Assembly: GCF_000299935.1 (NCBI RefSeq)
Contig: NZ_AMRL01000005.1
Coordinates: forward strand, 168,523-192,522
Source of the DNA: Oceanibaculum indicum P24
GTDB taxonomy: Bacteria > Pseudomonadota > Alphaproteobacteria > Oceanibaculales > Oceanibaculaceae
DNA: 24,000 nt
Reading direction: 5' to 3'
In this document: positions 1 through 24,000 of the stretch, piece after piece
Layout: the number at the start of each line of letters is the position of its first letter
Position numbering within the stretch: position 1 is the stretch's first letter
Notes under the pieces: generated by a model
Seen by the model: only the letters and a program-made list of their open reading frames with translations
What the model was told of the DNA's origin: nothing
Database searches by the model: none
Position numbers and translations under genes: made by a program

Positions 1-2
1 CG

Positions 3-1151
3 CTGGAAGTCACCGCGCGGCTCGCCGGCAATGCTGCGGCCTTCACGCTGGGCGACCTGAAGCTGCGGGCTGGCACGGTGGAGGCGACGGGCAATGCTGC
101 CGTCTCGCTCTCTGCCGCACGCCCGAAGATCACCGCCAAGCTCGATGCGGGCGAAATCCAGCTCGAACCCTGGCTTCCCGATCCCGCACGCGGCGGTGGC
201 GATGCAAGGCCGGCGGCGCCCGTGCCGCTGCCGGTTTCCGGCGGCGGCTGGTCGGCTGAGCCGTTGCGCCTGACCGCCCTGCGCAGCGTCGATGCGGAGC
301 TGACCGCCACCGCCAGGACCGTCCTCTATGACGCCTACCGGGTGGAGGATGTGCTGGCGCTGGTTGCCCTGCAGGATGGCGTGCTGGATATCAGCAAGAT
401 CAACGGCACCATGTTCGGTGGCAGCATCGGCATGAATGGCCGGCTGGTCGCGGCCGATATGCCAACCGTTCGGGCCGAGTTCCAGGTGCGTAACGCCGAT
501 CTGCGCGCGGCGACCACCGCCGCCGGCCAGCCGCCGCGTGTGCGGGGGCTGCTGGATTTCGACATGCAGGTGAACGGGCGGGGCCAGAGCGAGGCAGCCA
601 TGGTCTCCTCACTGGCCGGCAATGGCCGGTTTGCTGTGCGCGAAGGCGTGGCGGAGGGCTTCGACCTGCAGAGCATCAGTGACCGGCTGGAGGAGCTGAA
701 CGATGCGGCGGCCTTCCTGACGCTCGCCCGTGCCGCCTTTGCCGGCGGCGAAACCCCGTTCCAGCGTCTGGATGGCAGCTTCACCATCACCGATGGCGTG
801 GCTCGCACCGAGGATACCCAGCTGGTCGCCAGCGCCGGCGAAGGCAAGGTGACCGGCATCGCCGACCTGCCGCGCCAGCAGGTGGATGCGACGGCGGCCT
901 TCACCCTGACCCGGCACCCCAGCGCGCCGCCCTTCAGCGCCTCAATCACAGGACCGCTTGCCGATCCGGCGGTCAATCTGCGCACGCGGGAGCTGGAGGC
1001 GTTCCTGGTCCAGCGGGCGGTGGAGCGTGGGCTGATGCGCCTGCTGCCGCCACAGCAGCAGGACAGCAGCGGTACTCAGACCGCACCGGCCTCGCCCGCC
1101 ACGCCGGCTGACAAGCTGCGCCAGATCATTCCGGAATTGCTGAAGCGCTAG
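3..1151 (+). CDS. AsmA-family protein, C-terminal part (5' end outside window)
   Basis: The frame is open from nt 3 to TAG at 1149-1151; the ORF track begins only at an internal GTG at 78. GC3 is high. The region LDGSFTITDGVARTEDTQLVASAGEGKVTGIADLP resembles the AsmA C-terminal region by recall, not by search. Confidence 0.6.
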   Translation: MEVTARLAGNAAAFTLGDLKLRAGTVEATGNAAVSLSAARPKITAKLDAGEIQLEPWLPDPARGGGDARPAAPVPLPVSGGGWSAEPLRLTALRSVDAELTATARTVLYDAYRVEDVLALVALQDGVLDISKINGTMFGGSIGMNGRLVAADMPTVRAEFQVRNADLRAATTAAGQPPRVRGLLDFDMQVNGRGQSEAAMVSSLAGNGRFAVREGVAEGFDLQSISDRLEELNDAAAFLTLARAAFAGGETPFQRLDGSFTITDGVARTEDTQLVASAGEGKVTGIADLPRQQVDATAAFTLTRHPSAPPFSASITGPLADPAVNLRTRELEAFLVQRAVERGLMRLLPPQQQDSSGTQTAPASPATPADKLRQIIPELLKR

Positions 1152-1933
1152 AGATACCCGAACCGGGCGAGGCCGGGCCTGCCGGCCTCTTCCAGCGCGG
1201 CCAGGCTGTCGGCGGGCAGGTCGCGCCAGCGCCCATGGCCGGGCCGGTGTGCGACGGCCTGCTGCGCGGCGGCGAGGCTGGCCGCGTCGATATCGGGGCG
1301 CAGCAGCCGCAGCAATTCGGCCAGCGCCGGGCTGTCCGGGGCCGTCGCGTCTTCCAGGCGCAGCAGGTGGTAGCGTTCTCCCAGCAAGGCTTCGCCGCAG
1401 GCCAGCGCTTCCAGGTTGGTTTCCGACCAGAAGCGGATCGCGGCCAGCGCCAGCGCGTCCGGTTCCTGCGGCGCGGCATGGCCGTGGCGCGCGGCGAAAT
1501 GCCGGTCGATCTGCTGGCGGTTGTCGGAAAGCGCGATGTCGCGCCCGTCGCGCACGACATGGATAAAGCGCAGGTCGGGCAAGGCCTCGGCAAGGAAGGG
1601 CAGGACAAACATCAGCCGGGGATTCTTCCAGCCCCACAGGGATGGCTGGCTGCCTTCCTCCAGGACTTTGGCGGCAACCCCACGCAGCCCTTCCAGACCG
1701 GTTGCAACCAGCGCATTCGACAGGTCTTCCAGCCGGTAATCGAGGCTGCCGGTCCGGTCCAGCACCGGGTTGATGAGGCGGTCCAGCACCGGCGGTGCAT
1801 GGCGCAGATCGCCGGCATGGTTCACTGTCGTGCCCATGAAGAAGCCGGCGGCGACCAGCGCCTCGCGGATGGCTCGTGTGCCGGAACCGCCGGTGGCGCC
1901 GATAAGGACAGGGCCCGATGCGGAGGCCGTCAT
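1148..1933 (-). CDS. sulfotransferase family protein
   Basis: 261 aa. It has an N-terminal GATGGSGTR (PAPS 5'-phosphosulfate-binding-like loop), WGWKNPR, and HVVRDGRD (3'-phosphate-binding-like motif). Its ATG overlaps the stop of the upstream ABC ATPase gene (ATGA at 1930-1933). Confidence 0.6.
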   Translation of the reverse strand: MTASASGPVLIGATGGSGTRAIREALVAAGFFMGTTVNHAGDLRHAPPVLDRLINPVLDRTGSLDYRLEDLSNALVATGLEGLRGVAAKVLEEGSQPSLWGWKNPRLMFVLPFLAEALPDLRFIHVVRDGRDIALSDNRQQIDRHFAARHGHAAPQEPDALALAAIRFWSETNLEALACGEALLGERYHLLRLEDATAPDSPALAELLRLLRPDIDAASLAAAQQAVAHRPGHGRWRDLPADSLAALEEAGRPGLARFGYL

Positions 1934-2712
1934 ACCGCCAGTTCCGCCGCGCGCAGGCTCTCGTCACGCACCAGGTCGGTCAACTGCGCCTTCAGGGCAG
2001 AGAATTCAGGCGTGGTGCGGATGTGGTAGTCGCGCGGCCGCGGCAGGTCGATGGGGATTTCCGCCTTGATCGTACCGGGACGCGCGGTCAGCACGACGAC
2101 ACGGCCGGCCAGGAAGATCGCCTCCTCGATGTCGTGGGTGACGAACAGCACGGTCTTGCGGTTGCGCTCCCACACCGCCAGCAGCAGTTCCTGCATCAGG
2201 CTGCGGGTCTGGGTGTCGAGCGCGCCGAACGGTTCGTCCAGCAGCATCACGCTTGGGTCAGGTGCCAGCGCGCGGGCCAGGGCGACGCGCTGCTGCATGC
2301 CGCCGGACAGCGCCTTCGGATAGTGCCCGGCAAAATTCTCCAGCCCGATCTGGGCCAGCAGTTCGTCGGCCCGCCGCCGGGCGTCGTTGCGGCTGATGCC
2401 CTGCTCGATCAGGCCGAAGGCGACATTGTCGCGCACGGTCAGCCAGGGGTAGAGGGCCGGCTGCTGGAACACCATGCCACGCTCCGGTCCCGGCTTCTCG
2501 ACCGGCTGTCCATCCAGCAGGATGGCCCCGCCATCGGGATGGTCCAGACCGGCCGCCATGCGCAGGAGGGTGGACTTACCGCAGCCCGAGGGGCCAAGCA
2601 GCGCCACGAACTCGCCCTCGCCGACGGTGAGATCGACCGGGCGCAGCGCCTCGACCGTGCCGTCGCGTCCGCGAAAGATCCGGCTGACGCCGGCGATCTC
2701 AAGCCTGCCCAT
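1930..2712 (-). CDS. ABC transporter ATP-binding protein (NitT/TauT-type, SsuB/TauB-like)
   Basis: Walker A GPSGCGKST, signature LSGGMQQR, Walker B MLLDEPFGALD and H-loop VTHD are present. There is no fused membrane domain. Confidence 0.9.
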   Translation of the reverse strand: MGRLEIAGVSRIFRGRDGTVEALRPVDLTVGEGEFVALLGPSGCGKSTLLRMAAGLDHPDGGAILLDGQPVEKPGPERGMVFQQPALYPWLTVRDNVAFGLIEQGISRNDARRRADELLAQIGLENFAGHYPKALSGGMQQRVALARALAPDPSVMLLDEPFGALDTQTRSLMQELLLAVWERNRKTVLFVTHDIEEAIFLAGRVVVLTARPGTIKAEIPIDLPRPRDYHIRTTPEFSALKAQLTDLVRDESLRAAELAV

Positions 2713-2726
2713 CGTTACTTGAAATA

Positions 2727-2993
2727 TCAGACCAGGAAATTCAGATAGGAACCGCGCGGGGCGTCCATATCGATCTCGTCGGCCGCCAGCAGGCGCCCCA
2801 GCCGGGCAAGCTGCCGGCCAATCTCGGTATCGTCAATGGCGGTACGCAGGATGGAACGGCGCTGCGGTCGTTCGCGCGGGCCTTCCAGCAGGGCGTCCGG
2901 GCGCGGCTGCGCGCCCTGGCCGCGCTGAATCCGGTTGCCGGCCTGGCCTGATGCCTGGCCGCCGATGCGGGGGCCGGTTGGGTTGATCGCCAT
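2727..2993 (-). CDS. hypothetical small protein (88 aa), with a G/Q/P/R-rich N-terminal half and a helical C-terminal half
   Basis: I chose the internal ATG at 2993 because GAAGGAGAGAGCG precedes it as a strong SD; the track start at 3041 has none. GC3 is high throughout. The stop lies 14 nt before the ABC ATPase start. I recognise no family. Confidence 0.5.
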   Translation of the reverse strand: MAINPTGPRIGGQASGQAGNRIQRGQGAQPRPDALLEGPRERPQRRSILRTAIDDTEIGRQLARLGRLLAADEIDMDAPRGSYLNFLV

Positions 2994-3181
2994 CGCTCTC
3001 TCCTTCGCCGCCGGGCCTTCGCAACCTGGCGCGACGCTCAAGCGGGATTATGCCTGCAAAAGCCTGGAAATTGAAGGGTCGGCGATTGCAGACCCGGTTT
3101 TCGCTGCGCGGCTATCGTCTGTCAGGTGCGCGGGTGTAAGCTGCGGCACGGTTATCCGGAACGGATACCAGAAGGGATGTC

Positions 3182-3919
3182 ATGAATATTCTCGTCGTGC
3201 AGAACTATCCCGGCTCGCCGCCCGGCCAGCTTGGCGACAGCATGCTCGCCCGCGGCGCCACCCTGCATGAGGTGCATCCGCTGGCGGGTGAGAAGCTGCC
3301 CGCCGGTCACGATCCGTTCGATGGCGCGCTGATCCTCGGCGGGGCGCAAAGTGCCGCCGACGATGCCGGCAACCCCTATTACGCCGAGCTGCTGCCGCTG
3401 CTGCGCGGGTTCCACGAAGCCGGCAAGCCGCTGCTCGGCATCTGTCTCGGCTCGCAGCTTATGGCCCGGGTTTTCGGCAAGCGGGTCCATCGCCACAGCC
3501 ATGTCGAGTTCGGCTTCCATCCGCTGTCCCTGACGGAGGCGGGCCGTGCCGACCCGCTGTTCGCCGGCCTGCCGGCCACACCGCATCTCATGGAGTTTCA
3601 CGAGGATACGTTCGAGCTGCCGGACGAGGCGGTGCTGCTGATGACGGGTGAGGGCTGCCGCAACCAGGCCTACCGGGTGGGCGAGACAGCCTATGCCTTT
3701 CAGTGCCATATCGAGGTGACGCGCGATATTCTGGACCACTGGGCGGTCGAGCCGGCCTCGCTTGCCGCCAATGGTGGGGCCGATCCGGTGCAGCGCCTGC
3801 AGCGCGAGATGGAGGCGCATCTGGAGGCCTCGCTGGGTTTTGCCGACACGGTCGCCGTCCGTTGGCTGGAGCTTGCGGCGCGGGTGCGGCAACGCGATGG
3901 CTTGCGCAAATCCGCGTAA
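3182..3919 (+). CDS. class I glutamine amidotransferase-like protein
   Basis: It has the nucleophile elbow GICLGSQL and the His/Glu pair in FQCHIE. AAGGGA lies upstream of the ATG as an SD. Confidence 0.75.
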   Translation: MNILVVQNYPGSPPGQLGDSMLARGATLHEVHPLAGEKLPAGHDPFDGALILGGAQSAADDAGNPYYAELLPLLRGFHEAGKPLLGICLGSQLMARVFGKRVHRHSHVEFGFHPLSLTEAGRADPLFAGLPATPHLMEFHEDTFELPDEAVLLMTGEGCRNQAYRVGETAYAFQCHIEVTRDILDHWAVEPASLAANGGADPVQRLQREMEAHLEASLGFADTVAVRWLELAARVRQRDGLRKSA

Positions 3920-3962
3920 TGCGAAACTCTATCCGCAATACGGAACACGGGATACGAGCCGA

Positions 3963-4322
3963 ATGATGGAACGGGTGAGGTCGCTGTTTCGCGCAACGCG
4001 CCTGACGAACCGGCGGCGGCATCCCCGCTATCCTGTCAGTGCCAGTGTCGAGATTCTGCATCAGGGCAATGCCGGTCGCGATGCGGAGATCACCGATGTG
4101 TCGGCTGGTGGCGCGCTGCTGATCCCGACCCTGAGCATCGAGCCGGGGCAGGAGATCGAAATCTATCATCCCGGTTCGACGATGCGGGTCAGCGCGCAGG
4201 TGATCGCCAACGATGCGGAGGGCACGCGCGTCCGCTTCCTGTCCGAAGGGGCGGGGGCCATTGTCTCGGTCTGGCTGCGCGGGTTGCATGCGCGCCCGGT
4301 GGCCGATGGGCAGGCCGGCTGA
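3963..4322 (+). CDS. stand-alone PilZ domain protein (putative c-di-GMP receptor)
   Basis: It has RRRHPR (RxxxR) and DVSAGG (D/NxSxxG) motifs at canonical spacing. I set the start at the ATG at 3963 because the track start at 3762 overlaps the preceding gene out of frame. Confidence 0.8.
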   Translation: MMERVRSLFRATRLTNRRRHPRYPVSASVEILHQGNAGRDAEITDVSAGGALLIPTLSIEPGQEIEIYHPGSTMRVSAQVIANDAEGTRVRFLSEGAGAIVSVWLRGLHARPVADGQAG

Positions 4323-4455
4323 CGGCTGACCGGGCGTTTGCAGGCCAGCTCTTCACAGGAATGTGAACAGTGCCTTTGGCACGATTCCGCGCTTTGTCGC
4401 AGAACTGCCCCAAGGGCCTCTTATTTTCGACATGATTAGACATAATATTTAGGTT

Positions 4456-4583
4456 GTAGACGCCAACACAGCCCCTCCGGCGTCTGCGATTAGGCCGCAC
4501 GGAAACCCCTTCCCCAAGCGGCCATGACCCAAAGCCCCCTCGGGCGGTGCCAATTCCCCGCTGGCACCGCCCGATTTCTTTTT
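4456..4583 (+). ncRNA. candidate small RNA with three hairpins, C-rich loops and an intrinsic terminator
   Basis: There is no credible ORF here. An AT-rich TAATAT lies at 4443-4448. Hairpins span 4456-4487, 4493-4523 and 4540-4574, with loops containing CCCCUCC, CCCCUUCCCC and UUCCCC. A U-tract follows at 4575-4583. The 5' end is inferred only. Confidence 0.4.
4540..4583 (+). terminator. Rho-independent terminator
   Basis: A perfect 13-bp stem TCGGGCGGTGCCA/TGGCACCGCCCGA with a 9-nt loop is followed by TTTCTTTTT. Confidence 0.8.
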
Positions 4584-4686
4584 GGGCCCTTCCTGCATCT
4601 GGGCAGCCCTGCGGGCGGCGGGCCTTCACACGGGCCGGGCGCAGGGCTATGAAGTCTCCTTCGCTATGCAAGGGAGCCCGCACCGC

Positions 4687-6474
4687 ATGTTCACCACCCG
4701 CCCGGAAATTCTCGGCACCTTCGGTGTCGTTGCCTCCACCCACTGGCTGGCCAGCGCCACCGGCATGGCGATCCTGGAAAAGGGCGGTAACGCCTTCGAC
4801 GCCGGCGTGGCGACCGGCTTCGCCCTGCAGGTCGTGGAACCGCACCTGAACGGCCCGGGCGGCGAGGTGCCGATCATCCTGTATGACCGCAAGGTCGGCG
4901 CGATGGAGGTGATCTGCGGTCAGGGCGTCTCTCCGGCCGCCGCCACAATGGACTATTACCGCTCGCTGGGATTCGACCTGGTGCCCGGTACCGGCCTGCT
5001 GGCCGCCACCGTGCCTGGCGCCTTCGATGCCTGGATGCTGATGCTGCGCGACCACGGCACGATGACGCTGGAGGAGGTGCTGACCCCTGCCATCGCGATG
5101 GCGGAGAATGGCTATCCGGTGGTGCCGAACATCACCAAGACGGTGGATACGGTGCGCGAGCTGTTCGCCACCGAATGGACCACCTCCGCCGCGCTTTATC
5201 TGAAGGACGGCAAGGCGCCGCAGCCGGGCAGCATCTTCCGCAATGTGAAGATGGCCGAGATGTACAAGCGCGTGCTGGCCGAGGCGAAGGCGGCCGGCGG
5301 CGACCGCGTGAAGCAGATCGAGGCGGCGCGCGCCACCTGGTACAAGGGCTTCGTGGCCGAGGCCATCGAGAAATTCTGCGCCTCGACCGCCGCGATCGAC
5401 GATTCCGGCCGGCGCAACAATGGCATCCTGACCGCCGAGGATATGGCGTCCTGGCAGGCGAACAAGGAGAAGCCGACCACCATCGACTATGGCCGCTATA
5501 CGGTCGGCGTCATCCCGCCCTGGAGCCAGGGGCCGGTGCTGGCGCAGCAGCTGGCCCTGCTGAAGGGCTACGACCTTGACAAGACCGACCCGACCGGGCC
5601 GGACTTCCTGCATCTGTTCATTGAGACGATGAAGCTGGCGATGGCCGACCGCGAGGCGTTCTACGCCGATTCGGCGCAGGTCGAGGTGCCGATGGAGACG
5701 CTGCTGTCGGAGGCGTACAACACTGAACGCCGCAAGCTTATCGGCGATACTGCCTCGAAGGAGCCGCTGCCGGGCAGCGTGCCGAGCCTCACCCGCTGGA
5801 TGGATACGGAGGCGCACAAGCGCCTGGGCCGAGCGCCGGAATACGCCAAATTCTCCATCGGCGAGCCGACCGTGCGCCGTGACGGCAACACCGCCGGCGA
5901 CACCTGCCATTTCGACATCATCGACCGCTGGGGCAACATGGTTTCCGCCACGCCCAGCGGCGGCTGGCTGCAATCCAGCCCGACCATCCCGGAACTGGGC
6001 TTCTGCCTCACCAACCGCATGCAGATGTTCTGGCTGAACGAGCAGTCGGCCGCCGCGCTGGCGCCGAAGCGCCGGCCGCGCACCACGCTGACCGCCAACA
6101 TGGCGCTGCGCGATGGCGAGCCCTACATGGCCTTCGGCACGCCGGGCGGCGACCAGCAGCCGCAATGGTCCGCGCTGCTGTTCCTGCATCACGCGCATCA
6201 CGGCATGAACCTGCAGGAATCCATCGACTGCCCGGCGCTGCATGTCGATCATCTTGTGAATTCCTTCTGGCCGCGCGCGGCGAAGTGGAACCATGTCCAG
6301 GTCGAGGGCCGGATTCCGGCTGCGACGGTCGAGGAACTGCGCCGGCGCGGGCATGACGTCACCGTGGGCGGCGACTGGTCGGAAGGCCGGCTGACGGCGG
6401 CAGCACAGACGGACGGGCTGGTGAAGGCAGCCGCCAATCCGCGCGGCATGCAGGGTTATGCCGTCGGTCGCTGA
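4687..6474 (+). CDS. gamma-glutamyltransferase family protein
   Basis: GVVASTHWLAS and LNGPGGEVP are near the N-terminus, and GDTCHFDIIDRWGNMVS gives the autoprocessing/catalytic Thr context. The ATG at 4687 has AGGGAG 10 nt upstream; 4666 is an alternative start. The track's TTG at 4582 would begin inside the terminator U-tract. Confidence 0.85.
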   Translation: MFTTRPEILGTFGVVASTHWLASATGMAILEKGGNAFDAGVATGFALQVVEPHLNGPGGEVPIILYDRKVGAMEVICGQGVSPAAATMDYYRSLGFDLVPGTGLLAATVPGAFDAWMLMLRDHGTMTLEEVLTPAIAMAENGYPVVPNITKTVDTVRELFATEWTTSAALYLKDGKAPQPGSIFRNVKMAEMYKRVLAEAKAAGGDRVKQIEAARATWYKGFVAEAIEKFCASTAAIDDSGRRNNGILTAEDMASWQANKEKPTTIDYGRYTVGVIPPWSQGPVLAQQLALLKGYDLDKTDPTGPDFLHLFIETMKLAMADREAFYADSAQVEVPMETLLSEAYNTERRKLIGDTASKEPLPGSVPSLTRWMDTEAHKRLGRAPEYAKFSIGEPTVRRDGNTAGDTCHFDIIDRWGNMVSATPSGGWLQSSPTIPELGFCLTNRMQMFWLNEQSAAALAPKRRPRTTLTANMALRDGEPYMAFGTPGGDQQPQWSALLFLHHAHHGMNLQESIDCPALHVDHLVNSFWPRAAKWNHVQVEGRIPAATVEELRRRGHDVTVGGDWSEGRLTAAAQTDGLVKAAANPRGMQGYAVGR

Positions 6475-6587
6475 GCCGAAATTGCAGGGGTAAAATTGGC
6501 GGGCAGGGCGGTCGCTAGCGATTGCCTTGCCTGTGCCCTTCGCGGATACTGGCCGTAATCATAATACGGCTATAGCGAGACCATCCG

Positions 6588-6872
6588 ATGGCGGCGACGA
6601 GTAATCCCGCGCTTGCCCTGCTTGCGAAGAGCATCGCCGATGTGGTGGGTGCCAACAGCGAGCTGTATCGCGACGTGCTGCGCGCCGTCGAATCGGACGA
6701 GTATGTGGACATCATGCTGGCGCAGGCCTCCTTCGATACGCTATCCGGCGAGATCAAGCGGGAGATATCGGACCGCGTGGACGATCTTGTCGCCCAGTAT
6801 CTGGCCAAGGGGCAGTCGGTGGAGGAGATGGCGGAAGCACTGGCGGAAGATCTGCCGGATGGCATGGCCTGA
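6588..6872 (+). CDS. hypothetical acidic small protein (94 aa)
   Basis: Codon usage is good and GC3 is high. It ends 27 nt before the FliL-like gene on the same strand. I recognise no family. Confidence 0.55.
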   Translation: MAATSNPALALLAKSIADVVGANSELYRDVLRAVESDEYVDIMLAQASFDTLSGEIKREISDRVDDLVAQYLAKGQSVEEMAEALAEDLPDGMA

Positions 6873-6899
6873 TAATGCCGAAGCCTGTATCCTGACCCC

Positions 6900-7409
6900 A
6901 TGAGCGATGAACTCGGTACCGAGGCTGGCGGCGCACCGGAAGTAAAGAAGCTTCCGGTCGGCAAGCTGATCCTGCTGATCCTGCTGCCCATCCTGCTGAT
7001 CGTGGGCGCTGCGGCGGGGCTGTTCCTCACCGGCATGATCGGCGGCAAGAAGACGGCGGCGCCGACCGCTACTCAGGAAGCCCCGCCACCGCCCAAGCTG
7101 AGCGGCGGGCACTACACGTCGCTTTCGGATTTCATCCTGACGCTGCGGACCGAAAACGGCGAGCCGAGGGTCGTGATGGTGACGATCAGCCTGCAGCTCA
7201 GCAGCCAGGAACAGAACGCCATCGTGAAGGCGGGCGATGCGCGGCTGCGCGATTCCATCAACATGCTGCTGAGCGAGCAGCCGTTGCAGAATTATTCCGA
7301 TCCGAGCCAGCTGAACAATCTGCGCAGCAAGCTGGCCGAGGAGATCAAGCGGGTCCTGCCGAATCTCAATCTATTGGGCGTGCACCTGACCCGTGTGCGT
7401 GTGCAGTAG
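6900..7409 (+). CDS. fliL: flagellar basal body-associated protein FliL-like
   Basis: It has a single N-terminal TM helix (LILLILLPILLIVGAAAGLFL). The C-terminal pattern is FliL-like: Y-x-L-x-F-x-L...V-x-ISLQL...LRDSINMLLS...LRSKLAEEI...V-x-LT-x-V-x-VQ. Confidence 0.7.
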   Translation: MSDELGTEAGGAPEVKKLPVGKLILLILLPILLIVGAAAGLFLTGMIGGKKTAAPTATQEAPPPPKLSGGHYTSLSDFILTLRTENGEPRVVMVTISLQLSSQEQNAIVKAGDARLRDSINMLLSEQPLQNYSDPSQLNNLRSKLAEEIKRVLPNLNLLGVHLTRVRVQ

Positions 7410-7429
7410 AGTTTACGGCTTCATCCCCC

Positions 7430-7876
7430 TCAGGGCTTCATCTCATAGGTGATCCACATGCTGCGCGTCGCCTTGCGGTCATAGACGCCGCGTGCCCGGT
7501 AATTATTGTCGGCGGTGATCCAGCGTATGACCGGCCAGCCGCGCTCCGCGGCAATCGCGTTCAGCGCGTCCAGCAGCTTGTCGGCAGCGCCGCTGCCGCG
7601 CACATCGGGATCGACGAACAGATCGTCCAGGAAACCGGCATAGGCGCCGCGCAGCGGGCTCGGCATGGCGCGGAAATGCGCAAGACCGATCACACGACCG
7701 GTGGCATCGCGGGCGACCAGCGCCTCCTGCACATGGTCGGCATCGTGCAGCCAGCCCCAGACACGTTCCGCCGTCTCGTCCGTCATCGGCATCTTGTAGA
7801 AGGCGGCATAGCCATTATAGAGCCGGCGCCAGTCGGCCTTGTCGCTGTCCTTCAGGCGGTCGATGGTCACGGACAT
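7430..7876 (-). CDS. GNAT family N-acetyltransferase
   Basis: LFVDPDVRGSGAADKLL is an acetyl-CoA-binding-type motif. I chose the ATG at 7876 because AAGGGAGAAAGCGAA precedes it as an SD. Confidence 0.75.
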   Translation of the reverse strand: MSVTIDRLKDSDKADWRRLYNGYAAFYKMPMTDETAERVWGWLHDADHVQEALVARDATGRVIGLAHFRAMPSPLRGAYAGFLDDLFVDPDVRGSGAADKLLDALNAIAAERGWPVIRWITADNNYRARGVYDRKATRSMWITYEMKP

Positions 7877-7936
7877 TTCGCTTTCTCCCTTGGCTGGAGC
7901 AGGCACGCTAGCGCCCGGCAAACACAGGGAAAAGCC

Positions 7937-9541
7937 CTAGTTTGTCACCGCGACAAAGCGGATGCCCCGGCTGCGCCCGGCGTTCAGGGTGAAGCCGGTG
8001 ATGCGTCCGTCCTTCCGCTGGAAGCGCAGCGCGTCGCGGAATTGCGCACCGAACCAGCCGATCCGCGCGGTAATCATGTCAGGGCGGGTGGCGTCCAGCG
8101 GGCAGGGCAGTGCCGGCCCGCGCGGGCCCTCGATGCGCACGGCAAGCCCGTCGCCGGTGCGTTCGATCACCCAGTCGCTCATCAGCTCGGCGCTGCGATA
8201 GCGCCCGACATAGTCGCTAAGGTTTTCAGCACCGGTCGGGCCGGAGGCGACCGGCCGGTAGGTTTCGACACCGCCATCGACGCGTGTCAGCCGGATACTG
8301 AGGGAAGGCGCCTCTGCGATCTCGGCCGAGACGACGTCATAGCCGCCCTGGAACACCGTGTAGGCCGTGCCGCCATCGCTGTTGGCCAGGGTGAAGGGCG
8401 TGCCGAAACGGGTGGCCCCCAGCCGGCCCTCGACATCGCTGAGGGTAAGGGCGGCGCCCGACTCCTCATCGACATAGGGGCCGGCTTTCGCCAGCCGGCT
8501 GACCAGCGCCGGATCAGGCAGGGCGAGCGGCGGTTCCGGGAAGTCGATTCCGGGCACGAGATCGGCCACCAGCCGCGTGGTCAGATAGGCATTCACCCCC
8601 AGCGAATTGGACAGGCAGATGACGCTCAGCCGCCGTTCCGGGATATGCAGGATGTTGGAGGTGAAGCCGGGCAGCAGGCCGCTATGCCCAAGTGCGGACA
8701 GGCCGCGATAGCGCTCCACCATGAAGCCATAGCCATAACGGGCATGGCCGCCGCCGGTCAGCGGCACCGGATCGGCAAGATGGGTAAGCGGGTCGATCTC
8801 AGGATGCGTCCCGCTTCCCCAGATGCCGGTCCAGCGGATCATATCCTCCAGCGAGGACACCATGCCGCCCTCGCCGCACAGCTCGAAGCCGCTGCCGGTG
8901 CGCCACAGCGCGCCATCGACCGGGGCGTAGCCCTGGGCGCGGCGCGGGAAAGGTTCGGCGTCATAGGGCAGCAGGGCGGTCGAGGCCATCCCCAGTGGCC
9001 TGAAGATGCGGGCATCGAGGAAAGCGCGCAGGCTTATGCCCGACAGCCGCTCGATCAGGATGCTCAGCAGCACATAGCCGGCATTGGAATAGAGATAGGC
9101 ACTGCCGGGCGGGAAGTTGGTGGCTTCCTGCCGCAGGATGATGGCCAGCATCTCCGCGACGCTGCGCCGGTCCATCAGCGTGATTCCGGTCAGGCGGAAG
9201 GCCTCCAGTGAATCACGCAACCCGCCGGTGCTGCTCATCAGATGGCGGATGCGCAGCGGCGCGCCATAATCCGGCAGTTCCGGCAGGTGCCGGCGCACCT
9301 CGTCCTCGACCGACAACTTGCCATCCCGCGCCAGCAGCAGCACGGCGAGGCAGGTGAACTGCTTGGAGATGGAGGCGATTCGGAACACCGTGTCCGGTGC
9401 GTTCGGCAGGTCCAGCTCGACATGGGCAAGGCCATAGCCGCGCTGGTGCAGCACTTCGCCGTCCCGGACGATGGCGACGGCGCAGCCGGGCGAGCCCGGC
9501 CGCGTCCATCGTTCGAGAAGGGCGTCAACCGCCGCGATCAT
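7937..9541 (-). CDS. beta-lactamase-fold serine hydrolase, D-aminopeptidase-like (S12)
   Basis: It has the SxxK motif SISKQF(TC) and the YxN motif YSNAGY. At 534 aa it carries a long C-terminal extension, as recalled for Ochrobactrum DAP-type enzymes. Confidence 0.75.
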   Translation of the reverse strand: MIAAVDALLERWTRPGSPGCAVAIVRDGEVLHQRGYGLAHVELDLPNAPDTVFRIASISKQFTCLAVLLLARDGKLSVEDEVRRHLPELPDYGAPLRIRHLMSSTGGLRDSLEAFRLTGITLMDRRSVAEMLAIILRQEATNFPPGSAYLYSNAGYVLLSILIERLSGISLRAFLDARIFRPLGMASTALLPYDAEPFPRRAQGYAPVDGALWRTGSGFELCGEGGMVSSLEDMIRWTGIWGSGTHPEIDPLTHLADPVPLTGGGHARYGYGFMVERYRGLSALGHSGLLPGFTSNILHIPERRLSVICLSNSLGVNAYLTTRLVADLVPGIDFPEPPLALPDPALVSRLAKAGPYVDEESGAALTLSDVEGRLGATRFGTPFTLANSDGGTAYTVFQGGYDVVSAEIAEAPSLSIRLTRVDGGVETYRPVASGPTGAENLSDYVGRYRSAELMSDWVIERTGDGLAVRIEGPRGPALPCPLDATRPDMITARIGWFGAQFRDALRFQRKDGRITGFTLNAGRSRGIRFVAVTN

Positions 9542-9568
9542 GACGTGACGCCCTTTCCGGTTTCGGTC

Positions 9569-10366
9569 TTATTCGTCGAGCAACTGGCCGACCATGCGCA
9601 GGCGGGAATTGTCGATATGGCTGCGCATGGCGTTGCGGGCCGCACCGGGATTGCGCTTCTCGATCGCCTTGTAGATTCGGGAATGCTCGGCCCGGACGAT
9701 ATCCATGGGTTCGCTGCGCAGCTTGGAGAGCTGCCGGGCGAGCTTGATGCCGTCGCGTGCCGTGGTGTGCAGCATGTGCAGCGTCTTCACATACAGCGCG
9801 TTCTTGGTGGCGGTGGCGATGGCCATGTGGAAGCTGAAATCGGCTTCCGCGCCTTCCTCGTCATCGCCAGTGCCCAGATAATTGTTGAAGAACTCCAGCG
9901 CCTTCTCGATGGCGACCAGATCGTCCTTTTCCCGGCGCTTGGCGGCGAGATAGGCGGCCTCGCCCTCCAGCGCCAGCCGCAGCTCGTAGCAGCGCAGCAG
10001 CTCGGCCAGCACGCCTGACGGCGCGAGGCGCACCAGCTCCGGCGTTGGCTTCGACATGACATAGGTGCCCGAGCCGCGCCGTGAGGCGATCACATTGTCG
10101 GCCCGGAGGCGCGACAGCGCCTCGCGCACCACCGGCCGCGAGACCGAGAAGAGCTGACAGAGCTGCGCCTCGGACGGCAGCTTCTCGCCGACATCCAGCG
10201 AGCCGTTCACGATATGCAGCATGATCTGTTCGTAGAGCTGATCGGCCAGCTTGCTCTGGCGGACCGGTGCCACCGCCACGAAATCGATCATGGTGGCGCC
10301 GCCGGAAAGAGTGCTGGTCTTACCCGACAGCGAACTGGTCTTGTTCCTCGCCTGTGCAGTTTCCAT
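9569..10366 (-). CDS. GntR family transcriptional regulator (FadR/FCD subfamily)
   Basis: It has an N-terminal wHTH (KLPSEAQLCQLFSVSRPVVREALSRL) and a helical C-terminal FCD-like domain. The start could instead be the internal ATG at 10291. Confidence 0.85.
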   Translation of the reverse strand: METAQARNKTSSLSGKTSTLSGGATMIDFVAVAPVRQSKLADQLYEQIMLHIVNGSLDVGEKLPSEAQLCQLFSVSRPVVREALSRLRADNVIASRRGSGTYVMSKPTPELVRLAPSGVLAELLRCYELRLALEGEAAYLAAKRREKDDLVAIEKALEFFNNYLGTGDDEEGAEADFSFHMAIATATKNALYVKTLHMLHTTARDGIKLARQLSKLRSEPMDIVRAEHSRIYKAIEKRNPGAARNAMRSHIDNSRLRMVGQLLDE

Positions 10367-10489
10367 GCAAATTCCAACCCCTAATTTTTATTTGTATAGC
10401 TTGATGACATTAGCCTACCACACTTATAGGTATGGCAGGGAGCGCGGAAGAAAAGCTCCCGGAAAAATAGTGCGGGAAAACAAGATACC

Positions 10490-11161
10490 ATGATTGATAA
10501 GAGAGTGGCGACGCTGGCCGAAGCCGTCGCGGGGATCAAGGACGGCTCGACGCTACTGGTCGGCGGATTCGGGTCAGCCGGTGCACCGACCGAACTGATT
10601 CATGCCGTTATCGACCAGGGCGCCCGGGATCTGGTTGTGGTCTCCAACAATGCCGGTGTCGGGACCGAGGGGCTGGCGGCGCTGATGGCGGCGCGCCGGG
10701 TCCGGCGCATCGTCTGTTCCTATCCGCGCAGCGGCGGTTCGGTCGTGTTCGACGAGTTGTACGCCAAGGGCGAGATCGAGCTGGAATTGCTGCCGCAGGG
10801 CACGATCAGCGAGCGGTTGCGCTGCGCGGCGGCGGGCCTCGGCGGCTATTACTCGCCTGTTGGTGTCGGCACCAAGCTGGCCGAGGGCAAGGAACTGCGG
10901 GAGATCGACGGTCGCACCTATGTGCTGGAAATGCCGCTGCGCGGCGATGTGGCGCTGATCAACGCACACCGGGCGGACCGCTGGGGCAATCTGATCTACC
11001 GCCTGTCCTCGCGCAATTTCGCGCCCGATATGGCGATGGCCGCGGACCTGACCATCGTGCAGGCCGAAGGTTTCGTCGAACTGGGCGATTTCGACCCCGA
11101 CAATATCCATACGCCCGGCATCTTCGTTGACCGGGTGGTGAAGGTGGAGAAGAAGGCATGA
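10490..11161 (+). CDS. 3-oxoacid CoA-transferase subunit A
   Basis: IKDGSTLLVGGFGSAGAPTELI and the SNNAG motif are present. It is translationally coupled to subunit B (ATGA at 11158-11161). Confidence 0.85.
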   Translation: MIDKRVATLAEAVAGIKDGSTLLVGGFGSAGAPTELIHAVIDQGARDLVVVSNNAGVGTEGLAALMAARRVRRIVCSYPRSGGSVVFDELYAKGEIELELLPQGTISERLRCAAAGLGGYYSPVGVGTKLAEGKELREIDGRTYVLEMPLRGDVALINAHRADRWGNLIYRLSSRNFAPDMAMAADLTIVQAEGFVELGDFDPDNIHTPGIFVDRVVKVEKKA

Positions 11162-11853
11162 GCAGCATGACCGAGAGCGTGGCGCGACTCAGCCGCCGGC
11201 AGATCGCCTGGCGCGCCGCGCAGGACATCGAGAATGGCTGGTACGTGAATCTCGGCATCGGCCTGCCGACGCTGGCGGCCAGCTATGTGCCGGACGGGCG
11301 GGAGATCGTGTTCCACAGCGAGAACGGGTTGCTGGGCGTCGGTGCCTATCCGAAGCCGGGCGAGGAAGACCCGGACCTCATCAACGCCACCAAGGAATAT
11401 GTGACCCTGGCCAAGGGCGCGTCGGTGTTCAAGCATTCCGATTCCTTCACCATGATCCGCGGCGGCCATCTGGACCTCGCGCTGCTGGGCGCCTTCGAGG
11501 TGTCGGTAAAGGGCGACCTCGCCAACTGGACGACGGAAGACCCGAACTTCCCGCCCGGCGTCGGCGGGGCGATGGACCTGGCGGTGGGGGCCAAGCGCAT
11601 CCGCGTGCTGATGGAGCACACCACCCGCAAGGGCGAGCCGAAGATCCGCAAGGCCTGCCAGTATCCGCTGACGGCGTCGTCGGTGGTGAGGCGGCTCTAC
11701 ACTGACCTTGCCGTCATCGATGTGACGGAGGAGGGGCTGCTGGTCGTCGAGATGGCCGAGGGGCTGACGCGTGACGCGCTGCAGGAAGTGACCGAGGCGC
11801 CGCTGATCTATGCCGCGACGGTCGGCGTGCTGAAGGCTCCGGCGGTCTCGTAA
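11158..11853 (+). CDS. 3-oxoacid CoA-transferase subunit B
   Basis: FHSENGLLG gives the catalytic Glu in the SENG motif, and GGAMDL is also present. Confidence 0.85.
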   Translation: MSSMTESVARLSRRQIAWRAAQDIENGWYVNLGIGLPTLAASYVPDGREIVFHSENGLLGVGAYPKPGEEDPDLINATKEYVTLAKGASVFKHSDSFTMIRGGHLDLALLGAFEVSVKGDLANWTTEDPNFPPGVGGAMDLAVGAKRIRVLMEHTTRKGEPKIRKACQYPLTASSVVRRLYTDLAVIDVTEEGLLVVEMAEGLTRDALQEVTEAPLIYAATVGVLKAPAVS

Positions 11854-11871
11854 ACGGCTTCTCCGCCAAAG

Positions 11872-11908
11872 AAAAAGGCCCGCCTCGGTGTTCCGGGGCG
11901 GGCCTTTT
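11872..11908. terminator. bidirectional intrinsic terminator between convergent genes
   Basis: AAAAA precedes the stem GGCCCGCCTCGG (11877-11888), loop TGTT and stem CCGGGGCGGGCC (11893-11904), which is followed by TTTT. Confidence 0.8.
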
Positions 11909-11936
11909 CATTAGCTGGCCAGATTGGTTGGCTCGA

Positions 11937-12479
11937 TTACTTGGCGTCTTCGGCCAGGGTCATCTTCACGATCTTGTCCGGGTCTGCCGGCGGTTCGCCG
12001 CGCTTGATCTTGTCCACGAACTCCATGCCTTCGACAACCTGGCCCCAGACGGTGTACTGGCCATTTAGGAAGGGGGCAGGCTTGAAGCAGATGAAGAACT
12101 GGCTGTCGCCGCTGTCCGGGTTCTGCGAGCGGGCCATGCCGACAGTGCCGCGCTCGAACGGGGCGCTGTTGAATTCCGCCGGGATCTTCTTGCCGCTGCC
12201 GCCCCGGCCGGTGCCGGTGGGGTCGCCGGTCTGGGCCATGAAGCCCTCGATCACGCGGTGGAAGACGATGCCGTCATAGAAGCCGGCGCGGACCAGCTCC
12301 TTGATGCGGGCGACGTGCTTGGGCGCGAGGTCGGGCTTCAACTCGATGACGACGCGGCCGTATTCGAGGTCGAGATAGAGCATGTTTTCCATTTTGGCGG
12401 CTTCTGATTGGCTGGTTCCCGTGAAGAGGATGCCGAGGGCCATCAGGGCCGCCGCGGCGAGGGTCTTCAAACGAGTCAT
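11937..12479 (-). CDS. periplasmic cyclophilin-type peptidyl-prolyl isomerase
   Basis: It has a signal peptide ending SQSEA-A and the cyclophilin core FHRVIEGFMAQTGDPTGTG...SQFFICF. Confidence 0.9.
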   Translation of the reverse strand: MTRLKTLAAAALMALGILFTGTSQSEAAKMENMLYLDLEYGRVVIELKPDLAPKHVARIKELVRAGFYDGIVFHRVIEGFMAQTGDPTGTGRGGSGKKIPAEFNSAPFERGTVGMARSQNPDSGDSQFFICFKPAPFLNGQYTVWGQVVEGMEFVDKIKRGEPPADPDKIVKMTLAEDAK

Positions 12480-12588
12480 GACGGTGTCCTGTCCTAGGTC
12501 CAGCGTTACGGTACGGGTTCGAGGGCCACATTAAGCGGGCAGGGCCGGAATCGAAAGCCTGAAAGCACAAACCGCCGGCGGGGGGTCG

Positions 12589-12942
12589 CTACTGGCGGCG
12601 GCGTTCCACCGTCACGCCGACCGAGGCGGCCTGGTCGATGACGTCCAGCTTCTCCACCGTGATCCGCGTGGCCAGCACGCGCCTGTCTTCCAGCCCGTGC
12701 CGCGCGATGCGGTCGGCGACGGTCTCGATCAGGTTGACATGGCCCTCGGCCAGGATCGCCTCGATGCTCTTCACCAGCGTGTGATAGCAGAACACGTTTT
12801 CCAGCCGGTCCCCGGCCGTGGCGATGGTATCGACGCATTCCAGTTCGAGATTGAGGCGCAGCCGCTGCCGCTTCCCCTTCTCGCTCTCATACACGCCGAC
12901 TTCGGCTTCAAGGACGAGGTCGCGCACGAAGATTCGGTACAA
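12589..12942 (-). CDS. folB: dihydroneopterin aldolase (FolB family)
   Basis: 117 aa. The pattern IFVRDLVLEAEVGVYESEKGKRQRLRLNLEL is typical of the FolB N-terminus and length. Confidence 0.75.
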   Translation of the reverse strand: MYRIFVRDLVLEAEVGVYESEKGKRQRLRLNLELECVDTIATAGDRLENVFCYHTLVKSIEAILAEGHVNLIETVADRIARHGLEDRRVLATRITVEKLDVIDQAASVGVTVERRRQ

Positions 12943-13147
12943 TCCTGATTCTCCAGACTGTCGGGCAGGCAGGCGGGGAATGCCGTTTCAGCCGGCTGTA
13001 TAGCCCCTGGCGCGCGCGGGAACAATGGTCGCCGCTTCGGGCCTGTCCGGCGTCGTCGGCATGCCGCTCTTTGCGATAGAGTCTCTTAAATGCTTGTTAA
13101 CTTGTTCAGGCTATACAAAGCTTCGAACAGCGCGGCGGAATAAGAAG

Positions 13148-13327
13148 ATGCTTCTGGATATGACCGTTTCCATGCCGATGACACTCCCTCGCAGCGATAT
13201 GCTGCTCGAAGTTCTCGTTGGGCTGGCCGTGCTCCTGCAGCAGTGCCGCAACCAGAAGCCTGAGATTTCGGCGCTGGTATCCGATATCGAGAAATCCATC
13301 GAGCAGCTGCGCACTACGGGCGCCTGA
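13148..13327 (+). CDS. hypothetical small protein (59 aa), uncertain
   Basis: The ATG is preceded by GGAATAAGAAG. GC3 is only moderate and the local GC dips. The 5' part of the track ORF from 13025 crosses an AT-rich, promoter-like stretch. Confidence 0.3.
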   Translation: MLLDMTVSMPMTLPRSDMLLEVLVGLAVLLQQCRNQKPEISALVSDIEKSIEQLRTTGA

Positions 13328-13363
13328 ATAGGGGCGCCTGATCGCCGCTTCTCTCCGGACGGC

Positions 13364-13624
13364 TCAGGCCTTCCCGGAGGTGTCGATGCCGCGTTGGCGG
13401 CAATAACGTTCCAGCTCTGACAGCACTTTCTGGCGGTTCCGCCCGCCATTGGCCTGGGCCTGCTCCAACATGGCGACGGCGAGGCTGGGCTTCTGCGGCA
13501 TGCCCATCTGATGCCGCACCAGCCGCTCGGCGGTTTCCAGCACCTGCGGATCGGCCTTGCTGCGCGCCGCGCGCACCTGCCGCAGGGCGGCTTCCAGCAC
13601 TTTCGGGTCCTTCGCCATCGGCAT
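13364..13624 (-). CDS. hypothetical helical small protein (86 aa) with an internal 19-aa repeat
   Basis: ACAGGATGGG lies before the ATG as an SD. The repeat is DPKVLEAALRQVR / DPQVLETAERLVR. The longer same-strand ORF 13111-13674 is a W/C/R-rich off-frame artefact. Confidence 0.5.
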   Translation of the reverse strand: MPMAKDPKVLEAALRQVRAARSKADPQVLETAERLVRHQMGMPQKPSLAVAMLEQAQANGGRNRQKVLSELERYCRQRGIDTSGKA

Positions 13625-13743
13625 CCCATCCTGTCTCGCCCGGGCCGCGACCGTGCGGCTGGACCTTTTTCCATTCAGCTTTCATCATACCCCGAGGGTG
13701 CCGGGCAGGCCAGTCCGACAGGCCGGCCAGCCGCCCCCCCTGT

Positions 13744-14217
13744 ATGGCGAGTGGCAACTTCATGCTGATGTCCCTGCTGCGAAAGGTCCGCCGACCGGCG
13801 CCAGCTGTTGAGCGCCGCAACGGCATCTTCTGCTGCCGCTGCGACCGCCCCGCCGTGGTCAGCTTCGGGCTGGACGAAGCGGGGGCGCAGCGCTTTGCGC
13901 GCGGCTATCGCACCTATGTCGCCTCCGGGGAGCGCGAGGTACTGCTGCCCTTCTGTGCCGACCATTTCGAGGAGGCGGCGCTTTCCTGGCCCGGCCTGAT
14001 CGCACAGCCGGTGCAGCCGCTGCCGATCCGCTGGCGCGAGGGGGTGGCTGCCATCGCCTGGGTGAAGCACCGGCTGGACGATCCTGCCGTCCGCCGCAAG
14101 GCGCTGCGTGGGCTGGCGCGCAAGTTGCGCCCGGCTCGTCCCGCCCCAGCGGTGGGGAAGGAGCATGAGGCCATGCTGCGCCGCTTCCTGGCGGAGCGCC
14201 GGCGAGACCATCGTTAA
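13744..14217 (+). CDS. hypothetical protein (157 aa) with a CCxC...CxxH cluster and an Arg-rich tail
   Basis: GC3 is high on this strand, whereas the antisense ORF 13675-14259 has poor composition. There is no clear SD, so the start is uncertain (13744, 13762 or 13768). Confidence 0.5.
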   Translation: MASGNFMLMSLLRKVRRPAPAVERRNGIFCCRCDRPAVVSFGLDEAGAQRFARGYRTYVASGEREVLLPFCADHFEEAALSWPGLIAQPVQPLPIRWREGVAAIAWVKHRLDDPAVRRKALRGLARKLRPARPAPAVGKEHEAMLRRFLAERRRDHR

Positions 14218-14477
14218 GCGCATGGCCCTCCAGCGAAAAACCGCTATTCGAGGGGGCATGGCTATGATACATGCATATCAGTTTTAACAGCTGAACGAGT
14301 CCGGCCATGACGGCTGACCTGCGACGACGACGTACGACCTGCCCGACCGCGTTTGCGGCCGGCGCAGCCGCGTCGCCTGGTCACCGCCGGAGGGCCCGTC
14401 TGTAGGCATCCCTCCGCCCGGAGCAGGCGATGCGGTCCACTGACTGACCGACACCCTGATTCCGGGATTTTTTAGAG

Positions 14478-15014
14478 ATGCAGATCGTTCACGAGCGGCC
14501 GGGCGACGCCGCGCTAATCGACGCCCTTCTGGATACCGCCTTCGGTCCGGGCCGGACCACCAAGACCGTGTACAAGCTGCGCGAGGGCGTGCCGCACGAC
14601 CCGTCGCTGGCCTTCGTCGCGCTGGAGGACGGGCAGCTGCGCGGCTCCATCCGTTATTGGCCGCTGCTGCTGGGCGAGGCGCGCGTGCCGTCCATCATGC
14701 TGGGCCCGCTGGCGGTCGATCCGGCCTATAAGGGGCAGGGCTACGGCAAGGCGCTGATGCGCCATTCGCTGGCCCATGCCGCCAGCCTCGGCCATCGCTC
14801 GGTGATCCTAGTCGGCGACCCGGAATATTACAATCCGTTCGGCTTCACGCGGGAGAAGGCGTTGGGCCTGCAGTTGCCCGGCCCGGTCGAGGAGCGGCGG
14901 TTCCTGGGGCTGGAGCTGGTGCCGGGCGCGCTGGACGGTGTGACGGGCATGATCCATCCGGCGCTGCCGGCGGCCCCACAGATCCGGAGGGGTGTTCGCC
15001 GGTACGCTGCGTAA
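14478..15014 (+). CDS. GNAT family N-acetyltransferase
   Basis: LAVDPAYKGQGYGKALM is a Q/RxxGxG/A acetyl-CoA motif. Confidence 0.75.
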   Translation: MQIVHERPGDAALIDALLDTAFGPGRTTKTVYKLREGVPHDPSLAFVALEDGQLRGSIRYWPLLLGEARVPSIMLGPLAVDPAYKGQGYGKALMRHSLAHAASLGHRSVILVGDPEYYNPFGFTREKALGLQLPGPVEERRFLGLELVPGALDGVTGMIHPALPAAPQIRRGVRRYAA

Positions 15015-15140
15015 CCGTGCCGGGTGATAGCGGCCATGCCGAAACGGGTGGCTGGCGCCGCTTGACCGGACCGATTGGACCGGCAAGCATGGGGCCAGCC
15101 AACCAAACGCCACCAACCATACACAGGGCAGGGACGCACC

Positions 15141-16280
15141 ATGGCGGTTATCAGCTACCTCACCAAGATCCAGTTCGACTTCGGCGCCATCAAGCTGCTG
15201 GCGGACGAGATGAAGGCGCTCGGCATCAAGCGGCCGCTGATCGTCACCGACAAGGGGCTGGTGAAGACCGGCATCCTGGACACGATCCGCGCCAACATCC
15301 CGAACGAGTTCGACGTCTCGGTGTTCGACGGTACGCCGGAGAACCCGACCGAGGCGGCGACCTGGGAGGCGCTGAACATCTACAAGGAGAATGGCTGCGA
15401 CGGCATCATCGCGGTCGGCGGCGGTTCCTCCATGGATCTGGCCAAGGGCGTGCGCCTGCTGGCGACGCATGAGGGGCCGCTGGCGCAATATGCGATGGTG
15501 GAAGGCGGCGTCGCCCGCATTCGCCCTGATGTGTCCAAGCTGATCGCGGTCGCCACCACATCGGGCACTGGTTCCGAGGTCGGGCGCGGCGCCGTCATCG
15601 TGCTGGAGGATGGCCGCAAGCTCGCCCTCGTCAGCCCCTATCTGATCCCCAATGTGGCGATCAACGATCCGGAGCTGACGCTCGGCCTGCCGCCCGTGCT
15701 GACCGCCGGCACCGGCATGGACGCGATCACCCACTGCATCGAGACCTTCCTGTCGCTGGCGGTGAACCCGCCGGCCGACGGCATCTCGCTGGAAGGGCTG
15801 CGGCTTGCCAGCCGCTCCATCGAGACGGCGGTGAAGGACGGCTCCAACCGGCAGGCGCGCTGGGACATGATGATGGGCTCGATGATGGGCGCCATGAGCT
15901 TCCAGAAGGGGCTGGGCGCGGTGCATGCGCTGTCGCATCCGCTGGGCGCGGTGAAGGGCCTGCGCCTGCATCACGGCACGCTGAACGCGGTGTTCCTGCC
16001 CGCCGTGCTGCGCTTCAACAAGTCGGTGGTCGGCGACAAATATCCGCGCGTCGCCCAGGCGATGGGCCTGCCGGAGAACACCGACATCGCCGATGCGATC
16101 TCGAAGCTGAACGCGAAGATCGGCATCCCCGCCAGCCTGCGCGAGATGGGCGTGACCGACGATGTGCTGGACGGCATCGCCGTCGCCGCCACCAAGGACC
16201 ATGCGCACCCGACCAACCCGCGCACGCCGTCCGTCGCGGAGTACCGCAAGCTGCTCGACGAGGCGATGGCCGGGAACTGA
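15141..16280 (+). CDS. iron-containing (group III) alcohol dehydrogenase
   Basis: GGGSSMDLAKG is present, with metal-site His contexts DAITHCIE, HALSHPLG and HHGTLNAV. The ATG at 15141 has GGGA 6 nt upstream. Confidence 0.9.
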   Translation: MAVISYLTKIQFDFGAIKLLADEMKALGIKRPLIVTDKGLVKTGILDTIRANIPNEFDVSVFDGTPENPTEAATWEALNIYKENGCDGIIAVGGGSSMDLAKGVRLLATHEGPLAQYAMVEGGVARIRPDVSKLIAVATTSGTGSEVGRGAVIVLEDGRKLALVSPYLIPNVAINDPELTLGLPPVLTAGTGMDAITHCIETFLSLAVNPPADGISLEGLRLASRSIETAVKDGSNRQARWDMMMGSMMGAMSFQKGLGAVHALSHPLGAVKGLRLHHGTLNAVFLPAVLRFNKSVVGDKYPRVAQAMGLPENTDIADAISKLNAKIGIPASLREMGVTDDVLDGIAVAATKDHAHPTNPRTPSVAEYRKLLDEAMAGN

Positions 16281-16297
16281 GGGAGTATTTCGCCTTT

Positions 16298-16395
16298 GTC
16301 ATTGCCGGGCTTGACCCGGCAATCCAGGGGCCACGGCCTGAGACGTTAGAGGCAAAGCGCCGCCCTTGGACCCCCGGGTCAAGCCCGGGGGTGAC
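16298..16395. repeat. REP/MITE-like element: two inverted copies of a ~31-nt hairpin unit
   Basis: Unit 1 is GTCATTGCCGGGCTTGACCCGGCAATCCAGG (16298-16328). The reverse complement of unit 2 (16365-16395) is GTCACCCCCGGGCTTGACCCGGGGGTCCAAG. The two share a 15-nt core, and the stem differences are compensatory. Confidence 0.7.
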
Positions 16396-16403
16396 AAGAA
16401 AAC

Positions 16404-16434
16404 AAAAAGGCCGCGTCCCGGGACGCGGCCTTTT
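16404..16434. terminator. bidirectional intrinsic terminator (adh / gap convergent)
   Basis: AAAAA precedes the 22-nt palindrome GGCCGCGTCCCGGGACGCGGCC, which is followed by TTTT. Confidence 0.85.
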
Positions 16435-16456
16435 CCGTGACGTATGTCCAGCCGGA

Positions 16457-17464
16457 CTAGATCAGCTTGGCGATGGCACCGGCCGTATCCAGCATGCGGT
16501 TGGAGAAGCCCCATTCATTGTCGTACCAGCTCATCACGCGGACCAGCTTCTTGTCGATCACCTTGGTCTCGCCGAGATCGACGGTGGAGCTGTTCGGGCA
16601 ATGGTTGAAGTCGATGGAGACCAGCTTCTCGGTGTTGGTCGCCAGGATGCCCTTCAGCTTGCCGTCGGCGGCGGCGCTGATCGCCTTGTTCACTTCCTCG
16701 ACGGTCGTCTCGCGCTTGGCGATGAACTTGAAGTCGATGACCGAGACATTGGCGGTCGGCACGCGGATCGAGGTGCCGTCCAGCTTGCCGGCCAGCTCCG
16801 GCAGCACCAGGCCGACGGCCTTGGCCGCACCGGTCGAGGTCGGGATCATCGACATCGCCGCGGCGCGGGCGCGGTGCAGGTCCTTGTGCAGCGTATCGAC
16901 CGTGTTCTGGTCGCCGGTATAGGCATGCACCGTGGTCATGAAGCCGGACTCGACGCCGATCGCCTCATGCATCACCGCCGCGACCGGGGCCAGGCAGTTG
17001 GTGGTGCAAGACGCGTTGGAGACGATGACATGGTCCTTGGTCAGCTTGCCGTGGTTCACGCCATAAACGACCGTGATGTCGGCACCGGTGGCCGGGGCGG
17101 AGATCAGCACCCGCTTGGCGCCGGCCGTCAGGTGCATCGAGGCCTTCTCCTTGTCGGTGAAGATGCCGGTGCACTCGAAGGCGATATCGACGCCGAGGTC
17201 CTTCCACGGCAGCTTCGAGGGGTCGCGCTCGGCGGTCACCTTGATCTTGCCGGTGCCGAGATCCATCCAGTCCTCGCCGGTGGTCACGGTGCCGGGGAAG
17301 CGGCCATGCACCGAATCGTAGCGCAGGAGATGCGCATTCGCTTCGACCGGGCCCAGATCGTTGATCGCCACGACCTGCAGGTCCTTGCGGCCGCTTTCAT
17401 GCAGGGCGCGAAGCACCAGGCGGCCGATGCGCCCGAAACCGTTGATTGCCACACGAGTAGCCAT
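16457..17464 (-). CDS. gap: type I glyceraldehyde-3-phosphate dehydrogenase
   Basis: INGFGRIGR is present, with the active site [22 protein letters not shown] precedes the ATG as an SD. Confidence 0.97.
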
Positions 17465-17502
17465 TTATTCCTCCAAAACGCGAACGGGTAGGGGTTCGTC
17501 TT

Positions 17503-19494
17503 CTAGATACGGGCTTTCGCCGCTGCGACAACCGCTTCCGCGGTAATGCCGAAATGCTTGTACAGCTGGGGTGCCGGCGCGGAGGCGCCAAAGCCGGTCA
17601 TGCCGATAAAGCAACCCTTCTCGCCCAGATAACGTTCCCAGCCGAAGCCGATGGCGGCCTCGACCGCGATGCGCGGGCCATCGCCCAGTACCTGCTTGCG
17701 GTAGGCCTCATCCTGCTGGTCGAACAACTCGCAGCACGGCATGGAGACCACGGCGGCAGCGATGCCGTCGGCCTTCAGCGCGTCGCGGGCGGCCAGCGCG
17801 ATCTCCACTTCGGAGCCGGTGGCGATCAGTGTCACCTGGCGCTTGCCCTCAGCCTCGGCCAGCACATAGCCGCCCTTGGCCGACAGGTTCTCGGCGGTGT
17901 GCGTGGTGCGCACGGTCGGCAGGCCCTGGCGGGTCAGGCTGATGACCGAGGGCGTGCCCTCGCTCTGCAGCGCGATCTGCCAGCACTCGGCGGTCTCCAC
18001 CGTGTCGGCTGGACGGAACACATAGAGGTTCGGCATGGCGCGCAGCGCGGCCAGATGCTCGACCGGCTGATGCGTCGGGCCGTCCTCGCCCAGGCCGATG
18101 GAATCATGCGTCATGATGTAGATGACGCGCAGCCCCATCAGCGCCGACAGGCGGATCGCCGGGCGGCAATAGTCGGTGAACACCATGAAGGTGCCGCCGA
18201 ACGGGATCACGCCGCCATGCAGCGCCAGGCCGTTCATCGCCGCGGCCATGCCATGCTCGCGGATGCCGTAATGGATATAGCTGCCGGCATAGTCGCCGGC
18301 CTTGATGATGGCAGCTTCCTTGGCCTTGGTGTTGTTGGAGCCGGTCAGGTCGGCGGAGCCGCCGATCAGCTCCGGCAGCACCGGGGCCAGCGCGTCGATC
18401 ACATGCTGCGAGGACATGCGGGTCGCGACCTTCGGCTTCTGCTCGGCGGTCTGCTTCTTGAAGGCCTCCACCGCCTGCTCGAAGCCGGCCGGCAGGCGCC
18501 CGGCAAGCACGCGCTCCAGCTCCTCGCGCTTCTCGCTGCCCAGCTCGTCCACGCGCTCCTGCCAGCCCTGGCGGGCGGCGGCACCCTGCTGTCCGATGGC
18601 ACGCCAGGCGGTCAGGATGTCCTCGGGAATCTCGAAGGGCGGATGGTTCCAGCCCAGCGCCGCGCGCGTGCCCTCGATCTCCTCCGCGCCCAGCGGCGAG
18701 CCATGGGTGGAAGCGCTGCCCTGCTTCTTCGGTGCGCCATAGCCGATGATCGTCTTGCAGGCGATCAGCGACGGCGTGTCGGTCTTGCGTGCCTGGGCGA
18801 TGGCGGCTTCGATGGCGGCCGGGTCGTGGCCGTCAATGGCCTGCACGTCCCAGCCGGCGGCCTTGAAGCGGCCCTGCTGGTCCTCCGAGGTGGTCAGGCT
18901 GGTCGGCCCGTCGATGGAAATGCCGTTATCGTCGAACAGCACGATCAGCTTGCCGAGCTTCAGATGCCCCGCCAGGGTGATTGCCTCCTGGCTGATGCCC
19001 TCCATCAGGCAGCCATCGCCGGCGATGACATAGGTGTAGTGATCGACGATGGGGTCGCCGAAGCGGGCATTCAGGATGCGCTCGCCCAGCGCGAAGCCGA
19101 CCGCGGTGGCGATGCCCTGGCCCAGCGGGCCGGTGGTCGTCTCGATGCCCGGCGCATGGCCATATTCGGGGTGGCCGGCGGTGATGCTGCCGAGCTGGCG
19201 GAAATTCTTCACCTGCTCGATCGTCATCTCCGGATAGCCGGTGAGATAGAGCAGGCTGTAGAGCAGCATGGAGCCGTGGCCGGCCGACAGCACGAAGCGG
19301 TCGCGGTCCGGCCAGCGCGGGTCGGCGGCGTCGAATTTCAGGAATTTCGAGTACAGCACCGTCGCCACATCGGCCATGCCCATCGGCATGCCGGGATGGC
19401 CGGACTTTGCCGCCTCGACGGCATCCATCGACAGGGCGCGGATGGCGTTGGCCATCTGCTTGTGGGGAACGGACTGGCTGGTCTGTGCGGTCAT
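17503..19494 (-). CDS. tkt: transketolase
   Basis: [10 protein letters not shown] (ThDP motif) and [20 protein letters not shown] are present. 663 aa. Confidence 0.97.
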
Positions 19495-19698
19495 GGCGTG
19501 GTCGCAGGCTCGAAGGTACGAAAAAACGCCGCGCCCCGGCGCGTCCGAGGGCGATCTGGTCGGGCGCGTGGAACATGCCGCCGGGCGGCCCCTCCGTCAA
19601 CCCGGCAAAGCGCAGGGCAGGGTATCGCACGCCTTATTTATTAGCGGTTTCGATTCCGGCTTCCGGGCGCCCGTTTCGGGGCGCCGGCGGCCCTCCGG

Positions 19699-19727
19699 TT
19701 GACGGGTGCCGTGGCGCGTGCCTATCT
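19699..19727 (+). promoter_or_regulatory. sigma70-type promoter for zauP-zapA
   Basis: TTGACG-N17-CTATCT closely matches the alphaproteobacterial CTTGAC-N17-CTATAT consensus. It lies 48 nt upstream of the ATG at 19775. Confidence 0.5.
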
Positions 19728-19774
19728 TGCGCAAGCTAATTTGGCAGGAACTCTGGCAGGAATCGCCCATCATC

Positions 19775-20023
19775 ATGAAGGAAGCGCCGACCCTGGATAT
19801 GGTACTGGAGCGGTTGGCCCAGGCCGTGGCGCGGCTGGAATCGGCCCTGGCGCGGCGCGGCGGGACCGCGCTGTCGGCCGAGGCGGGTGAGGGATCGGCG
19901 GAACTGCAGCGCGCGCTGGACGATGCGCGGGCGGAGTATGCCAAGCTTTCCGAGGTGACGGGGCTGGTCTCGCAGCGGCTGGACCGCACCATCAACCGGC
20001 TGAAACTGGTTCTGGAGAAATAG
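19775..20023 (+). CDS. DUF4164-like coiled-coil protein (ZauP-like ZapA partner)
   Basis: It is an 82-aa all-helical heptad-like sequence (LERLAQAVARLESALARR...) immediately upstream of zapA. That position matches the Caulobacter ZauP-ZapA pair, by recall. Confidence 0.5.
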   Translation: MKEAPTLDMVLERLAQAVARLESALARRGGTALSAEAGEGSAELQRALDDARAEYAKLSEVTGLVSQRLDRTINRLKLVLEK

Positions 20024-20025
20024 GC

Positions 20026-20358
20026 GTGGCGTCTGTCGAGGTCTCCATCAATGGCCGGTTCTACCGCATCGCCTGCGAGGACGGGCAGGAACAGCGGCTG
20101 ATCCGCCTTGCCGGGTCGGTGGACGAGAAGGTCTCCTCCCTGGTCGAGCAGGTCGGGCAGGTCGGCGATACAAGGCTGCTGGTCATGGCCAGCCTGCTGA
20201 TCGCCGACGAGCTGGACGACGCCAAGCAGGGCAGCGTCAATGGCGGCGGAAACGGCGCGGCAGCAGCGGCTCCAGCGCAGAACCAGGCAACCATCGCGGC
20301 ACTCTCTGCCCTGGCCGAACGCATTGAGCATATTGCCGACGGGCTTGAGAACGCCTAG
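20026..20358 (+). CDS. zapA: cell division protein ZapA
   Basis: VEVSINGRFYRIACEDGQEQRLIRLA...LLVMASLLIADEL is present. It uses a GTG start and begins 2 nt after the upstream stop. Confidence 0.85.
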   Translation: MASVEVSINGRFYRIACEDGQEQRLIRLAGSVDEKVSSLVEQVGQVGDTRLLVMASLLIADELDDAKQGSVNGGGNGAAAAAPAQNQATIAALSALAERIEHIADGLENA

Positions 20359-20361
20359 ATA

Positions 20362-20540
20362 CTGAGGCGGGCGCCTGCTGCGCGGTGCGATATGGTCGCT
20401 TATGTCCCCGGGCCCAATGCTCATCTCCAGGGAACTGCCTCTGTCGGAGCCGTGGCTCCATTATGCGGTACCCACCTGCGTTGCAGGGCTAGGAGGACGA
20501 GCAAATGACCGACGGCCGAGGCGGCGGCGCCCACCTTTCT
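20362..20540 (+). ncRNA. ssrS: 6S RNA (SsrS), approximate ends
   Basis: It sits in the conserved zapA - ssrS - 5-formyl-THF cyclo-ligase synteny. The ~190-nt gap folds as one long interrupted hairpin. The closing stem is GGGCGCC (20369-20375)/GGCGCCC (20526-20532). Inner helices are GGUC/GACC and GUCC/GGAC. The apical hairpin is GGAGCC-GU-GGCUCC (20446-20459). Confidence 0.65.
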
Positions 20541-20551
20541 TCCATCCGGCC

Positions 20552-21142
20552 ATGCTGAATACGGACGCGGATATCGCGGCGGTGAAGGCCGTGGAACGCG
20601 CAGCGGCGAAGCGCCGCCGGGCGGCGGCACATGCGGCCCATCCCGATGCCGGGGCGCGGATCGCCGCCAATCTGTTGAGCACGGTATCGCTACCGGAAGC
20701 AGCCATTATCTCCGGCTATTGTGCGATGGGGGACGAGGCCGACCCGCTGCCATCCCTGCTGGCGCTGGCGGCGGGCGGGCATGATCTGTGTCTGCCGGTG
20801 ACGCCGAAGCGCGGCCTGCCATTGTCCTTCCGGCTGTGGCGGCCGGGTGACGCGCTGGAGCGCGGCGTGTGGGACATTCCCGTGCCGCCGGCCACGGCGC
20901 CTGATGCCGAACCCGGCGTGCTGCTGGTGCCGCTGCTGGCCTTCGACCGGAAAGGCTATCGTCTGGGCTATGGCGGCGGCTATTACGACCGCACGCTGGC
21001 AATGTTGAAGGAAAAAGGACCGGTGCTGGCCATCGGCATCGCCTATGCCGCGCAGGAGGTCGAAAGTGTGCCGCGCGAGGCGACCGACCAGCGGCTCGAC
21101 TGGATCGTGACCGAGGATTCGGCGATCCGGACCGACGAATAG
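20552..21142 (+). CDS. 5-formyltetrahydrofolate cyclo-ligase
   Basis: VPLLAFDRKGYRLGYGGGYYDR is present. I set the start at the ATG at 20552; the track start at 20402 would read through the 6S RNA region. Confidence 0.85.
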   Translation: MLNTDADIAAVKAVERAAAKRRRAAAHAAHPDAGARIAANLLSTVSLPEAAIISGYCAMGDEADPLPSLLALAAGGHDLCLPVTPKRGLPLSFRLWRPGDALERGVWDIPVPPATAPDAEPGVLLVPLLAFDRKGYRLGYGGGYYDRTLAMLKEKGPVLAIGIAYAAQEVESVPREATDQRLDWIVTEDSAIRTDE

Positions 21143-21161
21143 AACTGGAAAGAGAGTAGAG

Positions 21162-21977
21162 ATGCGTTTGCTGTTTCTGGGCGATGTGGTGGGCCGGCCC
21201 GGCCGGGATGCCATCGCCGCCCATCTGCCGGGCCTGAAGCGCGACCTGAAGCTGGATTTCGTCGTCATCAATGGCGAGAACGCGGCCGGCGGGTTCGGCA
21301 TCACCCAGAAAATCTGCGAGGAATTCTACGCGCTGGGCGCCGATGTGGTGACCACCGGCAACCATGCCTGGGACCAGCGCGAGGCGCTGTCCTACATCAC
21401 CACCGATCCGCGCCTGCTGCGCCCGGCCAATTACCCGCCGGGTACGCCGGGCAAGGGCGCGCATGTCTATCAGACCCAGGCCGGCAAGAAGGTGCTGGTG
21501 GTGAATGTGATGGGACGTCTGTTCATGGACCCGCTGGACGATCCGTTCCAGGCGGTGGCGCGGGAACTGGCGCGCAATGTGCTGGGCGGCGGTGTGCAGG
21601 CGGCGATCATCGATGTGCATGCCGAGGCGACCAGCGAGAAGATGGCGATGGGCCATTTCTGCGATGGCCGCGTCTCGCTGGTGGTCGGCACGCACAGCCA
21701 TGTGCCGACGGCGGATGCGCAGCTGCTGCCGGGCGGCACCGCCTACCAGACCGATGCTGGCATGTGCGGCGACTATGACAGCGTGATCGGAATGAAGAAG
21801 GAGACCGCGGTCGCCCGTTTCGTGCGCAAGCTGCCGGGCGAGCGGCTGGAGCCGGGATCGGGCGAGGGTACGCTGTGCGGCGTGTTCGTCGAGACCGACG
21901 ACCGGAGCGGGCTTGCGAAAAGCGTCCAGCCGGTGCGGATGGGCGGTCGGCTGGCCCCGGCGCTGCCGGTACTTTAA
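21162..21977 (+). CDS. YmdB-like (TIGR00282-type) metallophosphoesterase
   Basis: MRLLFLGDVVGRPGR, INGENAAGGFGIT, TTGNHAWD and the HAEATSEK context are present. Confidence 0.85.
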   Translation: MRLLFLGDVVGRPGRDAIAAHLPGLKRDLKLDFVVINGENAAGGFGITQKICEEFYALGADVVTTGNHAWDQREALSYITTDPRLLRPANYPPGTPGKGAHVYQTQAGKKVLVVNVMGRLFMDPLDDPFQAVARELARNVLGGGVQAAIIDVHAEATSEKMAMGHFCDGRVSLVVGTHSHVPTADAQLLPGGTAYQTDAGMCGDYDSVIGMKKETAVARFVRKLPGERLEPGSGEGTLCGVFVETDDRSGLAKSVQPVRMGGRLAPALPVL

Positions 21978-21983
21978 CTCGGC

Positions 21984-22478
21984 TTAGCGCGGCTTAAGGG
22001 CGATCCGGGCCAGCCCGTCCACGACCTGCTTTGCCGTATCGTCGCCCTCACCGCGCAGGCGCTGGTTGATGACGACCTTCAGCGCGTCGATATGCAGCTT
22101 CACGATGGGCAGCTCCAGCGCCTCCGGCGATTTCAGCGCGGTCAGGTGCTTGCACAATATATCGCCGATCTGGGTGACCAGCGGAAAGCCGAAGCTGCCA
22201 CCCTCGCCGCGCATGTCATGGGCGATCTCGAACATGTCGTGCAGCGCCTCGGCGCGCTCGGCGCCCTGCGCCCGGTCATAGGCGACCATCAGCCGCGTCA
22301 AATTGGTCTGGGCGTGGCCGGTATAGTCGGTCCTGTCCTGTACCTTCTTCGCGGCGGTTTCCGCCTTGCGCAGCACATCGCCGCCCAGCGGCTTCTTGCT
22401 GCCGACCATTTCGCGCAGCTTGTTCCTGGGCTGGATGACCTCGTGGGTCTTGCCCCCCGGCCTGTCTCCGCTCATCAC
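21984..22478 (-). CDS. Hpt (histidine phosphotransfer) domain protein
   Basis: IAHDMRGEGGSFGFPLV fits the HxxKG-xxx-G Hpt phospho-His motif, with R in place of K. The starts are GTG at 22478 or ATG at 22475, and GAGGTG lies upstream as an SD. Confidence 0.55.
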   Translation of the reverse strand: MMSGDRPGGKTHEVIQPRNKLREMVGSKKPLGGDVLRKAETAAKKVQDRTDYTGHAQTNLTRLMVAYDRAQGAERAEALHDMFEIAHDMRGEGGSFGFPLVTQIGDILCKHLTALKSPEALELPIVKLHIDALKVVINQRLRGEGDDTAKQVVDGLARIALKPR

Positions 22479-22675
22479 GCCGCCCCACCTCGTTTACGCT
22501 TCTTGCAAAAAATTTTAGGGGCTTTCGATCGATTTGGCGATAGCCGAAGCGCGGAATGCGGCACGCGGTTCTGTCTGGGGGATACGCAGATTGGTCAGCG
22601 CTTCTGTCGTGAATCTGTTGTCATTCAATATAACAACTTGTAGGCTGCAGCCATTGCTTCTCATCTCCCTGACTT

Positions 22676-22709
22676 GGCCGCCCGTTCCCACGGGCGGCCT
22701 TTTTCTTTC
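22676..22709 (+). terminator. orphan Rho-independent terminator
   Basis: Stem GGCCGCCCG (22676-22684), loop TTCCCA and stem CGGGCGGCC (22691-22699) are followed by TTTTTCTTTC. No + strand gene lies upstream. Confidence 0.75.
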
Positions 22710-22727
22710 GCGCTACGCAAAAAGACC

Positions 22728-22755
22728 CTTGATGCATTGAGGGGTAAGGTATAGT
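22728..22755 (+). promoter_or_regulatory. sigma70-type promoter of the PadR gene
   Basis: The motif is CTTGAT-N16-TATAGT. The predicted TSS falls at about 22762, within a few nt of the ATG at 22764. Confidence 0.5.
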
Positions 22756-22763
22756 TTTCGGCT

Positions 22764-23198
22764 ATGCCTAGAACCTCGATGCATAGACAGAGCGGGGAGA
22801 CCCGTCCGTCCACCGATTACACCAGCCCGGAATACTGGAACGGGCTGATCAAGATGGGCCTGTCCAAATTCTTCATCCTCTGCGTGCTCTACAAGCAGCC
22901 GCTGCATGGCTACGAGATCGCCAAGCGGGTGGAGAGCGTAACGCGCGGCTGCTGTACGCCGGGCGAGGGGACGATCTATCCGGTGCTGCGGGATTTCGAG
23001 GCGGGCGGCTATGTCACCGTCGAGACGGAGATGGTGCAGGGGCGGGAGCGCAAGGTCTATGCGCTGACCGATCTCGGGCGCGAGGCCTTCCGGGTCGCGG
23101 TCGGCTCCTGGATGGGCGTGACACGCTGCCTGCAGGAAAGCCACGAGATGCTGGTGCGCGATGCGACGGCCGAGACGCAGGGAAGCTGCCGGCCGTAA
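22764..23198 (+). CDS. PadR family transcriptional regulator
   Basis: FILCVLYKQPLHGYEIAKRV...GTIYPVLRDFEAGGYV...RKVYALTDLGREAF is the PadR wHTH signature. There is an N-terminal ~30-aa extension, so the start is uncertain. Confidence 0.8.
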   Translation: MPRTSMHRQSGETRPSTDYTSPEYWNGLIKMGLSKFFILCVLYKQPLHGYEIAKRVESVTRGCCTPGEGTIYPVLRDFEAGGYVTVETEMVQGRERKVYALTDLGREAFRVAVGSWMGVTRCLQESHEMLVRDATAETQGSCRP

Positions 23199-23244
23199 AA
23201 AATTTTGCCTGTGATACATTGCCCTTCGATGTATGGAGATCGAC

Positions 23245-24000
23245 ATGTCAAATCTGGGTATTGACTCCTCCCTGCCGGTCGTGGTGATCGGCGCCGGCCC
23301 TGTTAGCCTTGCTGCTGCCGCCCGCCTTGTCGAGCGCGGCCTGCCCTTCCTGGTGCTGGAGGCAGGTCCGGTGGTGGGTGACAGCGTGCGGCGCTGGCGC
23401 CATGTGCGCATGTTCTCGCCCTGGCGGTTCAACATTGACCGCTCGGCGCGGGCGCTTCTGCAGGAATCGGGCTGGACGCCGCCGCCGCAGGACGATCTGC
23501 CGACCGGTGGCGATCTGGTAACGCAGTATCTGGAGCCGCTGGCGGCGCTGCCGCAGATCGCCCCCTTCCTGCGCTTCGGCGCGCGGGTCGTGTCGGTCGG
23601 TCGCGAGGCGCTGGACAAGGCGGTGACGGCGGGCCGGGAAGAAACCCCCTTCGCGGTGGAGGTCGCGCTGGCGGATGGCCGGCGGGAGACCGTCCGGGCC
23701 CGTGCGGTGATCGATGCCAGCGGTACCTGGACCGCGCCGAACCCGATGGGGGCGGGCGGTTATCCTGCGGCCGGAGAGCAGCAGTTCGCCGACCGCATCG
23801 CCTATGGCATTCCGGATGTGAAGGGCCAGGACAGGGTGCGCTATGCCGGCCGGCGGGTGCTGGTGGTCGGTGGCGGGCACTCCGCGATCAATGTGCTGCT
23901 CGACCTGCTGACGCTGAAAGAGGCCGTGCCGGAAACCGCGATCTTGTGGGCGGTCCGCCGGGCCGATCCGCAGCGGCTGTTCGGCGGCGGTGCCGCCTAT
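23245..24000 (+). CDS. FAD/NAD(P)-binding oxidoreductase (two-dinucleotide-fold flavoprotein), 3' end outside window
   Basis: It is not in the ORF track because it has no stop in the window. I translated it by hand: MSNLGIDSSLPVVVIGAGPVSLAAAARL (GxGxxG), then RRVLVVGGGHSAINVLLDL as a second Rossmann motif. GGAGA lies 5 nt before the ATG. Confidence 0.7.
   Translation, partial: MSNLGIDSSLPVVVIGAGPVSLAAAARLVERGLPFLVLEAGPVVGDSVRRWRHVRMFSPWRFNIDRSARALLQESGWTPPPQDDLPTGGDLVTQYLEPLAALPQIAPFLRFGARVVSVGREALDKAVTAGREETPFAVEVALADGRRETVRARAVIDASGTWTAPNPMGAGGYPAAGEQQFADRIAYGIPDVKGQDRVRYAGRRVLVVGGGHSAINVLLDLLTLKEAVPETAILWAVRRADPQRLFGGGAAY

Follow-up and report, generated by a model that had tools for sequence, protein, structure and literature searches.

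A predicted small RNA gene with C-rich loops between pilZ and a GGT-family gene in a sub-clade of Oceanibaculum

The pilZ–GGT spacer and the fold of the element

In the window, which is the whole 24,000-nt stretch of DNA that was analysed, a gene for a PilZ-domain protein is followed by a gene of the gamma-glutamyltransferase (GGT) family on the plus strand. The spacer from the pilZ stop codon (4320–4322) to the GGT start codon (ATG at 4687) measures 364 nt, in agreement with the gap of about 360 nt given in a first-pass annotation of this DNA. The PilZ protein shares 98% identity with a protein recorded as 'MULTISPECIES Oceanibaculum'. The GGT protein shares 85% identity with that of O. pacificum, and its N-terminus, MFTTRPEILG, is kept in 22 relatives. 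By these PilZ and GGT relatives, the window belongs to a marine bacterium of the genus Oceanibaculum. The spacer and its neighbours contain the following features.

3963–4322, plus strand: gene for a PilZ-domain protein of 119 aa (Pfam PF07238, E = 4.9e-10), the upstream neighbour
4456–4487, plus strand: hairpin H1, with a stem of 9–10 bp including one U-G pair (4456–4464/4479–4487) and the 14-nt loop AACACAGCCCCUCC
4493–4523, plus strand: hairpin H2, with a GC stem of 6 bp (4493–4498/4518–4523) and the 19-nt loop ACGGAAACCCCUUCCCCAA
4524–4539, plus strand: single-stranded linker AUGACCCAAAGCCCCC(UC), with an unpaired probability of 0.6–0.99, invariant in all clades
4540–4583, plus strand: hairpin H3 and U-tract, an intrinsic terminator with a stem of 13 perfect bp (4540–4552/4562–4574)
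4626–4656, plus strand: GGT promoter-like box CTTCACA-N16-CTATGAAG, invariant in genomes with and without the element (alignment A4)
4626–6474, plus strand: GGT-family gene (CDS 4687–6474; Pfam PF01019, E = 3e-119), the downstream neighbour

The annotation had seen no credible ORF in the spacer. Three small ORFs that overlap it, at 4524–4652 (plus strand), 4449–4598 (minus strand), and 4338–4439 (plus strand), were considered and rejected, as all of them extend into stretches where the other clades have indels and frameshifts, and the substitutions follow no codon-like pattern. Comparison between clades shows the element to be non-coding, with no coding potential.

RNAfold was applied to positions 4450–4585. 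On the plus strand, the sequence folds into exactly three hairpins with a minimum free energy (MFE) of −66.4 kcal/mol and a z-score of −6.87, and none of 200 dinucleotide shuffles folded as well. The centroid structure is identical to the MFE structure, which makes up 29% of the ensemble, and there is no competing anti-terminator. The reverse strand has a z-score of −2.3 and a diffuse ensemble. The three hairpins were thus reproduced by folding at the positions where they had been annotated by reading, and their pairs were verified on the sequence. In the MFE structure, H1 gains up to four additional pairs (4452–4455/4488–4491), among which 4455/4488 alone is kept in all clades. The H1 loop contains CCUCC, the core anti-Shine-Dalgarno (anti-SD) sequence of 16S rRNA, lengthened to CCCCUCC. 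Inside the H2 loop, the MFE structure places a weak 4-bp helix between GGAA (4501–4504) and UUCC (4510–4513), and because of this helix H2 may expose ACCCC and CCAA instead of its full 19 nt. The linker between H2 and H3 hosts a fourth C-rich single-stranded motif, CCCAAAGCCCCCUC. H3 has the 9-nt loop AUUCCCCGC and 10 G-C pairs among its 13, and is followed by UUUCUUUUU at 4575–4583. A GC-rich stem-loop directly before a U-tract on the transcribed strand is what defines an intrinsic terminator, and the 13-bp perfect stem abutting UUUCUUUUU confirms the terminator that had been proposed here. A simple terminator scan missed H3 solely through its loop limit of 8 nt.

The MFE structure leaves 60 nucleotides unpaired, 29 of which are C (48%) and four G (7%). 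They include four exposed C-rich, G-poor stretches, namely CCCCUCC, CCCCUUCCCC, CCCCCUC, and UUCCCC. The annotation had all three loops exposing such runs; all the loops are indeed C-rich, while the H2 loop is possibly closed in part by its inner helix.

The RNA is assigned to the plus strand because its G-U pairs would turn into A-C mismatches if the opposite strand were transcribed, and because the U-tract lies on one side of H3 only and the opposite strand has the poorer z-score given above. For the same three reasons (G-U pairs, terminator polarity, z-score), we rejected a minus-strand reading, in which the loops would contain GGA and resemble a CsrA sponge. We regard the structure, the strand, and the terminator of the element as established.

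Conservation and distribution

Orthologous loci were taken from contigs encoding PilZ homologues and from one metagenome pattern scan. They form four sequence clades (the window with L023 and L025–L028; L029–L032; L059–L061; and L093), and the resulting alignment is shallow, being drawn from a single sub-clade within one genus. The gene order GATase-PilZ-element-GGT-94aa-FliL is the same in all four clades. Variable columns among the four clades number 40 of 101 in the upstream part (4340–4440), six of 32 in H1, three of five in the H1–H2 spacer, and two of 82 in the stretch from H2 through the linker to H3 (4493–4574), then four of nine in the U-tract and 13 of the next 17 nt. As variability rises sharply on either side, the edges of the conserved unit coincide with those of the predicted RNA. 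For comparison, four-fold degenerate sites differ between clades by 22–26% in pilZ and by 21–22% in GGT, and 82 nt evolving at a neutral rate of 0.21–0.25 would show no more than one difference with a binomial probability of about 1e-7 to 1e-9. The alignments thus show strong purifying selection with discrete conservation boundaries.

We then inspected the changes within each hairpin. H2 has a single variable position across clades (4500, C/A), and the sole change in H3 is at 4553 (A/G), its stem being invariant. The H1 loop core AGCCCCUCC is invariant, the C-rich cores are both invariant and unpaired, and the loop sequences are conserved to the same degree as the stems. In the H1 stem, pair 4460/4483 changes from A-U to G-C in two clades, a double compensatory change; pair 4462/4481 changes from G-C to G-U, and pairs 4457/4486 and 4455/4488 from U-G to U-A, each by a one-sided change. 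Despite all four stem changes, 100% of the H1 cells in the alignment are paired. The stem nucleotides that have changed amount to four of 20 in H1 versus none of 38 in H2 and H3, and because they are invariant, H2 and H3 give no covariation support. Conserved single-stranded seeds and compensated stems, the generic signature of a trans-acting sRNA, were both found, H2 and H3 being uninformative owing to their invariance. The lack of any change in these 38 nt exceeds the needs of a seed plus a scaffold and hints at an extra constraint.

According to the first-pass annotation, loops that are not conserved or stems that do not covary in related genomes would have spoken against an sRNA. In the alignment of orthologous pilZ/ggt intergenic regions the loops are conserved and H1 carries a compensatory stem change, and neither objection applies. 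The site described there as a separate transcription unit is, by its sharp boundaries, invariant loop cores, H1 covariation, and terminator end, a discrete, conserved, and structured non-coding unit of the plus strand.

The element has a narrow distribution. Genomes without it comprise O. pacificum and three further lineages, with about 85% GGT identity. In these four lineages, a convergent glyoxalase gene starts 5–10 nt after PilZ, and DUF924 precedes GGT. The element was not found upstream of GGT in the 22 relatives examined, including O. pacificum, nor downstream of PilZ in the O. pacificum-type genomes, and a covariance model of the element (R1) detected no copy at the PilZ/glyoxalase or the DUF924/GGT junction of the four sister lineages. 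Homology between the two arrangements restarts at about 4605, just before the GGT box (alignment A4). Therefore, the segment 4323–4604 is specific to one Oceanibaculum sub-clade, and the element is not required either as a leader of GGT or as the 3′ end of pilZ. This segment of about 280 nt, which holds a palindrome, the promoter-like blocks, and the RNA, occurs only where pilZ abuts GGT, and the element sits exactly at the synteny breakpoint relative to the O. pacificum-type genomes.

Searches beyond the locus covered about 0.87 Mb of fetched sequence for the R1 model, i.e., the window, related loci, and the pattern-scan loci L093–L192 and L213–L214; it detected neither a paralogue in the window nor a distant homologue among the fetched loci. 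Blastn over 212 fetched loci detected no additional copies, and BLAST against plasmids and phages in distant mode gave no match. The metagenome scan with the pattern CCCCTCCG-N(8-38)-AACCCCTTCCCC gave at least 120 matches, and among the matches listed one, L093, is a true homologue. A pattern of three C/T-only loop motifs was discarded, since its 19 matches in viral contigs are all low-complexity chance occurrences.

Two sets of repeats were observed around the element: imperfect direct repeats at 4307–4331 and 4600–4624 (76%), and inverted repeats at 4398–4410 and 4601–4613 (85%).

Upstream region and candidate promoter

Three features lie between the pilZ stop codon and H1.

4352–4367, no strand assigned: perfect palindrome TTCACA-GGAA-TGTGAA, an inverted repeat about 90–100 nt upstream of the RNA
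4388–4405, plus strand: conserved upstream block GCGCTTTGTCGCAGAAC, a candidate activator site or −35-type element
4417–4449, plus strand: AT-rich promoter-like region consisting of the conserved blocks GCCTCTTATTTTCGACATGATT and CAYAATATT (4441–4449; alignment A2)

All clades retain the palindrome core TCACnnnnnnGTGA; the flanks lengthen the palindrome in different ways, as GCCGTTCACA/TGTGAACGGC in L059 and as GGCGTTCAC/GTGAACGCC in L057. The palindrome is unique in the window, and elsewhere in the available sequence it occurs only at orthologous loci. It may be an operator bound by a dimeric regulator, or else a small hairpin at the pilZ 3′ end.

Within the upstream block, TTGTCGCAGAAC (4394–4405) is invariant in seven sequences from four clades, and the 11-nt spacer that follows (4406–4416) varies in sequence and is fixed in length, with no indels (alignment A2). 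The AT-rich patch with TAATAT at 4443–4448, from which the annotation had started, is present as described and overlaps a −10-like box, CAYAAT, at 4441–4446. In clade L059 this box changes from CATAAT to CACAAT, keeping A2 and T6. With CAYAAT as the −10 element, transcription is predicted to start at about 4452–4456, at the foot of H1. Another possible −10 element, TATTTT (4422–4427), would move the start to about 4433 and give the RNA an AU-rich 5′ tail. A full sigma-70 consensus promoter was not found upstream of H1, and for this reason the 5′ end is placed only approximately. From the conserved upstream blocks, we infer that the RNA has a promoter of its own.

Sites for particular regulators were also sought. 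No EcfG box (GGAAC-N16/17-CGTT) with at most one mismatch is present upstream of the RNA; AGAAC at 4401–4405 is accompanied by TATT, not CGTT, at N16. The best Fur box candidates at the promoter match 9–11 of 19 positions, which is no better than shuffles (p = 0.14–0.95) in any of the four clades. An iron-sparing sRNA repressed by Fur, of the RyhB or IsrR type, was accordingly rejected, there being no Fur box that overlaps the promoter. A sigma-54 site (TGGCAC-N5-TTGC), looked for by eye, was rejected as well, given that the GG-N10-GC spacing is wrong and that clade L059 has a 1-nt indel.

Possible functions and relation to known RNA families

The reading of the element as an sRNA gene is well supported by the comparison between clades. 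In the more specific form that we favour, with a probability somewhat above even, it is a trans-acting sRNA of about 130 nt whose C-rich motifs would occlude SD sites or other G-tracts. The RNA would be transcribed from the plus strand, probably by way of a dedicated promoter in the AT-rich stretch 4417–4449, and would end at the H3 terminator. Its length would be about 130 nt or, with a start near 4433, about 150 nt. Read-through from pilZ or processing of the transcript possibly supplements its supply. The three stable hairpins would hold the four C-rich, G-poor stretches single-stranded, and these would pair in trans with G-rich 5′ regions of mRNAs, chiefly with SD sites of the GGAGG or AAGGGG type. 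Such pairing would block ribosome binding and alter mRNA stability. The terminator hairpin with its U-tail could serve as the usual handle for a chaperone (Hfq). The promoter, the action in trans, the anti-SD mechanism, and the part of Hfq are thus all inferred features of this model.

The SD regions of genes in the window read GGAGG, AAGGG(A/G), and AGGGG. When the four motifs were compared with the translation-initiation regions of about 28 window genes, complementarity was not above that of random windows; the best duplexes among these genes rank in the 0.1–1% tail of the random windows, and none of them is at a believable start site. The initiation regions of pilZ and GGT have no meaningful complementarity to the element.

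A structured 3′ UTR of pilZ would explain part of the data. It would act in cis only, by terminating transcription, shielding the mRNA from 3′ exonucleases, and insulating GGT, and would have no promoter of its own. The element does lie on the pilZ strand with no terminator between the pilZ stop codon (4322) and H3, and the missing consensus promoter fits as well. However, a terminator or stabiliser needs no three hairpins with invariant C-rich loops, nor would its loops have to be conserved like its stems, and the blocks at 4388–4449 with their variable spacer of fixed length look promoter-like. Moreover, O. pacificum-type pilZ genes function without such a 3′ region. As the O. pacificum PilZ gene does without it, independence of the element from PilZ is supported, and we consider an action confined to the pilZ mRNA unlikely.

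We give a similarly low probability to a variant of the sRNA reading, in which a very young gene was born or captured where the genome had been rearranged, and the sequence of the folded H2-linker-H3 module is specifically recognised, whether by a protein or by extended base-pairing, in a mechanism that goes beyond the occlusion of SD sites. Such recognition would account for the near-absolute constraint on this module, which includes the stems and exceeds what a seed plus a scaffold requires. By its distribution, the element appears to have originated recently at the rearrangement junction.

The C-rich motifs and invariant stems might also titrate a protein or a G-rich sRNA, making the element a sponge or decoy. 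Four similar motifs on one RNA are reminiscent of titrating RNAs, and the contrast between the invariant H2 and H3 stems (none of 38 nt changed) and H1, which is free to evolve through compensatory changes, suggests that the folded 3′ module is recognised by its sequence. The CsrA-type GGA motifs that such a decoy might offer are found only on the disfavoured minus strand, and we know of no regulator in Alphaproteobacteria that binds C-rich loops. We therefore judge titration to be quite improbable.

The neighbourhood of GGT raises the question of a cis leader, an attenuator or riboswitch-like element in which H1 and H2 would act as the sensor of a ligand or protein, with H3 terminating transcription ahead of GGT. 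The terminator precedes the GGT start by 104 nt and shares its strand, and the conservation from H2 through the linker to H3 is aptamer-like. GGT has, however, its own box and its own SD (GGGAGCC) downstream of the terminator, both of which are invariant in the genomes with the element and in the four lineages lacking it (alignment A4). As O. pacificum-type genomes conserve this box and SD and have no copy of the element, we do not take it for a GGT leader; the comparison shows its independence from GGT. In addition, regulation by attenuation would be hard to reconcile with a single dominant fold that has neither a competing anti-terminator nor a multi-helix junction and matches no Rfam riboswitch. 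A role as GGT leader is thus very unlikely.

We then compared the element with described RNA families. The cmsearch that had been recommended in the annotation returned no Rfam family at the gathering threshold anywhere in the window. A scan by E-value of positions 4300–4720 (a 421-nt query) gave sub-threshold matches only. The best of them is Scr3202 of Streptomyces (RF02833; 25.6 bits versus a gathering threshold of 52; E = 0.12), the model of which is aligned over its full length by H2 and H3. The element resembles 6C RNA and Scr3202 of Actinobacteria in having two consecutive GC-rich hairpins with C-rich loops, and differs from them in its host phylum, its extra 5′ hairpin, and the score below threshold.

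The pairing of C-rich loops with SD sites or G-rich leaders also holds for RsaE/RoxS, RNAIII, and 6C. RsaE/RoxS RNAs are about 100–130 nt long and have several CCCC or UCCC motifs in loops and linkers that pair with SD sites, RoxS having four C-rich regions. They belong to Firmicutes, an unrelated phylum, and no Rfam RsaE match was obtained at E ≤ 10; the likeness reflects convergent design and not homology. Both PMC8216469 and PMC4615179 discuss C-rich motifs. GsrN, known from Caulobacter and its relatives, is alphaproteobacterial, and its exposed cytosine-rich loop has been established experimentally to pair with G-rich mRNA leaders (PMC5869019), to which the C-rich stretches described here may be analogous. 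GsrN depends on sigma-EcfG, usually adjoins ecfG/nepR/phyR, and uses one C-rich loop to activate katG, whereas the element has four C-rich stretches, no EcfG box, and no gene of the GSR group in the window.

Membership in the 'cuckoo' RNAs had been put forward in the annotation. This group comprises CcsR1–4 (RSs0680) of Rhodobacter and alpha-r14 (NfeR1, SmelC397) of Sinorhizobium (Rfam RF02791). CcsR1–4 follow a small DUF1127 gene, under an RpoHI/HII promoter; no DUF1127 gene was found in the window, and the neighbours of the element are PilZ and GGT, not the context preserved in that group. Like these alphaproteobacterial trans-acting sRNAs, the element has adjacent hairpins (three, within the range of two to four), C-rich anti-SD-like loops, a terminator end, and sequence conservation that includes the loops, where that of cuckoo RNAs is concentrated (PMC4615179). 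The pairing of their exposed C-rich loops with SD or G-rich sites has been established experimentally (PMC4615179). Every hairpin loop of a cuckoo RNA carries CCUCCUCCC (PMC4615179), which is absent from 4456–4583 even when one mismatch is allowed, the loops here being CCCCUCC, CCCCUUCCCC, and UUCCCCGC. The match to CcsR1 (RF02791) is weak and local, reaching 14.4 bits versus a gathering threshold of 65.3 and covering the terminator only (model positions 45–77), and no other alpha-r model matches 4300–4720 at E ≤ 10. Furthermore, the window holds one copy of the element, whose stems hardly vary, in contrast to the hypervariable stems of cuckoo RNAs. Membership in CcsR/alpha-r14 is thus refuted, its probability as a divergent member being minimal, and the functional analogy stands. 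Of the two options left by the annotation, a divergent or an undescribed family, the second is retained.

We conclude from these sequence comparisons that the element probably represents a new sRNA family, confined to one Oceanibaculum sub-clade and included in no described family. It appears to share the C-rich-loop, anti-SD design with CcsR/alpha-r14, RsaE/RoxS, 6C, and GsrN, and is a member of none of them. A literature search retrieved no paper describing a regulatory RNA in Oceanibaculum or its order. With its sharp conservation boundaries, terminator, and covariation, the candidate is unusually clean. It alters no general concept; it adds an independent alphaproteobacterial case to the C-rich-loop design known from CcsR/NfeR1, GsrN, RsaE/RoxS, and 6C, and supports the view that this design has repeatedly arisen through convergence. 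Being confined to a clade below genus level and lying at a synteny breakpoint, the element might serve as a case study of the origin and fixation of sRNA genes.

The same breakpoint and the imperfect repeats flanking the element would also suit a non-functional remnant (a repeat, a MITE, or a rearrangement scar) that folds by chance, an explanation that is barely credible given that the flanking repeats do not co-vary between clades, that the window and fetched loci hold no second copy and plasmids and phages no match, and that the element is under strong purifying selection within sharp boundaries.

Breakpoint between pilZ and the GGT gene

Compared with six loci of the O. pacificum-type arrangement, which lack the predicted small RNA (L001, L002, L033, L034, L213 and L214), the window has a synteny breakpoint at 4323-4604. 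The O. pacificum-type genomes have two junctions, one joining PilZ to glyoxalase (-)-kinase-aminotransferase and the other joining DUF924 to the gamma-glutamyltransferase-family gene (GGT). In the clade of the window, PilZ is followed by a 280-nt novel segment and then by GGT. Imperfect direct repeats (4307-4331 and 4600-4624, 76%) lie on either side of the novel segment; in GC-rich sequence, their similarity may have arisen by chance. One O. pacificum-type lineage, represented by L214, carries a ~140-nt insertion in the DUF924-GGT spacer (L214 3770-3915). This insertion has internal inverted repeats (...CCTTCGAGACGCCC...GGCGTCTCGAAG...) and resembles a dispersed alphaproteobacterial REP/MITE-like element; it has no relation to the small RNA.

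Motifs flanking the small RNA

Two motifs were located between the pilZ and GGT coding sequences.

4352-4367: perfect palindrome TTCACA-GGAA-TGTGAA, 3' of the pilZ stop
4626-4680: GGT promoter-like box CTTCACA-N16-CTATGAAG and Shine-Dalgarno sequence GGAGCC

The palindrome occurs once in the window and is kept in all four clades having the PilZ-small RNA-GGT order. The flanks lengthen it to differing extents, up to 10 bp in L059 and 9 bp in L057, two loci with flank variants. The palindrome was not recognised as any known motif; it may act as an operator for a transcription factor, or form a hairpin at the RNA level. The promoter-like box and its Shine-Dalgarno sequence are unchanged across Oceanibaculum lineages at ~85% GGT identity. 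Within the clade of the window, an inverted repeat (4605-4619 and 4634-4648) holds the -35-like box in its loop.

6S RNA locus

A 6S RNA (ssrS) match to Rfam RF00013 is located at 20372-20531 (+), with 42.5 bits and an E-value of 6.5e-7. The gathering-level Rfam scan of the window missed it because this score falls slightly under the RF00013 gathering score of 46.4. Two features precede the match.

19706-20023: DUF4164, upstream neighbour
20026-20358: ZapA-like ORF, between DUF4164 and 6S RNA

Followed by 6S RNA and 5-formyl-THF cyclo-ligase, they make up the canonical 6S context. The long ORF called for the cyclo-ligase, with its start at 20402, overlaps the gene for 6S RNA; the call probably extends too far.

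Small ORFs and AT-rich patches

Two small conserved ORFs of the window have no Pfam match.

6588-6872 (+): acidic protein of 94 aa, between GGT and FliL
2727-3041 (-): Pro/Arg-rich ORF of 88-104 aa, upstream of an ABC ATPase

The acidic ORF is found in all related loci, and is 79 aa long in L213. Aside from these ORFs, AT-rich intergenic patches occur at 13050-13330 and 14215-14300, the rest of the window having 66% GC. A possible ~60-aa ORF (13149-13328, +) is preceded by the first patch, and the second contains GAGGGGGCATGGCTATG, a Shine-Dalgarno-like G-run followed by a mini-ORF of 7-9 codons.
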